A DNA stretch of 64,000 bases from Deltaproteobacteria bacterium (GTDB taxonomy: Bacteria > Myxococcota > Kuafuiibacteriia > Kuafuiibacteriales > Kuafuiibacteriaceae), in assembly GCA_040218735.1 (NCBI GenBank), contig JAVJQW010000067.1, positions 224,559 to 288,558 of the forward strand. Reading direction: 5' to 3'. This document shows, one piece after another, positions 1-64,000 of this stretch. Positions within the stretch are counted from its first letter, which is position 1. The number at the start of each line of letters is the position of its first letter. The position numbers and the translations under genes were made by a program. The notes beneath the pieces were generated by a model. That model made no database searches. It had not been told where the DNA came from and was given only the letters and a program-made list of their open reading frames with translations.

Positions 1-160
1 GCACCCAACGGGACAGGACGATGTGGGCGACGCGGTCGCGGGAGATCGGACCATCGCGTTCGATGAGGTCGATGTGGAAGCGCGCGCGGCGACGTTCGTC
101 GCGGATGAGATCGCGGAGCTTCTGCGCGGCGACCTTCTTGGCGCGGGCGACCCGGGACAC
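1..160 (-). CDS. 5' part of a hypothetical protein running off the window edge
   Basis: GTG at 160 opens VSRVARAKKVAAQKLRDLIRDERRRARFHIDLIERDGPISRDRVAHIVLSRWV, open to position 1. Confidence 0.5.
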   Translation of the reverse strand, partial: MSRVARAKKVAAQKLRDLIRDERRRARFHIDLIERDGPISRDRVAHIVLSRWV

Positions 161-251
161 GGGGTGGGTTCTATCGCGAAACGATCGGGCAACGAAACGG
201 GGGACGATCACGACGGCGGTGGCACCGAGCTGTTGGGTGGGGTTCGGTGCG

Positions 252-1466
252 TCAGGGCCGAGCGAGCTGCGGTCGTGAGGCGGACAACGCGGAGCAGAGG
301 GTCTTCGCGAGCGCGGCGCCGGCCCTCGCGTGCCCGAGCGCGTTCCAGTGGCCGGCGCCCAGGGTGCCGGAGCGCTCGAATCCATGAAGGTACGGGCCGT
401 TCGGCTCGACCTCGGCCGCGAGCCGCGGCCCCAGCCCGAGGTAGCGAAGACCCCGGCGTCGTGAGAGTCGCGTGAGTCGTCGCTCGACCGCGAACAGATC
501 CGCGATTCCACGACGCGCGATGAATTCATCCCGCACCGATGTGTCGGGCTGGACTTGGATGGGCGTCGAAACGCTCATCAGGAGAAAGTCGGCCCCCGCG
601 GACCGTGCGAGCGAGCTCGTCGCGACGATCAGTCGCTCGGTGACGGACCACGCATCGTTCCAGGCCGCCGAGGCGCTCGAACCGTAGATCGGATCCGCGA
701 TGATGCGGTTTGGCGCGGGCCACGTGCGTGGCCGCGGTCGGTTCCACGCGTTGATCGACGCGTTGACGAGCTGAAGCAGGCGCACCTCGTTGATGACCGC
801 GTAGATCGAGCGACCGAGCAGGGACGCTCGCAGGCGGTACCCCGTGGTGGTGCGGAACGCGGCGTCCAGGATGAGGTTCCCGTCCTTCACGACGAAGTAC
901 GGACGTCTCGAACGCTCGGACAAGCTACGCACGCTGTCGCGTACGTCGTTCTCCGCGAAGAACTGGAGCACCACGAAGTCGGGCGCGAATCGCAGCGCGT
1001 GGTGCTCGAGCATGAGGTACGCCTGGGCGGTCGAGAACCCCGATACCCCGAAGCCGAGGACCTCGGGTCTGCGCCCCCGAAGCGCGGCACAGCTTCGAAG
1101 CCGGCGTTCGGCGACGCGCCAGTAGGTCTCGTCGAGATCGACCTGGAGGGCCTCCGTGAAGGAGTCGCCGAGCACCGCGACACGAAAGACGTCGGCCCCG
1201 TGCGCGACGTCGACCTCGGGCCCGCGCAGCCCCCAGCGGTTGGTCTCGATGAACCCGTCCCCCTCGCGCCGGTCGTAGGCCTCGAGGTTTGGTCGCAGCT
1301 GCGCTCCGACGAACGGGTCGACCCGATAGAAGTTGGGGCGCGAGAAGCCGACCGAACGAAGGACGACCTCGACGAGGCCGGCCGAGAGGAAGAGGGAGCC
1401 GATGACGAGGGCGAGCGCCGTCATCGTCGGCCTGCGACCGCCGGGACCCGACGCGCTCACGGTCAC
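252..1466 (-). CDS. SGNH/GDSL hydrolase family protein with N-terminal membrane anchor
   Basis: Block I VAVLGDSFT, GVSGFS, FAEND and C-terminal GHWNALGH; hydrophobic N-terminus; alternative start ATG 1424. Confidence 0.85.
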   Translation of the reverse strand: MTVSASGPGGRRPTMTALALVIGSLFLSAGLVEVVLRSVGFSRPNFYRVDPFVGAQLRPNLEAYDRREGDGFIETNRWGLRGPEVDVAHGADVFRVAVLGDSFTEALQVDLDETYWRVAERRLRSCAALRGRRPEVLGFGVSGFSTAQAYLMLEHHALRFAPDFVVLQFFAENDVRDSVRSLSERSRRPYFVVKDGNLILDAAFRTTTGYRLRASLLGRSIYAVINEVRLLQLVNASINAWNRPRPRTWPAPNRIIADPIYGSSASAAWNDAWSVTERLIVATSSLARSAGADFLLMSVSTPIQVQPDTSVRDEFIARRGIADLFAVERRLTRLSRRRGLRYLGLGPRLAAEVEPNGPYLHGFERSGTLGAGHWNALGHARAGAALAKTLCSALSASRPQLARP

Positions 1467-1526
1467 GGCGTGGCAGGTTCCGTCGTGCGCCTGCGGGTCG
1501 CAAGACCTGGCCGCGAGGCCGGTTCG

Positions 1527-1694
1527 CCGGGCAAGGAGCGAAGCGACGCGCAGGCGCGCGGAGCGCGGCGAAGGCCGGCAGGCGAACTTGTTCGCCGATA
1601 ACCGGCAAGTCCGGGCAAGGAGCGAAGCGACGCGCAGGCGCGCGAAGCGCGGCGAAGGCCGGCAGGCGAACTTGTTCGCCGATAACCGGCAAGT
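1527..1694. repeat. 84-bp tandem direct repeat x2 (REP-like intergenic element)
   Basis: 1527-1610 and 1611-1694 differ at one position; each has the palindrome GGCGAAC-TT-GTTCGCC. Confidence 0.95.
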
Positions 1695-2479
1695 CAGGCG
1701 GCGCGGGCGAGGCTCTCGAGGCGCTTCTTGATCTTCGCCTTCTTGCTGTAGACCGTGCTCACCGACACGCCCATCTCGTCGGCGATCGCGTCGGGGGCCA
1801 TCGCCTCGACGAAGTACAGCTCGACGAAGCGGCGGTCGCGGGCCGAGAACTTCTCGAGCGCCTGGTCCACGAAGCGGCGCTGCTCGCGGTCGACGAGGTC
1901 GACGTCCGGGCCGTCCACCGGCGGCGCCACGCGCTCGAGCTCGGCGTCGAGCATCGGGTCGGTGCGGCGGCGGCGCTCCTTCCTGAGGAAGTCGTGCGCG
2001 GTCGAGGTCGCGATGACGCCGACCCAGCTCGACACCGAGCAGCCGCCGTCGACGCGGTACAGGCGCAGGCGCCGGTAGTCCTTGGCGACCATCTTCAGCG
2101 ACGTCTCGGCGACGATGTCGGCGAGGTCGTCGTCCTGGAGGCGCACGCCCGAGCGGACGCAGACCCGCGAGACGCAGGCGACCATCAGGTTGCGGAACCG
2201 CTCCACGAAGACCTCGAACGCGATCGGGTCGCGGGTGAGGACCCGCTCCAGCAGCGCGAGATCCTCGAGCTGCCCGAGCGCGGCACGGTGCGCGCGCTTG
2301 GCCCGACGCGTCTTCGGCGCGGGCTTGGCCTCGGCGCGGCGGCCCGGGTCAGGGCGCGGGATCGGCAGGTCCGGGTCGCTGTGGATCTTGTCGCGGAGCA
2401 CCCAAGCGGGGGCGCGGTACTGGACGTCGGCGAGGGCGGCGAGCGGTGCGGAAGTCGGGATGCGTGCAACGGTAATCAT
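1694..2479 (-). CDS. RNA polymerase sigma-70 family (ECF-type) sigma factor
   Basis: Region 2-like DDLADIVAET...SWVGVIATSTAHDFLRKERRR and region 4 HTH AIADEMGVSVSTVYSKKAKI; ATG 2479 preceded by AGGAGG. Confidence 0.9.
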   Translation of the reverse strand: MITVARIPTSAPLAALADVQYRAPAWVLRDKIHSDPDLPIPRPDPGRRAEAKPAPKTRRAKRAHRAALGQLEDLALLERVLTRDPIAFEVFVERFRNLMVACVSRVCVRSGVRLQDDDLADIVAETSLKMVAKDYRRLRLYRVDGGCSVSSWVGVIATSTAHDFLRKERRRRTDPMLDAELERVAPPVDGPDVDLVDREQRRFVDQALEKFSARDRRFVELYFVEAMAPDAIADEMGVSVSTVYSKKAKIKKRLESLARAA

Positions 2480-2521
2480 TTCGTCGGGTCCTCCTGGGGT
2501 CGCGTGACGCAACGAGACCAT

Positions 2522-2537
2522 TCCAAGTCGCGCGCCA
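2522..2537 (-). promoter_or_regulatory. putative sigma-54 -24/-12 promoter of the ECF sigma gene
   Basis: Minus strand TGGCGC-GCGAC-TTGGA versus consensus TGGCAC-N5-TTGCW; predicted +1 near 2511, upstream of the RBS. Confidence 0.5.
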
Positions 2538-2610
2538 ACTTGAAACAGGCACCCAATCGTTCGAAATCATTGAAGACGTCGTTCGACGTGTTACGTGTCA
2601 CATCGACAAC

Positions 2611-2855
2611 CTCGGAGAAAAAGATCCGCGCCTCGACGTACGGAATCGACCGTCGACCAGGGCGGGTTCGTACGGGGGTGGGCGTACAAAGCGCCAAGGG
2701 CACGGGATACCGAGGGATTTCGGCGCGAACCCCCCACCCTGGACCCCCGGTGTGGTGGGGTCGTTCGGTCTCGGAGAAAAAGATCCGATCCGCCATCGAA
2801 ACGCTAAGCCACTGAAATCATGGAACTCAACCCGGGTGCCGGATTTTTTTTTCCG
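2611..2855. promoter_or_regulatory. three CGGA-N8-TCCG palindromic boxes (candidate enhancer/operator sites)
   Basis: CTCGGAGAAAAAGATCCG exact at 2611-2628 and 2770-2787; inverted 14/16 match at 2840-2855. Confidence 0.6.
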
Positions 2856-2870
2856 GCTGGGGCCCGCGGG

Positions 2871-4700
2871 TCACTTCGGCCAGGGGATGCCGAGGCGCTC
2901 GATCTTCTTGTCGAGGGTGACCCGGCTGATCTGGAGCGCGTCCGCGACCGCGGTCTTCACGGCGCCGGTCCGCGCCATCGCCCGCAGGATCATCGCGCGC
3001 TCGAGGCGCTGGACCGCCTCCGCGAGGGTGTCGGCGCGCGCGGTCGCCGCGGCGGCGACGTCCCCGGCCGTCCACAGCTCGAGCGGAAGATCCTCGGGTC
3101 GAATCACGTCCCCGTCCGCGAGGATCACCAGCCGCTCCACGAGGTTTTCGAGCTCGCGCACGTTGCCCGGCCAGGTGTGGGAAGCGAGGAGGGTCTCCAC
3201 CTCGGAGTCCAGGCGTTTGTCCGCGACGCCCCCCGCCCGACAGAACCGCGCGACGAACGCCCGCGCCAGCGGGACGACGTCCTCGGGCCGGCTGGCGAGC
3301 GGCGGCACGTCGAGGCGCACGACCGACAGCCGGAAGAACAGATCCTCGCGGAAGTCCCCGCCCGCGACCGCCTCCTCCAACCGCCGCGAGGTCGCCGCGA
3401 CGATCCGCACGTCGACCGGCGTCGGGCGGCTCGCCCCCACGCGGAACACGACCTTCTCCTGTAAGGCGCGCAACAGCTTCACCTGCGTGGCCCGCGTCGT
3501 GTCGCCGATCTCGTCGAGGAACAGCGTCCCGCCGTTGGCCGCTTCGAACAGCCCGACCTTGTCGCGCGACGCCCCGGTGAACGCGCCCTCCAGGTGACCG
3601 AACAGCTCCGACTCCTCGAGGGTGTCGACCAGCGCCCCGCAGTTCACCGCGACGAACGGTCCGTCCGCGCGCGGCGAGCTCGTGTGCACCGTCCTCGCCA
3701 CGACCTCCTTGCCGGCGCCGGTCGGGCCCGTGATCAACACCGTCGCCTCCGCGCTCGCCGCGCGCCGCGCCTGGTCGAGCACCCGCTTCATCGCGGCGCT
3801 CTCGGCGATCACGGCCGGCGCCTCCACCCGGTGCCGCGACTTCGCGCGGCGCGCCGCTTCGCCGAGGCCGTCCTGCGCGAGGCACACCAACGCCAGCACG
3901 TTGGCGAGCGGGACGAGCGCGTCGAGCGCGTCGTCGGCAAACGGACGGCTCGCGCCGAGGTGCACGAGGCCCACCACCGATCCCGACGCCACCAGCGGCG
4001 CCGCGAGCAACGCCCGGACGCCCCCCGCCGCGAGGCTCACGCCCCCCTCGAACCGCCGATCCTCCGCCGCGTTCGCGGAGGCGATCGCGCACCGCTCCTC
4101 GAAGACCCGCTCCACCACGGTGCGACTCACGGTGATCGGCCCCGGTCCGTAGCTCGCCTTCACCGCCCGCGCGGCGCCGCTCCCCACGAGAACGAACGCT
4201 CGCTCGGCGGAGAAGTGCTCGGCGATCGACTTCAACCCGAAGCCCAGCAGGTCCTCCCCCTCCGACAACGCCGAGGCGAGCCGGCCGAGGAGCACGGCGG
4301 CGGTGCGGTCGGCGCGGTCCGAGGTCTCGCTGCCGTCGACCGCGACGACCTGGTCGTGGCGTGTCGCCGCGCCGTCGTCGACGATCACGTCGGCGCCCTC
4401 ACCGCGCACGTAGTCGAGGCTCGGTTCGAAGGCGAACGTCGTCGCGCCGATGCCGATCAGGTCGCCGGGCGCCAAGCGCTTCTTGCCTTCGAGGGGGGCG
4501 CCGTCGACCACCGTCCCGTTGGCGCTGTCGAGGTCCTCGATCGTGAAGCCGTCGTCGGCGCGGATCACCGCGTGGCGACGGGAGACCGCGTCGTCGAGGA
4601 GCTGGATCGTGCAGTCGCTCGCGCGCCCGATCGTCGTCTCGTCCTCGAGCGTGTACCGGATGCCCGCGGCGCGGCCGGTGAGCGCGAGGAGCACCGTCAC
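2871..4700 (-). CDS. sigma-54-dependent enhancer-binding protein (FHA-GAF-AAA+-HTH)
   Basis: FHA (IGR..SRRHA..DLDSANGT), GPTGAGKE, ESELFGHLEGAFTGA, LFLDEIG, WPGNVRELEN, C-terminal Fis-type HTH. Confidence 0.95.
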   Translation of the reverse strand: MTVLLALTGRAAGIRYTLEDETTIGRASDCTIQLLDDAVSRRHAVIRADDGFTIEDLDSANGTVVDGAPLEGKKRLAPGDLIGIGATTFAFEPSLDYVRGEGADVIVDDGAATRHDQVVAVDGSETSDRADRTAAVLLGRLASALSEGEDLLGFGLKSIAEHFSAERAFVLVGSGAARAVKASYGPGPITVSRTVVERVFEERCAIASANAAEDRRFEGGVSLAAGGVRALLAAPLVASGSVVGLVHLGASRPFADDALDALVPLANVLALVCLAQDGLGEAARRAKSRHRVEAPAVIAESAAMKRVLDQARRAASAEATVLITGPTGAGKEVVARTVHTSSPRADGPFVAVNCGALVDTLEESELFGHLEGAFTGASRDKVGLFEAANGGTLFLDEIGDTTRATQVKLLRALQEKVVFRVGASRPTPVDVRIVAATSRRLEEAVAGGDFREDLFFRLSVVRLDVPPLASRPEDVVPLARAFVARFCRAGGVADKRLDSEVETLLASHTWPGNVRELENLVERLVILADGDVIRPEDLPLELWTAGDVAAAATARADTLAEAVQRLERAMILRAMARTGAVKTAVADALQISRVTLDKKIERLGIPWPK

Positions 4701-6154
4701 CCGTCGCCCTCCGGGAGCTCGTCGACCTCTTTGGGAGGCTCCGGAGCGGGCGTCACCTCGGGGAGCGGTGGTGCGGGCGGAGGCGCCTCCTCGCGCACGA
4801 GCGGCGGCGGCGGATCAGACACCGGGGCCTCCTCCAGCTCGTAGCGCAGCGTCAGCCCCATCACGAAGATCGCCCCGCCCGCCGAGAAGTCACCGACGGG
4901 GTCGTTCCGATCCACCTTCTGATAACGCCGCTGCGGGACGTAGTGCAGCGCGCCGCCGAGATCGATGATCAGCGGGTTCTCGAGCGCGCCGAGCGGATCG
5001 AGGAACCGAACACCCGCCCCGAGCGAGAAGATGTGCGCGGTGGCGTCGACGTAGTTCGTCCCGGTCGTCTGCTGCGGCGCCGGCGACGGCCGCACCGCGT
5101 ACCCGCCGCGCAGCCCGAACGGACCGATGCGCTGCTCCGCCCCGAACCGCGCGGTGAGGGTGTTGCGGAACGCGAGGTCCACCGCCCGCTCCTGCCCCGG
5201 TGCCGGCGTGTCGAGCGCGTTGTCGAGGCCGGTCCCTTCGATGAGGTCGCCGCCGACGTCGATCGACGAGGTCACCGACGGGTCCGGCGCGCCCGACCAC
5301 ATCGCGTAGACGAGGTCCGCGCCGAAGAGCAGATCGATCGACTCCAACAGGTACGCGATCCCGAACGTGAGCTGGTGCGGCGTGTACTGCACGTTGAACT
5401 GCGTCGCGACGTACAGGTCCGCGACGCCCGTAATCCGCACGTCGACCGGCAACACCACGTCCGACTGGATCGACGCGCGGTACGAAGCCCCGACCCGAAG
5501 ACCGTCGAACGGGCGCGCCTCGATCCCCAACATCGGCGACGCGATCGGCGAGATGTCGAACGTCACCGACTTCTGCGAGAACCGCCCCGCCACCACGTCG
5601 AGCTCGTAGAGCAGCTCCCCCTCCAGGCCCGCGAGGATCTGCACCCCGGCGCCGATCGAGAGCCACTCCACCGGAAGCGCCGCGATGCCGAGCGTCGCGA
5701 CGATGCGCCGCGGGAGCGACTGGTACATGTACCAGTGCGGTGTCGCCGGATCGAGCGCCTGTCCATTCAGTAGACTGTCCGTCGGGACGTTCAGCGCAAG
5801 CCCCGCGACGACGCGGTTCCGGAAGCGCTGCCCGCCCATCGGGAACACCGCGCCGAACGTGATGCTGTTCGCGCTCGGCGGGTTGAGCTCCGCGACCTCG
5901 CGCTCCGCCTTCTCGAACTCGAAGGACAGCGCCGGCCGCGCGAGCATCAAGCCGAACCCGAAGCCGGGCTCGTCGGCGATCGTGAGCGCCGCGGGGTTGT
6001 AGTAGACGGCCGTGAAGTCGTCGGCCATCGCGGTGTGCGCGTTGCCCATCGCGATCGCGCGCCCGTTGAAGCCGAAGAGGTCCCAGGGGTTCGCGTGGGC
6101 GGTCGCCGGGACCAGCACCAGCGCGAGGGCGACCGCGTACCTCACCGGCCGCAT
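4697..6154 (-). CDS. FadL/OmpP1/TodX-like outer membrane transport protein
   Basis: Signal peptide, GRAIAMGNAHTAMADDFTAVYYNPAAL signature, amphipathic beta strands. Confidence 0.8.
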   Translation of the reverse strand: MRPVRYAVALALVLVPATAHANPWDLFGFNGRAIAMGNAHTAMADDFTAVYYNPAALTIADEPGFGFGLMLARPALSFEFEKAEREVAELNPPSANSITFGAVFPMGGQRFRNRVVAGLALNVPTDSLLNGQALDPATPHWYMYQSLPRRIVATLGIAALPVEWLSIGAGVQILAGLEGELLYELDVVAGRFSQKSVTFDISPIASPMLGIEARPFDGLRVGASYRASIQSDVVLPVDVRITGVADLYVATQFNVQYTPHQLTFGIAYLLESIDLLFGADLVYAMWSGAPDPSVTSSIDVGGDLIEGTGLDNALDTPAPGQERAVDLAFRNTLTARFGAEQRIGPFGLRGGYAVRPSPAPQQTTGTNYVDATAHIFSLGAGVRFLDPLGALENPLIIDLGGALHYVPQRRYQKVDRNDPVGDFSAGGAIFVMGLTLRYELEEAPVSDPPPPLVREEAPPPAPPLPEVTPAPEPPKEVDELPEGDG

Positions 6155-7305
6155 CCGTCGAGGAGCGTCACGACCCCCTCTAGCAGCTCGGTGACCACCT
6201 CGTCCTCGAACAGCTCCACGAGCACCGGGACGATCGCCTCGGCGTCGGGTGTGGACAGCAGGATCACGAGGAGCTCCCGGAGGTCGTCGCGGAGCGTGAG
6301 GTCCGTGCGGACGATGAAGACGACGTCCGCGAGCAGCTCGAGCTCACCGACGACCGCCTCGCTGGAGAGGAAGTCGGCGCCTTCGAGGATCGTCTCCAAC
6401 CCGACGCGCTCCGCGAACACGAGGTCGTACAGAAAGCCGATGATCGCGTTGCGCTGCGCCTGGTGCTGATTCCCGCAGCGCATCGCCCCCTGCAGCGGCA
6501 CGAGGATGTTCGCCTCCGGTTGCGTGACCTCGTCCAGCAGCGCCACGAACCGGCGGATGCGCGTCTCGAGGCTCGCGTCGACGTTCGGATAGACCGCGCT
6601 GTCGAGGAGCGTCTCCACGCGCGAAATCGCGAAGTCCTCGTCCGCGACGAACTGCATGATCTGGCCGATCAGGTTGACGATCGCCGGCCGCCCCGCCTCC
6701 GCGTTGCGCTCGAACTGCGTGAGGAACTCGTCGAGCATCGGGTCGCCGAGGAGGAGCTGCACCTCGTCGAGCAGCGCGACGATCCACGGCCCGCCGGTCG
6801 ACGGCGACTCGAACCGCAGCAGCATCTCGATCGCCGTGAGGAGGTGGTCGGGGTTACAGACCCGAACGAAGTGCGCCCCGGCGTCGAGCGCCTCGTAGCG
6901 CGCCTGGCCGTCGAGGCGACCGTCCACGAACTCCAGCGCCAGGACGACCAACGGCCCGAGCTGCGACTCGACCTGCTCACTCGCCGCGAGGTGCGCGACG
7001 TACGCGGTGTCGCTCAGCCCGAGCTGCTTCACCAGCCTCAGGAGCGCGTCGACGATCGTTCGAAACGAAGGGTCGGGCTGCGGGTTGGCGTCCGACGGGA
7101 GGAACCGGGCCTCGAGGACCTCGCGCAGCGGCGCGAAGCGATCCTCGCGCACGAACGCGAGCAGCTTCGGGAACACCGACTCCGTCGTCCCGCACGCCCC
7201 GACCTGCGTGGGGGCGTCGACCGGCGGCGCGGCGCGGTCCGTATCGAGATTGCAGGACGGCACGAACAGCGCCGCCACACACAACACGATCGCTGGCCTC
7301 CCCAT
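6142..7305 (-). CDS. hypothetical helical lipoprotein
   Basis: ATG 7305, MGRPAIVLCVAALFVPSC lipobox-like; stop overlaps start of the FadL-like gene. Confidence 0.7.
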   Translation of the reverse strand: MGRPAIVLCVAALFVPSCNLDTDRAAPPVDAPTQVGACGTTESVFPKLLAFVREDRFAPLREVLEARFLPSDANPQPDPSFRTIVDALLRLVKQLGLSDTAYVAHLAASEQVESQLGPLVVLALEFVDGRLDGQARYEALDAGAHFVRVCNPDHLLTAIEMLLRFESPSTGGPWIVALLDEVQLLLGDPMLDEFLTQFERNAEAGRPAIVNLIGQIMQFVADEDFAISRVETLLDSAVYPNVDASLETRIRRFVALLDEVTQPEANILVPLQGAMRCGNQHQAQRNAIIGFLYDLVFAERVGLETILEGADFLSSEAVVGELELLADVVFIVRTDLTLRDDLRELLVILLSTPDAEAIVPVLVELFEDEVVTELLEGVVTLLDGCGR

Positions 7306-7397
7306 TCCGCGCACGGAAGCGTGCACCCAACACGCGCTTCGATTCGCGGTCAACCGACACTCGACGGGCGTTCTTCACAGCGCTACCGTCCGCCGCG

Positions 7398-8768
7398 ATG
7401 AAGCAAACACCGAGGTGGGTGTGGGCGGCGTTGCTGGCCGTGACGGCCTGCAAGACGACGCAGACGAACGGTGGCGGCGGCGAAGACGCCGACATCGCGA
7501 TCCCGCACGAGAAGTACATGCTCGACAACGGGCTGGAGGTCATCCTCCACCAGGACAACCGGCTGCCGTTGGTCGCCGTGAGCATCTGGTATCACGTCGG
7601 TGCGATCGACGAGGTGAAGGGCCGCTCCGGCTTCGCGCACCTGTTCGAGCACATGATGTTCCAGGCGTCGCCGCACGTCGGCGAGGATCAGTTCTTCAAG
7701 ATCCTGGAGCAGATCGGCGGCACGTCGATCAACGGGACGACGAACTACGACCGCACGAACTACTTCGAGACGGTGCCGTCGCACGAGCTCGAGACGGTGC
7801 TGTGGATGGAGTCGGACCGGATGGGTTTCCTGCTCTCGTCGCTGACGAAGAAGGCGCTCGACGTGCAGATCGGCGTGGTCCAGAACGAGCGCCGGCAGTC
7901 CGTCGAAAACCGCGAGTACGGCCTGATGAACGAGGCCCTCACGAAGGCGCTGTACCCCGAGCCGCACCCGTACAACGGCGTGGTCATCGGCTCGATGGAG
8001 GACATCGCGGCGGCGACGCTCGACGACGTCCGCGACTTCTTCCGGACCTACTACACCCCGGCGAACGCCACGCTGACCATCGCGGGTGACTTCGAGACCG
8101 CGGAGGCGAAGGCGCTGGTGACGAAGTACTTCGGCTCGCTGAAGGGCAAGGCGAAGCCGCCGCGGCGCGACATCCCGGCGCCGCCGGTGAAGGCGCAGCG
8201 GATCGAGTTCGAGGAGCCGGTCGCGAAGCTGCCGAAGATCTCGATCGCGTGGCGCGGGCCGTCGTCGTTCGAGGACGACACGGCGGCGCTGGACCTGCTG
8301 TCGCACGTCATCTCGGGGACGCGCTCGTCGCGCCTCGACAAACGCGTCTCGCACGATGAGCAGATCGCGCAGAGCGTGACCGCGTACTTCCAGGAGCACG
8401 CGTCGGGCGGCGTCTTCGAGATCGATCTCGTCACGCGCCCCGACCGCACCCTCGCGGAGGCGGAGGCGGCGATCGAGGAGGTCCTCGCGGACCTCGTGAA
8501 GAACCCGCCCACGGAGGAGGAGCTGAAGCGCGCCAAGAACTCGCAGCTGACGCAGATCGTCCGCGGGCTCGAGCAGCTCGGCGGCTTCGGCGGTCGCGCC
8601 GAGCGGCTGCAGGTCTACAACCACTACCTGGGCGACCCGTCGCGGGTCGCGTGGGATCTGGAGCGCTTTGCGAAGGTCACGGTCGCGGACCTCGTGCGCG
8701 TGCAGAAGAAGTACCTGACGGACCAACGCATCACGATCCTCGCGACGCCGAAGGGAGCCACCGAATGA
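7398..8768 (+). CDS. M16 family zinc peptidase (active subunit), lipoprotein
   Basis: Inverted zincin motif HLFEH (SGFAHLFEHMMF), NGTTNYDRTNYFE, lipobox VTAC. Confidence 0.95.
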   Translation: MKQTPRWVWAALLAVTACKTTQTNGGGGEDADIAIPHEKYMLDNGLEVILHQDNRLPLVAVSIWYHVGAIDEVKGRSGFAHLFEHMMFQASPHVGEDQFFKILEQIGGTSINGTTNYDRTNYFETVPSHELETVLWMESDRMGFLLSSLTKKALDVQIGVVQNERRQSVENREYGLMNEALTKALYPEPHPYNGVVIGSMEDIAAATLDDVRDFFRTYYTPANATLTIAGDFETAEAKALVTKYFGSLKGKAKPPRRDIPAPPVKAQRIEFEEPVAKLPKISIAWRGPSSFEDDTAALDLLSHVISGTRSSRLDKRVSHDEQIAQSVTAYFQEHASGGVFEIDLVTRPDRTLAEAEAAIEEVLADLVKNPPTEEELKRAKNSQLTQIVRGLEQLGGFGGRAERLQVYNHYLGDPSRVAWDLERFAKVTVADLVRVQKKYLTDQRITILATPKGATE

Positions 8769-10225
8769 TCCTCGAAGCGCTGACGTTGCTGGCGATCGCT
8801 GCGCCGCACGAGTCCCCCGAGCACGACGCCGCGCCGGCCGCCGCCGAGAGCGGTGTCGCGGTTCCGGCGAGCGAGGCCTGGCGCTCCGAGCGCCCGAAGG
8901 CCGGCGCGCCCAAGCCGCCGAAGCTCCCGAAGTACGACCAGGCGGTCCTCGACAACGGCCTGACGATCATCGTCGCCGAGGTCGACACGGTGCCGATCGT
9001 CTCGTTCTCGCTCGTGACCAAGGGCGGCTCCATGCTCGACCCCAAGGGCGGCGCCGGGCTCGCGAGCATCACGTACGAGCTGATGGGTGAGAGCACGCAG
9101 AAGCTGTCGGCCCTGGAGTTCTCGGACGCGGTGGCGGACCTGGGCGCTTCGTTTTCGAGTCACGGGGATCGGGATCGCGGGTCGGTGTCGATCAGCGGGC
9201 TCGCGAGCAACGCGGACGGGATGCTCGCGCTGCTCGCGGACGCGGCGCTGCGGCCGCGCTTCGATCCGAAGGACTTCGAGCGGGTGAAGAGCCAGACGAT
9301 CGCGTCGCTCTTACGGCGGCGCGGCTCGCCGCAGGGGCTCGCGTTCGAGCAGGTGCCGGCGCTGATCTACGGCGAGGACCACCCGTACGGGCACCCGCCC
9401 ACCGGGTCCGTCGACTCCGTGCAGACCTTGGATCTCGATGCGGCGAAGAAGTTCTTCGAGCGGATGATGAGCCCGAAGCACTCGGCGCTCCTCGTCGCCG
9501 GGAGCATGCCGCTCGCCGAGGTGAAGGCGCTCGCCGAGAAACACCTCGGGACGTGGAAGCGGGACGTCGAGGCGCTCCCCGAGGTACCGGCGGCGGCGCC
9601 CAAGGCGCGCGCGGGGATCGTGTTGATCGACAAACCCGGCGCGGCGCAGACGATGACGATCATCGGGCGCCCGCTCTTCGAGCGCGGCCACCCGGACGAG
9701 GCGGCGCTGACGCTGGCGAACGACGTGTACGGCGGTTCGTTTGCGTCGCGTCTGAACATGAACCTTCGCGAGGACAAGGCGATCACGTACGGCGCGGGCT
9801 CGTCGGCGGCGTTCCGTCAGGGGACGGGGGTGTTCATCGCGTACTCGGCGATCCGCGCGGACGCGACGGCGCTCGGCCTGAAGGAGATCTTCGCGGAGCT
9901 CGAGGGCATGACGAAGACCCCGCCGACGGAGGAAGAAGTCGGGCGAGCGCGCGACGCGTTGATCAAGTCGTTGTCCGGGACCTTCGAGCGCAGCGGTGCG
10001 ATCGCGGGCGCGGCGGCGACGCTGTTCGTGTACGGGCTGCCGCTCGACTACTACGACAAGATCACCGCGAAGTACGACGCGGCGGATCTCGCGTCGGTGC
10101 GCGCGGCGGCGGCGAAGTACTTCGACCCGAGCGTGATGCAGATCCTCCTGGTGGGCGACGCGGCGGGCATCGCGATGGAGATCGACAAACTCGGGCTCGG
10201 GAAGCTCGAGATGCGAAAGCCGTGA
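8765..10225 (+). CDS. M16 family peptidase-like partner subunit (lacks HxxEH)
   Basis: ATGA overlap with upstream gene; LDNGLTI, GGSFASRLNMNLREDKAITYGA; no HxxEH. Confidence 0.9.
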   Translation: MILEALTLLAIAAPHESPEHDAAPAAAESGVAVPASEAWRSERPKAGAPKPPKLPKYDQAVLDNGLTIIVAEVDTVPIVSFSLVTKGGSMLDPKGGAGLASITYELMGESTQKLSALEFSDAVADLGASFSSHGDRDRGSVSISGLASNADGMLALLADAALRPRFDPKDFERVKSQTIASLLRRRGSPQGLAFEQVPALIYGEDHPYGHPPTGSVDSVQTLDLDAAKKFFERMMSPKHSALLVAGSMPLAEVKALAEKHLGTWKRDVEALPEVPAAAPKARAGIVLIDKPGAAQTMTIIGRPLFERGHPDEAALTLANDVYGGSFASRLNMNLREDKAITYGAGSSAAFRQGTGVFIAYSAIRADATALGLKEIFAELEGMTKTPPTEEEVGRARDALIKSLSGTFERSGAIAGAAATLFVYGLPLDYYDKITAKYDAADLASVRAAAAKYFDPSVMQILLVGDAAGIAMEIDKLGLGKLEMRKP

Positions 10226-10277
10226 CCCTCCGGGGGCCGATTCGACAGCGCCCCCTGCCCTCTAGTATCCCCGGGAC

Positions 10278-12329
10278 ATGAGGTTGTCGTTCGCGCTCGT
10301 CGCCGCGCTGTTCCCCTCCGTCGCGTCTGCGCAGGTCGTCATCAGCGAGGTGCAGCCGAACCCCAACGGTTCGGACGCCGCGGAGTGGATCGAGATCCAC
10401 AACGCGGGCGCGACGGCGGTGTCGATCGCCGGCTGGATCGTGAACGACTTCGGGCCGTCGACGCCGCGCGAGTACACATTCGGAGCCGGCGTGACGCTCG
10501 CGGCGGACGAGGTGATCATCGTGGCGCGGCAGGCCACGGCCTTCACCATCATGGCGACGACTGAGGCCTTCCCTGTGACCACGGCCGACTTCGAGCTCGC
10601 CGACGGCGCGGACGACGTGACGGTCCCGAACCTCGCGGTGACGACCGCGGGGACCGGCGGCTTCGCGCTCGGCAACAGCGGCGACGGCGTTCAGCTGCGC
10701 GACGACCTCGGCGCGGTGGTGAGCACCGCCGAGTGGGGGTCCGGGAGGACCGAGGTCCCCGGGACGCCAGCGCCGGGGCCCGCGTCGGGTGAGTCGATCG
10801 TCCGCGTCGCCAACTCGGGTGACGCGCAGCTCGACTTCATCGTCGTCGTGACGCCGACGCCCGGCACCGGGTTCGTGATCCTCCCGAACGTCCCGCCGGT
10901 GATCACGGTGCCGCGACGCGCCCCATTCGCGTTGGACCCGGCCCTCAGTTTCTCGTTGACGGCCACGGTCGTGGACGTCGACGACGGGGTGGCGAGCGTC
11001 GTCATGGCGTTCGCCACGGCGGGCGCCCCGACGGGGACCCCGGGAACGAGCTACTACGACCTGCAGGCCAACTCCGGGGCGGGGTCGGACCTCTATTCGG
11101 TGGGCGCGCAGTTGCCCGCGACGATGGTGACCGACTTCAACGAGCTGTACGTTCGGGTCTTCGTGCGCGCGACGGATGCGGGCGGCACGGTGACGACGTC
11201 GCCGCCGGGCGCCAACTCGGCCCCCTCGAACCCGAGCTTCTACTGGGAGAACTTCCTGCCCGCCGGGCTCGTCACGCCGATCGCGACGGCCCGCGACCAG
11301 GACGTCAGCGAGGTTCCGCTCTGGGATGGGCACAGCGTCCGGGTGGAGGGGGTCGCGCTGACGACGAACGAGGCGTTCGACAACGGCAGCACCAACTTCT
11401 TCATCGCCGACACCACGACCATCGACGCGATCCGGGTCTTCGACTTCTCGACGCCGACGCCGATCGCGCCGGGGGATCTGGTGCGGGTGGTCGGGAAGGT
11501 CGGTGTGTTCCGCGGCGTGCGGCAGATCGGTCAGGACGAGCGCGCGGATCAGATGAGCGTCTTCGGCCCGGAGGTCGAGGTCACGGTGATCGGCAGCGCG
11601 ACGGTCCCGGTGCGGTCGCTGACGATCGCGCAGCTGCTCGCGAGCGCCGAGACCTACGAGTCGCAGCTCGTCGAGATCGCAGACGTCAGCGTGACCGACG
11701 GGACCACGACCTGGCCGAGCGACGGCAACGTGGACGTGAGCGACGGGACGGGCGCGCTCGTGGTGCGCAGCGTCGCCGCGACGGACCTGCCCGGAAACGG
11801 CATCGCGCCAGGGCCGTTCCTGCTCCGCGGGATCTTCACGCAGTTCGCGCCCGGCGGGACGGGCGGGTATCAGCTCCAGCCGCGCTCGGCCGCGGACGTC
11901 GTTCCGAACAACCCGATCGTGGACGGCGGCGTCCCCGACGGCGGCAACGGCCGCGACGGTGGGATCGGCCGCGACGGTGGCGCCCCGGGGATGCGGGACG
12001 GCGGTGATCCGCGCGACGGTGGCCCCCCGGGGATGCGGGACGGCGGTGCTCCGCGCGACGGCGGAGGTGCGCCGCGCGACGGTGGTGGTGGTGTGCCCCG
12101 CGACGGCGGCGCTGCGGCGCGCGACGGCGGCTTCCGCGACGGCGGGCCTGGCGCGGTGCGCGACGGCGGCGCCGAGGTGCCCCGCGACGCCGGTGTCCGG
12201 GTCATCGTGGGCGGCGAGCGCGAGTCGGGCGGCTGCGGCTGCACGACGCACGAGAAGCGCGGCGGCGCGCCCTGGTTTGCGTTGATTGGCGTCTTCTGGC
12301 TGGTCCGACGACGACGACCGCACGTTTGA
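10278..12329 (+). CDS. secreted/surface lamin-tail domain and OB-fold protein with RDGG linker and MYXO-CTERM-like tail
   Basis: Signal peptide; VVISEVQPNP..EWIEIHN (LTD); about 14 (R)DGG repeats at ~11920-12190; GGCGCTT...hydrophobic stretch...RRRR. Confidence 0.85.
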   Translation: MRLSFALVAALFPSVASAQVVISEVQPNPNGSDAAEWIEIHNAGATAVSIAGWIVNDFGPSTPREYTFGAGVTLAADEVIIVARQATAFTIMATTEAFPVTTADFELADGADDVTVPNLAVTTAGTGGFALGNSGDGVQLRDDLGAVVSTAEWGSGRTEVPGTPAPGPASGESIVRVANSGDAQLDFIVVVTPTPGTGFVILPNVPPVITVPRRAPFALDPALSFSLTATVVDVDDGVASVVMAFATAGAPTGTPGTSYYDLQANSGAGSDLYSVGAQLPATMVTDFNELYVRVFVRATDAGGTVTTSPPGANSAPSNPSFYWENFLPAGLVTPIATARDQDVSEVPLWDGHSVRVEGVALTTNEAFDNGSTNFFIADTTTIDAIRVFDFSTPTPIAPGDLVRVVGKVGVFRGVRQIGQDERADQMSVFGPEVEVTVIGSATVPVRSLTIAQLLASAETYESQLVEIADVSVTDGTTTWPSDGNVDVSDGTGALVVRSVAATDLPGNGIAPGPFLLRGIFTQFAPGGTGGYQLQPRSAADVVPNNPIVDGGVPDGGNGRDGGIGRDGGAPGMRDGGDPRDGGPPGMRDGGAPRDGGGAPRDGGGGVPRDGGAAARDGGFRDGGPGAVRDGGAEVPRDAGVRVIVGGERESGGCGCTTHEKRGGAPWFALIGVFWLVRRRRPHV

Positions 12330-12454
12330 CGCCCGCGCTCGGGCCCCTACCCTCCTCCACATTGGCGCGCGGCGGCCGATTCCTTCATGCTGTACGCAGC
12401 AACGGGAACATCCGTACCGCGCTCACCGGTTGAAGGTTCCGTAGGAGGCTCGAT

Positions 12455-14146
12455 TTGAAGCTCGCACCCGTCGTATCCGCACTCGCCGTCGCCCTCGCGA
12501 CCCCCGCCTTCGCGTCCCCGCCGGCGCAGATCCTCGTCGACATGGTCGACGACACCGACGACGCGGACGAAGCCGCCCTCGAGGCCAAGCTCGACGGGCT
12601 GGACCTCCGCCTCAACTCCATCCACGCGGCCGACGAGCGGTTCTTCATCGCCGACGTCGACCCATCGCGCCTGCAGGACTACCTCGACCGCCTGAAGGGC
12701 GACCCGCGCGTCGAACACGCCGAGCCGAACTTCATCTACGGGCTCCCCGAAAACGAGATGGCGCAGACGTTCGAGATGAACGCCGCGCCAACGCGCGGCC
12801 CCAAGCCGCCGAACGACCCCCTCTGGGACAAGCAGTGGTCGTTTAGGATGATCGACGTGCAGTCGGCGTGGGAGACCACGCAGGGTGAAGGTGTCGTCGT
12901 CGCGGTCATCGACACCGGCGTCGCGTTCGAGGACCACAAGAAGTTCAAGCAGGTCGAGGACCTCGCGGGCACGCAGTTCGTGACCGGCTACGACTTCATC
13001 AAGGACACCGAGCACCCCAACGACGACCACGGTCACGGCACCCACGTCGCGGGGACGATCGCGCAGACCACGAACAACGGCGTCGGCGTCGCGGGCATCG
13101 CGCCCAAGGCGAAGATCATGCCGCTGAAGGTCCTGTCCAAGTACGGCTCGGGCAGCGCGGCGGACATCGCGGACGCGATCCGCTTCGCGGCCGACGAGGG
13201 CGCGCACGTCATCAACATGTCGCTCGGTGGCGGGATGCGCTCGTTCGTCATGCAGTCGGCGGTCGCCTACGCGCGCAAGAAGGGCGTCGTCGTCGTCTGC
13301 GCGGCGGGCAACACCGGCCGCGGCAAGGTGGAGTTCCCGGCGGCCTACCCCGGCTCGTTCGCGGTGAGCTCGGTCGGCCCGTCGAAGAAGAAGGCCTACT
13401 ACTCGAGCTACGGCAAGCAGATCGCGGTGTCCGCGCCGGGCGGTGACAAGCAGAGCCACGGCGAAGAGGGCGGCATCCTGCAGAACACGATCACGCCGAA
13501 CGCGCCCGGCAACCCGAAGCAGTACCTCTCCTTCCAGGGCACCTCGATGGCGGCGCCGCACGTCGCGGGCGTCGCGGCGCTGGTGATCGGCGCGGGCGTG
13601 ACCGACCCCTCGAAGGTCGAAGCGATCCTCAAGGACACGGCGACGAGCGTCGGCGGCTCTTGGAACAACGAGTACGGCCACGGCATCGTGAACGCGGGCG
13701 CGGCGGTCACGGCCGCGAAGTCGGCGAAGAGCGGCCTGTGGGCCTATCTGTCCGGCCTGCTCGCGTTCGGCGCGTTCTTCATCGGCCAGCGGAAGAAGCT
13801 CGCGGGCCTCGGCCTGGCGGGCGCCGCCGGCGCGGTGTTGGCGACGCCGATGGCCAACCTCGACCTCCTCGCCTTCGGCCCTACCTTCCACTTCTCGGCG
13901 CTGTGGGCCTCGGCGGTCCCGATGTTCGTGGCGACGGTGCTCCTGCTCGGCGTGAAGCGCCTGCGCGGCGTGCTGATCGGCCTGTCGGTCGGCTGGGCGG
14001 CCTACCTCGGCCTCAGCGCGATCTGCATGCCCGCGGACGTGTTGTTCATCCCGGGCGTCGCGTCGGTCCTCGACCGCGCCTGGCTGCTGATCAACGCGGG
14101 CGCCCTGACGATGCTGGCGCTCGTGACCGCCCGCGTCCGGCGCTGA
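12455..14146 (+). CDS. S8 (subtilisin) serine peptidase with C-terminal transmembrane domain
   Basis: VAVIDTG, HGHGTHVAGTIA, GTSMAAPHVAG catalytic triad motifs; several hydrophobic C-terminal helices. Confidence 0.95.
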   Translation: MKLAPVVSALAVALATPAFASPPAQILVDMVDDTDDADEAALEAKLDGLDLRLNSIHAADERFFIADVDPSRLQDYLDRLKGDPRVEHAEPNFIYGLPENEMAQTFEMNAAPTRGPKPPNDPLWDKQWSFRMIDVQSAWETTQGEGVVVAVIDTGVAFEDHKKFKQVEDLAGTQFVTGYDFIKDTEHPNDDHGHGTHVAGTIAQTTNNGVGVAGIAPKAKIMPLKVLSKYGSGSAADIADAIRFAADEGAHVINMSLGGGMRSFVMQSAVAYARKKGVVVVCAAGNTGRGKVEFPAAYPGSFAVSSVGPSKKKAYYSSYGKQIAVSAPGGDKQSHGEEGGILQNTITPNAPGNPKQYLSFQGTSMAAPHVAGVAALVIGAGVTDPSKVEAILKDTATSVGGSWNNEYGHGIVNAGAAVTAAKSAKSGLWAYLSGLLAFGAFFIGQRKKLAGLGLAGAAGAVLATPMANLDLLAFGPTFHFSALWASAVPMFVATVLLLGVKRLRGVLIGLSVGWAAYLGLSAICMPADVLFIPGVASVLDRAWLLINAGALTMLALVTARVRR

Positions 14147-14524
14147 ACCTACATTTCCCCCGCCTCACCCCGAAACGCGCCTGGCCTGGGCCGGTTGGCC
14201 CCCTTGCGGACGCCCCCCGACTTGGTTCGTAATGGAGGGACAGAGAGAGACGTGAATTTTCAGCCACACTACGAGGACGCCGCGCGTCACCGATGATGCG
14301 GCGGAGCTTCGACGCTCGAGTGGCCATGAGAGCGTAGGAGGTTGGAGGGACGGTCGAGTCGAACATCCAGAGCAAATCAACACGAAGAAACGATGAAGAC
14401 TAGCCGCTCTGTGCGGCGCCAGCGGCCGATGGAGGCGCTGGCAACATGTACGAAGAAGAAAATTCCACGGGGCGCGCCTGACGAGGTCGCGCCCCGTTCG
14501 TTTTTTTCGGCATACTCGCCGCGC

Positions 14525-15790
14525 GTGCCCAACGCACCGCTCCTGCTCTACACGCACCCCGACTCCGGCGAGCTCTTCTCGCGGCGGTGGCGTCTGTTCG
14601 TCGTCGACGGCGCCGACCGCGGCGCGACCGCCGACATCGACGACACACCCGCGCTGATCGGCGCGGCGCCCGCGTCGTCGCTCGTACTCACCGACGACAC
14701 CGTCTCGCGCTACCACGCGGAGATCGACGTCTTCGCCGAGGGCCTCCGCGTGCGGGACCTCGACTCCACCAACGGCACGTTCGCGGCGCCCGAGGACGGC
14801 GAGGAGTCCGACGAGCGCATCCGCGACGCCTTCATCGAAAACGGCGGCGCCTTCCGCGTCGGGCGCACGACGATCCGCCTCATCGCGGTCGACGAGCCTG
14901 CCGCCTCGGAGATCGAGACGGATCCCCACATGGCGCCGCCCGGCGCGGTCGAGCGCTTCGGGCCCCTCGTCGGTGTCTCGGCCGCGACGCGCGAGATCTT
15001 CCGCGTGGTCCGCAAGGTCGCGCCCTCCTCCAGCGCCGTGTTGCTGGAGGGCGAGGTCGGCACCGGCAAGGCCCACCTCGCGTACGAGCTGCACCGCCGC
15101 TCGACGCGCCGCGAGCAGCCGTACATCACGCTCGACCTCACGACCACGCCGCCCGACGAGCTCTCCAACGCGCTCTTCGGCGAGACCAACGGCGCCGCCC
15201 CGCGCCTCGGCCTCTTCGAACGCGCCAACCACGGCACACTCTTCATCGAGCACATCGAAGAGCTCCCGCCCGCGCTGCAACCTCGCATGCGGAGCGTCAT
15301 CGAGCGCGGTGAGCTGCGCCGCAACGGCGACAAACGCACGCGACGCATCGACGTCCGCTGCCTCACCTCCACGACCGTTCGCCTCCAGCAGACGTCGTTC
15401 GACCCGGGGCTCTACCGGCGCATCTCCGTCGTCCGCCTCAAGGTGCCCCCGCTCCGCGCGCGCCTCGACGACGCCGCGGCGATCGTGAACCACATCCTGA
15501 AGCGCGACCGGAACGCGGACCTCTCGATCGGCCCGAAGACCCGAGGCCTGCTCGACACCCAGCGCTTCGACAAGAACACCAAGGACGCCGCGCGCCTCGC
15601 GAGCCGCCTCGTCGCGTTGGAGCCGATGCGGCTGGAGGGCTTCGACGGCCTCTTCGTCGCCGCCTTCCTCCAGGACGTCCTCGCCGAGGAGCGCGGGCGT
15701 GTCTCGCGCGCTGCGAGCCTATGCGGGATCCGAGACCGCGAGATGTTCCGCCTCCTCAACGCGTACGGCATCGAGCTGGACGAGCTGTGA
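14525..15790 (+). CDS. FHA plus degenerate sigma-54 interaction domain protein
   Basis: FHA (VSRYHA..DLDSTNGT), GEVGTGKA; GAFTGA absent and Walker B altered to LFIEHIEE; start uncertain (frame open from 14342). Confidence 0.8.
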   Translation: MPNAPLLLYTHPDSGELFSRRWRLFVVDGADRGATADIDDTPALIGAAPASSLVLTDDTVSRYHAEIDVFAEGLRVRDLDSTNGTFAAPEDGEESDERIRDAFIENGGAFRVGRTTIRLIAVDEPAASEIETDPHMAPPGAVERFGPLVGVSAATREIFRVVRKVAPSSSAVLLEGEVGTGKAHLAYELHRRSTRREQPYITLDLTTTPPDELSNALFGETNGAAPRLGLFERANHGTLFIEHIEELPPALQPRMRSVIERGELRRNGDKRTRRIDVRCLTSTTVRLQQTSFDPGLYRRISVVRLKVPPLRARLDDAAAIVNHILKRDRNADLSIGPKTRGLLDTQRFDKNTKDAARLASRLVALEPMRLEGFDGLFVAAFLQDVLAEERGRVSRAASLCGIRDREMFRLLNAYGIELDEL

Positions 15791-15821
15791 CGCCCGCCCC
15801 TTTGATTGACCGCACCCGGCC

Positions 15822-16931
15822 GTGCCTACGATGGCCCTCGTGATCGACCGCCGTCGCGTCCTCCTCCCCCTCGTCCTGTTCGCGCTGGCCTCCTTCGCCT
15901 TCCTCCCCGACGCCTGGGCGGCCGCCAAGAGCGGGGCCGCCGGCGCGGCGTTCGTCAAATCCACATCGCTCATCGGTCCCCTCGGGATCTGTCCCCTCCT
16001 CGCGCTCGGAGCGCTGGGGGTCGCGGCGGCGAGCGGCCTGTGGGTGCCGCCGGAGGGCCTCGAGTTCCTCGCCCACCCGGCGGCGATCGTCTTGCTGCTG
16101 GTCTTCGGGGCGCTGATTCAGTTCGGCCGCAGCGCCAAACTCACGAAGCCCATCGCCGAGGCGCTCGGCACCGGAGAGTCGCTCGTCGCGATCCTCGCGG
16201 TCGGCCTCCTCATGGTCCCGCACTTCTCCACGCCCGCCTGGGCGACGGCGGGCCTCGCCGACGGCGCGCTGATGCTCACGGCGGGTCTGATGTCCGTGAC
16301 GGCGGTGATCGTCCTGCGCACCGCCCTGGACGTGATGACCTGGCTGACGCCGATCCCCTTCGTCGACGCCGTCCTCCAGGTCATCAAGGCGCTCGTGACG
16401 GTCGGCTTCGTGCTCCTCGCGGTCTTCTTCCCGAAGATCGCGATCGCGCTGAACCTCGCGCTCCTCGTCGCGACGTTCTTCCTCCTCCGCTGGGCCGTGC
16501 GCACCACGCGCTTCGGGCTCAACATCGCGTGGGACCTCACGTTCGGCCGCTTCTCGCGGGACACCGAGCTGCCCCGCGACGAGGTCGTCCCGGAGGACCT
16601 CGGGCCCTTCAAGGTGTTCGTGCTCGACGTCGACGGCGTGAAGCGCCGCGCCGAGGGGGTCCTGCACCTCGACGCCGGCCGGTGGTTCCTCGACCTCCCT
16701 CGCTTCGCCAAGGCGCCGCGCACGATCCGCATGGGTGAGGGTGAAAAGGGGGGCCTGAAGCGCACGCTCAAGGGCGCGGAGCTGAAGCTCGCCGGCGGCA
16801 CCGTGCTCCTCCCCCCGAGGTACAACCCGATCCTCGACGCGCTCGTCGCGGACACGGCGCTCGTCGTGGACGCGCCGCCGGCCGCGGGCGCGGGTCAGCC
16901 CCGACGCCAACCGATCGCCGCCGCCCACTGA
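15822..16931 (+). CDS. multi-pass membrane protein (DUF4126-like)
   Basis: Multiple hydrophobic helices; GICPLLALGALG and TPIPFVDA segments resemble DUF4126. Confidence 0.6.
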   Translation: MPTMALVIDRRRVLLPLVLFALASFAFLPDAWAAAKSGAAGAAFVKSTSLIGPLGICPLLALGALGVAAASGLWVPPEGLEFLAHPAAIVLLLVFGALIQFGRSAKLTKPIAEALGTGESLVAILAVGLLMVPHFSTPAWATAGLADGALMLTAGLMSVTAVIVLRTALDVMTWLTPIPFVDAVLQVIKALVTVGFVLLAVFFPKIAIALNLALLVATFFLLRWAVRTTRFGLNIAWDLTFGRFSRDTELPRDEVVPEDLGPFKVFVLDVDGVKRRAEGVLHLDAGRWFLDLPRFAKAPRTIRMGEGEKGGLKRTLKGAELKLAGGTVLLPPRYNPILDALVADTALVVDAPPAAGAGQPRRQPIAAAH

Positions 16932-16972
16932 CGTTTGCCAAGCGCCGCCCGTCGTCGGTATGGACGACACCG

Positions 16973-18061
16973 ATGCGCCGCATCCCGTACATCGTCCTCC
17001 TCTTCGCAGCCGCCGCCTGCAGCGGGAGCAACAACAACGACGACGACAACGTCGAACCGATGGACGCCGGCACCTCGTTCGACGCCACCGTCCGCGACGC
17101 GGGTCCCCGCGACGGCGGACCGGATCGCACCGCGGACGCCGGCTTCGCGGATCCGTCGCTCATCCTCCAGGGCAGCGAGCGGGTCCTCGGCGCAAAGGCG
17201 TACATGGAGGTGCGCGGCACGCTCACGTCGACGATGCCGCCGGTCCTCTTCCTCGCGACCGGACCGTTGGTCGGGCTCGAGTACCTCGTGGAGCCGTTCC
17301 GCTTCCTGCTCGGGCCGGGCGGTGTCGAGGATCCCGACCGTCTGCTGATCTTCGCGGACCTTCGTGCCGTGGGTCGCAGCAGCTTCGGCTCGACGGGCAC
17401 CGCGACCGTGTCGTTCGAAAACCACCTGATCGACATGGACAACTACCTGCTGCACCTCGAGGACCGCCTCGGGATCAGCGGGCCGTACGATCTGGTCGGT
17501 CACGGCTACGGCGGCGCGCTCGCCGCGCACTTCCAGGTGCAGCACCCCGAGAAGGTGAGCCGCATCGTGCTCGTGAACCCGTTCCCGACGGACATTTCGG
17601 AGCTCGCCGAGTCGAACGCGGAGGCCGACGATCGCCTCACGTCGCCGGATCGGATCCGGCTGCAGCAGCTGACGATGTGGCAGGTGTGTTTCAGGGATCT
17701 GAACCGCTGCTCGCTCGAGGTCTGGCGGGTCCGCGGCAAACACTATCTGTGTCCCGACAAGATCGCGCTCTTCGACACGATGCAGTTCGAGTACGCCGAC
17801 GTGCGGGCGTTCTTCTTCCACGTCGAGCCGCGCCTGCGCGAGGCGATGTACGACTGGGCGGACGTGCTGCCGCAGGTCTCCGCGCCCACCACGATGATCA
17901 CCGGCGCGTGTGACACGCAGCCGCCGCGGACGTTCGATCGGTGGGAGTCGTTCGTGCCGAACCTCGAGCGCCACGACCTGTCCGAGAGCGGTCACTTCCC
18001 GATGATCGAGGAGCCGGACCGCTTCCGTTGGCTCGTCAAACGTGCTCTGACCTACCCATGA
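16973..18061 (+). CDS. alpha/beta hydrolase fold lipoprotein
   Basis: Lipobox AAAC; DLRAVGRS; nucleophile elbow GHGYGG (Ser replaced by Gly); SGHFPMIEEP. Confidence 0.8.
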   Translation: MRRIPYIVLLFAAAACSGSNNNDDDNVEPMDAGTSFDATVRDAGPRDGGPDRTADAGFADPSLILQGSERVLGAKAYMEVRGTLTSTMPPVLFLATGPLVGLEYLVEPFRFLLGPGGVEDPDRLLIFADLRAVGRSSFGSTGTATVSFENHLIDMDNYLLHLEDRLGISGPYDLVGHGYGGALAAHFQVQHPEKVSRIVLVNPFPTDISELAESNAEADDRLTSPDRIRLQQLTMWQVCFRDLNRCSLEVWRVRGKHYLCPDKIALFDTMQFEYADVRAFFFHVEPRLREAMYDWADVLPQVSAPTTMITGACDTQPPRTFDRWESFVPNLERHDLSESGHFPMIEEPDRFRWLVKRALTYP

Positions 18062-18549
18062 CGATCGAAGACGGTACGTACCGCTTCGTCGCGAGCGCTT
18101 CCCGCGCGACCGTCGTGGCGGACGCCCCCGGTCACAAGTTCCGCGCGACGGGCGACGGCCTGGAGGGGACGGCGCGGGTCGAAGGCGGGCAGGTCGTCGA
18201 GGCCGAGGCCACGTTCCCGCTGTGGCACCTCGACGCCGGGGACATGCTCTCGAACCGCGAGATGAAGAAGTTCCTCGACCTGCCGCGGCGCCCGTCGGTG
18301 CGCGGCAAGCTCGCGGCGCCGGTCGCGGTCGAGGGCGGGCGTGGGAAGGGGCGCGTCGAGGTCGAGCTGCAGGGCCGCCCGACGAAGCCGATCGACGTCA
18401 CGTTCGACGTGAAGGGGATGAACGTCACCCTTCACCTGCAGGCGAGTTTCTCTGCATTCGGGCACAAACCGCCCAAGCTGCTGTTCATCAAGGTCAAGGA
18501 CGACTTCGATCTGACCCTGGACTGCCAGATCCAACGCGCGGACGCCTGA
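18058..18549 (+). CDS. YceI-like beta-barrel protein
   Basis: ATGA overlap; H-x-F early, LDAGD..NREM, C-terminal FGHKPPKLLFIKVKDDF typical of YceI. Confidence 0.65.
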   Translation: MTIEDGTYRFVASASRATVVADAPGHKFRATGDGLEGTARVEGGQVVEAEATFPLWHLDAGDMLSNREMKKFLDLPRRPSVRGKLAAPVAVEGGRGKGRVEVELQGRPTKPIDVTFDVKGMNVTLHLQASFSAFGHKPPKLLFIKVKDDFDLTLDCQIQRADA

Positions 18550-18600
18550 CCGACCATTCGCGCTTTTCGATGGGCGCGGCCTCCGCTAGGCTCTGACCCC

Positions 18601-18933
18601 ATGCGAGCCCTGATGCTCCTGTCCACGGTCGGTCTCTTCGCGCTCGGCGCCTGCGCGCCGCTGCAGAACCAGACGCACTACGAGCGCTGGGACGCCTACG
18701 CGGCGGCTCACCCCGAGGACATGGAAGAGGAGGACGGCCCCGAGGCCGCCCCCAAGGACATGAAGAAGGCCCCGGCGGCGAAGCCGGCGCCCAAGAAGCC
18801 GGCCCCGCCGCCGCCCGCCGCGCCCGCGGACTACAGCTCGCTGGGCTCCGGGACGCCGGCGATATCGGGGACGCAGACCGCGACGAAGAGCCGCGTGGTC
18901 ACCCCCGAGCCGGAAGACGAACCGCTCTACTGA
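18601..18933 (+). CDS. small Pro/Ala-rich lipoprotein
   Basis: Lipobox LGAC; fits the operon spacing. Confidence 0.7.
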   Translation: MRALMLLSTVGLFALGACAPLQNQTHYERWDAYAAAHPEDMEEEDGPEAAPKDMKKAPAAKPAPKKPAPPPPAAPADYSSLGSGTPAISGTQTATKSRVVTPEPEDEPLY

Positions 18934-18943
18934 GTGGATTCGT

Positions 18944-20395
18944 ATGTCGGAAGCCAAACGCACCGTCCTCGTCGCTGACGACGAGGCGAACCTACGCAAG
19001 GTGCTGTCCGCGCTGTTGCGCCGGGAGGGGTACGAGGTCCTCTCCGCGGCGGACGGCGAGGAGGCGTGGGAGATCCTCCAGAAGAGCCCCGTCGACGTCC
19101 TGCTGACGGACCTGAAGATGCCGCGCCTGGACGGCATGACGCTCCTGGAGCGCGTGCTCGAGGCCGAGCTCGGCGTGCCGGTGGTGATGCTGACGGCGCA
19201 CGGCACCGTCGACACCGCGGTGACGGCGATGAAGCTCGGGGCGTTCGACTACCTGACGAAGCCGTACGACCAGGAGGAGCTGCGGCTCATCATCCAGAAG
19301 GCGGCGGCGACGGCGGACCTCGCGACGACCGAGCCCGCGGAGGCGGTGGAGGGTCGCTTCGGGATCATCGGGCGGAGCCCGGCGCTCGAAGAGGTGTTCG
19401 TCACGATCGAGAAGGTCGCAGCGAGCCCGTCGACGGTGTTGATCACCGGGGAGTCCGGTACCGGCAAGGAGCTGGTGGCGGCGGCGCTGCACAAACACTC
19501 GCCGCGCAAGGACAAGCCGTTCATCAAGATCAACTGCGCGGCGATCCCGCGGGATCTGATCGAGAGCGAGCTGTTCGGGTACGAGCGCGGCGCGTTCACG
19601 GGTGCGGTGGGATCGAAGCCCGGGCGGTTCGAGCTCGCGGACGAGGGGACGTTGTTCCTCGACGAGATCGGCACGATCGGGATGGAGATGCAGGTGAAGC
19701 TCCTGCGTGCGCTCCAGGAGTCGGAGTTCGAGCGCGTCGGTGGGGTGACGACGACGTCGGTGAACGTCCGGCTGGTCGCGGCGACGAACGCGAACCTCGA
19801 GGCGGACGCTGCGGCGGGTCGGTTCCGCGAGGATCTTTACTACCGGCTGAACGTGGTGCCGATCGCCCTGCCCCCGCTGCGGGAGCGGCGCGACGACATC
19901 CCGCTGCTCGTGAAGTACTTCCTCGACAAGTACAACGCGCGGCTCGGCAAGCAGGTGGAGCGGCTGTCGGACGAGGCGATGGATCGGTTGGCGGTCTACG
20001 GCTGGCCGGGGAACATCCGCGAGCTCGAAAACGTGATGGAGCGCGGGGTGTTGTTCGCGGAGGGCGAGGTGCTGTCGCTCGACGAGCTGCCGAACGCGCT
20101 GCGGGACAGCGAGCCGGGATCGGCGTCGCGGCCGCCGCGCGAGTCGCAGGATCTGCCGCGGTCGGGCCCGGTGGGGCCGCTGAAGGAGATCGTCAAGGCG
20201 CACACGGAGACGCTGGAGAAGGACCTCATCACGCGGGCGCTGGAGGAGACGGGCGGAAACGTCACGAAGGCGGCGCGGAAGCTGGAGATCTCGCGGAAGA
20301 GCCTCCAGAACAAGATGAAGGAGCTGGGCCTACGTGATGCGCCCGAGGACGGGGAAGCCCAGGACTCGAACCCTCCGGAGCCCAGCCAAACTTGA
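18944..20395 (+). CDS. NtrC/AtoC-family sigma-54 response regulator
   Basis: REC (ADDE, TDLKMP, KP), GESGTGKE, GAFTGA, LFLDEIG, HTH. Confidence 0.95.
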   Translation: MSEAKRTVLVADDEANLRKVLSALLRREGYEVLSAADGEEAWEILQKSPVDVLLTDLKMPRLDGMTLLERVLEAELGVPVVMLTAHGTVDTAVTAMKLGAFDYLTKPYDQEELRLIIQKAAATADLATTEPAEAVEGRFGIIGRSPALEEVFVTIEKVAASPSTVLITGESGTGKELVAAALHKHSPRKDKPFIKINCAAIPRDLIESELFGYERGAFTGAVGSKPGRFELADEGTLFLDEIGTIGMEMQVKLLRALQESEFERVGGVTTTSVNVRLVAATNANLEADAAAGRFREDLYYRLNVVPIALPPLRERRDDIPLLVKYFLDKYNARLGKQVERLSDEAMDRLAVYGWPGNIRELENVMERGVLFAEGEVLSLDELPNALRDSEPGSASRPPRESQDLPRSGPVGPLKEIVKAHTETLEKDLITRALEETGGNVTKAARKLEISRKSLQNKMKELGLRDAPEDGEAQDSNPPEPSQT

Positions 20396-20433
20396 CGGGA
20401 TCACTGGGCTGGTTTACCGCCAAACGTGGCGGG

Positions 20434-21861
20434 ATGCGCACGTTCTTCAGGCACACGGCCGTCCTGCTCGCGCTGAGCGCGGGCACGGCGGAGGCGGCGT
20501 ATCCGACGAAGGTGATGTCGGCGTTGGAGGACGACAAGCGCCTCCCGGACATCCAGGTCGGTGTGGGCTACGACTTCTCGTCGAAGTCGGCGCAGATCAC
20601 GCGCGAGTGGGTGCAGGTCGACAACGCGGGGAACCGTTCCGCGATCGACGTCGCGGAGCTCGACTACGCCGAGCTCGTGCACCGTTTGAACATGGAGGTG
20701 CGGGTCGGGCTGTTCCGGGATCTGGAGCTGCACATCTACGCGCCGGTGGTGCTGTCGGACACTTCGGAGATCGGCTTCTCCGAGGGCGTCGCGGGGCGGT
20801 CGACGATCTTCGGGAGCGCGAACGCCAACGATCCGAACTTCGCGATGGGCGACAACTATCGGTTCCCGATCACGCAGGTGCCGGCGAAGCGCTCGCGGTC
20901 GGGGTTCGGGGACATGACGTTCGGTCTGTCGTGGTCCCCGTTGAACGACGCGAAGGACGAGGCGTACCCGACGATCACGTTGACGGGTGACATCACCGCG
21001 CCGACCGGCACGTGGCGTGACCCGCAGGACCAGGACGCGGCGTCGGGGAACGGCAGCGGCGGCGTGGGGCTCGGTCAGACGATCTTCGACCTCTCGATCG
21101 GGGCGTCGCGGCGCATGTTGAAGGGTGTGCCGGCGCTGGATCCGTACATGGTGTTCGGCGCGACGATCCCGGTGGCGACGAAGGTGCCGGAGCAGCTGGA
21201 GATGACGCCGCCGCCTTCGGGTCGGTTCATCGTCGGCACCGAGGTGGTCTTCCACGACGATCCGGAGGAGCGGGTTCGTTACTCGATCGATGTGTCGTTT
21301 GCGCTGAAGTACATCGGCATCGGGCGGACCTACAGCGAGCTGTCGGACTACCTCCCGGACTTCAACCAGAAGAAGGTCACGGACCCGTCGGGCGTGGGCC
21401 GCGACAGCGTGAACTACGACGACTACGCGGACCCGGCGAACTACGACGCGCGCGTGATGGGCAACTGCCTCGGCGTGGATCCGAACTCGGGCGTGACGCT
21501 GCTGCCGGGTGTGCCGTGCGGCGAGCTGAACCAGGTCGACGAGCACATGCGGATGACGGGTGCGATCACGGTGCACCTGCAGCCCTCGAAGTACTTCCTC
21601 CTCCGCGCGGGCGCCGCGCTCGGGTTCACGACGAACCACCTCATCACGGCGGAGAAGGTCGGCACGGACACGGACCCCGCGGACGCCAACAACATGGCGT
21701 GCGCCGGCGGCTGCGTCGGCCGCGTGAACGCGGTGAACTCGGCCGGCGTCGATGAGCGCTCGGTGCACTACGATCCGCGCTACGACACCCCGGGGCGCCG
21801 CTTCCGCGCCGAGGACATCCTCAACCTGATGCTGTTCCTGACGGCGAACCTCACCTTCTAG
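20434..21861 (+). CDS. hypothetical outer membrane beta-barrel-like protein
   Basis: Signal peptide MRTFFRHTAVLLALSAGTAEA; beta-rich; C-terminal Phe (ANLTF). Confidence 0.7.
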   Translation: MRTFFRHTAVLLALSAGTAEAAYPTKVMSALEDDKRLPDIQVGVGYDFSSKSAQITREWVQVDNAGNRSAIDVAELDYAELVHRLNMEVRVGLFRDLELHIYAPVVLSDTSEIGFSEGVAGRSTIFGSANANDPNFAMGDNYRFPITQVPAKRSRSGFGDMTFGLSWSPLNDAKDEAYPTITLTGDITAPTGTWRDPQDQDAASGNGSGGVGLGQTIFDLSIGASRRMLKGVPALDPYMVFGATIPVATKVPEQLEMTPPPSGRFIVGTEVVFHDDPEERVRYSIDVSFALKYIGIGRTYSELSDYLPDFNQKKVTDPSGVGRDSVNYDDYADPANYDARVMGNCLGVDPNSGVTLLPGVPCGELNQVDEHMRMTGAITVHLQPSKYFLLRAGAALGFTTNHLITAEKVGTDTDPADANNMACAGGCVGRVNAVNSAGVDERSVHYDPRYDTPGRRFRAEDILNLMLFLTANLTF

Positions 21862-22265
21862 CGACCGCCGCTTCGGAGGGTTCACGGGGAGACGGCGAGG
21901 ACGGGAGATGCCGTGCCTCGAAGTGATCGCATTCGCGCAGGCCCACCCTGTCCTTTTGCGTTTGGGCTCCTGGGACGCGGTCCGCATCGCCTCTGCACCT
22001 CCCTGTCCTCACTGCCTCCCTGTTGATTGTTCAGATCTGGGAAGCACGGCGCTCGAAGCCTTCTGAGCGACCGCCGCTTCGGAGGGTTCACAGGGAGACG
22101 GCGAGGACAAAAGATGCCGTGCCTCGAAGTGATCGCATTCGCGCAGGCCCACCCTGTCCTTTTGGGTTTGGGCTCCTGGGACGCGGTCCGCGTCGCCTCT
22201 GCACCTCCCTGTCCTCACTGCCTCCCTGTTGATTTTCAGGACGAGGAAGCGCGAGCGTCGAAGCC
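21860..22265. repeat. 206-bp-period tandem intergenic repeat x2
   Basis: 21860-22028 and 22066-22234 nearly identical (few substitutions); remainder of the units weakly similar. Confidence 0.95.
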
Positions 22266-22304
22266 CGTTGACACGGGATGCGGGCCTTTCGAGTTTCACC
22301 CTCG

Positions 22305-23138
22305 ATGTCGGTCGACGCCCTCACCCGCCGTGCCATCGCCCTCGCCCTGGAGGAGGACTTCGGGCCGGGCGACGTGACGTCCTCGTTGATCGACGCGGAC
22401 GCGACGGGACGCGCGACGGTGCGCGTGAAGTCGCCGCTGGTGTTGGCGGGTCAGGACGCGTTCACGGAGGTGTTCCGTCAGGTCGACGCGTCGATGACGG
22501 TGCGCTTCGACGTGCCGGACGGGACGGCGCTCGCGCCCGGCGACTCGGCGGGGGAGGTGTCGGGATCGGCGCGGTCGATCCTGATGGCGGAGCGCACGGC
22601 GCTGAACCTGTTGCAGCGGATGTGTGGGATCGCGTCGATGTCGCGGCGCGCGGCGGATGCGGTGGCCGGGACGAAGGCGCGCGTCGTCGACACGCGGAAA
22701 ACGACGCCGGCGTGGCGTGCGTTGGAGAAGGCGGCGGTGCGCGCGGGCGGTTGTCACAACCACCGCTTCGGGTTGTTCGACGGGGTGTTGATCAAGGACA
22801 ACCATGTCGCTTCGAAGGGCGGCGTGCGGGCGGCGATCGAGGCGGCGCGTGCGTCGGCGCATCACCTGCTGAAGATCGAGTGTGAGGTCGATTCGCTGGA
22901 GCAGCTCGAGGAGGCGCTCGCGGCCGGTGCGGACGTGGTGCTGCTCGACAACATGGACAACGCCACGATGACGGAGGCGGTGCGCATCACCGCGGGCCGC
23001 GCGATCCTGGAGGCGAGCGGTGGTGTGACGTTGGACCGGTTGCCGTCGATCGCGAAGACGGGTGTGGATCTCATCTCGATGGGCGCCCTGACCCACAGCG
23101 CGAAGGCGGCGGACATCTCGTTGGATTGGATCGCATGA
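22305..23138 (+). CDS. nadC: nicotinate-nucleotide diphosphorylase (carboxylating)
   Basis: ALEED..GDVTS, AERTALNLLQ, DTRKTTP, NHRFGLFDGVLIKDNH, LLDNM, EASGG, SMGALTHS. Confidence 0.97.
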   Translation: MSVDALTRRAIALALEEDFGPGDVTSSLIDADATGRATVRVKSPLVLAGQDAFTEVFRQVDASMTVRFDVPDGTALAPGDSAGEVSGSARSILMAERTALNLLQRMCGIASMSRRAADAVAGTKARVVDTRKTTPAWRALEKAAVRAGGCHNHRFGLFDGVLIKDNHVASKGGVRAAIEAARASAHHLLKIECEVDSLEQLEEALAAGADVVLLDNMDNATMTEAVRITAGRAILEASGGVTLDRLPSIAKTGVDLISMGALTHSAKAADISLDWIA

Positions 23139-23971
23139 AGGTCGTCGAGCCCGGCAGCCCGGATTGGTTGAAGCGGGCGTTCGACATCGAGCCGTACCTC
23201 GAGACGGAGCGCTTTGCGCGTCTGGTCGAGGTGGTGTCTTCGCTCGACAGCACCAACGCGCGCGCGAAGATCTTGGCGCGCGAGGGGGCGTCGCACGGGC
23301 TCGCGGTGGTGGCGTTCGAGCAGACGGCGGGGCGCGGTCAGCGGGGGCACACGTGGTTCAGCCCGCCGGGCGCGGGGTTGTACGTGTCGTTCGTGGCGCG
23401 GCCGAAGTTGGTGCCGCGGATGGCGCCGACGTTGACGTTGGTCGCGGGCCTGGCGGCGCGGGACGCGTTGGCGCAGTTCACGGAGGCGCGGCTGGCGATC
23501 AAGTGGCCGAACGACGTCATCGTGGCGAGCGGTCCCGAGCGCGGGCGGAAGCTGGCGGGGATCTTGGTCGAGGCGTCGGCGGACAACTTCAAGATCGATC
23601 ACGCGGTGCTGGGGTTCGGGGCGAACCTGTTCGCGGTGGACTACCCTTCGGAGATCACGTCGCGGGCGACGTCGTTGGAGGCGTTGGGCTCGCGGGAGTT
23701 GTCGCACGCGCGGGTGTTGGCGGCGTTGGCGGACGAGCTGGAGGCGCGTCTGGACGACGCGGATTCGCGGGGCCTGGAGGTCGCGGCGAAGGACTGGAGC
23801 CGGCATGCGCTGGGGCGCGGCGAGGCGGTGACGGTGGTCGCGGAGGACGGTGAGACCCGGGGGATTCTGCGGGGGATCGCCGAGGACGGGGCGTTGTTGT
23901 TGGCCACGGCGGACGGGACGAAGGCGATTTACCGGGGCCAGCTGGCGGTCGAGGGCGTGCCCCCGAGATGA
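23135..23971 (+). CDS. birA: biotin--[acetyl-CoA-carboxylase] ligase
   Basis: DSTN, QTAGRGQRGHTWFSP, IKWPNDV, KLAGILVE; no N-terminal HTH. Confidence 0.95.
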   Translation: MKVVEPGSPDWLKRAFDIEPYLETERFARLVEVVSSLDSTNARAKILAREGASHGLAVVAFEQTAGRGQRGHTWFSPPGAGLYVSFVARPKLVPRMAPTLTLVAGLAARDALAQFTEARLAIKWPNDVIVASGPERGRKLAGILVEASADNFKIDHAVLGFGANLFAVDYPSEITSRATSLEALGSRELSHARVLAALADELEARLDDADSRGLEVAAKDWSRHALGRGEAVTVVAEDGETRGILRGIAEDGALLLATADGTKAIYRGQLAVEGVPPR

Positions 23972-24011
23972 CACACACCTTCAGGTGAGGTTCGGCCGAT
24001 AACCCTCGGCG

Positions 24012-25130
24012 ATGACGACGATGCCCGCACGCCCGACGCCTTCCGAGTTCTCGCAGGCGGTGGTGACGGAGGTGGTAGAGCCCGCGCTGGAGGCCGTCTC
24101 CGGCACCGACGGGCGAACGAGCCGCAGCGAGGCGGGTCGGATCGCGGGGTTGTCGGGGCGGCCGGCGCTGGCGGGTCCGGCGGTGGATGCGTACTTCGAT
24201 TCGACGGGGTACGGCTCTTCGAAGACCACGCGGGTCGCGGACGGGATCTCGGCGGCGACGATGCAGGATGCGTCGCGGGCGCGGCGTTCGGACGGGACGG
24301 TGGATCCGCGGCGGCTGCCGGCGCGGTTGCAGGTGCTCTACCGCGAGCTGGGGGGTGCGGAGGCGTCGTCGCGGCCGCGTTATTCGCAGGCGGTGGTGGA
24401 CCGGTTGATGGGTCAGTACGGTCTGACGGACGAGGCGGCGTTCATCGCGGAGGCGCGGCGGCACGACGACGGCAACGGTTACCTGAAGACGTCGGAGCTC
24501 GAGGCGGCGGCGCGGGTGTTGAGCGGTGCGGCGCACGACTTGGGAATCATTTCGGACCTCGACAAGACGATCATCCCGGAGCACGGCGACACGTTGCCGG
24601 CGAGCCCTTACCCTGGCATCGCGCAGCTGTTGGTGGAGTTGGAGGGGGTCGACGGGAACGCGGGTGACCTGACGTTCGTGACGGCGAGGACCCCGGACAG
24701 CGCGGCGCCGGTGCCTCAGTGGTTGCGTCGGCACGGTGTCCCGGAGGGGCCGATCGAGACGGGGGTCTCGGGGGTGCCGTGGGTCGCGCGTCGGGAGAAG
24801 GTGGCCGACATCTCGCGGGCCTTCGATGCGAGCCCGGACAAGTCGTTCGTGCTCTTCGGCGACAGCAGCCACGTCGACCCGGACGCCTACCGCGACATCG
24901 TCGCGAAGTACGGCGACCGCGTCCGCGCGGCCTTCATCCACCGCGTCACGAACAACGTCGACCCGGCGCGGGTCGAGGGCCTGCACCTGATCGAAAACTA
25001 CGCGGAGGCGGCGGCGGTGCTCTTGGGGGCGGGTGTCCTGGACCGCGCCGCTGCAGAACGCGTTATGGTGGCCGCGCAGATCAACGGCCTGGATATCACG
25101 GACCGGCAGATCGAGCGCCTCCTCGGGTAG
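24012..25130 (+). CDS. App1/DUF2183-like HAD-fold phosphatase with N-terminal extension
   Basis: GIISDLDKTI, FVTAR, FVLFGDSSHVDPDAY, AAFIHRV; EF-hand-like DDGNGYLKTSE upstream. Confidence 0.75.
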   Translation: MTTMPARPTPSEFSQAVVTEVVEPALEAVSGTDGRTSRSEAGRIAGLSGRPALAGPAVDAYFDSTGYGSSKTTRVADGISAATMQDASRARRSDGTVDPRRLPARLQVLYRELGGAEASSRPRYSQAVVDRLMGQYGLTDEAAFIAEARRHDDGNGYLKTSELEAAARVLSGAAHDLGIISDLDKTIIPEHGDTLPASPYPGIAQLLVELEGVDGNAGDLTFVTARTPDSAAPVPQWLRRHGVPEGPIETGVSGVPWVARREKVADISRAFDASPDKSFVLFGDSSHVDPDAYRDIVAKYGDRVRAAFIHRVTNNVDPARVEGLHLIENYAEAAAVLLGAGVLDRAAAERVMVAAQINGLDITDRQIERLLG

Positions 25131-25172
25131 TGCTTGATTCGTCCGGAGCGATGTGGTTCATACGTCGCTCGC

Positions 25173-25247
<75 letters not shown>

Positions 25248-25251
25248 TCAC

Positions 25252-25293
25252 AAGGGCTCGGTATCGTTCATGATACCGGGCCCTTCGTCGTTT
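25252..25293 (+). terminator. hairpin after the tRNA (putative terminator)
   Basis: AAGGGCTCGGTATC-GTTCAT-GATACCGGGCCCTT followed by CGTCGTTT. Confidence 0.6.
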
Positions 25294-25542
25294 GGAGCGC
25301 CGGGTCCGACGAGCGCTCTGGGCCAGTCTTGGGCCACTTACACCTCGACGGATTCGAGACCGTCGTAAGTCGCACCGTCACGGAGCGGGCGCACGTAAGT
25401 CCCCGGCGGCGTCGTGCGACTTGCGGCGATCGCGGCGTAAGTCGGGCTGCGCGGCGACGTGCCGCGACGACTTGCGAGTCGAGCACCACGCCCAGGATCC
25501 CGCACGGATACCCGTCCAGCCGGCTCAGCTAGGAGTCGACAC

Positions 25543-26673
25543 GTGACGAGGAAGAACACCAAGAGACGAAGCAAGACCAACAAGCCCATCCAACACGGGA
25601 GCGCCTGGCGCATCCGCTGGACCGACGAGCACGGCAAGCGCCGTAGCGAGACCTTCGGCGATCGCGAAGACGCAGCGTTCCAGCTGAACCGCCGGCTCGT
25701 CGCGGTCGAGGAGCGAAGGCGCGGCCTACGAGCCTTGAGCCCCGCCCGGAAGACGTTCGCGGAGGCCGCGGATCTCTGGCTGGAGGTGAAGCACGCGAAG
25801 CGAAGCCTCGCCACCGACAGGAGCTTCCTCCGGTGCCACCTGCTCCCAGAGTTCGGCGACGTGGAGCTACGCGAGATCGGCGCTCGCGAGGCGGCGCGTT
25901 ACGAGAAGACGCGAGCGGGCCGGCTCGCCCCGAACACAATCTACCTCCACCTGTCGCTGCTGATCTCGATCCTCCGGTTGGCGCACCAGGAGGAGTGGCT
26001 CGGCAAGGTCCCGGCGATCAAGAAGCCGAAGCCCACGCTGAGGCAGCACACCGAGGTCGACGCTGCGGGCGTACCGCACGAACGCTTCCCGCACTTGGAG
26101 ACGCAGGACGAGATCCAGCGGTTCCTCGACGCCGCACGTGAACAGGACCCGCTGGTCTTCGTGCTCTACGCGGTGCCCATCTACTCGGGGCTCCGCCTCG
26201 GCGAGGTCTGCGGCCTGACGGTCGCAAGCCTCGACTTCGACGGTCGAGTGATGCGCATCCACCGGAGCTACGGCGGGCCGACCAAGACCGCGAAGAGCCG
26301 CGTCGTGCCGATCCTCGACCCCCTGCTTCCGCTCCTGCGCGCGCGGGCGAACCAGATCGGATCCGGGCTCCTCTTCCCGAACCAAGGTGGCGGGCTCCTC
26401 CGCCGAGACGCCCCCTACTTCCGCAAAGCCCGCTACTTCGGCCGCACGCTCGAAGCGGCCGGCTTCCCGGACGACTACATCACGTACCACGACCTGCGGC
26501 ACACGTTCGCGTCGCACTGGATGCGCAACGGCGGTTGCATCTACCGGCTCCAGAGCATCCTCGGACACAGCTCTCCAAAGATGACCCAGCGGTACGCGCA
26601 CCTGGCCCCGGACGTGTTCAAGGACGACCTCGACCGCCTGCCGAGCCTCCAGCCCGCTCTTCGGGCGGTGTAG
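25543..26673 (+). CDS. tyrosine recombinase / phage-type integrase
   Basis: AGGAG RBS and GTG; arm-binding WRIRWTDEHGKRR; catalytic R (GLRLGE), K (TKT), HDLRH, LGHS, TQRYAH. Confidence 0.95.
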   Translation: MTRKNTKRRSKTNKPIQHGSAWRIRWTDEHGKRRSETFGDREDAAFQLNRRLVAVEERRRGLRALSPARKTFAEAADLWLEVKHAKRSLATDRSFLRCHLLPEFGDVELREIGAREAARYEKTRAGRLAPNTIYLHLSLLISILRLAHQEEWLGKVPAIKKPKPTLRQHTEVDAAGVPHERFPHLETQDEIQRFLDAAREQDPLVFVLYAVPIYSGLRLGEVCGLTVASLDFDGRVMRIHRSYGGPTKTAKSRVVPILDPLLPLLRARANQIGSGLLFPNQGGGLLRRDAPYFRKARYFGRTLEAAGFPDDYITYHDLRHTFASHWMRNGGCIYRLQSILGHSSPKMTQRYAHLAPDVFKDDLDRLPSLQPALRAV

Positions 26674-26683
26674 CTGTTCTCCG

Positions 26684-28378
26684 TCAGAACTCCAGGTGGT
26701 GAACCGCTGCCGCCGCTGCCGCTTCCAGAGAGTTCTTGGCCTTCGCGAGGCGCCGCTCTAGCCGGTCGAGCAGCGCCCTTAGCTCGTCCACTTTGTTCGC
26801 GATTCGGTCCTGTTCGGCCGATGGAGGAACTGGCACGCGGATGAGTTTCAGCTTCTCCGCCTTGATTCCGGTGGCGGTCATTCCGGTCGCTCGTTCCGCC
26901 AATCTCGCCTGGAACCATGGACTGAGGAGCACCCACATCATGTAGCGCGTATCGATCGTGCCGTAGGGCTGGAGGTCGATGATGCGTTGAGCGAGTGCAA
27001 ACCGGTCCCCAATGTCGACCAACGCAGCCTTGCCCATCGGTGCCTCCGTCGTGAACAGGATGTCGCCGGGCCGTGGGATGCCGCGTGTCATCCACTCATC
27101 GTACGTTGAAGGCGCCACGTACTCGCGCGGTTCCTCTTTGACATAGCCATCGCGGACGTTCTTCGCCGTAATCAGCAGGACGCCGGATTCGGTCTTCCGC
27201 GGCGTCTTGCCTCGGTAGTCAATGAATCGAAAGAGGTCTTGGAGAGGAGCCCAGGCCCAGCCATTTGGAAGTTCGTCGGCCTCATGGAAGTCGGCACGGT
27301 CTCGTGCGAACCGCGCCTTCTTCTGTGCAAGCGCTTCTTGTCTTGCCTTCGCGACGTGCCCCAGCAACGTCTCTGCCGACTCGTCGTTCGGGTCCTGGGG
27401 CACGAGGCGCCCGCGTACCGCGAGCTGGAGAACGGTCTGGCGGAGGGGCTCGACATCGGCGGGGTCGGTGAACAGCTCGTGGATGTGGCTCGCGATGCGC
27501 GCCCAAGCAACCTCGACCTCCTCCGGCGTGTCGGCGTCCTGGAGTGCGGCGAGCGCGGCGTCCCGCAGCGCGGCGCGGGTGCCCTCGCGAGCGTTCCGAG
27601 CGGCCTCCAGCCGGTTGAGCAACCCCATCAGCTCATCGACCCGGCCAACAATGCGCCGCTGCTCAGCAAGAGGAGGAACCGGCAGCAAAGCTCGATTGAG
27701 CTTGGTCAGCGTTACGCGCTGGATTGCGCTGCCGGACATCGCACCACGGACTTGGTCGTAGAAGAACGGTGAGCGCATTGCCCAGCAGGCCCACCAGGCG
27801 TCGAACAGTCCACCGACCTTCAGGAGTCCTACGCTGGACAAGAGGCTGAAAGGCCGGTCCAGATCGTTCACGGTTACGACACCCGTCGTCGCTCCATCCT
27901 TGACGTAGAGCACGTCGCCAAGTTCGGGGTCACAGCGGGCGAATATCTCGTCGTGAACGTGGGTCGAAACGTAGGTGATATCGCGAAGCGACACACCGTC
28001 CTCCTTGATATTCTTCGCGGTAACGTAGAGGTGGTCACCAACCGGGCCATTGGGAGGAGAGTGATGCGTACCGTCGGAGATCTTGATGAAGAGTGTGCCC
28101 AGTCTCGCCCACCGCCAGCCCGGGGGTAACTCAAACTGGATATCCTCACCCGTAATGAGCGGCAGCTTCTTTGATCTACGAAGCCGACCCGCCTCCACGA
28201 GCGCAGCTCGACGCGCCTCTACCCGTTCTAGTAGGGCGGTTGCGGGCTCATCATTCGAGTGCTGAGCCACCAGCTTTCCGCGAACTGCAAGCTCAAGCAC
28301 CAGCTCGCGCACTCGCATGATGCCGTCAGCCGCCTCCGCCAGCTTGTCAAAGGCCGCGATCAGGTCGTGCGGCGTCAC
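26684..28378 (-). CDS. hsdS: type I restriction-modification specificity subunit
   Basis: GTG 28378 overlaps hsdM stop; two TRDs starting LPPGWRW / LPNGWAW, PVPPLAEQRRIV / PVPPSAEQDRIA, duplicated LAVRG(K/R)LV.Q..NDE. Confidence 0.93.
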   Translation of the reverse strand: MTPHDLIAAFDKLAEAADGIMRVRELVLELAVRGKLVAQHSNDEPATALLERVEARRAALVEAGRLRRSKKLPLITGEDIQFELPPGWRWARLGTLFIKISDGTHHSPPNGPVGDHLYVTAKNIKEDGVSLRDITYVSTHVHDEIFARCDPELGDVLYVKDGATTGVVTVNDLDRPFSLLSSVGLLKVGGLFDAWWACWAMRSPFFYDQVRGAMSGSAIQRVTLTKLNRALLPVPPLAEQRRIVGRVDELMGLLNRLEAARNAREGTRAALRDAALAALQDADTPEEVEVAWARIASHIHELFTDPADVEPLRQTVLQLAVRGRLVPQDPNDESAETLLGHVAKARQEALAQKKARFARDRADFHEADELPNGWAWAPLQDLFRFIDYRGKTPRKTESGVLLITAKNVRDGYVKEEPREYVAPSTYDEWMTRGIPRPGDILFTTEAPMGKAALVDIGDRFALAQRIIDLQPYGTIDTRYMMWVLLSPWFQARLAERATGMTATGIKAEKLKLIRVPVPPSAEQDRIANKVDELRALLDRLERRLAKAKNSLEAAAAAAVHHLEF

Positions 28379-29907
28379 GACGCCTCCCCAAGGAGCGCGT
28401 CCGCGAGCGCCTGCCGCAGCTCTTCGCGCAGCGCGGTCGCCGCAGCGCGCTCCTTCTCGAAGCGCGCCAGCAGCTCCTCCGGGTCCTCGTGCATGGCCTC
28501 GGGTGCCCGGGGGTTGGGGATGTCGAGGTTGAAGCCGCGGGCCCGGATGTCGTCGATGCTCACTCGCCAGGCGAGGTCCGTCTCCATCCGGTCGTTCCAC
28601 CACGCCTTCTCGGCCTCGAACTCCTCGATGCGCATCGGCTTGGTCTTCGAGTAGCTCTTGTAGCCCTCGGGGTACGGGTGCTCGTAGTACCAGACCTCCT
28701 TCGTCGGGCGGCCCTTCTCGAAGAACAGCACGTTGGTCTTGATGCTCGTGTACGGCGCGAACACTCCCTTGGGCAGGCGTACGATCGTGTGCAGGTCGCA
28801 CTCGGTCATGAGCCGTTCCTTGATGCGCGTCTTGACGCCTTCGCCGAACAACGTCCCGTCGGGCAGCACCACCGCGGCCCGGCCGCCCGGCTTGAGCCGC
28901 TCGATGATCAGGACCAAGAACAGGTCCGCGGTCTCTCGGGTGCGGAACTCCGCGGGGAAGTTGCTCTCGATGCCGTCTTCTTCCATGCCGCCGAACGGTG
29001 GGTTCGTGACCACGACCTCGACTCGATCCTTCATCGTGATGTCGCGGAGCGGACGCGCAAGGGTGTTGTCGTGCATGATGCCGGTGGGCACATCGATCCC
29101 GTGCACGATCATGTTGGTGACGGCGAGGAGGTGCGGAAGCGGCTTCTTCTCGACCCCCTGAATGCTGCCTTGAAGGCGTAGCTCCTGCTTGGCAGTCTTC
29201 ACCTCGCGAGCCCGGATGTGCTCGACGGCGCAAGCAAGGAAGCCGCCCGTGCCGCACGCCGGATCGAGCACCTTCTCTCCGAGGCGCGGGTTCACCATGT
29301 CGACGGCGAACTGCGTGACGGCGCGCGGCGTGTAGAACTCGCCGGCATTGCCCGCGCTCTGGAGGTCCTTGAGGATCTTCTCGTAGACGTCGCCGAAGAG
29401 GTGGCGGCTCGTCGCGCTGTTGAAGTCGATGCTGCCCTGGATGGCGTTGATGACCTGCCGCAGCAAGGTACCGGACTTCATGTACTGGTAAGCGTCCTCG
29501 AACACGCTGCGCACCAGCAGGCGGCGTTGGCGGAGCCGACGCGCGGCCTCGGCCTCCGCGTCGTCGCCTTCGATCTTGGGCCCCACCTCGATGTTCTTGA
29601 GGGCGGGGAAGAGCGTGCCGTTGGCGAAGTCGAGCAGCTCGTCCCCGGTCATCCCTTCGGGATCCTCGGCCCAGGCCGACCAGCGCAGGTCCTCGTGGGT
29701 CCAACTGTCGTTCGCGTCCTGCCACGTCACATCGACGAGAGGCGACTGGAAGCCCTCCTCGACGAGTTCCAGCTCCTTCTCGCGGTCGTTCCAGATCTTG
29801 AGGAACAGCAGCCAGACCATCTGGCCAATGCGCTGGGCGTCGCCGTCGACGCCGACGTCCTTGCGCATGATGTCTTGGATCGACTTGATCGTGGTGTTGA
29901 GCGACAC
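28375..29907 (-). CDS. hsdM: type I R-M N6-adenine methyltransferase subunit
   Basis: GEFYTPR, DPACGTGGF, TNPPFGG; IQDIMRKDVGVDGDAQR N-terminus (EcoAI/EcoEI-like). Confidence 0.96.
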   Translation of the reverse strand: MSLNTTIKSIQDIMRKDVGVDGDAQRIGQMVWLLFLKIWNDREKELELVEEGFQSPLVDVTWQDANDSWTHEDLRWSAWAEDPEGMTGDELLDFANGTLFPALKNIEVGPKIEGDDAEAEAARRLRQRRLLVRSVFEDAYQYMKSGTLLRQVINAIQGSIDFNSATSRHLFGDVYEKILKDLQSAGNAGEFYTPRAVTQFAVDMVNPRLGEKVLDPACGTGGFLACAVEHIRAREVKTAKQELRLQGSIQGVEKKPLPHLLAVTNMIVHGIDVPTGIMHDNTLARPLRDITMKDRVEVVVTNPPFGGMEEDGIESNFPAEFRTRETADLFLVLIIERLKPGGRAAVVLPDGTLFGEGVKTRIKERLMTECDLHTIVRLPKGVFAPYTSIKTNVLFFEKGRPTKEVWYYEHPYPEGYKSYSKTKPMRIEEFEAEKAWWNDRMETDLAWRVSIDDIRARGFNLDIPNPRAPEAMHEDPEELLARFEKERAAATALREELRQALADALLGEAS

Positions 29908-29933
29908 GTGAGGCTCCGGGCGGGGAGCCTAGC

Positions 29934-32270
29934 CTACGCGACGCTGCTGTACAGCTCGGATTCCAGGGCTCGCACGGCCTCGATGTACGCGTCCTTCCCG
30001 CCGAAGCTCTCGACCAGCTCGTACGCGGTGCCCAACTCCGACAGCGGGCGAACGCGAAGCACGCCGAGGTCCTCGACGCTAGGCAGGCCCTCATCGGCGT
30101 ACTTGTCGAGCAACGCGTCCAACACGCGCCGAGCCTGCTCGCCGTACTTCGTGAACACGTCCCGCTTGCGCACGTTCTCGGCGCGCTCACGCCGCGTCTT
30201 CGGGGGCTGTCCGTAGACGACGTGGCAGATCAAGTCGAAGGCGTCGTGGTCCCTGCCGACTTGCTCGTGTAGCTCTTCGAGGAGGAGCCCTTGCTCTCGC
30301 AGCTCGTCGATCACGGCCGCCTTCCGGTCGGCGCTGGACCAGCGCTGGAGGAAGTCGTTCAACGTGGCGTACTGCTCCTTGATCGTGTCGCGCGTGTACG
30401 CCTTCAGCGACTCCGTGATCAGCTTTCCGTCCTTGCCATAGAACTGCACCCGCTCGGCGACGACCGAGACCGTGACCCCGCTGACCACGTACTTCTTCGT
30501 TGGCTCGGTGGGATCGCCGGGCTCATCACCGCCGCCATCCGGGCCCGGCTCATCGGGCGGCACCGGCGAGCCGCCGCCGTCGGGCGCGAAGATGATCACG
30601 GGCTCCCCGTCGAAGTCCGGATCCGCGAACTTCTCCGTGGCTCGCTTGAAGTCCATGATCGTGAACCACAGCTTGCCCGCGTCCTCGTGGATGCGCGTGC
30701 CCCGGCCGACGATCTGCTTGAACTCGATCATCGACTCGATGCGCTGGTCGAGAACGATCAACTTGCACGTCTTCGCGTCGACACCCGTCGACAGCAGCTT
30801 CGAGGTCGTCGCGATCACGGGGTAGCGATGCTCGGGGTGGATGAAGTCGTCCAGCGCCCGCTTGCCCTCCTCGTTGTCGCCCGTGATCCGCACGACGAAC
30901 TTGCTCGTGTTGTCGGCCTCCTTCGGCATCTTGGACGCGACCTCGTTCACCAGGGCCGTCCGCATCCGGGCGGCGTGGTCGATGTTCTCGCAGAACACGA
31001 TGGTCTTGGCGTACGGGTCGGTCCCGAGAAGGTACGCGACGATCTTCTCGGCGACGCGCTTCGTACGTTCGTTGAGCACCAACACCCTGTCCATGTCGCG
31101 TTGGTTGTAGATGCGGTCCTCGACCTCCTGATCGAGGTCGTCGAGCATCCCCTTCGGAGGGCGCCACCCCTGGAGATCGCGATCGATGTCGATGCGCACG
31201 ACCTTGTAGGGCGCGAGGAAGCCGTCGTCGATCCCCTGCTTGAGGCTGTACTCGTAGACCGGGTTGCCGAAGTACGTGAGGGTCGAGACGTCCTTGGTCT
31301 CCTTCGGCGTGGCCGTAAGTCCGAGGTGGATCGCGCTGTCGAAGTAGTCGAGGACCTCCCGCCACGCACTGCTCTCCCGTGCGCTCCCGCGGTGGCACTC
31401 GTCGATGACCACCAAGTCGAAGAAGTCGGGGGAGAACTGCTTGTAGACGTTCTTCTCCTCCTCCGTGCCCGAGACGGCCTGGTAGAGCGCGAGATAGACC
31501 TCGTACGACGGATCCATGTTGCGGTTCTTGACCTTGGTCATGACCCCGCCAAACGGCTTGAAGTCGTTCGTGATGGTCTGGTCGGCGAGGATGTTGCGGT
31601 CCACGAGGAACAGCACGCGCTTGACCCGCTGGGCCTTCCACAGGCGCCAGATGATCTGGAAGACGGTGAACGTCTTGCCGGTGCCGGTGGCCATCACCAA
31701 CAGGAGCCGGTTGTCGCCCTTGGAGACCGCCTCGACGGTCCGCTGGACTGCGATTCGCTGGTAGTAGCGGACTTCCTTGCCGGACGCGTCCTCGTGGAAG
31801 GGCTGGCGAGCAAGAGCCTCGCTCTCTTCGGTCAGGCCCTTCCAGGCGCGGTAGCGGGCCCAGAGATCGTCGGGCGACGGGAACGCGTCGAGACTCAGCA
31901 CCTGCTCGATCGGCTCCGTCTGGCCGGTGCGGTCATGGAAGAGGAACGCGTCGCCGTTCGAGCTGAACACGAAGGGCACGTCGAGCGTCTCGGCGTAGGC
32001 AAGCGCCTGCTCCATGCCGCCGCCGACCGGGTGTTTGTTGTCTTTCGCCTCGACGATCGCGAGGGGGAGTTGCGCCGTGTGGAACAGCAAGTAGTCGGCG
32101 CGCTTCTGCTTGCCACGCACCGCGACCTGGCCTCGCACGATCACCCGGCCCGCGGTGAAGCTGTACTCGCGGCGTATCTGCGTCTGCTTGTCCCAGCCCG
32201 CCTGGGTGATCGCGGGCGTGATGAAGTTCTGGCAGACCTCGGTTTCGTTCATCTCCGACTTGATGATCAC
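29934..32270 (-). CDS. hsdR: type I restriction endonuclease subunit R (EcoAI/EcoEI-like)
   Basis: ADYLL..VEAK nuclease motif, MATGTGKT, DECHRG, LTATP, QIVGRGTR, EcoEI_R_C-like tail. Confidence 0.96.
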   Translation of the reverse strand: MIIKSEMNETEVCQNFITPAITQAGWDKQTQIRREYSFTAGRVIVRGQVAVRGKQKRADYLLFHTAQLPLAIVEAKDNKHPVGGGMEQALAYAETLDVPFVFSSNGDAFLFHDRTGQTEPIEQVLSLDAFPSPDDLWARYRAWKGLTEESEALARQPFHEDASGKEVRYYQRIAVQRTVEAVSKGDNRLLLVMATGTGKTFTVFQIIWRLWKAQRVKRVLFLVDRNILADQTITNDFKPFGGVMTKVKNRNMDPSYEVYLALYQAVSGTEEEKNVYKQFSPDFFDLVVIDECHRGSARESSAWREVLDYFDSAIHLGLTATPKETKDVSTLTYFGNPVYEYSLKQGIDDGFLAPYKVVRIDIDRDLQGWRPPKGMLDDLDQEVEDRIYNQRDMDRVLVLNERTKRVAEKIVAYLLGTDPYAKTIVFCENIDHAARMRTALVNEVASKMPKEADNTSKFVVRITGDNEEGKRALDDFIHPEHRYPVIATTSKLLSTGVDAKTCKLIVLDQRIESMIEFKQIVGRGTRIHEDAGKLWFTIMDFKRATEKFADPDFDGEPVIIFAPDGGGSPVPPDEPGPDGGGDEPGDPTEPTKKYVVSGVTVSVVAERVQFYGKDGKLITESLKAYTRDTIKEQYATLNDFLQRWSSADRKAAVIDELREQGLLLEELHEQVGRDHDAFDLICHVVYGQPPKTRRERAENVRKRDVFTKYGEQARRVLDALLDKYADEGLPSVEDLGVLRVRPLSELGTAYELVESFGGKDAYIEAVRALESELYSSVA

Positions 32271-32290
32271 GGGCAGACCTCCAAGAGGTC

Positions 32291-32905
32291 ATGAGCGCCA
32301 TCGCAAGTCGCGGGAGTGACCAGAGCCCGAAGGATTCCGAGCACGCAACGGAGACCCATCCAAGTGCCAACGTCGCTGGTCTGGCGGGTGGGATCAAGTC
32401 TGTGGCCCAAGCCGACTTGCGCCGACTTACGGTCTGCGCCCAGAACCTACCCGTGGACCTCCGCGAGGCCGCCCGCCGCACTTACGTGATCGACGATTTC
32501 GACCGGTGGGACGAAGCGGTTCACCAGGCAGCATGTGACTTCGAATCGACGTTTGGCGCGTACCCGGCCCGGGCGGCCTTGCATCCGAGCACCTTGCGGC
32601 AGTTCGGATCCCGCGCAAGCCCCGAGCAACTCCGCGACGAGGACGGCGCCAGGCCGAACGAGCTGGACCTCGAGCTCCCGGGCGAACTCCGCGCCGAAGT
32701 TCGGGAATCGGCCGAGGCCGTCCCACTCCCGGACTTGAACGATGAGGAGGACGAGACGCAGCAGCAGACGATCGAGATCAATCCGACGCTGGTCTCCGCT
32801 CGATGCTCGGTCGATCACGATCGGAGCCTGCAGCCCCCTACGGACATCCCGCAACTAGGGCACGGGACGACTTGCTCCCGAGCAAGAACGACCTGGCGCA
32901 AGTAG
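32291..32905 (+). CDS. hypothetical protein (true start possibly GTG ~32453)
   Basis: Open frame; segment TYVIDDFDRWDEAVHQAACDFESTFGAYP looks protein-like; 5' part overlaps a repeated-motif region. Confidence 0.35.
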   Translation: MSAIASRGSDQSPKDSEHATETHPSANVAGLAGGIKSVAQADLRRLTVCAQNLPVDLREAARRTYVIDDFDRWDEAVHQAACDFESTFGAYPARAALHPSTLRQFGSRASPEQLRDEDGARPNELDLELPGELRAEVRESAEAVPLPDLNDEEDETQQQTIEINPTLVSARCSVDHDRSLQPPTDIPQLGHGTTCSRARTTWRK

Positions 32906-33916
32906 TCAGATGCTGTGCGTGGTTACGCGTCCGGCCCTGAGCAGCTCAAGCCATTGAGCCGACACCGCAGTGCTGTAGCCAAGGCCCTGGATGAGGTCCC
33001 TCTCGTGCTCCGCCAACGACGGGAAGAGATTCTCGGAGATGATCCCCACTACACGGCCGCGCCGATCCAGAACCGGCCCCCCGGAGTTTCCGCCCCGGAC
33101 GAGCGAGGACAGGACAAGATTCTCCGGCCGGTTGTGATACGACTGCGCGATTGCTGCAATCTCGGCCCGATGAGCGACCATCGTCGGATGCGCGTTTGGA
33201 ATCGGAGGGAAGCCGAGAACCACGACCTCTTCGAGTAGGTTCACACCATTCGCCGACGGGGCAAGGCGTTGCCTCTGTTGCGCCGGCAAGTGCACCAAGC
33301 CGATGTCCAGGTGCATATCGTCAACCGGATCTGCGACCGTCAATCCCTGGGCGGCCAACGAGTCCTGTTCACCGTCGAACTGCACGTGGATTGTTCCATG
33401 CTGTGCCAGGCCGTCGATAACGTGCGCGGCGGTCACCAGCAGATCGGGTCGCCACAGAAAGCCACTGCCTGCCCCCTCATGTCCCGGCACGTGCAGGAGC
33501 GCAGTAGCGGCACGCCGACTCCGCACCACACTCGCGGGCCCCTCGATGAACATCTGGTGCGAGCCCTCGGTGACGAGCTCCAACCCCAGAGCGGTGATCA
33601 TCCGAAACTCGGTGTTCGGTGCGTCATCCGCAACAGCGGGTGCGATCAGGTCGTGACGAAGAAGAACCGCGAACGTCCGCTGCAGAGTGCCACGGACTTG
33701 CTGGGCACTGCGCCCTTGCGCGAGACAGCGCTCCAAATGCCCGCGCGTGATCATGCTCGGGAAGAACGGGTCGCGCGGATCGTGGGCGCCGGGAGACGCC
33801 TGTCCGCGGTAGTTCACGCGAGACCATGCTTGCTGCATGGAGCCGTCGTTCAGCTGCTTCGCAGCTAGGAACTCCAGCACGGCTCCCTCCGGATCAGAAT
33901 CGAAGTTCAGGGGCAC
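32906..33916 (-). CDS. cytoplasmic trypsin-like (S1) serine protease with ~120-aa N-terminal domain
   Basis: GSGF, TAAHV (His), DIGL (Asp), GFP, GGNSGGP (Ser); no signal peptide, no PDZ. Confidence 0.88.
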   Translation of the reverse strand: MPLNFDSDPEGAVLEFLAAKQLNDGSMQQAWSRVNYRGQASPGAHDPRDPFFPSMITRGHLERCLAQGRSAQQVRGTLQRTFAVLLRHDLIAPAVADDAPNTEFRMITALGLELVTEGSHQMFIEGPASVVRSRRAATALLHVPGHEGAGSGFLWRPDLLVTAAHVIDGLAQHGTIHVQFDGEQDSLAAQGLTVADPVDDMHLDIGLVHLPAQQRQRLAPSANGVNLLEEVVVLGFPPIPNAHPTMVAHRAEIAAIAQSYHNRPENLVLSSLVRGGNSGGPVLDRRGRVVGIISENLFPSLAEHERDLIQGLGYSTAVSAQWLELLRAGRVTTHSI

Positions 33917-34149
33917 GGCCCGAAGCTGAGCACGACCCGCTCAACGACAAGCGCCTGGTGCCACATTTCGGTCTGATGTTCCCGCGTCAGCACTGAGCGC
34001 GCGTTGTGCTCGTCCGATGTTCCGAATGGAATCCGCCTTCCGCTGCCGTTTCCGGGCAAAGGCTGGCGATCCGCCTTCGTCTAGGCCGCTCGCGGTGCCC
34101 ACCCGACGACCGCGTTGACTCCGCGGCTTCGTGTAGTACTACTACCTTC

Positions 34150-35796
34150 ATGGCGGAAGAGCTCGTCCTGATCCTGCGCTTCCGAGACCTCGTCAATCCA
34201 ACGAAGGGCCACACCGTCGATGAGCACAACGAAGTGACCCGCAATGCCGGTTACGTCTGGTGGGGCTGGTGGAAGAAGCAGAACGAGGAGGTGCCCGTCG
34301 GCCTATGGAGCCAACTGGCCCGACAGATCGACAACGACGGAGCACGGGCGATTCTCCTCGACAGCGGCCAGCGGCGCCTCTTCGAAGCCCCGTTGCTCGC
34401 CATCGACTTCAAGCCGAACGTTGAACCGTTCACGGCTCCAGAGGACGGCCAAAAGACGTCCGCCTACTATGCCGGCGGGCCTTTTACGACATGGTTCAAG
34501 CTGGGCGAGATTCGCCCGCTTGCGGAGGCCGCGCTGAATGACCTGGTGTATGCCAAGGCGTCCGACATCGACAGCATCACGCACGACGATATCGTGCCGA
34601 CGTTCCCGCAGCTTGAAGGGACGCGCATCGTCAACGTGCGTGAGCTTCTCCAGTTTGGCAACGTCACGTACTGGATCGCAAAGCCGGCGCCCGACGGCAC
34701 TCCTGCGGTCGAGCAAGAGCGGATCTTCCCTCGGACACGGCTTGCACCGATCGCTCCGAAGGAGCCGGTCTTTGCCAACCTTCCTCGGATTCTCCACCTG
34801 AGTGATCCTCATCTTCACCCCGACTACCACCAGTTCAGCATCGGTGATGCGGACGCTCAGAACCCGACGCTTGCGTCGATCGTCTACGAGTCCCTGAAGC
34901 CGAAGGCACTCCCGGGTCTTGTAGTCGTCACCGGCGACCTTACATGGACCGGCACGAAGGAGGAGTTCGAGTTCGCGCGCGACTTTCTCGAAGACCTGCG
35001 GGCGCAACTTGGATTGCAGCGCGACCACTTCGTACTTCTCCCGGGCAACCACGACATTCAATGGAGCGAGCAATCAACGTCCGAATACGACTGGTCCAAA
35101 CCCGTTCGCGTTGCGGCTGACGTCGCGAAGGCGAACTATCGCGAGTTCCTGCAGCGCTGGTATCGGGTAGAGCCCAACCAATATCTGGCCGTCGGACGCC
35201 GCTACTTCGTCCGGGGCGCACCGACCCTCGATGTTGTTGGGCTCAACACCTCGGAGCTCCAGCAGGACCGGAATCACTTCGCGGGCCTCGGACGGGTGAC
35301 GGATGAGGCCTTTTCCCATGCTGTCGAGGAGATGAGCTGGTCAGAGGACATCCGCGGCGCGCAGCTCCGCGTGCTTGCGGTCCATCACCACATCCTCCCG
35401 GTGGTGCTGCAGGAGCGCGCAAGCGACTCGCCGCGCGGATTCGGCATTTCGCTGGACGCGGGGCTTCAGATTCGAAGAGCCGCGGAGTTCGGTGTCGACC
35501 TGGTGGTTCACGGCCATCAGCATCACCCGCACTACGGATACGTGAGGTCTGAACCGAAGCCCAACAGCCCAAGCAGGGGAGTCCTGGTCCTCGGGGCTGG
35601 AAGCTGCGGGGTCCGAGACGACCACCTCGGTCCTATCCGGAAGCGGCAATTCAACCTCATCACACTTCATCGGAACGCGGTCGAAGTTGATTCTTATGTC
35701 CAGGAATCGGGCGACAACCGATTCAGACCAACTCGCAAGCTGGTCGGCTCGACGGCAGCGGGCTGGCAACTGCCGCAGAACGAAAGGTCGCAGTAG
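34150..35796 (+). CDS. calcineurin-like metallophosphoesterase with N-terminal aromatic-rich (putative PUA/EVE/YTH-like) domain
   Basis: All five motifs: LHLSDPH, VTGDLT, PGNHD, VHHH, HGHQH; N-terminal ~190 aa containing HNEVTRNAGYVWWGWWKK. Confidence 0.88.
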   Translation: MAEELVLILRFRDLVNPTKGHTVDEHNEVTRNAGYVWWGWWKKQNEEVPVGLWSQLARQIDNDGARAILLDSGQRRLFEAPLLAIDFKPNVEPFTAPEDGQKTSAYYAGGPFTTWFKLGEIRPLAEAALNDLVYAKASDIDSITHDDIVPTFPQLEGTRIVNVRELLQFGNVTYWIAKPAPDGTPAVEQERIFPRTRLAPIAPKEPVFANLPRILHLSDPHLHPDYHQFSIGDADAQNPTLASIVYESLKPKALPGLVVVTGDLTWTGTKEEFEFARDFLEDLRAQLGLQRDHFVLLPGNHDIQWSEQSTSEYDWSKPVRVAADVAKANYREFLQRWYRVEPNQYLAVGRRYFVRGAPTLDVVGLNTSELQQDRNHFAGLGRVTDEAFSHAVEEMSWSEDIRGAQLRVLAVHHHILPVVLQERASDSPRGFGISLDAGLQIRRAAEFGVDLVVHGHQHHPHYGYVRSEPKPNSPSRGVLVLGAGSCGVRDDHLGPIRKRQFNLITLHRNAVEVDSYVQESGDNRFRPTRKLVGSTAAGWQLPQNERSQ

Positions 35797-35797
35797 C

Positions 35798-36211
35798 ATG
35801 AAATGGACTCTAGTCATTCTTGAGACCCCCTTCCGTGGAGCCGGCTCGTCACCGGAAGAGCGCGCGGCGGATGAGGCGCGGAAGGTGAGCTATGCGCGCG
35901 CTTGCATGCGCGATTGCCTGCTGCGCCACGAGGCACCGTACGCCTCACACCTTTTGTACACCCAGCCAGGCGTGCTCGATGATCGTCTCGCCTCCGAGCG
36001 TTCCATGGGAATCGATGCCGGCCTTGCTTGGGGAGAAGTGGCTCAGCGAACCGTCGTGTACGAGGACCTCGGTATTTCGGAGGGGATGCATCTCGGAATC
36101 GAACGCGCGAGACGTGAAGGGCGTAAGGTCGAGTTCAGAACACTCCCAGACTTTGATGTCCGCGAGGACGACAGAACCGACGAGCCCGCGAAACAGGCTT
36201 CCGCAACCTGA
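35798..36211 (+). CDS. small nucleoside 2-deoxyribosyltransferase-like protein (DUF7768/DUF4406-like)
   Basis: VILETPFRG..YARACMRDCLLRHEAPYASHLLYTQ..LDD..ERSMGIDAG..W..DLGISEGM; starts 1 nt after the phosphoesterase stop. Confidence 0.75.
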   Translation: MKWTLVILETPFRGAGSSPEERAADEARKVSYARACMRDCLLRHEAPYASHLLYTQPGVLDDRLASERSMGIDAGLAWGEVAQRTVVYEDLGISEGMHLGIERARREGRKVEFRTLPDFDVREDDRTDEPAKQASAT

Positions 36212-36348
36212 GGGCCCTGGGGCCACGATTGGGCCACTGCATCGCGACAGTCGTGACGAATCGGAACGTGTGGCCCAGCCTGACTGGACATCCAGCCGCG
36301 CAAGTACACAATATGGCTGAGCTGAAAGCCAGGCAAGCATGGGAACCG

Positions 36349-36395
36349 TGAATGGCATTCAAGAGGTCGTCGGTTCGATCCCGATTGGCTCCACT
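36349..36395 (+). repeat. attR core (47-bp tRNA-Ala 3' fragment)
   Basis: Identical to 25201-25247; upstream sequence is not tRNA-like. Confidence 0.95.
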
Positions 36396-36400
36396 CGAAT

Positions 36401-36442
36401 AGGCTCTTGGAATCAATCGGATTCCAGGAGCCTTCGTCGTTT
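36401..36442. terminator. hairpin after attR (probable original tRNA terminator)
   Basis: AGGCTCTTGGAATC-AATCG-GATTCCAGGAGCCT followed by TCGTCGTTT. Confidence 0.6.
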
Positions 36443-37345
36443 CGGGGGTCGCCGCGCCTTCAGGAAGTCCACGAATGCCCGCAGCGGTGGGGGCGCGTGA
36501 AGGCGGCTCGAGTAATAGAGGAACGGCCCCGGGAAGCTCATCCACCATGGCTTCAGCAGCGGCACGAGCGCGCCGGTCTCGAAGTGCGGACGTAATAGCT
36601 CCTCGGTGAGGTAGAGGACGCCGGTCCCCGCGACGGCCGCGGCGACGAGGAGATCGAACGCGTCGCCGAGGTTGGCGACGACCGGACCCGTCGCGTCCAC
36701 CCTCAGGACCTCGCCCTTCCGCTCGAACTCCCACGGCACCAGCGCCCCCGAGTCGAACCGGACGCGTAGGCAGGGGTGCTTCAGGAGGTCGCGTGGGTGC
36801 TTGGGGCGCCCGCGACGCGCGAGGTAGTTCGGGGACGCGGCGAGCGCGAAGCGTTGCCGGCGGGGGCCGATCGGCACCGCGATCATGTCCTGCTCCAAGG
36901 ACTGCTCGTAGCGAACTCCGGCGTCACACCCCGCGGCGATCACGTCGACGAGGTCGTCGTTCGCCGTGACGTCCACGCGAATCTTCGGATGCTCCGCGAG
37001 GAACGCTGGCAAGACGTCGGGCAACACGACGCGCGCCACGAGTGTCGGCACGTTGAGTCGCAGCGTGCCGGCGGGATCCGTGCTCGAGCTCTCGGCTTCG
37101 TCGAGCGCGGCGGCGATTTCTGCGAGCGCGGGCTCGAGTCGCGCCAGCAGCCGAGCGCCCGCCTCGGTAGGCGCGACCGAACGCGTCGTTCGGTTGAGGA
37201 GCCGAACACCGATGCCCTCCTCCAGACGTCGCACCGCCTCGCTCGCGCCCGACGCGCTCTTGTCGCTGGCACGACTCGCCTGACGGAAGCCCCGGGCCTG
37301 GGCCACCGCCGCAAAGGTCTTCACGTCATCGAGGCTGATCGTCAT
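36413..37345 (-). CDS. LysR family transcriptional regulator (CrgA-like)
   Basis: N-terminal HTH ..VRRLEEGIGVRLLNRTTRSVAPTEAG, GTLRLNVP, DAGVR. Confidence 0.95.
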   Translation of the reverse strand: MTISLDDVKTFAAVAQARGFRQASRASDKSASGASEAVRRLEEGIGVRLLNRTTRSVAPTEAGARLLARLEPALAEIAAALDEAESSSTDPAGTLRLNVPTLVARVVLPDVLPAFLAEHPKIRVDVTANDDLVDVIAAGCDAGVRYEQSLEQDMIAVPIGPRRQRFALAASPNYLARRGRPKHPRDLLKHPCLRVRFDSGALVPWEFERKGEVLRVDATGPVVANLGDAFDLLVAAAVAGTGVLYLTEELLRPHFETGALVPLLKPWWMSFPGPFLYYSSRLHAPPPLRAFVDFLKARRPPKRRRLLESD

Positions 37346-37420
37346 TGTTCGGAATTTCGCACAAGCTGTACCGAAAAGACCTCATTAACAGACAGTTCTC
37401 CGCCCCTCATGCTTCTTCGC

Positions 37421-38293
37421 ATGACGAAGATCCACCCACCGCAGACCTTCAGAATCGGCGATCGCGGCGATCGGACCGTGCACCGCCTCGGCTACGGAGC
37501 GATGCAGCTCGCGGGCCCAGGCGTCCTCGGACCGCCCAAGGACCGAGCCGCGGCCATCGCGGTCTTGCGCAAAGCCGTCGAGCTCGGCGTCGACCACATC
37601 GACACGAGCGACATCTACGGCCCTCACGTGACCAACCAGCTGATCCGGGAAGCACTCCAGCCCTACCCGGCGGAGCTACTCATCGCGACCAAGGTCGGCG
37701 CCCGGCGAGGCCCCGGAGGTTCGTGGGAGTCCGCTTGCACGGCGGACGACATCGCCGAGCAAGTGCACGACAACCTGAAGAACCTGGCGTTGGAGACGCT
37801 CGAGCTCGTGTACCTCCGCGCGATGTTCGACCCGCAGCGGCCCTCCGAGGGCTCCCTCGAAGCGCCGCTCGCCGCCCTCGTGAAGCTCCAGGAGCAGGGC
37901 AAAGTCGGGCACATCGGGCTTAGCAACGTCACGCCGAAGCAGGTCGAGGACGCGCGCGCCATGGCGGAGGTCGTGGCCGTTCAGAACCACTACAACCTGA
38001 TCCATCGCGTCGACGATGCGTGGATCGACGACCTCGCGGAGGCAAAGATCGCGTACGTGCCGTTCTTCCCGCTCGGTGGCTTCACCCCGATTCAGTCCGA
38101 GCAATTGTCTCAGGTCGCCGAGTCGGTGGGGGCGACGCCGCACCAGGTCGCCCTCGCCTGGCTCCTCCGACGCGCGTCGAACGTGCTCTTGATCCCGGGC
38201 ACCGCGAGCGTCGAACACCTCCGCGAGAACCTCGCCGCGTCTACGCTCGTACTGCCGAGCGACGCACTGACGCGCCTCGACGCGCTGTCCTGA
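37421..38293 (+). CDS. aldo/keto reductase
   Basis: RLGYGAMQL, DTSDIYG, IATKVG, HIGLSNV, QVALAWLL, LIPGT; divergent from LysR. Confidence 0.95.
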   Translation: MTKIHPPQTFRIGDRGDRTVHRLGYGAMQLAGPGVLGPPKDRAAAIAVLRKAVELGVDHIDTSDIYGPHVTNQLIREALQPYPAELLIATKVGARRGPGGSWESACTADDIAEQVHDNLKNLALETLELVYLRAMFDPQRPSEGSLEAPLAALVKLQEQGKVGHIGLSNVTPKQVEDARAMAEVVAVQNHYNLIHRVDDAWIDDLAEAKIAYVPFFPLGGFTPIQSEQLSQVAESVGATPHQVALAWLLRRASNVLLIPGTASVEHLRENLAASTLVLPSDALTRLDALS

Positions 38294-38299
38294 GGAGCG

Positions 38300-39079
38300 C
38301 TACCTCTTCTGCGCCTGCTGCGCGCGCAGCGCCCGCAGCTTGCGGGCCTCGGCGGTCTCCGCGTCCTCGATCTCCTCGTAGGCCTTCGCCGTGAGATCCA
38401 ACTCCTGCAGGACCGCCTCCAGCTTGCCGCGCGCGTGGGCCTTGTCGGGCCCCGCGGTCAGACGGCGGACATCTTCGAGGCGGCTCAGCAGCCGCTGCGC
38501 GTCCTGGGTGATCTGCTCCGCCTCGCGCTGCCGCGCGACGACGGCGTGGCGGACGTCGTCGACGCTCTGCTTCACCACCGAGGAGTTGCTCGATCGACCG
38601 AGCTTGCGTAGCTCCCGCAGGAGCTTCGCCTTCGTCTCGGCGGTGTGGAAGAGCCGGTCGCGCACGACGTCGAGGTCCACCGCGGCGTCGACGGCGATCG
38701 TCTCTTGGGCGAGCTCCGGTTCTTCGAGGGTCGACTTGATCTGCACGTAGCAGGCGTCGAACGCCGACAGCACCTCGTGGATGTTGCGGTCGAGCTTCAC
38801 GCCCTCGAGCTTCGCCTTCGCGATCAGCTCGTGCTCCGCGCGACGCTCCAGCCGACGCCGACGCGTCAAGCGACGCACGAGGCCCGCAAGCAGCCCCACC
38901 GCGATCGCGCCGCCGCTCACCGACATCAACGTCGGGGCGGAGAAGAGGTACCCCATCAGCAGGAGGAACGACCAACCGAACGTCCAACCCGCGAGGAACA
39001 GCACCGCGAAGACGCGCTTGAGCCGCTCCCACACGCCCGCCGCGGCGAATTCGATTCGCCCCTCGAGATCGTCGACCAC
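38300..39079 (-). CDS. hypothetical two-TM protein with coiled-coil C-terminus
   Basis: GTG 39079; two hydrophobic segments followed by a helical charged region. Confidence 0.65.
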   Translation of the reverse strand: MVDDLEGRIEFAAAGVWERLKRVFAVLFLAGWTFGWSFLLLMGYLFSAPTLMSVSGGAIAVGLLAGLVRRLTRRRRLERRAEHELIAKAKLEGVKLDRNIHEVLSAFDACYVQIKSTLEEPELAQETIAVDAAVDLDVVRDRLFHTAETKAKLLRELRKLGRSSNSSVVKQSVDDVRHAVVARQREAEQITQDAQRLLSRLEDVRRLTAGPDKAHARGKLEAVLQELDLTAKAYEEIEDAETAEARKLRALRAQQAQKR

Positions 39080-39137
39080 GTCGAGCGCAGTCGACGGCCG
39101 ACCGGGCCGGGAGTCAACCCGCCTCCGTGAGCTGGGG

Positions 39138-39470
39138 CTACATCGGGTAGTCGTCGTCGTCGGCGACCCGGATGAGGTTCGCGTCCGGCGGGAGGATCTG
39201 GTCGAGGTAGCGGTTGACCTCGTCCTCGGTGCGAAAGCCGCGGGAGTCGAAGAGCGGGAGCTCATCCGCCGAGGCGTCGTACTCACGCTCCATCATCTCG
39301 ATGGGGTACTCGAAGTGGAGAACGCCGAACCCGCTGATCGCGTCGCCCTCCATGGAGACGCCGACGTTCACCCAGGCCCGGCAGCCGGGATGCTTGGCGG
39401 GGATCTCGACGCAGAGGTCGTGTCGGGTTTCAAGGGCGTCCCTGAGCTCAGGGGAGATTCGTCGCGCCAC
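39138..39470 (-). CDS. small acidic protein, putative immunity protein
   Basis: GTG 39470 with GGAG RBS (alternative ATG 39506); overlaps the 3' end of the upstream toxin-like gene; very acidic, ends DDDDYPM. Confidence 0.6.
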   Translation of the reverse strand: MARRISPELRDALETRHDLCVEIPAKHPGCRAWVNVGVSMEGDAISGFGVLHFEYPIEMMEREYDASADELPLFDSRGFRTEDEVNRYLDQILPPDANLIRVADDDDYPM

Positions 39471-41254
39471 GTCGCTCTCCGAATTCGATTCGAATCGTTC
39501 GGACATCCTGGCTCAGTCGTGTGATCAGCTGAACGTGTGCGACGTCCGCGTGGCCACACCTCGGATCGTGTCCCAATAGGTACCCGTTCGAGCCGAAGTC
39601 CACATCCCAATGGTAGGTCTCTCGCTTCTTGAGAGCCAGCAACCGCTTGATCTGCGGCCAGCCCCACCCCCCGGTGTCCACCAGCCCCTCGAACTGCCCC
39701 ACGATCGCCTCCGCCTCCGCCCGCGTCTTCACGTACACCACGTCGTCCCCGCGCATCAGCGCCCGGTACGCGCGCGCCGCCTCCGCGGACAGCGACGGCT
39801 TCGGCCCGCGCGTCGCGAGGTAGCCGTGCAGGTCCACGCCGGCGTCGTCGAGCGCGGCGCGCAGGCGGTCGAGCTTCGTCACCTTGCGACTGTCCTGGGG
39901 CATGTCGCGCAGCGCTCGCACCTCCGCGCGTAGGCGCTGCGTCAGCGCGGCCTCCACGCCACGAACGTCGTCGCCCAACCGAGAGCGCAGCTTCAGCAAC
40001 CCCGCGAGCTCCTCGTACTCGACCGTCGCCACATCCTCCGCCACGCGCGCCGCGACCCGCGCGCGCACGTGCGCGTGCTCGGCCGGGCCCATGCGCTCCG
40101 CGATCTCCAGCGCCTGCCGCAGGTCGTCCGCGCCTTCGTAGAGCGACCGATCGTGAACGTCGCCGACGCCCCGCCGAACCCGGTGCTCCAAGGTCCACCG
40201 CGCTCGCGCCGACGGCGCCGCACTGTCCGCGACGGACATCAGCGACGTCCCCGCCAGCAGCCCCGAGCCCCAGGTGTCCCAGCCCCGCCGCCACCGCGTA
40301 CGCGTCGACGCCGACGACCTCCCCGCCGAACACCCCCGCGAACTTCGCGAGCCGCGCGCCGCTCATCCCCTGCGCCGTCAGCTTCGCCCCACCCCACGCC
40401 GCGCCGCCCGTCACGTACGCGAGTGTGAGCGTCGTGACCGCGCGCGAGACGAACCGACCGCGGTCCGACGACGACATCCGTTCGTACGCCGCGTACAGCT
40501 CGGGCGTCTGCCGCACGAGCGAAGCGATCGTCTCCGGCAGCGCCGCGAACCCGAGCACCGCACGCTCCGTGAGCCCGACGGGATCCGCGATCAGTCCGTG
40601 CACCAGCTCCGCGACGTCCCGCAGCGCATCCCCCACGGCGAGCTCCACCCCGTCGAGCGCCTGATTGAAGACATCGTGCTGCAGCCCGAGGTGTGCGACC
40701 GGCCGCCCGTCGTCGACGTCGTACAGCGTCCCCGCCTCCATCCGATACGTGCGCCCGACCTCGAGCGCGCCGGCCACCAACCGCCCGTCTTGCACCCGAA
40801 CGCCCTGCCCTTGGCGCTCGATCGCCCGCCCCCCGAGCGCCGGCGCGAGGTAGCCATCGGGCCGCACGACCACCCGCTTCGCATGCTCCGCGATCGTCCG
40901 ATGCACCTGCGCCGCCGTGACACCCCCCGCCGCTCGCGCCGTCTGGATGATCTGAAGCGTCACCTGCGCCGCCCCGTAGTCCTCGAGCGCCGGGGAGAGG
41001 AGCGCGAGACTCAACAAGTCGACCGCCTCCGCGGCCGTCGCCCCGTGCGTGACGAGCCGCAACGTCTCCTCCGTCGACAGCCCTGCCCGCGTGAACGTAA
41101 CGAGCGCATGAAGCTCATCGGGCGGTGGCGCCGGCGTCAGGAACGGGTTGTTCCAAGCCGGCACGGAGACGTCGACGCTCGAAGACCAAGCCTCCGTCCG
41201 CGCCTCGAACGGACGCGGCGCGTGGATCCCGTGCAGACGTCCCGGTCGAACCAT
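39448..41254 (-). pseudogene. polymorphic toxin-like protein (~600 aa) split by one frameshift at ~40261-40264
   Basis: Removing one C from the C4 run joins ORF 41254 to ORF 40239-39448 (…GHLGL-GLLAGTSLMSVAD…); His-rich C-terminus YHWDVDF..LLGHDPRCGHADVAHVQL. Confidence 0.65.
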
Positions 41255-41267
41255 TCGCGGAGCTGAC

Positions 41268-41341
41268 TACAAGCGGCGCGCCAAGCGCAGCGCCTACCGG
41301 CATCGGGACTTCGTCCGGCGTTCGTCCGAAAGTCGGACGAA
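41268..41341 (-). promoter_or_regulatory. sigma-54-like promoter plus upstream TCGTCCG boxes
   Basis: Minus strand TGGCGC-GCCGC-TTGTA (41268-41283); TTCGTCCGG 41310-41318; palindrome TTCGTCCG-AAAGT-CGGACGAA 41321-41341. Confidence 0.55.
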
Positions 41342-41409
41342 CGTGCCGCCGACATCGCCTTCTTCCACTGCTTGACCCCGAGGGCACCCTCGCGGCCTCC
41401 TACGCACCG

Positions 41410-42036
41410 ATGAGGCTCGCCTACCTGACCGTCGTCACCGTCGCCCTCGTCGCGTGCGCAAAGGACGGCGCTCCCGGGACGCCCGGGGCCGCCGGTCCAC
41501 GTGGCGTTCCCGGTGCGACGGGTGCAGCGGGCGCGACGGGCGCAACCGGGCCCATCGGGTCTCCCGGAGCGGCCGGCCCCGAGGGCGGGACACCGATCGG
41601 GCTCTCCACGAGGAAGGCAGCGACGCTGGTCGTCCAGGACGCGGGTCGCGTCATCGAGGTCGACACCCAGCGCGTCACGCTCCCCGGCGACGGGACGCTC
41701 CTGGTCAAGCTCCACGTCCAGGGCACGGTGAACAAGCCGGACAGCGGCACCGAGTGTGTCTACGAGGCGCGCATCCGCCACGACCAGGAGCCCGCGCCGA
41801 GCGCCCGACAGCGCTTCGGCATCTTCGAGGCCCCCGCCGGCTCGTACCGTTCCCACGGCGTGAAGCTCCACCTCACGGCGGCGCTGGAAGGTCAGGCCGG
41901 TGACGAGTTCCTGCTGCGCGCCGAGCTCATGCAGGCCTCACCTTCGTGCGGCGCGACGTCACCGCAGACGGAGCTCGCGCAGCTGTCGACGCAGTTCGAG
42001 ACCTCGTACCACCGCGTCACGCTTCAAACGAACTGA
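41410..42036 (+). CDS. lipoprotein with collagen-like Gly-X-Y repeat
   Basis: Lipobox LVAC; about 13 G-X-Y triplets; beta-rich C-terminal domain. Confidence 0.8.
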   Translation: MRLAYLTVVTVALVACAKDGAPGTPGAAGPRGVPGATGAAGATGATGPIGSPGAAGPEGGTPIGLSTRKAATLVVQDAGRVIEVDTQRVTLPGDGTLLVKLHVQGTVNKPDSGTECVYEARIRHDQEPAPSARQRFGIFEAPAGSYRSHGVKLHLTAALEGQAGDEFLLRAELMQASPSCGATSPQTELAQLSTQFETSYHRVTLQTN

Positions 42037-42040
42037 GCGC

Positions 42041-44590
42041 TCAAAGCGGGACGTCACCCGCCGCGAGGATCGAGGGCCCCACGCCATCCCCGACGTTCTG
42101 CGTCGACCCGTAACCCAGCTGCCCGTAGTGCGCCCGGCCCCAGCAGCGGACGCCGCCCGTCGATAGCACCGCACAGTTGAACTGGTCGCCGCAGGTCAGG
42201 TCGACGGCCGGTGCACCGAGGTCACCTGTGCTCCCGAGGGCCGGCGTTCCCTCTCCGTAGTCGTTCGTGCCCCAACAGAACACCGCCCCCGCTGTCGTCC
42301 GGCCGCAGGTGTGCGTCGCGGCCGCGCAGAGCTGAGCGTACTGCGATCCCGTCACTGCAACGGTGCTCGGCAGCTCGTTGTCACCGATGTCGACCGCGAT
42401 CGCCGGTGATAGCTGCCCGTCCGTTCCTCGCCCCCAACACCGATACCCATTCGACGGCGGGAAGATCGCACAGCCGTGGAGCGCGTTGGACCCGGCGTGG
42501 AGGGAGGTGGGCGTCCCGCCGAGCATCACCGGAGGCGCCGTGGAAGGAACCTCGTCGTCGCCGATGCGATCCGTGTGGCCCAACCCAAGCTGGCCCCGGT
42601 TGTTGTCCCCCCAGCAGCGCACCGCTCCGGACGCGAGCCGCGCACAGCAGTGCGAGCCCCCGCACGCGACCTCCTCCGCCGACTCCCCCAGACTCACCGC
42701 AGCCACCGCCGAAGGAACCTCGTTGTCGCCGACGTTCGAACCGACGCCGAACGTGCCCAACCCGAGCTGACCGAGGAAGTTGTATCCCCAGCAACGAACA
42801 CTGCCACCGCTCAGCAGCGCACAGGTGTGGCTCGACCCGGATGAGATGGAAGTGGCGTTCCCGGCCAAACTCACCGGCCCCGCCGCGGCCGGGGGTTCAT
42901 CGTCGCCGATGGTCGTGCTCGAGCCGTAACCGAGCTGACCGTTGAGCGCGTCCCCCCAGCACCGGACGGAACCTCCCGTGAGGAGCGCGCACGTGTGCGC
43001 CGTCCCCGCGACCACCCGCTCTGCGTTCCCTCCGACCGAGACCTGCATCGTGGAGAGATCGTCGGCTGCGTCGTCGCCCACGTCGACGGTGCTCGAGTAG
43101 CCCAAGCGACCCGAGTCGCCGCGCCCCCAACATCGAACGGTGCCATCTTGGAACGCAGCGCACGCGTGGTGCGTACCCGCCGTGACCTGAACCGCTCGCG
43201 CCCGAAACCGCGCCGTGACACCTCGGTCGGCGGAGAGCGTCGTCGTGCAGGTCGGGGTCGTTCCGACGCAGTCCCCAGACCATCCGACGAAGTACGCATC
43301 CGCGTTCGACTGCGCGGTGAGCATCACGGACGTCCCCCGATCGAACTGCGCTACACAAGTAGCACCGCAGTCGATCCCCAGAGGCAGCGACGTCACCACA
43401 CCAGCGCCCGACCCAACCGTCGCTACCGTCAGCGCCTGGCGAGCGATGAACTGCGCGCTGACGTTTGTCGCCGACGACACCGTTACGTTGCAGGTCCCCG
43501 TCCCGGAGCACGCACCTCCCCAGCCCGCGAAGCGCGAACCCGGCGATGCGGTTGCCGTGAGCTCGACCGCCGCGCCTCGAACGTAGGCCTCGGTGCAGGC
43601 GCCCGGGCAGTCGATCCCACCGATGTCGGACGTGACTCGGCCTGCCCCACTCCCCTGCAGCACGACCGTCAGCGGCTCGCGTTCGAGCTCGAACGTCGCG
43701 GTCACGGCTCGAGCCGCCTCCATCGTCACGATGCACGACTCGGTCCCCGCGCACGCGCCGAACCAACCCGCGAATCGAACGTCCGCATCGGGCGCCGCGG
43801 TAAGCGTGACGGTCTCTCCGACGGCGTAGCTCGCCGAGCACGTACCCGGGCAGTCGATGGGGCCCAGATCCGCCGTCACCGTTCCCAGCCCGTCGCCGGC
43901 GAGCGCGACCGACAGCGTGACGCGGTCTCGATCGAAGGATGCAACGACGCTTCGATCGCGGTCGAGCGTCACCTCACAAGTCGGCGACGTGCCGGCGCAG
44001 TCACCGGACCAAGCACCGAACTCCACGTCCTCGTCGGGCGTCGCCGTGAGTTGAACCGTGGTGCCCTCGACCAGCTCGGAGATGCACTCATCGGGACAAG
44101 AGATAGCGCCACCCGGCGAAGTGACGACGCCAGAGCCATCCCCCGCTGCAACCACCGTAAGGGTGAAGACGCGATCGAACCTCACGGCGAGCGCGAGATC
44201 GCGTTCGACCTCCACCGTGCACGACTCACCCTCGCCGTCACAGATGCCGGACCATTCGCCGAACGCCGACCCTACTCCAGCTACCGCGATGAGTTGAACG
44301 CGCTCGCCGGCGGCGACCTCCCCCGTGCACGCGTCGCCAGCGCACGTGAGATCGAACGAGGGAGACTCGACCGAACCTGAGCCCGAGCCCTGGAGCAACA
44401 CCGTGACGTCGAAGCGCTCCGCACCCGAGTCCCGAGCCCCAGCGTCGGTCACGATCGCAGCGTCCGTGCGCCCCGCGTCACGTAGACCGCCATCGCTCGA
44501 CACCTCGGGAACCACGACGGAGCCACACGCAGCAGCCCCAACCCAAGCGAGGCTCGCCAAACGCCAGCGCGAGAGCATCCGAGGAGACAT
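42041..44590 (-). CDS. surface lipoprotein with InlB B-repeat-like (Flg_new-type) domains and RCC1/BLIP-II repeats
   Basis: Lipobox AAAC; five GSGxGxVTS..C..C..V.LTA..F.GW.G.C units; repeated HTCA..G.VRCWG..GQLG. Confidence 0.88.
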   Translation of the reverse strand: MSPRMLSRWRLASLAWVGAAACGSVVVPEVSSDGGLRDAGRTDAAIVTDAGARDSGAERFDVTVLLQGSGSGSVESPSFDLTCAGDACTGEVAAGERVQLIAVAGVGSAFGEWSGICDGEGESCTVEVERDLALAVRFDRVFTLTVVAAGDGSGVVTSPGGAISCPDECISELVEGTTVQLTATPDEDVEFGAWSGDCAGTSPTCEVTLDRDRSVVASFDRDRVTLSVALAGDGLGTVTADLGPIDCPGTCSASYAVGETVTLTAAPDADVRFAGWFGACAGTESCIVTMEAARAVTATFELEREPLTVVLQGSGAGRVTSDIGGIDCPGACTEAYVRGAAVELTATASPGSRFAGWGGACSGTGTCNVTVSSATNVSAQFIARQALTVATVGSGAGVVTSLPLGIDCGATCVAQFDRGTSVMLTAQSNADAYFVGWSGDCVGTTPTCTTTLSADRGVTARFRARAVQVTAGTHHACAAFQDGTVRCWGRGDSGRLGYSSTVDVGDDAADDLSTMQVSVGGNAERVVAGTAHTCALLTGGSVRCWGDALNGQLGYGSSTTIGDDEPPAAAGPVSLAGNATSISSGSSHTCALLSGGSVRCWGYNFLGQLGLGTFGVGSNVGDNEVPSAVAAVSLGESAEEVACGGSHCCARLASGAVRCWGDNNRGQLGLGHTDRIGDDEVPSTAPPVMLGGTPTSLHAGSNALHGCAIFPPSNGYRCWGRGTDGQLSPAIAVDIGDNELPSTVAVTGSQYAQLCAAATHTCGRTTAGAVFCWGTNDYGEGTPALGSTGDLGAPAVDLTCGDQFNCAVLSTGGVRCWGRAHYGQLGYGSTQNVGDGVGPSILAAGDVPL

Positions 44591-45002
44591 AGGGCGATGT
44601 CACCATAGGCGTCGCGCAGACGCGACCCGAGGACGTGGTTCTCAATGAATTTCGAACCGGACGCCACACTGTCTCCGCTAACTCATTTCACGACCTCCTT
44701 GGCGCAGCGCGTCCCTATTCCTCGTTCCCGAGAGACCACCTTCGACGCTCTCTAACTGCCGACAACTATTTCGGGCGACCGAGCAGCGAAGCTACCGAAA
44801 GTGCTTCGCCTGGTCTCACCCGCGCTCATGCGTCGGACATCGACGCCTTCAAGATTCTCCACGAGCTCGATCCTCGTCACCGGTTGCGGCGCCCCTTGCT
44901 CCAGTTCTCGTGATACTCCTCGGGCCATGACGGTCACGGTCGACCTCAGCCTCCGCAATCTCCTCGAGCCGCTCGGTCGTCGGCGCGAAGGCGACCTTCT
45001 TC

Positions 45003-45220
45003 ATGGACGTCCGCCGTATCTGAGTTTGCACGCGAAGTGCGTGGTCGTGGACGAGCGCAGCAATGGTGGGCTCCGCGAACTTCGCGAACCGGGGATGCAG
45101 CGGAACCTGGAGTGCGGCGTGCGGGTCGAGGACACCGCGTTGACGCGGAGGCTCGCCCGGCAGTGGATGGATCTCGTGTGGAGCGGCCACGTCCGGTCGG
45201 TGCCTCTAGGTGACCCATGA
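45003..45220 (+). pseudogene. 3' remnant of a PLD-family nuclease (DISARM DrmC-like)
   Basis: LHAKCVVVD, then in a shifted frame AMVGSANF, then back to RNLECGVRVED; no intact 5' part. Confidence 0.65.
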
Positions 45221-45855
45221 GCCGTGAAGACCGAGATGATTGGTCGTCCCTTCTTACGACGATGAAGCGCGATGGGTTCGTCTACTTGCCGCGTCGAAGC
45301 GAGCTCGACCTCGTCGAAGTCATCGAGGCGTTGGGCCACCCCATCTACATCGAGGAGGTTCGGGTCGACGGCAACGGTCGCGCGCTCGTGAAGTCGTGGG
45401 ACGGCATCTCGTGGCACACCGATCACCATCGCGCCGACACGATCCTGTGGCACGGCCGCGAGGCCGCCGAGGCCGGAGGCGAGACACTCGTCGTCGACGG
45501 CCTCGCCGCGTTCTCGACCCTTTCAGCGCACCACCGAGCGGCGCTCCGAGAAGTCGTGCTCCTCGAGCACAGCGTGTTCGACGGGGACAGCGACCGCCAT
45601 CCGATGATCACGGGCACCGAAGACCGCGTCGCGTTGTACTACTCCCTCTGGCTCGTCGACGACGAGCTCCCCGAAGCACAGGCAGCCGCACTGCGCGCCT
45701 TCGAGGACGCCGTGTCGCGGTGCCCGCATCACCGCTTCCGACTCGAACGCGGCGACCTCCTCGCGATCGACAACAGGCGGATGCTCCACGCCCGGACTGC
45801 TATCGAGGGGACGCGGCACCTTCGGCGCTACTGGCTCGCCACCGCGTCCACGTGA
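45217..45855 (+). CDS. TauD/TfdA family Fe(II)/2OG dioxygenase
   Basis: WHTD facial-triad motif, GGETLVVDG, DNRRMLHAR, RHLRR. Confidence 0.88.
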   Translation: MSREDRDDWSSLLTTMKRDGFVYLPRRSELDLVEVIEALGHPIYIEEVRVDGNGRALVKSWDGISWHTDHHRADTILWHGREAAEAGGETLVVDGLAAFSTLSAHHRAALREVVLLEHSVFDGDSDRHPMITGTEDRVALYYSLWLVDDELPEAQAAALRAFEDAVSRCPHHRFRLERGDLLAIDNRRMLHARTAIEGTRHLRRYWLATAST

Positions 45856-46364
45856 GGGGTCGCCTCCTTACAGGCGTGCCAGCAGCGCCCTTGGCAGTCG
45901 TGCCAGCACTTCACCGTCGACTCACCCGCATCGGCGCTTTGCCGACTTACATACGGCTCGCCGTACGCTTCTTCCCACAGCTTGGCCGTGCGCTCGAATG
46001 TCGCGGCCAGCACGGGGACCTCCTCGGGCTCCTGTCCGAAGCCTCCATCGTGATCGAGGATCCGCCCGATCACCCGCATGCAGTCCTCGTAGTAGGCGCG
46101 AGGGTGGAGCATGTGCAGATGCCACATCTCGTCGATTTCCCGCGTGGGCGCGATGGCGACGTCGGGGTGCTTGGCGGCAAGGAGCAAGAACCGCTCGTAG
46201 CTTCGCAACGCTCCACGGAGTTTCTGCTCGCTCCATTCTTTGGGGAAGGTCTCCGACCGACGCGCGGCCTCCTCGAGATCGACACTGATGATGACTTCCA
46301 CGTCTTGCACCTCCCGAATGAGGGTATCAGATGCACGGCGTGAGTTCGTTGGATGCGACTCCAT
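45828..46364 (-). CDS. glycine-rich-domain-protein-like (GRDP/DUF1399-like) protein with CWHxC tail
   Basis: YERFLLL..P....PT.EIDEMWHLHML.P..Y..DC..ILDHD; tail KCWHDCQGRCWHACK; GTG 46301 with GGAGG is an alternative start. Confidence 0.75.
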   Translation of the reverse strand: MESHPTNSRRASDTLIREVQDVEVIISVDLEEAARRSETFPKEWSEQKLRGALRSYERFLLLAAKHPDVAIAPTREIDEMWHLHMLHPRAYYEDCMRVIGRILDHDGGFGQEPEEVPVLAATFERTAKLWEEAYGEPYVSRQSADAGESTVKCWHDCQGRCWHACKEATPHVDAVASQ

Positions 46365-46522
46365 TGACGTATGCTGAGGATGGCGCACGCATACGAACGC
46401 AAAATACGCACTCATATATCGATAGACGAGCAGTTCAACCAATCCAAACGGGCTCCCTTGCCACGGCACTGATCCTGAGTGCAGCTCGCATCGACGTCAG
46501 GTTCGTGTAGCTTCGCACGCTG

Positions 46523-46981
46523 GTGTCATCCGGGATCATCACTACTGCGGGCATGCTCCCGTTCGTGGCAACCCTGATGGGCGCCCAGGCCCCTGCCCCA
46601 TCCGATTCCTGCCAGACCGAAGCTCCCAGATGGGCGCGCACGGTGTTCGCTCGCGGCGAGTTCGGCGACCGAGAGCCGACCCTCACAAGGGACCAGCTGC
46701 GGTTGCTCACAACGCCCGAGCTCGAGACGTTCGTCTTCAGTCAGACCCGCGCAATCGCCATCTCGGAGGCAGAGCTCAGCGACCACCTGGCGACGTACTG
46801 CGTCGAGAGGCTCGCTCGTAGCAATGAAATAGGAGCACCACCCAACGAAGCTGGCTGGGGCCGAACTCTAGCGAGGGGCATCGGAGCTATCGGCGTGGCG
46901 ATCATTCTCGGGGCGTTTGGCGGAGTGATCGCCGTCGTGAAGTGGCTCGTTCGACGAGTAGGATCTCGTCGGGAGCCCTAG
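46523..46981 (+). CDS. hypothetical protein with C-terminal TM helix
   Basis: Open frame directly upstream of the helicase; hydrophobic C-terminal segment. Confidence 0.45.
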   Translation: MSSGIITTAGMLPFVATLMGAQAPAPSDSCQTEAPRWARTVFARGEFGDREPTLTRDQLRLLTTPELETFVFSQTRAIAISEAELSDHLATYCVERLARSNEIGAPPNEAGWGRTLARGIGAIGVAIILGAFGGVIAVVKWLVRRVGSRREP

Positions 46982-47033
46982 TCTGTGCGCTTGGACCTTG
47001 CGTCGGAGTGAAGTCAGGAGGTGTATCGTATTC

Positions 47034-48827
47034 GTGGCCCCTTCCGACCCGCTGCAACAGAAGATCCTCCGCATTATCGCGACCAACGGACCCGTCAAGG
47101 CGCGAGTGATTCGCGACCTCATCGGCGGAAGGTACGAACGGGCGGACATCAATACCCACCTGTACGGCTCACTCTCGGATTGGGTAGAGAAGAACGCGGG
47201 CCACCAGTGGCTCCTTCGTGCGCGAAACGATCGGCCGGCGCTCCCGTGGGAGGAGCCGGCGCCGAAGTCCACGGTCCAAAAGAGCGAGACCGCAAATCCC
47301 TCGCCGCGTCGTCCTGCGACCGCTTGGGGAAGGCGTCCAGAACCACAACACCAGCCTCCGGTGCACGCCAGCGCGAAACCACCGAACCGTTCAGCCGGCC
47401 CACGCATCGAGACTGTAGTCCAACCTCCGCGGATCCAACTCAACCCGGAGCAGCTCCGCCTCGCTCAGTTCCCCGCCGACGGCAACGTCCTCATCCGCGG
47501 CCAAGCCGGCGCCGGCAAGACCACAGTTCTCACCGAGCGAGCGCTTTGGCTGGGAGGGGGCACGCGTCTCCTGCTTACTTACAACCGCCCGCTGAGGACG
47601 CACTTCGAACGTCTGGTCGAGCAGAGTCGCCGAAAGGACATCACGGTCTACACGTTCCACGAGTGGGCGCGGAGCGTCGCCAAGGCGCGCCGGTTCGAGG
47701 TCACCTCGTGGATGCTACAGAAGGAGCGTCGCGCGATCCTCTCCAAGCTGTTGAAGCGCCTGCCGAACGGCGACCGACTCAAGACGCTAAAAGTCCGATT
47801 CTTGGGCGAGGAGCTCGACTGGATCTTCGGGCGTGGTATTCGCCTCCTCGAAGACTACCTCGTCGCCCCGCGGGTCGGGCGCGGGTGCGGCGTGCGCCTG
47901 AACGAGGCCGAGCGACGCGCCGTCTGGGAGATGCGCGGACTGTACCTCGCGGAGGTGCGCAAGCTGAAGCAGTGGGACGTCAATGACCCGGGCGGGCTGG
48001 TGTCGACCGTGCTGGAGTCGAATGGTCGTCGGATCCCGGAAGCGCTGCGGTACGACCATGTACTCATCGACGAAGTGCAGGACTTCGACAAGTCGTGGCT
48101 CGAGGCGCTCGTCGGCTTCCAGCGGGAGACATTCTCGCTGGCAGGCGACCTCGCACAGCGGATCTACCGTCGCACCTTCACTTGGAAGGAGGTCGGGATC
48201 GCGGTCCCGCCCGCCCGCTCGAGGTCGCTGTCAGCCGGCATGCGCACGACGCGGCGGATCATGCACGTGGCGATCTTCCTGTCGCGGAACGAAGATCTCG
48301 TGAACGAGGTCGACTACCACGCCCCTTCATTGCCAACGCGCGACGGGCCGCTCGTGAACCGCATCCGCCGAAGGAGTTATCAGGACGTGACCAGCGTCGT
48401 GGCTCGCCAACTCGCGGAACTGCGCCGAGAGCGCCCGGCTGAATCCGTCGCCGTCCTGCTGTCGTCGAACAAGTCCGCGCAGGCGGTGGCCTACGCGCTG
48501 CGGGAGGCCGGCGTGGACGCCGAGTACGCGCGCAAGGACGACGTCGCGCTGTCGGACGGGTCCAGGGTGATCACCACGACGATGCAGAGCGTGAAAGGTC
48601 TCGAATGGGATCACGTGTTCGTACTAGGACTTGCCGATTCGCAGGTTCCAGGACGCGACCTCAAGCGCGCCGTCGACGACGACGAGCAGCGCGACATCCT
48701 GAACATGAAGCAGCGCCTCCTCTTCGTTGCAATGACGCGGGCGCGGAAGAGCCTGACCCTTGGCGGCGCGATTCCGTTCTGCCGGTTCTTCGACGACGTC
48801 CCCGACGTGATGTTTCACGACCTTTGA
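47034..48827 (+). CDS. UvrD/SF1 helicase with N-terminal Z-alpha-like winged helix
   Basis: GQAGAGKT, LLTYNR, DEVQD, GDLAQRIY, KGLEWD, FVAMTRAR; AGGAGG upstream of GTG 47034. Confidence 0.88.
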   Translation: MAPSDPLQQKILRIIATNGPVKARVIRDLIGGRYERADINTHLYGSLSDWVEKNAGHQWLLRARNDRPALPWEEPAPKSTVQKSETANPSPRRPATAWGRRPEPQHQPPVHASAKPPNRSAGPRIETVVQPPRIQLNPEQLRLAQFPADGNVLIRGQAGAGKTTVLTERALWLGGGTRLLLTYNRPLRTHFERLVEQSRRKDITVYTFHEWARSVAKARRFEVTSWMLQKERRAILSKLLKRLPNGDRLKTLKVRFLGEELDWIFGRGIRLLEDYLVAPRVGRGCGVRLNEAERRAVWEMRGLYLAEVRKLKQWDVNDPGGLVSTVLESNGRRIPEALRYDHVLIDEVQDFDKSWLEALVGFQRETFSLAGDLAQRIYRRTFTWKEVGIAVPPARSRSLSAGMRTTRRIMHVAIFLSRNEDLVNEVDYHAPSLPTRDGPLVNRIRRRSYQDVTSVVARQLAELRRERPAESVAVLLSSNKSAQAVAYALREAGVDAEYARKDDVALSDGSRVITTTMQSVKGLEWDHVFVLGLADSQVPGRDLKRAVDDDEQRDILNMKQRLLFVAMTRARKSLTLGGAIPFCRFFDDVPDVMFHDL

Positions 48828-48838
48828 GCCGTCGCTCC

Positions 48839-49921
48839 ATGTCGTCAGGGCTCGCCAACGTCATCCGGCTCGCCGGCGGACGCCGAAACCACGAAGACGC
48901 GACGACCGAGGTGTTCGCGGAGCTGCTGCGGAACGAACCCGCCGCGCTACGAGCGTTCGCCGGACTGCTTCGCAGTCACGACGTGGCATTCAACGTCGAG
49001 GACGGCGTGCGCGTGGAGACACAGGTCTCACGGCCCGACGAACTGAAGGGCGGTTCGGTGCGCGTCGACCTACTTCTCATCGCGGACGCCGCCCAGCAGT
49101 CCGTCGTCGTCGAGGTCAAGACCTTGTCCGGACTCTCGGGCGGGAGCGGTGACGGAGAGCAGCAACCCCAGAGGTACCAGCGAACCCACGACGGCCTTCC
49201 CGGTGAGGTACGCGTCGTCGTCCTCGCTCCGTTCCGCTTTCGCGGACTCGGCGACATCCCCCAACTGACCTGGCAGCAGGTCCGAGACGCGCTCGAACGA
49301 GTGCGAGACGAGAGCGTCTGGATCGACCGATTCATCGGCGCGCTCGAGGAGTTAAACTTGGCGACCGACATGACGATCCGCGGCGTCCTGGCCGTGGCCG
49401 AGTATCGAAAGTTCCGGACGAGTTTCAAACAGGCCCTCGACGCGGCTTGGCCGCCCCTCCTCGACGGACCGGCCAACGCGTTCTCACGTCGCGGGAAGAT
49501 GGTGTTCGCAGACGGGACGTACGACCGCACCGGCTACTACTTCGTCGTGGACGGCGGAGTCGCCGGAGCCTGCGCGTTCATCGGCATGTTCTACGGAGAC
49601 CGCGTTGCGAAGAAGGACGGCCCAGCGGTCCTCTACTTCTTCCTGGAGACCCCGCGAGGTAGTGAGGCGCAGAAGGCGCTCGACGAGCACCGCGAAGCGA
49701 TTCTGGCCGACGTCACGTCCCTGAACGCAAAGAGCGACGGCCGGACGTGGGGGTATCGACCGGGCGGCTACGAGTCGATCTACTGCACGACGAGCCTCCT
49801 CGACGCCGTGCGTTCCGACCAGCCAGCGGAGGCTGTGCGTGCGTTCTTCGCCCGTTGCTTCGAGGAGGCGGCGGAGTCGTCCCTGCTTCCGTCGTTCCTC
49901 GACGCGACACGATCGCCGTGA
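48839..49921 (+). CDS. PD-(D/E)xK nuclease family protein
   Basis: EDATTE..AELL, VETQ, RVDLLL..VVVEVK, QPQRY, LTWQQV; starts 11 nt after the helicase. Confidence 0.8.
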   Translation: MSSGLANVIRLAGGRRNHEDATTEVFAELLRNEPAALRAFAGLLRSHDVAFNVEDGVRVETQVSRPDELKGGSVRVDLLLIADAAQQSVVVEVKTLSGLSGGSGDGEQQPQRYQRTHDGLPGEVRVVVLAPFRFRGLGDIPQLTWQQVRDALERVRDESVWIDRFIGALEELNLATDMTIRGVLAVAEYRKFRTSFKQALDAAWPPLLDGPANAFSRRGKMVFADGTYDRTGYYFVVDGGVAGACAFIGMFYGDRVAKKDGPAVLYFFLETPRGSEAQKALDEHREAILADVTSLNAKSDGRTWGYRPGGYESIYCTTSLLDAVRSDQPAEAVRAFFARCFEEAAESSLLPSFLDATRSP

Positions 49922-50194
49922 GCAGCCCACGACAGCTTGGGACGACGAACGTCGTCGACGCGGCCTGGGCGAGGGCGTTTCGAGGCTCTCACCGCCGCCC
50001 AACCCCCTGCCCGAGGGTGCTCCGCGCCTCCGACGACCTCCACCCCACCCTTCGGCAGCCCCATCGCACCCACGCAGGACCTCCGATCCGCCTCCCCCAG
50101 CCCTCCTCGAGCCCCTCACCGCCTCCCGATACCCTCCCAGAGGGGGCGGCCCCGCACTCCACGCGCCCAAGCCGCCCCCCCCATAAGCCTCTCC

Positions 50195-51013
50195 TCACAT
50201 CACGCGGGGCGCCTCCACGTCCTCGTCCGCCGGCTGCGCCTCGGCCGACGCGTCCAGGTCCTCGATCGCCGCCTCCAACGCCCGGTCGCTCTGGCCCGGC
50301 CGCCTCGCGTCCGCGGCCTCCAGCGCCGCCTCCACGCCACCGAGGATCCGCGCGCGGTCCTCCGGCTCCAGCTCCGCCGACTCCGCGACTGCGACGAAAA
50401 GGCCGGCCGTGCGGACGAACGCGAGCATCGCCTCGTACGTGCCGACCGCGGCCGTGCTCGACTCCATCGCCGCGAGCAGCGCCACGCGGCGGCGGTCCAG
50501 CTCCACGAGCTTGCGCGCGAGCGCCACGCGCTCGTTGAAGAAGCCGAGCAACGTCCCGCCCGGGACGCGCAGCTCTCGGAGCGCCTTCTTCTGCGCGCTC
50601 GACAGACGCTTCTGCGCGCGCTCCGCCGCCCCGCCCTGCCGGCGCAACGTCCAGTTCACCACGCGGCGCCCTTCCGGGAGGAGCGTCTCGCGCAAGGACT
50701 CGAGCGTCGCCGACGTCGACTCCTTCGACGCCAACCGCGACAGCCCCGACAAGACGTCGTCGATGCCGCGCACGATCGTGTCGTGACGATCGTCGAGGTC
50801 GCGGATCTCCGACCGAACGTCGGCCAGCTCCTCGGGCAACGACGTCACCTCACGGCGACCCGCCATCAACAACGTGTCGTGCAGCGCGTCCAAGTCCGGT
50901 AGGAACGGCGACAGCTTCGCGTACTTCTCGATCGCCGGACGGTCGCGATTCGCGTCGACCCACGCTCCGACCAGCGTCACCATGGTTTCGATGGGAATGT
51001 CTCTCATTGCCAT
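50195..51013 (-). CDS. hypothetical alpha-helical protein
   Basis: ATG 51013; GC3-rich codon usage; no recognised motif. Confidence 0.65.
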   Translation of the reverse strand: MAMRDIPIETMVTLVGAWVDANRDRPAIEKYAKLSPFLPDLDALHDTLLMAGRREVTSLPEELADVRSEIRDLDDRHDTIVRGIDDVLSGLSRLASKESTSATLESLRETLLPEGRRVVNWTLRRQGGAAERAQKRLSSAQKKALRELRVPGGTLLGFFNERVALARKLVELDRRRVALLAAMESSTAAVGTYEAMLAFVRTAGLFVAVAESAELEPEDRARILGGVEAALEAADARRPGQSDRALEAAIEDLDASAEAQPADEDVEAPRVM

Positions 51014-51266
51014 GACCATCGATTGCCGCAGGCCACGCTCCGGCGACAACCGCTGACCCTGAGGCCACCGCACGTGATCTCGGTGAGTTGCGTCGGCGAC
51101 TGAGATGCGAACGAATTCCGGTCGCGGTGGGTGGCGGGCGCTCGGTGGGTTTCTCTCGGAGTTTGCGATGGGTTCTTGGCCCCGGGAGAACCTCAACGAA
51201 TTTCAGAGAGGTTTTTCGCAGCGGCCGACGACTCAGGGCGTGGACCGCGACGTGTATCATCACGGA

Positions 51267-51968
51267 GTGAAGCTCTCGCTGGGCGGACGGGCGCGCGACT
51301 TCGACGTCGTCTTCATGGACTGCGACGGCGTCCTCTTCGACTCGAACGCGATGAAGTCGGACGCCATCGCGGCGGCGGTCGCGGGCTATCCACCGGCCGA
51401 CGTGGCGCGCCTCGTCGAGCTCCACCAGGACCAGGGCGGCATCTCGCGGCACGCCAAGCTCCGGCGGTTCTTCACCGAGATCCACCCGGTCGACGACGTC
51501 GAAGCGGCGCTCGCCGAAGCCCTCGACAAGTTCGGCGCGCACTCGAAGCGCGCTTACGCTGCGCTCGACCCGATCCCCGCCGCCCTGGACTTCGTCGACG
51601 CGCTGCGTGGCTGCTCGGTCTACGTCGTCTCGGGAACCGACCAAGTGGAGCTGCGCGAAGTCTTCGCGACCAAGGGCCTGACGGAGAGATTCGCCGATGT
51701 GCTCGGGTCACCGACGACGAAGCCCGAGCACTTCCGGATCGTCCTCGACGCCGTGGGCGCGAGGGCGGAGCGCACCGTCATGCTCGGCGACGGCCGCGGA
51801 GACTTCGAAGCGGCGAGGGAGGTGGGGATGCCGTTTGTGTTCCTGGCGGCGTACTCGGACTGGGCGGGCGCGGGGGCGGCGCTGGAGGGCGAGCCGAACG
51901 TGTTCGTCGCGAGAGATTGGGCGGAGCTATCGTCGTGGCTCCCGGACGTCGGCACGGAGGCACGGTAG
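51267..51968 (+). CDS. HAD family hydrolase
   Basis: Motif I FMDCDGVLFDS, VVSG, K (TTKPE), MLGDGRGD. Confidence 0.9.
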   Translation: MKLSLGGRARDFDVVFMDCDGVLFDSNAMKSDAIAAAVAGYPPADVARLVELHQDQGGISRHAKLRRFFTEIHPVDDVEAALAEALDKFGAHSKRAYAALDPIPAALDFVDALRGCSVYVVSGTDQVELREVFATKGLTERFADVLGSPTTKPEHFRIVLDAVGARAERTVMLGDGRGDFEAAREVGMPFVFLAAYSDWAGAGAALEGEPNVFVARDWAELSSWLPDVGTEAR

Positions 51969-51978
51969 ATCTCTGGCG

Positions 51979-52295
51979 CTACGCCTCGTCCGGCTTAGGC
52001 CATCTCACGGTATCGACGGTGCGACCGGGGGGTCATAGTCGTCGAGCTGGCGGCTGACGTGGATCGCATTGCGTAAATCCAGGGCTCGGGTACTCGTGTC
52101 GTCCATGGGACTTCCTCGGGCTCCGCAGCTCTCCTGGAGATGGCATCGGATCCGCTCAACGAGTCTAGGGTCTCCGACAAAGCGGAGGTCGGTTCCAGGC
52201 CTCCGGGTCCTCAGTATCGAGCCACAGTGACGCCCTCATCGGCTCGGCGCCGGCCTCCAGTTCGTCGTCACGCTGCCTGACTCGTAGCGGATCAT
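51979..52295 (-). pseudogene. frameshifted tandem paralog of the 52299-52610 putative immunity gene
   Basis: Across at least 3 frameshifts reads MIRYE..DDELEAGAEPMRASLWLDTEDPE..RIRCHLQESCGARGSPMDD..AIHVSRQLDDYDP.RTVDTVRWPKPDEA*, collinear with the neighbour. Confidence 0.8.
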
Positions 52296-52298
52296 TCG

Positions 52299-52610
52299 TC
52301 ACGCCTCATCAGCCTCAGGCCAGACCACGGTGTCGATGGTTCGGCGGGGCTCGTAGTCATCGAGCTTGCGCCCAACGTGGATCGCATGGACGAGGTCCTC
52401 CGGCCGCGCTCGAATGTCGTTCATGCTCCCTCGCATCCCGTAGCTCTCTTGAAGAACGTCTCGGATACGAACGACGAGGTCGACGTCACCTTCGTAGAAG
52501 AAGTCGACAGACTCTTCCGGTCTGTCCGTGTCGAGCCACAGCGCCGCGGTCATGGGTTTCTGGCCGTCTTCGAGCTCGTCGGTCGGTTGAACGAATTCGT
52601 AGCGGATCAT
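52299..52610 (-). CDS. small acidic protein, putative immunity protein
   Basis: ATGA overlap with the upstream toxin-like gene; 103 aa, acidic; duplicated downstream. Confidence 0.7.
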   Translation of the reverse strand: MIRYEFVQPTDELEDGQKPMTAALWLDTDRPEESVDFFYEGDVDLVVRIRDVLQESYGMRGSMNDIRARPEDLVHAIHVGRKLDDYEPRRTIDTVVWPEADEA

Positions 52611-55534
52611 CGCATCACTCCGAGGAAGAAGAAGAAGTGTTCGGGGTCCTCGCGAAAGAGATCGAGCGCGACTTTTGGGTCGATGAACTTCTCCATCGCC
52701 ATGGAAGCCACCTCGCTCACAGGTACACCTTCGTACAGCTTGCCTACGTAGGCGTCTACGAAATGGTCCTCGAGGGCTCGCTCGCCTCGGTAGCCAGCCA
52801 GGCCGGTCAGCGTCGCGAGGTCTACCGGGTCCGTGCTACCGGCCGACTCGGCCCTCTGCCGCACCCACTCCACGCTCGCCTTCCCGATCGTCGGATCCTG
52901 GCTCTCGATGGAGTGCGCGAGCTCGTGAAACAACCGCCGCCGCTGCTCGACCTGGGGTTCGTTCACAAAATCCCGCCCCAGATCCACCGTCCTCTCCCCA
53001 TCCACATACCTCGCCCGCTCCGCCTTAACCTCGATCCTCAGCTCCCCAGGCGCCCGCGTCTTCGTCGTCAGCTGAAAGAAGTCCGCCAGCCACCCGCGCA
53101 GCGTCTCCTCCGACACGCCCCCCGCCTCCAACGCGCGCGCCGTCTCCTTCGCCATCCGCACCTCCCCCGCCATCCGCTCCGCCTCCCCGCGCGGCACGCC
53201 CGAGGCCTCCAGCGAATCCAAGAACCCGCGCATCACCTCCGCGCCCTCCTTCCGGCTCGCCACACGGCGCACGCGCAGGTCCGCGGCGATGCGCTTGTCC
53301 ACCGAGTCCAGCCGCGCTGACACCGTCTCGAAGCGCGCGACCAACGCCGTCTCCGCCTCCGTCCGCGCCCCCGCTTCCTTCGCGTGCGCGCGCCACATCT
53401 CGCCGTTCGCAGAGATCGAAGCCAGCTCCGCGCTCACCACCTCTCGCTCCCGCCGCAGCGCCGCCGACGGCTCGAAGATCCCGCGGATCCGCTCCAGCGC
53501 CCGACCCCCGAGCGACTCCGCCAACGCCTGACCTCGCGCGATCGCGCGCAGGTGCGCACGCGGGCTCGCCACGTCCGCTTCGCCCGACATCCCCAGCGTG
53601 TCCCGGTAACCCCGGCTCCGCAGCGCCTTCGCCGTCTCGACGCTCGGCCGATCCACCGAACCCGCCAACGCCTCGCGGTGCGCCCCCACATCGAACGGCC
53701 GCCGCAAGCGAGCTTGCATCCCCGCTTGCACGCCCCAGAACCCCAACGACAAGAACAACGACGCCCGCTGCGCCGGGGCCAGGCGATCCCAACGCGTCAA
53801 CAACGCATGCCCGGCGTCGAACGCCGCCGCCGCGTCGAAACCAAACGCCGCCGCGTTCGTCGCCGACGCCGTCGCGCGCGCCAACGCGTAACCCCGCGCG
53901 CCCGTCGCCGCGAACCGCGCCGCCGCCGCACCCGACACCAACGCCCCCACGCCGACCGCCCCCGCCGCGACCTCCAACCATGCCGCCCGCGCCGCCGCAT
54001 CCGATAGCGGATCGATCGACTGCCCGTGCACCCAACGATCCGACAGCGCCCCCGCCGACCGGCCCGCCTCCCACGCACCCGCCGCCATCGCCACCAAAGG
54101 CGCCGCCGTACCCCCTGAACCGACCAACGTCAGACCGCCCGCGACCAACCCACCGCCCATCGCCGCCGCATCCAACGCCTCCACCGCGAACTCACCCGCC
54201 GTGTCGACCGTGCGCGGCGTCGCCCTACTCTCGAGCGCCGCCCCCACGCGCCCGCCCGCCGGATACGTCACCAACCCCGGCGGCAACACGTTCGCCGACG
54301 ACCAATCCTCGAACGACGCATACGTCCGCCCCACGTCGTCCACGAACCGCGCCGACGCCCCCTCACCCACCCGGAACAACGACGTCTGGACCAACCCGAC
54401 GTCCGCCGAGCTCACCTGGATCGGCACCACCGTCACCCCCGACGACGATCCCCCCGCCGCCCGAATCGCCGCCGCCACCGGCTGGACGATCGAACGCGCC
54501 GGCTCCTCCGCGAAGTAGTCGAACCGCCCCTCGGCGGCCGCCGCCTCCGCCGCCGACGCGTCCCTCGGCGCCGCCGGCGTCACACCCAACGCAACCCCGA
54601 TCGTGTTCTCGAGATCCGTCCCCGCCAACACCACCGGCGCGTCGCCGCGGAGCGCCGCCACGTCCGCCGCACGGTCCACGAACGCCGCCTGCATCAACGC
54701 CGGATTCGTCCACGGCTCGGCGGGCAAGGCCGTCCACGCGCCCCTCCGCACCACGTCGAGCATCGACAACCGCGAACCCATCGCGCCACCGCGCGCAAAC
54801 ACCAGACGCCGCCCGCTCTTGCTCGCGAGCAACGTCGCCATCCGATCCCCACCGCCGATCGCCGACGCCAACGCCGCCGGTAGGTCACCGCGCACCGCGC
54901 GCGCATCGAACGTCGCGAACACCGTAGCCACCACCGCCACGTCCCCCGCCCGCTTCGCCTCGACCACCAACCGCACCGCCGCGTCGACGCGCGCACGCAC
55001 CGGGACGTCCGCGACGTCCGCGCGCACCGAACGACTCACCGCGAGGAGGCGCTTCGCATCGAGCCCCAACGCTCGTGTCAGCTCGACCGCCGCGTCGCGC
55101 CCCAGCCGAGCGAAGAACGCCGGCCCGGTGCCGGGTGCGATCGCCTTCGCCGCCGCCACCGCGAGCAGCGCCGCGCGCCCCGGCTCGCGCGCAACCATCG
55201 CCGCGCGCGCGAGGCCCTCCGCGATGAGGGGGCTCGCGTCGGCGTCCGCCTGCGCGTGACGCGCGAGGCGCAACACCGCGTACTTGTTCCCGGCGCTCGC
55301 CCAATCGCTCGCAACCGCCGCGACAAACGCCGCGCGGTGGGTGGCGGGGACGTCCGGGAGCGTCGCGAGCAACGCCTCCATCGTCGGCGCCTCGGCCGCG
55401 GGACTGAACGTCAACGAAGAGTCCGCAGGCCCCGCGACGTCGGCCGCGGGCATCCCGAGCTCGGAGCCGAGCGCGTTCGTGGAGAGGGTCGGGTTGAGTG
55501 AAGCGCGACGGCTGGCGTCGATCGGGAGGCCCAC
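52607..55534 (-). CDS. large toxin-like protein: Ala-rich helical N-terminus, DUF4781-like central domain, C-terminal zincin metallopeptidase
   Basis: FVDDVGRTYASFEDW..N.LP..VTYP and RS..LSDRW.HGQSI..AR.AWL (DUF4781-like); LFHELAHSIE..YVGKLY..EVASMAME; GTG 55534 (alternative ATG 55453). Confidence 0.75.
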   Translation of the reverse strand: MGLPIDASRRASLNPTLSTNALGSELGMPAADVAGPADSSLTFSPAAEAPTMEALLATLPDVPATHRAAFVAAVASDWASAGNKYAVLRLARHAQADADASPLIAEGLARAAMVAREPGRAALLAVAAAKAIAPGTGPAFFARLGRDAAVELTRALGLDAKRLLAVSRSVRADVADVPVRARVDAAVRLVVEAKRAGDVAVVATVFATFDARAVRGDLPAALASAIGGGDRMATLLASKSGRRLVFARGGAMGSRLSMLDVVRRGAWTALPAEPWTNPALMQAAFVDRAADVAALRGDAPVVLAGTDLENTIGVALGVTPAAPRDASAAEAAAAEGRFDYFAEEPARSIVQPVAAAIRAAGGSSSGVTVVPIQVSSADVGLVQTSLFRVGEGASARFVDDVGRTYASFEDWSSANVLPPGLVTYPAGGRVGAALESRATPRTVDTAGEFAVEALDAAAMGGGLVAGGLTLVGSGGTAAPLVAMAAGAWEAGRSAGALSDRWVHGQSIDPLSDAAARAAWLEVAAGAVGVGALVSGAAAARFAATGARGYALARATASATNAAAFGFDAAAAFDAGHALLTRWDRLAPAQRASLFLSLGFWGVQAGMQARLRRPFDVGAHREALAGSVDRPSVETAKALRSRGYRDTLGMSGEADVASPRAHLRAIARGQALAESLGGRALERIRGIFEPSAALRREREVVSAELASISANGEMWRAHAKEAGARTEAETALVARFETVSARLDSVDKRIAADLRVRRVASRKEGAEVMRGFLDSLEASGVPRGEAERMAGEVRMAKETARALEAGGVSEETLRGWLADFFQLTTKTRAPGELRIEVKAERARYVDGERTVDLGRDFVNEPQVEQRRRLFHELAHSIESQDPTIGKASVEWVRQRAESAGSTDPVDLATLTGLAGYRGERALEDHFVDAYVGKLYEGVPVSEVASMAMEKFIDPKVALDLFREDPEHFFFFLGVMR

Positions 55535-55546
55535 GCGGCACGCAGA

Positions 55547-55618
55547 TGCATCGCGGATGCCATACACGCCGCCGCTCGAGGACCCGTATTCGTCCGGAGA
55601 AAGTCCGGACGATGTCCG
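55547..55618 (-). promoter_or_regulatory. sigma-54-like promoter plus upstream TCGTCCG boxes
   Basis: Minus strand TGGCAT-CCGCG-ATGCA (55547-55562); TTCGTCCGG 55589-55597; GTCCG at 55592, 55603 and 55614. Confidence 0.6.
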
Positions 55619-55747
55619 CTCGTTCGAGCCACGCCGCCGAGCGCGGAATCGACAGAATCGGAGCCCACTCTGGAATCGGGCTGCTCCCCGTCCTGTTTCG
55701 ATGCCCCGGAAGCGCCAAGGTGGCGCTCCTTCACCCTGGAGGATCGA

Positions 55748-56503
55748 ATGTCCCGAAACCGCTACCGTTCTTTCACGATCGCCGCGAGCGCTGGCCTGCT
55801 GCTGAGCGCGTGCAGTCGCGGCACCCCCGAACCGTCTGCGACGGTCCCCGTGGGCATCGTCGAAGACGTCCTGACGAAGGAAGAGCAGTAGGCGATGACG
55901 CCGGACATGGTCATCCAATCGCTGAAGGAAGGAAACGAACGCTTCGTTCGCAACGACCTCACCGCGCGCGACCACTCGTCGCAGGTCCGCAGGAGCACGC
56001 ACGCGCAGTTTCCGAAGGCCATCGTCTTGTCGTGCGTCGACAGCCGCATCCCCGTCGAAGACGTCTTCGATCGAGGCATCGGCGACGTCTTCGTCGCTCG
56101 CGTCGCGGGCAACTTCGTGAACGAGGACATCCTCGGAAGCATGGAGTTCGCGACGAAGGTCTCCGGCTCCAAGCTGGTGCTCGTGATGGGCCACGAACAC
56201 TGCGGGGCGGTGAAAGCGGCGGTCGACGACGTGGAGCTCGGGAACATCACACCCATGCTCGCGAAGCTGAAGGCGGCCCGCGACGAAGTGAGCTACACGG
56301 GTGATCGGAGCTCGAAGAACCCGGAGTTCGTCCACCTCGTTTGCGAGCACAACGTCCAGAAGACGATCGACGAAATCCGAGCCTCGAGCCCCATCATGGC
56401 GGAGCTGGAGTCGAAGGGTGATCTCAAGATCGTCGGCGCCATCTACGACATGGATACGGGCCGCGTTTCGTTCCTGCCCGAGAACCCCGTCGCGAGTCGC
56501 TGA
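55748..56503 (+). CDS. beta-class carbonic anhydrase lipoprotein with in-frame TAG at 55889-55891
   Basis: SCVDSR, RVAGN, GHEHCGA; upstream in-frame ATG 55748 with lipobox LSAC, interrupted at ..TKEEQ*AMTPD..; catalytic ORF 55895-56503 intact. Confidence 0.88.
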
Positions 56504-56585
56504 GCGGGCTCCGCGGACGCGCACGCGAGGACTTTCGCGCGCCGGCCCTCTGGTGCTCACCACGGCCCTGCGCCACTATCCGCGC

Positions 56586-57491
56586 GTGCGACCCCTGCCC
56601 ATTGCCCTCAGCCTCGTTTGTGTCGCGAGCTCCGCGATGGCGGCGCAGCCCCCCGAGCGCAGCATCAGCTACACGAACCTCACCGCCGGACGGGTCAACC
56701 CGCTCGGGTTGATCGAGGTCTTCGAGCTCGGCTACCGGCTTCGGCTCTACGACAGCACCAACCCGCTCTTCGAGAACAACTTCGTCTCGTTCGCGCTGCG
56801 GCCCGCGCTGACGCCCGCGTGGGGGCGCCTCTCCGGCGTCCTTCGGATCCAGCCGCTGAGCATCCTGCAGCTGTGGGCCGAGTACGGCGCCGGCGGGCAC
56901 TTCGGGACGTTCGGGCTCATGCAGTCGTTCCCGACCGCGACGGCCGACGTCTCCGACACCGCGCTCGACGCACGCGAGGAGGCGGGCGTGAACTACGCCG
57001 CGACCGGGACGCAGATCGGGCTCGGCGTCCTCCTCCAGGCCAAGGTCGGTCCGATCGCCGCGCGTTCATCCGCGCGCTTCATCCGGCCGAACCACGATCT
57101 GCAGGACGGCGATACCGCGTACTACAACATCGTCTACGACATCGTGATCCCCGACCGCGCGTGGGCCGTGAACAAGGACACCGATCTGTTGTGGGTCAGC
57201 AAGTTCGGCCTCGTCGCCGGCGTGCGCTGGTCGCTCACCCACGCGTTCACACGCGAGACCGACTTCAGCCCCGACGAAGCGGGCCGCAACGCCCCGCTCC
57301 ACCGCGTCGGACCGCTGCTCGCCTACTCGTTCTGGGACGAGCCCGGCGCCGCGTTCAACAAACCCACCGCGCTCGTCGTCGCGAACTGGTGGCTCCAGCA
57401 CCCGAGCCGCACCGGACAGGACTCCTCGCAGGCCATCCCTTACCTGATCCTCGGCTTCACGTGCGAGGGAGATCTTTGGCAGGCGAACTGA
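56586..57491 (+). CDS. hypothetical secreted / outer membrane beta-rich protein
   Basis: GTG start with signal peptide ..VASSAMA; amphipathic strands. Confidence 0.7.
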   Translation: MRPLPIALSLVCVASSAMAAQPPERSISYTNLTAGRVNPLGLIEVFELGYRLRLYDSTNPLFENNFVSFALRPALTPAWGRLSGVLRIQPLSILQLWAEYGAGGHFGTFGLMQSFPTATADVSDTALDAREEAGVNYAATGTQIGLGVLLQAKVGPIAARSSARFIRPNHDLQDGDTAYYNIVYDIVIPDRAWAVNKDTDLLWVSKFGLVAGVRWSLTHAFTRETDFSPDEAGRNAPLHRVGPLLAYSFWDEPGAAFNKPTALVVANWWLQHPSRTGQDSSQAIPYLILGFTCEGDLWQAN

Positions 57492-57715
57492 GCATCGGGC
57501 GCACGAACCCACCGTGTTGTTCGCGGTTCCCCTCGCGCGCGAGACGCTGGCGAAACGTGCGGACGGACAGGTCGAAGAGATCGAGCGCAGTCTGCAGTCG
57601 TTCTGCCGGCGTCGTGTCGCGCTCGCCCACGACGTCGAGGATATCCCTTCGACAGGTAGAAGAGTCACGCCACGACCGTCGCGTCCGAATCCTACGACGG
57701 GTAGAACGAAGACCC

Positions 57716-60142
57716 ATGGCTTTGTTCAGCTGGATACCGATGTTCGAAGAGCTCGCGGACGTCCTCCTCGCGTACCGAGATCGTCAGGCGGAGCTCATCG
57801 ACATGATCGAACAGATGCGCGCCTCGGGCCTCACGCCCGTCCTCGCGAATGACCAGCTCCCGGACGGGACGATCGGTCGACTCGCCGAGATCGATCCCTT
57901 CACGTTCTACGCGAACTTCAACCGCGGCATCACCGAGGCCAATCGTAAGGCCGTCCTCGCCGAGCTGAAGAAGCGGTTCGATCTGAAGTCCGACGTGCCC
58001 GATGACTTCCACGGGGTCCCCGTCGTGAACAACCAGGCGTCGTGGTTCTTTCGGTACGCCAAGGACCGGATGCCCACGGACGTCCCCGCGCTCTGGGATC
58101 TCGCGGAAGGTGTCTGCGCCGGGTCGGCCGATCAACTCGACGCCGACGTCTTCGACCGGGCGCTCGCCGTCAGCGGCGTCGGCCTCGCGAAGATGACCAT
58201 GGGGATGTTCTGGCTCCGTCCGCGATCCTACATCGCGCTCGACAAGAACATGCGCCACCGCCTCGCCCAGGCCCAGATCACGACCGACGGCGTGCGCACC
58301 CTGGCCGACTATCGACGGCTCCTCGAAGAGGCGCGTACGAAGCTCGGCGACAACATCGCGCAGATCTCCAACGACGCGTGGCTGAATCGCAGCATCCCCA
58401 CGAAGCGTTACTGGGCGGGCGGGCACCTCTGGAACGACGAGAGCAAGGTCGAACAATTCAAGACCGGCTCGTACTGGCAGCATGACTACGGACGAACGAA
58501 CGGTGGGTCCGAAGGCCGAAAGACCTGGCAGCTCTTCGATCAGATCCGTCCGGGTGACGAGCTCGCGATCAAGGGTTACGGCGGCCGCAATGATCTCGTC
58601 ATCTACTATGTCGGGGAGGTCGTCGCCGTCCGCCCCGACGAAGGGCGCGTCGATCTCCGCGCGCTCGACCGACCGCTCTTCCAGGGTAAAGGCCCGCGCG
58701 GCGCGTCGCCCGGGTGGTTCAAGACGCTGACCGAGGTCAGGGATCCCGCGGCGATCGAAGCCGTCTTCCACGGCAAGGCGGAGCCGGCACCGCCTCCGCC
58801 GGCGCGAAGAGTCGACCTTCCGCGAAACCTCATCCTCTACGGCCCACCCGGCACCGGCAAGACGTACCAGCTCCTGGAGTGGGCGCGCTCCAACTTCTCG
58901 GAACGGTCGACGACGCCGCACACCGGACCGAGCCCCGAGGCGGTCCAACAATTACCGCTGTGGCAAGTCATCGCGCTCGCGCTCCGCGACGCCCCCGACG
59001 GGCTCACGGTGCCCGAGCTCCTCGAACACCCGCTGGTGGTCATCAAGCGCGAGGCCTCCGAGAGCGCTAACTTCCGCGCTCAGGTCTGGGGCAACCTTCA
59101 GAAACACACCTTCGCCGACTGCCCCAACGTCGACTACACCAAACGTCGGGAGCCCCCACTCTTCTGGAAACACGAGGGTTCCCGCTGGACGGTGCGCGCT
59201 GAGTTACTCTCCGAAGTCATCGCCGACATCGAACAATTCACGAGCGCCGACAACAATATCCAGCGAAACCGATTCACCTTCGTCACATTTCACCAATCAC
59301 TCGCGTACGAGGACTTCGTCGAAGGCATCCGACCCATCGTGGACGAGGAGGACGAAGGCATCGCGTACCGCGTCGTCCCCGGGATCTTTCGGAGGATGGT
59401 CAACAAGGCGCTCGCCGACCCCGAGGGGCGCCCCCACGCCATCTTCATCGACGAAATCAACCGCGCCAATATCGCCAAGGTGTTCGGCGAGCTGCTTACG
59501 CTGCTCGAGGAGGACAAACGAATCGGCGCGTCCAACGAAACCGTCGTGCAGCTCCCCTACTCCGGCGAGTCCTTCGGCATCCCTTCGAACCTCTGGGTCA
59601 TCGGCTCGATGAACACCGCGGACCGCTCCATTGCGCTGTTGGACTCTGCGCTGCGGCGCCGCTTCGAGTTCCGCGAGATGCTCCCCGACCCCCAGGTCCT
59701 GCGCGACCACGTTGGTGACGGCGGGGTCGTCGAGGAGATCGACGTCGCCGCGCTCTTCGAACGCATCAACGAGCGCATCGCCTACCTCCACGGTCGCGAC
59801 CACATGCTGGGTCACAGCTACTTCCTCGACGTGACCAACCTCGACGACCTACGGAGACGGTTCGTCCACGGCGTCATCCCGCTCCTGACCGAATACTTCT
59901 ACGAAGACTGGGAGAAGGTGTGCCTCGTGCTCGGGTGCCCGCCGGCCGCCTTCGGCGGCTCCGGCAACGCCCACCCCATGATCGAGCGCCAAGTCATGAA
60001 CGCCAAGACGTTGTTCGGAGCGGGCGCCGCCCACATCGAGGCCACCCGACCTCACTACACCGTGTCCCGTCGATTCCTGAGCGCCGCACCGGATGAGCTG
60101 CGTACCTACTTCTGCAGCGCGATGGACGTACCCAACACCTGA
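57716..60142 (+). CDS. mcrB: McrB-family AAA+ GTPase with multiple N-terminal domains
   Basis: ILYGPPGTGKT, FVTFHQSLAYEDFVEG, IDEINRAN..VFGEL, MNTADRS, LRRRF, LGHSYF. Confidence 0.93.
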   Translation: MALFSWIPMFEELADVLLAYRDRQAELIDMIEQMRASGLTPVLANDQLPDGTIGRLAEIDPFTFYANFNRGITEANRKAVLAELKKRFDLKSDVPDDFHGVPVVNNQASWFFRYAKDRMPTDVPALWDLAEGVCAGSADQLDADVFDRALAVSGVGLAKMTMGMFWLRPRSYIALDKNMRHRLAQAQITTDGVRTLADYRRLLEEARTKLGDNIAQISNDAWLNRSIPTKRYWAGGHLWNDESKVEQFKTGSYWQHDYGRTNGGSEGRKTWQLFDQIRPGDELAIKGYGGRNDLVIYYVGEVVAVRPDEGRVDLRALDRPLFQGKGPRGASPGWFKTLTEVRDPAAIEAVFHGKAEPAPPPPARRVDLPRNLILYGPPGTGKTYQLLEWARSNFSERSTTPHTGPSPEAVQQLPLWQVIALALRDAPDGLTVPELLEHPLVVIKREASESANFRAQVWGNLQKHTFADCPNVDYTKRREPPLFWKHEGSRWTVRAELLSEVIADIEQFTSADNNIQRNRFTFVTFHQSLAYEDFVEGIRPIVDEEDEGIAYRVVPGIFRRMVNKALADPEGRPHAIFIDEINRANIAKVFGELLTLLEEDKRIGASNETVVQLPYSGESFGIPSNLWVIGSMNTADRSIALLDSALRRRFEFREMLPDPQVLRDHVGDGGVVEEIDVAALFERINERIAYLHGRDHMLGHSYFLDVTNLDDLRRRFVHGVIPLLTEYFYEDWEKVCLVLGCPPAAFGGSGNAHPMIERQVMNAKTLFGAGAAHIEATRPHYTVSRRFLSAAPDELRTYFCSAMDVPNT

Positions 60143-60145
60143 GTC

Positions 60146-61414
60146 ATGCGCCACCTCGTCATCAACGAGCACCGCAGGGTGTCGATCGGCCCCGAGGTCT
60201 CGCGAGAACAGGCCGACCAACTGCGGCGGTTCGACGACGCCCACGCCGCGCGCTTCGGCGGTCACGTCTTCGACTGGTCCGGAGCGCAGCACTTCTCCGC
60301 GCGCTCCTACGTCGGCGTCGTGGAGGTCCCCGGGTTGTCGGTCGAGATCCTCCCGAAGATCGACAGACCACCCTCCCAGAGCGGGTGCCGCCACAACGTC
60401 CTCTACATGCTGGAGGTCGGCGGCGGCCTGCGCGCGCGTCGCCGCTCCACCGCCTCTCTGCAATCCACCGACGCGCCGCTCCTCGACGCCTTCGCATCCA
60501 TCTTCGCCGACACACTCCTGCAGGAGCTCCAGGTCGGATTCGATCGCGGCTACACGACCCACGAAGCCAACCTCTCGACGGTCCGCGGGCGCCTCGTCCT
60601 CTCCGAGCACGCACGCCGCAACGCAATCCAGCAGCAGCGCGTTTACGTACGCTACGACGAGTTCACCGCCGACACCGCGCTCAACCGAACCCTGAAGGCC
60701 GCCGCGCGTCACCTCGTTCGGCGTGTCCGCAGCTTCGACGCCGCGCGTCGGCTCCGCGAAGTCATCGCGCGATTCGACGAAGTCACGGACGTCTCCGCGG
60801 CCCAGGCGCTGCAACCCGTCTTGCTCACTCGGCAGAACGAACGCTTTCGGGATCTGCTCGACTTCGCCCGCCTCGTCCTCGCCGGCGGCTCACCCCAACC
60901 AATCGCCGGCGCGGAGCGCTCGTTCAGCCTCCTCTTCCCGATGTACCTCGTGTTCGAGCGGTTCATCGCCGGGCTCCTCCGGCGGCACGTGGCATTCCTC
61001 GCGGCGGGCGGACTCCGAGTCGTCGCTCAGGCGCGCGGCGTTCACCTCGCCCACCACGGCGGCGACAACGTCTTCGAGCTCCAGCCCGACGTGCTCGGCC
61101 TCGACGACCACGGCGAGACCGCCTTCGTCCTCGACACCAAGTGGAAGGTCGTCGACGCCGAGCGACCCACGACCGGCGTCAACCAGGCCGACGCCTACCA
61201 GATGTTCGCCTACGCCGAGCGCTTCCGCGCCCCGCTCACGACGCTGCTCTACCCCTCACTGAGCCCGACGACGTTCGACGATCTGGCGTTCGCCGCGGGG
61301 GGCCGCAAGCTCCGCGTCGCGACGCTCGACCTCAGCGGCGACCTCCGCGCCGAGACCGACAGGCTCACCCGCGACGTCGCCGCCGTGCTCTCGAAGAGCT
61401 CGCCCCCGAACTAG
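60146..61414 (+). CDS. mcrC: McrC-family restriction endonuclease subunit
   Basis: YVGV..EILPKI, VFERF, LQPDV..LDTKWK, DAYQMFAY, LLYP; starts 3 nt after mcrB. Confidence 0.93.
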   Translation: MRHLVINEHRRVSIGPEVSREQADQLRRFDDAHAARFGGHVFDWSGAQHFSARSYVGVVEVPGLSVEILPKIDRPPSQSGCRHNVLYMLEVGGGLRARRRSTASLQSTDAPLLDAFASIFADTLLQELQVGFDRGYTTHEANLSTVRGRLVLSEHARRNAIQQQRVYVRYDEFTADTALNRTLKAAARHLVRRVRSFDAARRLREVIARFDEVTDVSAAQALQPVLLTRQNERFRDLLDFARLVLAGGSPQPIAGAERSFSLLFPMYLVFERFIAGLLRRHVAFLAAGGLRVVAQARGVHLAHHGGDNVFELQPDVLGLDDHGETAFVLDTKWKVVDAERPTTGVNQADAYQMFAYAERFRAPLTTLLYPSLSPTTFDDLAFAAGGRKLRVATLDLSGDLRAETDRLTRDVAAVLSKSSPPN

Positions 61415-61947
61415 GCGCCCAATGCCATTCACTTAGCGGATCTGACCACATGGAAAGGCCGTAGGCGGGGAATGACGCGCCCGACGCGCCTTGGAACCAT
61501 CGCCCGACACCGGAGTGCCGCGCCGGCCCGCGCGCTCCGCGCTCCACGTAGGCAGGAGGACGGCGGTAGGCTCCGCTCGATGGTCGCCGGCACTCCGCAA
61601 TGCTCCCCATGCAGCGCTCGCGGCGCGGTCATCCCTCAGATGGAGCTTCGCGGCCTCGCACGCGAGTAGCCCACGCTGCCTTCGACGCGTTCACGAGGTC
61701 AGGCGGGGATGGCCGGTCGCGCAAGCGGAGTTGCAAAGAATCTGCTTTCTGACTTTGGGGGTTGACGGAATCAAAGGCCCTGTCCGGGCCATCTCCTCGA
61801 CGAACGCAGTCCGTTTCGAAGTTTTCGAGCTTGGACGCATCGCCCGACGCTGACGGTCCATGGCGTGCGTCCTCGCACGTCTCAGACCGTCATCCTCGAG
61901 TCCTGCCGAATCGCGTTTCGAGGGCTCGATGATACCTTCGATACATG

Positions 61948-63998
61948 GTGCGTCGTGACGCGGACGGATCCGGAGACGCGCAAGCGTCGACGGATCGGTG
62001 CGCTGGCTACGCCTCTCCAACGGATGAGAGTTCCGTCCCGGTAAGCGCCGGAGCGCCGGGTAGCAGGCCCCAGGTCGAGAAGCGAGAGCGCTCGGCCCGA
62101 GCGGGGCGTCGAAAGCCTGCCGCGAGCAGGGAGCAAGCACGCGGGCCGCAACATGAAGTGAAGCCTGCAGCCTCGACAGATAGACAATCCGGGAGCCGAG
62201 CCGCTCATGTCACGGCGAAGGCAACACCTCGTGCGCCAGAGCCGGAGCGCTCGCGAGGTCCCGGCGGGGTATGGGGCGCAGCACGTGTGCAAGGAGAGGT
62301 GTGGAACACGAGAGGCCCGTCTCGTCGGCCTGTGTCAGGGCAAGGTGCGTCGTATAAGCCGAGGGCGAAATCGGCCACTGACGAGCGGGAGTCCGAGGGG
62401 AGCATAGTACCGAACGAAGACGCGTTAGCGTCTTCGACGAAGGTCGTGAGGCATAACTCGACCGGAGGGAAGGGTCCCTGCGGTGGTCACGTCGACGGAG
62501 CAGGTAAGCGCGAGGGCATGACCGGCAGGTCCGGTTCCAACTCCCCCCGGCGCCGCGAGGCGCCGGACAAAGTGCGACAACTGCAAAGGCGACTGTGGGT
62601 TGCAGCCAAGCGATCCCCCAACCGCCGTTTCCACGCGTTGTATGATCGCATCTACAGGCGTGACGTCCTGCGGGAAGCGTGGAGGCGGACGAAAGGCAAC
62701 CGCGGCTCGGCTGGGCTCGATGCGCAGACGATCGCGGATGTCGAGCAGTATGGTGTGGAGCTCTTCCTCAAAGAGCTCGGTGCTGATCTGCGGGCACGTC
62801 GGTACCGACCGCAAGCGGTCTTGCGCCGGTACATTCCGAAGGCTGATGGAAAGAAGAGGCCGTTGGGCATCCCGACGGTTCGAGACCGAGTCGTCCAAAC
62901 GGCGGCGAAGCTGGTGCTGGAGCCGATCTTCGAGGCGGACTTTCTTCCGTGCTCGTACGGCTTCCGTCCGAAGCGGAGCGCGACGATGGCCCTGGAGACC
63001 TTGCGCAAGCAAGGCGCGAAAGGTGGCCACTTCGTGTTCGACGCCGACATCGAGGATTACTTCGGGAGCATCGACCACGAGAAGCTGATGCAGCTGGTGG
63101 CTCGACGCATCTCGGACCGCGGCGTGCTCAAGCTGATTCGGCAATGGCTCGAAGCCGGGGTGATGGAAGACGGTGTGATGTCCCGAACCGTCGTCGGGTC
63201 TCCGCAAGGGGGAGTGATCTCTCCTTTACTGTCGAACATCTACCTGCACGTCTTGGACGTGCTCTGGAACCGCCACAGCGCGCCGCTCGGCGAACTTGTG
63301 CGATACGCGGACGACTTCGTGATCATTTGTCGGAGCAAGAAGGCCTGCGAGGAGGCAGAGGCGCGGATCCGGGTGATCCTGTCTCGTCTGGGGCTACGGC
63401 TCCATCCTGAGAAAACGAGGCGAGTGAAGCTCTACGACGGTGAAGAGGGCTTCGACTTCCTCGGCTGCCACCTGCGCAAACGCATGAGCGGGAAGATTTG
63501 GGAGCAGAAGCGCCAGCGCGTCTACTTCCTGCATCGATGGCCGTCTCATCGCTCGATGAAACGCATCCGCGAACGTGTGCGGGAACTGACCCACCGCGGT
63601 CGATGCCACGCGGATCTCCGCGACGTCATCCGCCGCTTGAACCCGGTGCTCCGGGGTTGGGCCAACTACTTCCGAACAGGCAATGCCGCGAAGCGCTTCA
63701 ACCAACTCGACACCTTCGTCTGGCAACGGCTGCGCGACCTCCTCATCGAGAGGAAAGGCCGCCACCTCCGTGCGGGCGAAGTGACGCGTTGGACGCGAGA
63801 TTTCTTCCACAACCTCGGACTGATCCGACTGCGGGGAACGGTGAAGTACCCGGAAACGCCGTTCTGGGGGAACGCGTAATGCAGCAACTCAAGAGACCAC
63901 CGGTAAGCCGTGTGCGGGAAATCCGCACGCACGGTTTGAAAGGGGGTCTTGATTCACTCTTCCGCCGAACGGCGGCAAAGGAATAAGGATCTACCAAT
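61948..63998 (+). mobile_element. group II intron (complete)
   Basis: 5' GTGCG at 61948; domain V AAGCCGTGTGCGGGAAATCCGCACGCACGGTTT at 63905-63937 (AGC triad); domain VI with bulged A, ending CTACCAAT at 63998. Confidence 0.88.
62518..63879 (+). CDS. ltrA: group II intron reverse transcriptase/maturase, no endonuclease domain
   Basis: RPLGIPTVRDR, SYGFRP, PQGGVISPLLSNIYL, RYADDF, FDFLG, domain X LRGWANYF; ends without HNH. Confidence 0.96.
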   Translation: MTGRSGSNSPRRREAPDKVRQLQRRLWVAAKRSPNRRFHALYDRIYRRDVLREAWRRTKGNRGSAGLDAQTIADVEQYGVELFLKELGADLRARRYRPQAVLRRYIPKADGKKRPLGIPTVRDRVVQTAAKLVLEPIFEADFLPCSYGFRPKRSATMALETLRKQGAKGGHFVFDADIEDYFGSIDHEKLMQLVARRISDRGVLKLIRQWLEAGVMEDGVMSRTVVGSPQGGVISPLLSNIYLHVLDVLWNRHSAPLGELVRYADDFVIICRSKKACEEAEARIRVILSRLGLRLHPEKTRRVKLYDGEEGFDFLGCHLRKRMSGKIWEQKRQRVYFLHRWPSHRSMKRIRERVRELTHRGRCHADLRDVIRRLNPVLRGWANYFRTGNAAKRFNQLDTFVWQRLRDLLIERKGRHLRAGEVTRWTRDFFHNLGLIRLRGTVKYPETPFWGNA

Positions 63999-64000
63999 GA

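Follow-up and report, generated by a model that had tools for sequence, protein, structure and literature searches.

What can take the place of the HAD phosphatase MisB beside a MisA-like effector, and what would the replacement do there? The question is raised by two adjacent genes in a 64,000-nucleotide stretch of bacterial DNA (the window), where a gene encoding a PUA-like sensor joined to a calcineurin-like phosphoesterase (gene 1) is followed by a gene encoding a small DUF7768 protein (gene 2). Type I Metis, comprising MisA and MisB, was described by Osterman et al. (bioRxiv 10.1101/2025.11.05.686725), and the same system was named PUA-Cal-HAD by Zhang et al. (bioRxiv 10.64898/2026.01.15.699771); these first descriptions date from 2025–2026. 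In the available parts of the two preprints the partner is assigned different roles, either clearing basal N6-methyl-dAMP (m6dAMP) or initiating a cascade that destroys dNTPs. Osterman et al., who also cite an unnamed machine-learning screen, reported that MisA by itself protects, that MisA without its partner slows growth and that its products are NMN and AMP. Zhang et al. described PUA-Cal and its partner as a two-enzyme cascade yielding dNMPs, and mentioned 'naturally HAD-lacking variants' of PUA-Cal.

The island and its two-gene operon

The pair lies at the right-hand end of an island of 11.15 kb inserted in tRNA-Ala. Perfect 47-bp direct repeats (100% identical) bound this island, whose other genes include an integrase and a full type I restriction–modification (R-M) system. 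The features are as follows.

25173..25246, + strand: tRNA-Ala (GGC), the integration target (ARAGORN)
25201-25247: attL, the 47-bp repeat copy in the 3′ part of tRNA-Ala
25459..26673, + strand: tyrosine integrase of the island (Pfam Phage_integrase, E 7.7e-26)
26684..28378, − strand: hsdS, type I specificity subunit (Pfam Methylase_S; PADLOC Specificity_I, E 1.1e-119)
28375..29907, − strand: hsdM, type I N6-adenine methyltransferase (Pfam N6_Mtase, E 1.8e-77; PADLOC MTase_I)
29934..32270, − strand: hsdR, type I restriction subunit (Pfam ResIII, EcoEI_R_C, HSDR_N; PADLOC REase_I, 1110 bits)
32906..33916, − strand: 336-aa protein with a trypsin-like protease domain (Pfam Trypsin_2, E 2.6e-16)
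34150..35796, + strand: gene 1, MisA-like, PUA-like sensor and calcineurin-like phosphoesterase (548 aa)
35798..36211, + strand: gene 2, DUF7768 protein with a predicted NDT/DNPH1 fold, in the MisB position of relatives (137 aa)
36349..36395, + strand: attR, the second 47-bp repeat copy at the right island end, identical to 25201-25247

The initial annotation had placed two open reading frames 1 nt apart at the right end of an integrative element, together with an N6-adenine HsdM, and the repeats and gene coordinates agree with it on both counts. HsdM carries its NPPF motif at residue 302 and is encoded inside the R-M operon, on the opposite strand and 4.2 kb from gene 1; the source genome has further candidate adenine methylases. 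An empty-site search of five relatives, with the right flank as query, returned only short, weak matches lacking synteny. The 336-aa protein, encoded divergently from gene 1, has an N-terminal part with no assigned domain, and PADLOC matches it to protease portions of RT-Protease_XI, PDC-M35A and LmuA.

The stop codon of gene 1 (TAG, 35794-35796) is separated by one base from the ATG of gene 2, and a Shine-Dalgarno-like GAAAGG lies 10 nt upstream of this ATG, inside gene 1. This arrangement indicates co-translation of both genes, and the final 1.2 kb of gene 1 contain no promoter-like site. GC3 is lower in gene 2 (0.65) than in gene 1 (0.75), so the two genes may have separate origins. Co-folding of the two proteins gave a score of 0.00, which speaks neither for nor against binding.

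Gene 1 and the position beside it

By sequence, gene 1 is a homolog of MisA/PUA-Cal, the effector of type I Metis, which we take to be the DS-9 system of DefensePredictor. Pfam assigns a Pua-like domain (PF24405) to residues 7-180 (E 1.4e-30) and Metallophos (PF00149) to residues 213-460 (E 2.5e-17). The aromatic GYVWWGWWKK motif and the five metal motifs on which the initial annotation was built are confirmed: the former occupies residues 34-43, and the latter (D219/H221, G262-D263, G299-N300-H301-D302, H412-H414 and G455-H456-x-H458) are complete and do not vary across seven aligned sequences. That annotation had also compared the domain to the Trp cages of YTH and EVE proteins; its PUA-like character is upheld by PF24405, while YTH and EVE are analogous at the family level only, the direct relatives being the PUA-like domains of MisA.

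In ECOR28 PUA-Cal, m6dAMP is reported to be contacted by F9, R10, H23, W35, W38, K40, Y100 and Y101 (Zhang et al., bioRxiv 10.64898/2026.01.15.699771). All eight of these contacts, as given in the available part of that preprint, are kept in gene 1 as F11, R12, H26, W38, W41, K43, Y106 and Y107, and all are invariant in the 7-sequence alignment. Conservation among 50 diverse homologs is complete at R12, H26, W38 and W41 and reaches 90% or more at F11, Y106 and Y107, but not at K43. At a threshold of E ≤ 1e-30, the PUA-Cal family counts 163 cluster representatives. The NCBIfam model DS9_1_antiphage matches gene 1 along profile positions 1-480 of 486 with 372.7 bits, below its equivalog cut-off of 420; together with the retained contacts, this match supports the resemblance to Metis that the initial annotation had proposed. 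PADLOC v2 (2023), one of the checks that had been suggested, did not recognise the pair and matched gene 1 only weakly, to PDC-S60. Gene 1 shares 25-47% identity with PUA-Cal proteins that have a HAD neighbour, including 25% with the E. coli plasmid MisA, and the relatives nearest to it, at 44% and 43% identity, both carry a HAD.

Seven PUA-Cal relatives outside plasmids were inspected, one of which (L004) is broken. A HAD gene adjoins PUA-Cal in five of the six intact loci (L001, L002, L035, L036 and L037) and also in the E. coli plasmid copy. In the sixth, L005, HAD is missing and a methylase gene with a DPPW motif lies upstream of PUA-Cal and overlaps it. Gene 2 thus occupies the position held in relatives by the HAD phosphatase MisB, and the neighbour differs from MisB, as the initial annotation had considered possible, being a DUF7768 protein. 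HAD is absent from the island, and a search of the source genome (96.5% complete) with the HAD of L002 as query gave no MisB-like match. On Rhizobium and Agrobacterium plasmids, PUA-Cal has a convergent neighbour resembling the HD-family 5′-deoxynucleotidase YfbR, with weak Pfam scores, which suggests that the place next to PUA-Cal is open to dNMP-degrading enzymes of unrelated folds.

The pairing of PUA-Cal with DUF7768 is a singleton. Across 401 genomes of the phylum, the PUA-like domain occurs in 4 and DUF7768 in 20, and the two are adjacent only in the source genome; the pairing was found at none of the 23 other loci in the phylum and nowhere beyond the source locus in all 20 genomes of the class. 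No PUA-Cal gene was present at 80 metagenome or 80 viral DUF7768 loci. Searches with the gene 1 protein yielded six loci in genome contigs, none with a second pair, and no relative in viral contigs; five of 21 plasmid records with gene 1 relatives were inspected, and none had the pairing. These searches lend no support to a conserved two-gene system. The gene-neighbourhood lists of the two preprints may already include DUF7768 or 'DrHyd' partners of PUA-Cal.

DUF7768: predicted fold and association with adenine methylases

Gene 2 matches Pfam DUF7768 (PF24963; E 4.7e-25, 88.2 bits against a cut-off of 26) and retains all 22 invariant columns of a 36-sequence family alignment, whose invariant set includes E9, D39, S50-H51, Y54, Q56, D62, R68, Y88, D90 and S94. 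An AlphaFold2 model (pLDDT 88.2) predicts an NDT/DNPH1 fold, in line with the NDT resemblance noted initially, and the conserved residues map to the C-terminal ends of its strands. VIA-align comparisons of the model gave Z 12.7 with the DUF1937 structure 1t1j, 10.9-9.1 with five NDTs (6evs 10.9, 7o62 10.7, 8rh3 10.2, and also 1f8x and 1s2d), 8.8 with a sixth NDT (6qai), 9.2 with the CMP N-glycosidase MilB and 8.6 with Rcl/DNPH1. The best Foldseek match was 1s2d at E 1.2e-3, with none at or below 0.001.

The nucleophile of the NDT superfamily is a glutamate in a D-x-G-T-x-x-E-x-G type motif, which is present in the six PF05014 members compared. Judged by eye, this glutamate has no conserved counterpart at the corresponding DUF7768 loop. 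The DUF7768 alignment, used as a profile against PDB sequences, gave no matches, and hhalign with the six PF05014 members gave a probability of 0.65%; because neither yielded a usable alignment, the catalytic residues of gene 2 are not mapped by sequence. Among 75 longer homologs, DUF7768 is fused to Guanylate_kin, AAA_17/18 kinases and the NT5C deoxynucleotidase, and in none to PUA or Metallophos.

DUF7768 belongs mainly to phages and mobile elements, with at least 580 viral contig stretches and 329 of 50,697 phage records containing it. Its 150 immediate viral neighbours include 17 N6_N4_Mtase, 6 MethyltransfD12, 2 Dam and 1 MT-A70 matches, the families being tallied separately so that one protein may count twice. 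By motif, a methylase stands at +1 or −1 in 19 of 77 de-duplicated viral loci, about a quarter of those sampled; further out, three to six genes away, methylases account for 3 of 397 genes. The (D/N)PP(Y/F/W) motif of the N6-adenine type is found in 18 of these 19 methylases, the gap to DUF7768 is mostly 10 nt or less, and 14 of 57 clusters at 80% identity contain a methylase-adjoining locus. The link to adenine methylases seen in viral loci is weak in metagenome loci (4/76).

In Vibrio phage Vp670 and Salmonella phage St162, the gene immediately upstream of DUF7768 encodes a calcineurin-like phosphoesterase that stands alone, and Metallophos genes of this free-standing kind occupy a +1 or −1 position in 3 of the 77 viral loci. 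These neighbours suggest a recurrent pathway leading from a phosphoesterase to DUF7768, and they would suit a role as pathway partner no less than one as safety valve. The phage phosphoesterases have no detectable similarity to gene 1, and two BLASTP comparisons of phosphoesterase-like neighbours (Vp670 with St162, and Vp670 with 1.149.O) showed none between them. In Vibrio phage 1.149.O, the neighbour labelled 'metallo-dependent phosphatase-like' was rejected as a gene 1 relative, having neither a Pfam match nor similarity to gene 1.

The role of gene 2 and comparison with known systems

The best explanation, held tentatively and at slightly less than even confidence, is that this single locus encodes a two-gene form of type I Metis, with DUF7768 standing in for MisB and clearing basal m6dAMP. 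By homology, the PUA-like domain of gene 1 would bind m6dAMP, which would be released as a lytic phage degrades adenine-methylated host DNA. The bound nucleotide would switch on the calcineurin-like phosphoesterase, and activated gene 1 would then destroy NAD+ and/or deoxynucleotides and abort the infection. Gene 2, apparently coupled translationally to gene 1, would fill the MisB slot and act on a (deoxy)nucleoside monophosphate, cleaving or sequestering basal m6dAMP so that gene 1 stays silent in the absence of phage.

Defence can be explained without gene 2, because MisA alone protects in the Metis preprint. It is possible, if rather unlikely, that gene 1 is a stand-alone Metis-type effector and gene 2 unrelated cargo of phage origin, serving nucleotide salvage or having no part in defence. 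This would suit the singleton pairing, the overwhelmingly viral and mobile distribution of DUF7768, the difference in GC3 and the occurrence of PUA-Cal variants lacking HAD, both in L005 and as mentioned by Zhang et al. It accords poorly with the signs of co-translation, the placement of gene 2 exactly in the MisB position, the reported growth cost of partnerless MisA and the independent link of DUF7768 to adenine methylases.

That same link underlies a broader and unlikely proposal, namely that DUF7768 is a dedicated m6dAMP remover, either a hydrolase or a sponge, acting as the safety valve of the island in place of MisB and as an anti-Metis factor in phages. The phage protein would keep the alarm nucleotide low during host DNA degradation. 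Independently of the source locus, the coupling to N6-adenine methylases gives this widespread phage family a testable function and points to a possible enzymatic counter-defence against methylated-nucleotide sensing, of which no example was found in the literature searched.

An improbable alternative makes gene 2 a co-effector that breaks the glycosidic bond of gene 1 products (NMN, AMP or dAMP), rendering NAD+ or dNTP depletion irreversible and blocking resynthesis by the phage. The products reported in the two preprints, the predicted fold, shared with NMP/dNMP N-glycosidases, and the phosphoesterases beside phage DUF7768 would all suit such a role. On the other hand, those phosphoesterases do not resemble gene 1, an unregulated NMN/dNMP hydrolase would be costly, and the association with methylases would be left unexplained. 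It is very improbable that gene 2 serves methylation by removing a methylase by-product or inhibitor such as S-adenosylhomocysteine, here in support of the island HsdM: the tight coupling of viral DUF7768 to N6-adenine-type methylases would agree with this, but gene 2 is coupled to gene 1, hsdM lies some 6 kb off on the opposite strand, and the DUF7768 fusions involve dNMP kinases and a deoxynucleotidase, not SAM/SAH enzymes.

The natural exchange of HAD for a protein of predicted NDT fold could discriminate between the two partner models given in the available preprint texts. A protein of the N-glycosidase type, or one that simply binds, could plausibly take a mononucleotide signal away, but is unlikely to be a dATP γ-phosphatase; if DUF7768 is a dedicated m6dAMP remover, replacement of HAD by unrelated chemistry would favour a partner that clears the signal over a dNTP phosphatase co-effector.

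Gene 2 shares its predicted α/β fold with DNPH1/Rcl, MilB, the NDTs and the DUF1937 protein 1t1j, and differs from the NDT superfamily in lacking a sequence-level match and a mapped nucleophile glutamate. The Rhizobium and Agrobacterium loci likewise flank PUA-Cal with a small, non-HAD enzyme predicted to degrade dNMPs, although the enzyme there is YfbR-like, of the HD family, and encoded on the opposite strand. Zhang et al. noted the association of PUA-Cal with adenylosuccinate synthetase on Rhizobium/Agrobacterium plasmids (bioRxiv 10.64898/2026.01.15.699771), and the ligand in these loci is likely another modified adenine nucleotide.

Osterman et al. predicted a type III Metis composed of a MisA homolog and the methyltransferase MisD (bioRxiv 10.1101/2025.11.05.686725, Figure S9). 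As in that prediction, so far as the available part of the preprint describes it, the MisA homolog of the source locus is accompanied on its mobile element by an N6-adenine methylase, a possible writer of the signal; here, however, the methylase is the HsdM of an R-M operon, outside the gene 1 operon. L005, with its methylase overlapping PUA-Cal, is closer to type III than the source locus.

Compared with validated type I Metis, the source locus is known from sequence only and gene 1 scores below the equivalog cut-off. Gene 1 has the architecture of MisA, its conserved m6dAMP pocket and its metal site, and it is likewise the first gene of a two-gene operon on a mobile defence island, followed by the gene for a small, putative nucleotide-enzyme partner; that partner is an NDT-fold DUF7768 protein, by prediction, rather than the HAD phosphatase MisB.

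The island and its terminal gene pair

Gene 1 (a MisA-like PUA-like and calcineurin-like phosphoesterase gene) and gene 2 (a DUF7768 gene) lie among the following features.

25173-25246: tRNA-Ala(GGC)
25201-25247: 47-base repeat, copy 1, the last 47 bases of tRNA-Ala(GGC)
32291-32905, + strand: candidate ORF of 204 codons, between hsdR and the protease gene
32906-33916, - strand: trypsin-like protease-domain protein, 336 aa
34150-35796, + strand: gene 1, 548 aa
35798-36211, + strand: gene 2, 137 aa
36349-36395: 47-base repeat, copy 2 (attR), a perfect match to copy 1

The repeats enclose genes for a tyrosine integrase, hsdS, hsdM and hsdR, the 204-codon ORF, the protease-domain gene, gene 1 and gene 2. 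G+C is 0.62–0.65 inside the island and about 0.69–0.71 outside; GC3 is mosaic, at 0.91–0.92 in hsdM and hsdR, 0.74–0.75 in hsdS, the protease gene and gene 1, and 0.65 in gene 2. HsdM carries an NPPF motif at residue 302. Given the perfect repeats, gene content, lower G+C, GC3 mosaic and NPPF-bearing HsdM, the locus is therefore an 11.15-kb integrative defence island. Gene 2 is its final gene, with attR 137 bp beyond, and one base separates the gene 1 stop codon (35794-35796) from the gene 2 ATG. The initial annotation had placed two genes 1 nt apart at the right end of an element that also encodes HsdM, and the coordinates, gap, attR position and hsd genes all agree with it.

The likely start of gene 1 is ATG 34150 rather than GTG 34006 further upstream, because the homolog alignment begins at that residue. 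GAAAGG lies within gene 1, 10 nt upstream of the gene 2 ATG, and a consensus scan, which is of limited use in this organism, gave no promoter-like site over the final 1.2 kb of gene 1. The protease-domain gene is divergent from gene 1, with 233 bp between them. Its N-terminal 140 residues have no assigned domain, its protease domain resembles the protease parts of RT-Protease_XI, PDC-M35A and LmuA, all defence proteins, and the gene may be the third on the island with a role in defence. The 204-codon ORF has no Pfam, PHROG or PADLOC match.

Gene 1 and its predicted m6dAMP pocket

MisA, a PUA-like and calcineurin-like protein, splits NAD+ into NMN and AMP when activated by m6dAMP (Osterman et al., bioRxiv 10.1101/2025.11.05.686725). 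In PUA-Cal-HAD, which has the same architecture, m6dAMP triggers filament formation and dNTPs are depleted; the m6dAMP pocket comprises F9, R10, H23, W35, W38, K40, Y100 and Y101 (Zhang et al., bioRxiv 10.64898/2026.01.15.699771). An E. coli plasmid MisA, which has a HAD partner and adjoins Hachiman, shares this residue numbering exactly. The gene 1 counterparts, F11, R12, H26, W38, W41, K43, Y106 and Y107, are all invariant in a 7-sequence alignment. A set of 50 diverse homologs (27–47% identity) shows no variation at R12, H26, W38 or W41, conservation of 90% or more at F11, Y106 and Y107, and less than 90% at K43.

Pfam assigns Pua-like to residues 7–180 and Metallophos to 213–460, and all five metal motifs of the phosphoesterase are intact in both alignments, in keeping with the nucleotide-sensor-like domain and phosphoesterase first proposed. 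The suggested Metis likeness also stands at the level of family: the NCBIfam model 'DS9_1_antiphage, anti-phage phosphoesterase' aligns over gene 1 end to end and the pocket is kept, although its 372.7 bits fall short of the equivalog cut-off of 420. Among 1.84 billion cluster representatives, 163 relatives were found at E <= 1e-30; the top match is 48% identical. We place gene 1 in the MisA/PUA-Cal family, diverged yet intact; the activity best predicted from its conserved contacts is m6dAMP sensing.

The DUF7768 protein and its phage neighbourhoods

Gene 2 matches Pfam DUF7768 (88.2 bits), phrog_24212 and phrog_355, the last labelled 'nucleoside 2-deoxyribosyltransferase'; PADLOC and NCBIfam gave no match. 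The family is well conserved, with 1930 homologs of similar length at E <= 0.001, and gene 2 has the family residue at each of the 22 columns that do not vary in a 36-sequence alignment. Its AlphaFold2 model (pLDDT 88.2) is confident for residues 1–116 and not for the tail. In a full scan of 48,161 PDB representatives the model best matched 1t1j, which has no assigned function (Z 12.7), followed by five nucleoside deoxyribosyltransferases (Z 10.9–9.1), a sixth (8.8), the CMP N-glycosidase MilB (9.2) and Rcl/DNPH1 (8.6); TIR/ThsB proteins scored below these. Foldseek placed the same families on top; its best E-value was 1.2e-3, and no hit reached 0.001. No link to deoxyribosyltransferase-fold families was detected at sequence level. 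The modelled structure thus favours the NDT-like fold anticipated in the initial annotation.

In the loop that follows strand three the sequence is D90-L-G-I-S94-x-G96-M-x-x-G100, with no conserved Glu in the 36-sequence alignment, and a counterpart of the canonical Glu nucleophile was looked for in gene 2 and not located. Four acidic residues do not vary: E9, D39, D62 and D90. Fusions among 75 longer homologs involve guanylate-kinase-like domains, AAA_17/18 kinases, NT5C deoxynucleotidase and RNase_T exonuclease, and none involves PUA or Metallophos. On our reading, gene 2 putatively converts or binds (deoxy)nucleoside monophosphates.

DUF7768 is chiefly a phage gene, occurring in at least 580 IMG/VR stretches and in 329 of 50,697 cultured phage records. 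In viral contigs the genes most often found directly beside it encode DNA methylases: by family tallies that may overlap, 150 viral neighbours include 17 N6_N4_Mtase, 6 MethyltransfD12, 2 Dam and 1 MT-A70. The motif (D/N)PP(Y/F/W) is of the N6-adenine type. Across 77 de-duplicated viral loci, a methylase motif occurs at position -1 in 13/73, +1 in 6/76 and -2 in 6/71, and three to six genes away, counting both sides, in 3/397 (<1%). A methylase is adjacent in 19 of the 77, with (D/N)PP(Y/F/W) in 18 of the 19; most of these genes stop no more than 10 nt from DUF7768, and gaps of 3–10 nt are frequent. DUF7768 directly follows an N6-adenine-type methylase in, for example, viral contigs L136:3399-3998, L141:3330-3995 and L181:3498-3998 (from the set L118-L197). 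Clustering leaves the link in 14/57 clusters at 80% identity and 6/21 at 70%; no probability is given for the association, because related phages are not independent. It is weak in metagenomes (4/76 loci by motif; 3 and 3 of 132 neighbours by Pfam). Co-occurrence with adenine methylases is seen for DUF7768 in viral loci; the PUA-Cal/DUF7768 pair itself was found once. Beside the methylase link stands the rival reading that gene 2 serves the methylases, for example by removing SAH.

Further phage neighbours in nucleotide metabolism are ThyX, dCMP deaminase and a dATP/dGTP diphosphohydrolase domain. In Vibrio phage 1.149.O (L230:2833-3243), the gene after DUF7768 encodes a dATP/dGTP diphosphohydrolase N-terminal domain (PF18909), which places DUF7768 in a cluster of nucleotide-pool-editing genes. 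Rarer is a stand-alone calcineurin-like phosphoesterase, at +1 or -1 in 3/77 viral loci. In two phages such a gene lies directly upstream of DUF7768:

L242:912-1925: Vibrio phage Vp670, 25 bits
L240:910-1938: Salmonella phage St162, 21.2 bits

This adjacency recurs in several unrelated phages (also L156, L183 and L192), and the phage phosphoesterases have no detectable similarity to gene 1. A second rival holds that gene 2 is a co-effector breaking down gene 1's mononucleotide products.

The closest DUF7768 relatives within the phylum, L009 and L012 (53–54% identity), sit among small genes of no assigned function; a nearby ORF with the N-terminus MKTLRFGIEIET... is presumably amidoligase-like. 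Their context suggests cargo of a mobile element more than a defence role.

Probable partner exchange, proposed mechanism and known systems

Of seven PUA-Cal relatives inspected outside plasmids, five have an adjoining HAD gene (L001, L002, L035, L036 and L037), and the closest two (44% and 43% identity) are both HAD-bearing. Of the other two, L005 lacks HAD and has an overlapping methylase gene upstream, and at L004:5995-7459 PUA-Cal is split into two overlapping ORFs flanked by transposase genes, and is probably a broken copy. A PUA-only gene, L003, also has HAD beside it. The window's genome holds one PUA-like and one DUF7768 gene, and the L002 HAD found no match there. By parsimony, a HAD-bearing ancestor lost HAD and DUF7768 now occupies the slot. 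Within the phylum, 20 of 401 genomes carry DUF7768 and 4 carry PUA-like; the two are adjacent solely in this genome, which is also the only one of its class (20 genomes) with PUA-like. The pairing appears in 0/80 metagenome and 0/80 viral loci, and so far is unique. The third rival is that gene 2 is unrelated cargo; the single occurrence favours it, and the one-base gap with GAAAGG inside gene 1 speaks against it.

On Rhizobium and Agrobacterium plasmids, PUA-Cal lies near adenylosuccinate synthetase, a context also noted by Zhang et al. (bioRxiv 10.64898/2026.01.15.699771), and has a convergent neighbour of 182–184 aa:

L236:4470-5021, - strand: convergent neighbour of PUA-Cal
L238:4220-4765, - strand: convergent neighbour of PUA-Cal

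These give weak matches to YfbR-like 5'-deoxynucleotidase (25.6 and 22 bits; cut-off 25.9), with H...HD...D motifs visible. These motifs resemble that of YfbR. A small HD-domain YfbR-like protein is thus a possible third kind of partner; if this holds, three unrelated mononucleotide-degrading folds (HAD, HD and NDT-like) occur beside PUA-Cal.

It is proposed that adenine methylases would mark the chromosome, the candidates being the island HsdM and other genes of this genome (4 matches to N6_Mtase, 3 to the D12 class and 3 to N6_N4, two of these being adjacent halves of a single gene). Breakdown of the chromosome by a lytic phage would raise m6dAMP, which would bind the gene 1 PUA pocket, and the phosphoesterase would then destroy NAD+ and/or deoxynucleotides, aborting infection. 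Gene 2, produced in step with gene 1, would hold basal m6dAMP under threshold; this is the weakest step, and its grounds are where gene 2 lies, its fold, the domain fusions of its family and the link to methylases. The initial annotation's interpretation was largely right for gene 1 and its context, and for gene 2 it is plausible but unproven.

DUF7768, deoxyribosyltransferase and glycosidase are absent from the main texts of the Metis and PUA-Cal-HAD preprints, whose supplementary tables may hold such loci. Beyond these preprints, a search for PUA-like/calcineurin/deoxyribosyltransferase anti-phage literature found nothing, and the full texts open to searching yielded no DUF7768 or PF24963. 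Zhang et al. mention PUA fused to 'DrHyd' as effector (bioRxiv 10.64898/2026.01.15.699771), and in the available part of a 2026 editorial denA escape is the sole counter to Metis given. The coupling of DUF7768 to adenine methylases in phages may outweigh the locus itself in importance.

The locus is a variant of a known system, seen once. Gene 1 shares with Metis MisA the PUA-like and calcineurin-like architecture and the pocket residues, whereas its partner is DUF7768 and not the HAD phosphatase MisB of type I Metis. At L005, a PUA-Cal locus lacking HAD, a DPPW-motif methylase gene (4884-5993) overlaps the start of the PUA-Cal gene (5986-7392), with a C-x-x-C-motif protein gene upstream; this methylase and PUA-Cal arrangement resembles predicted type III Metis.
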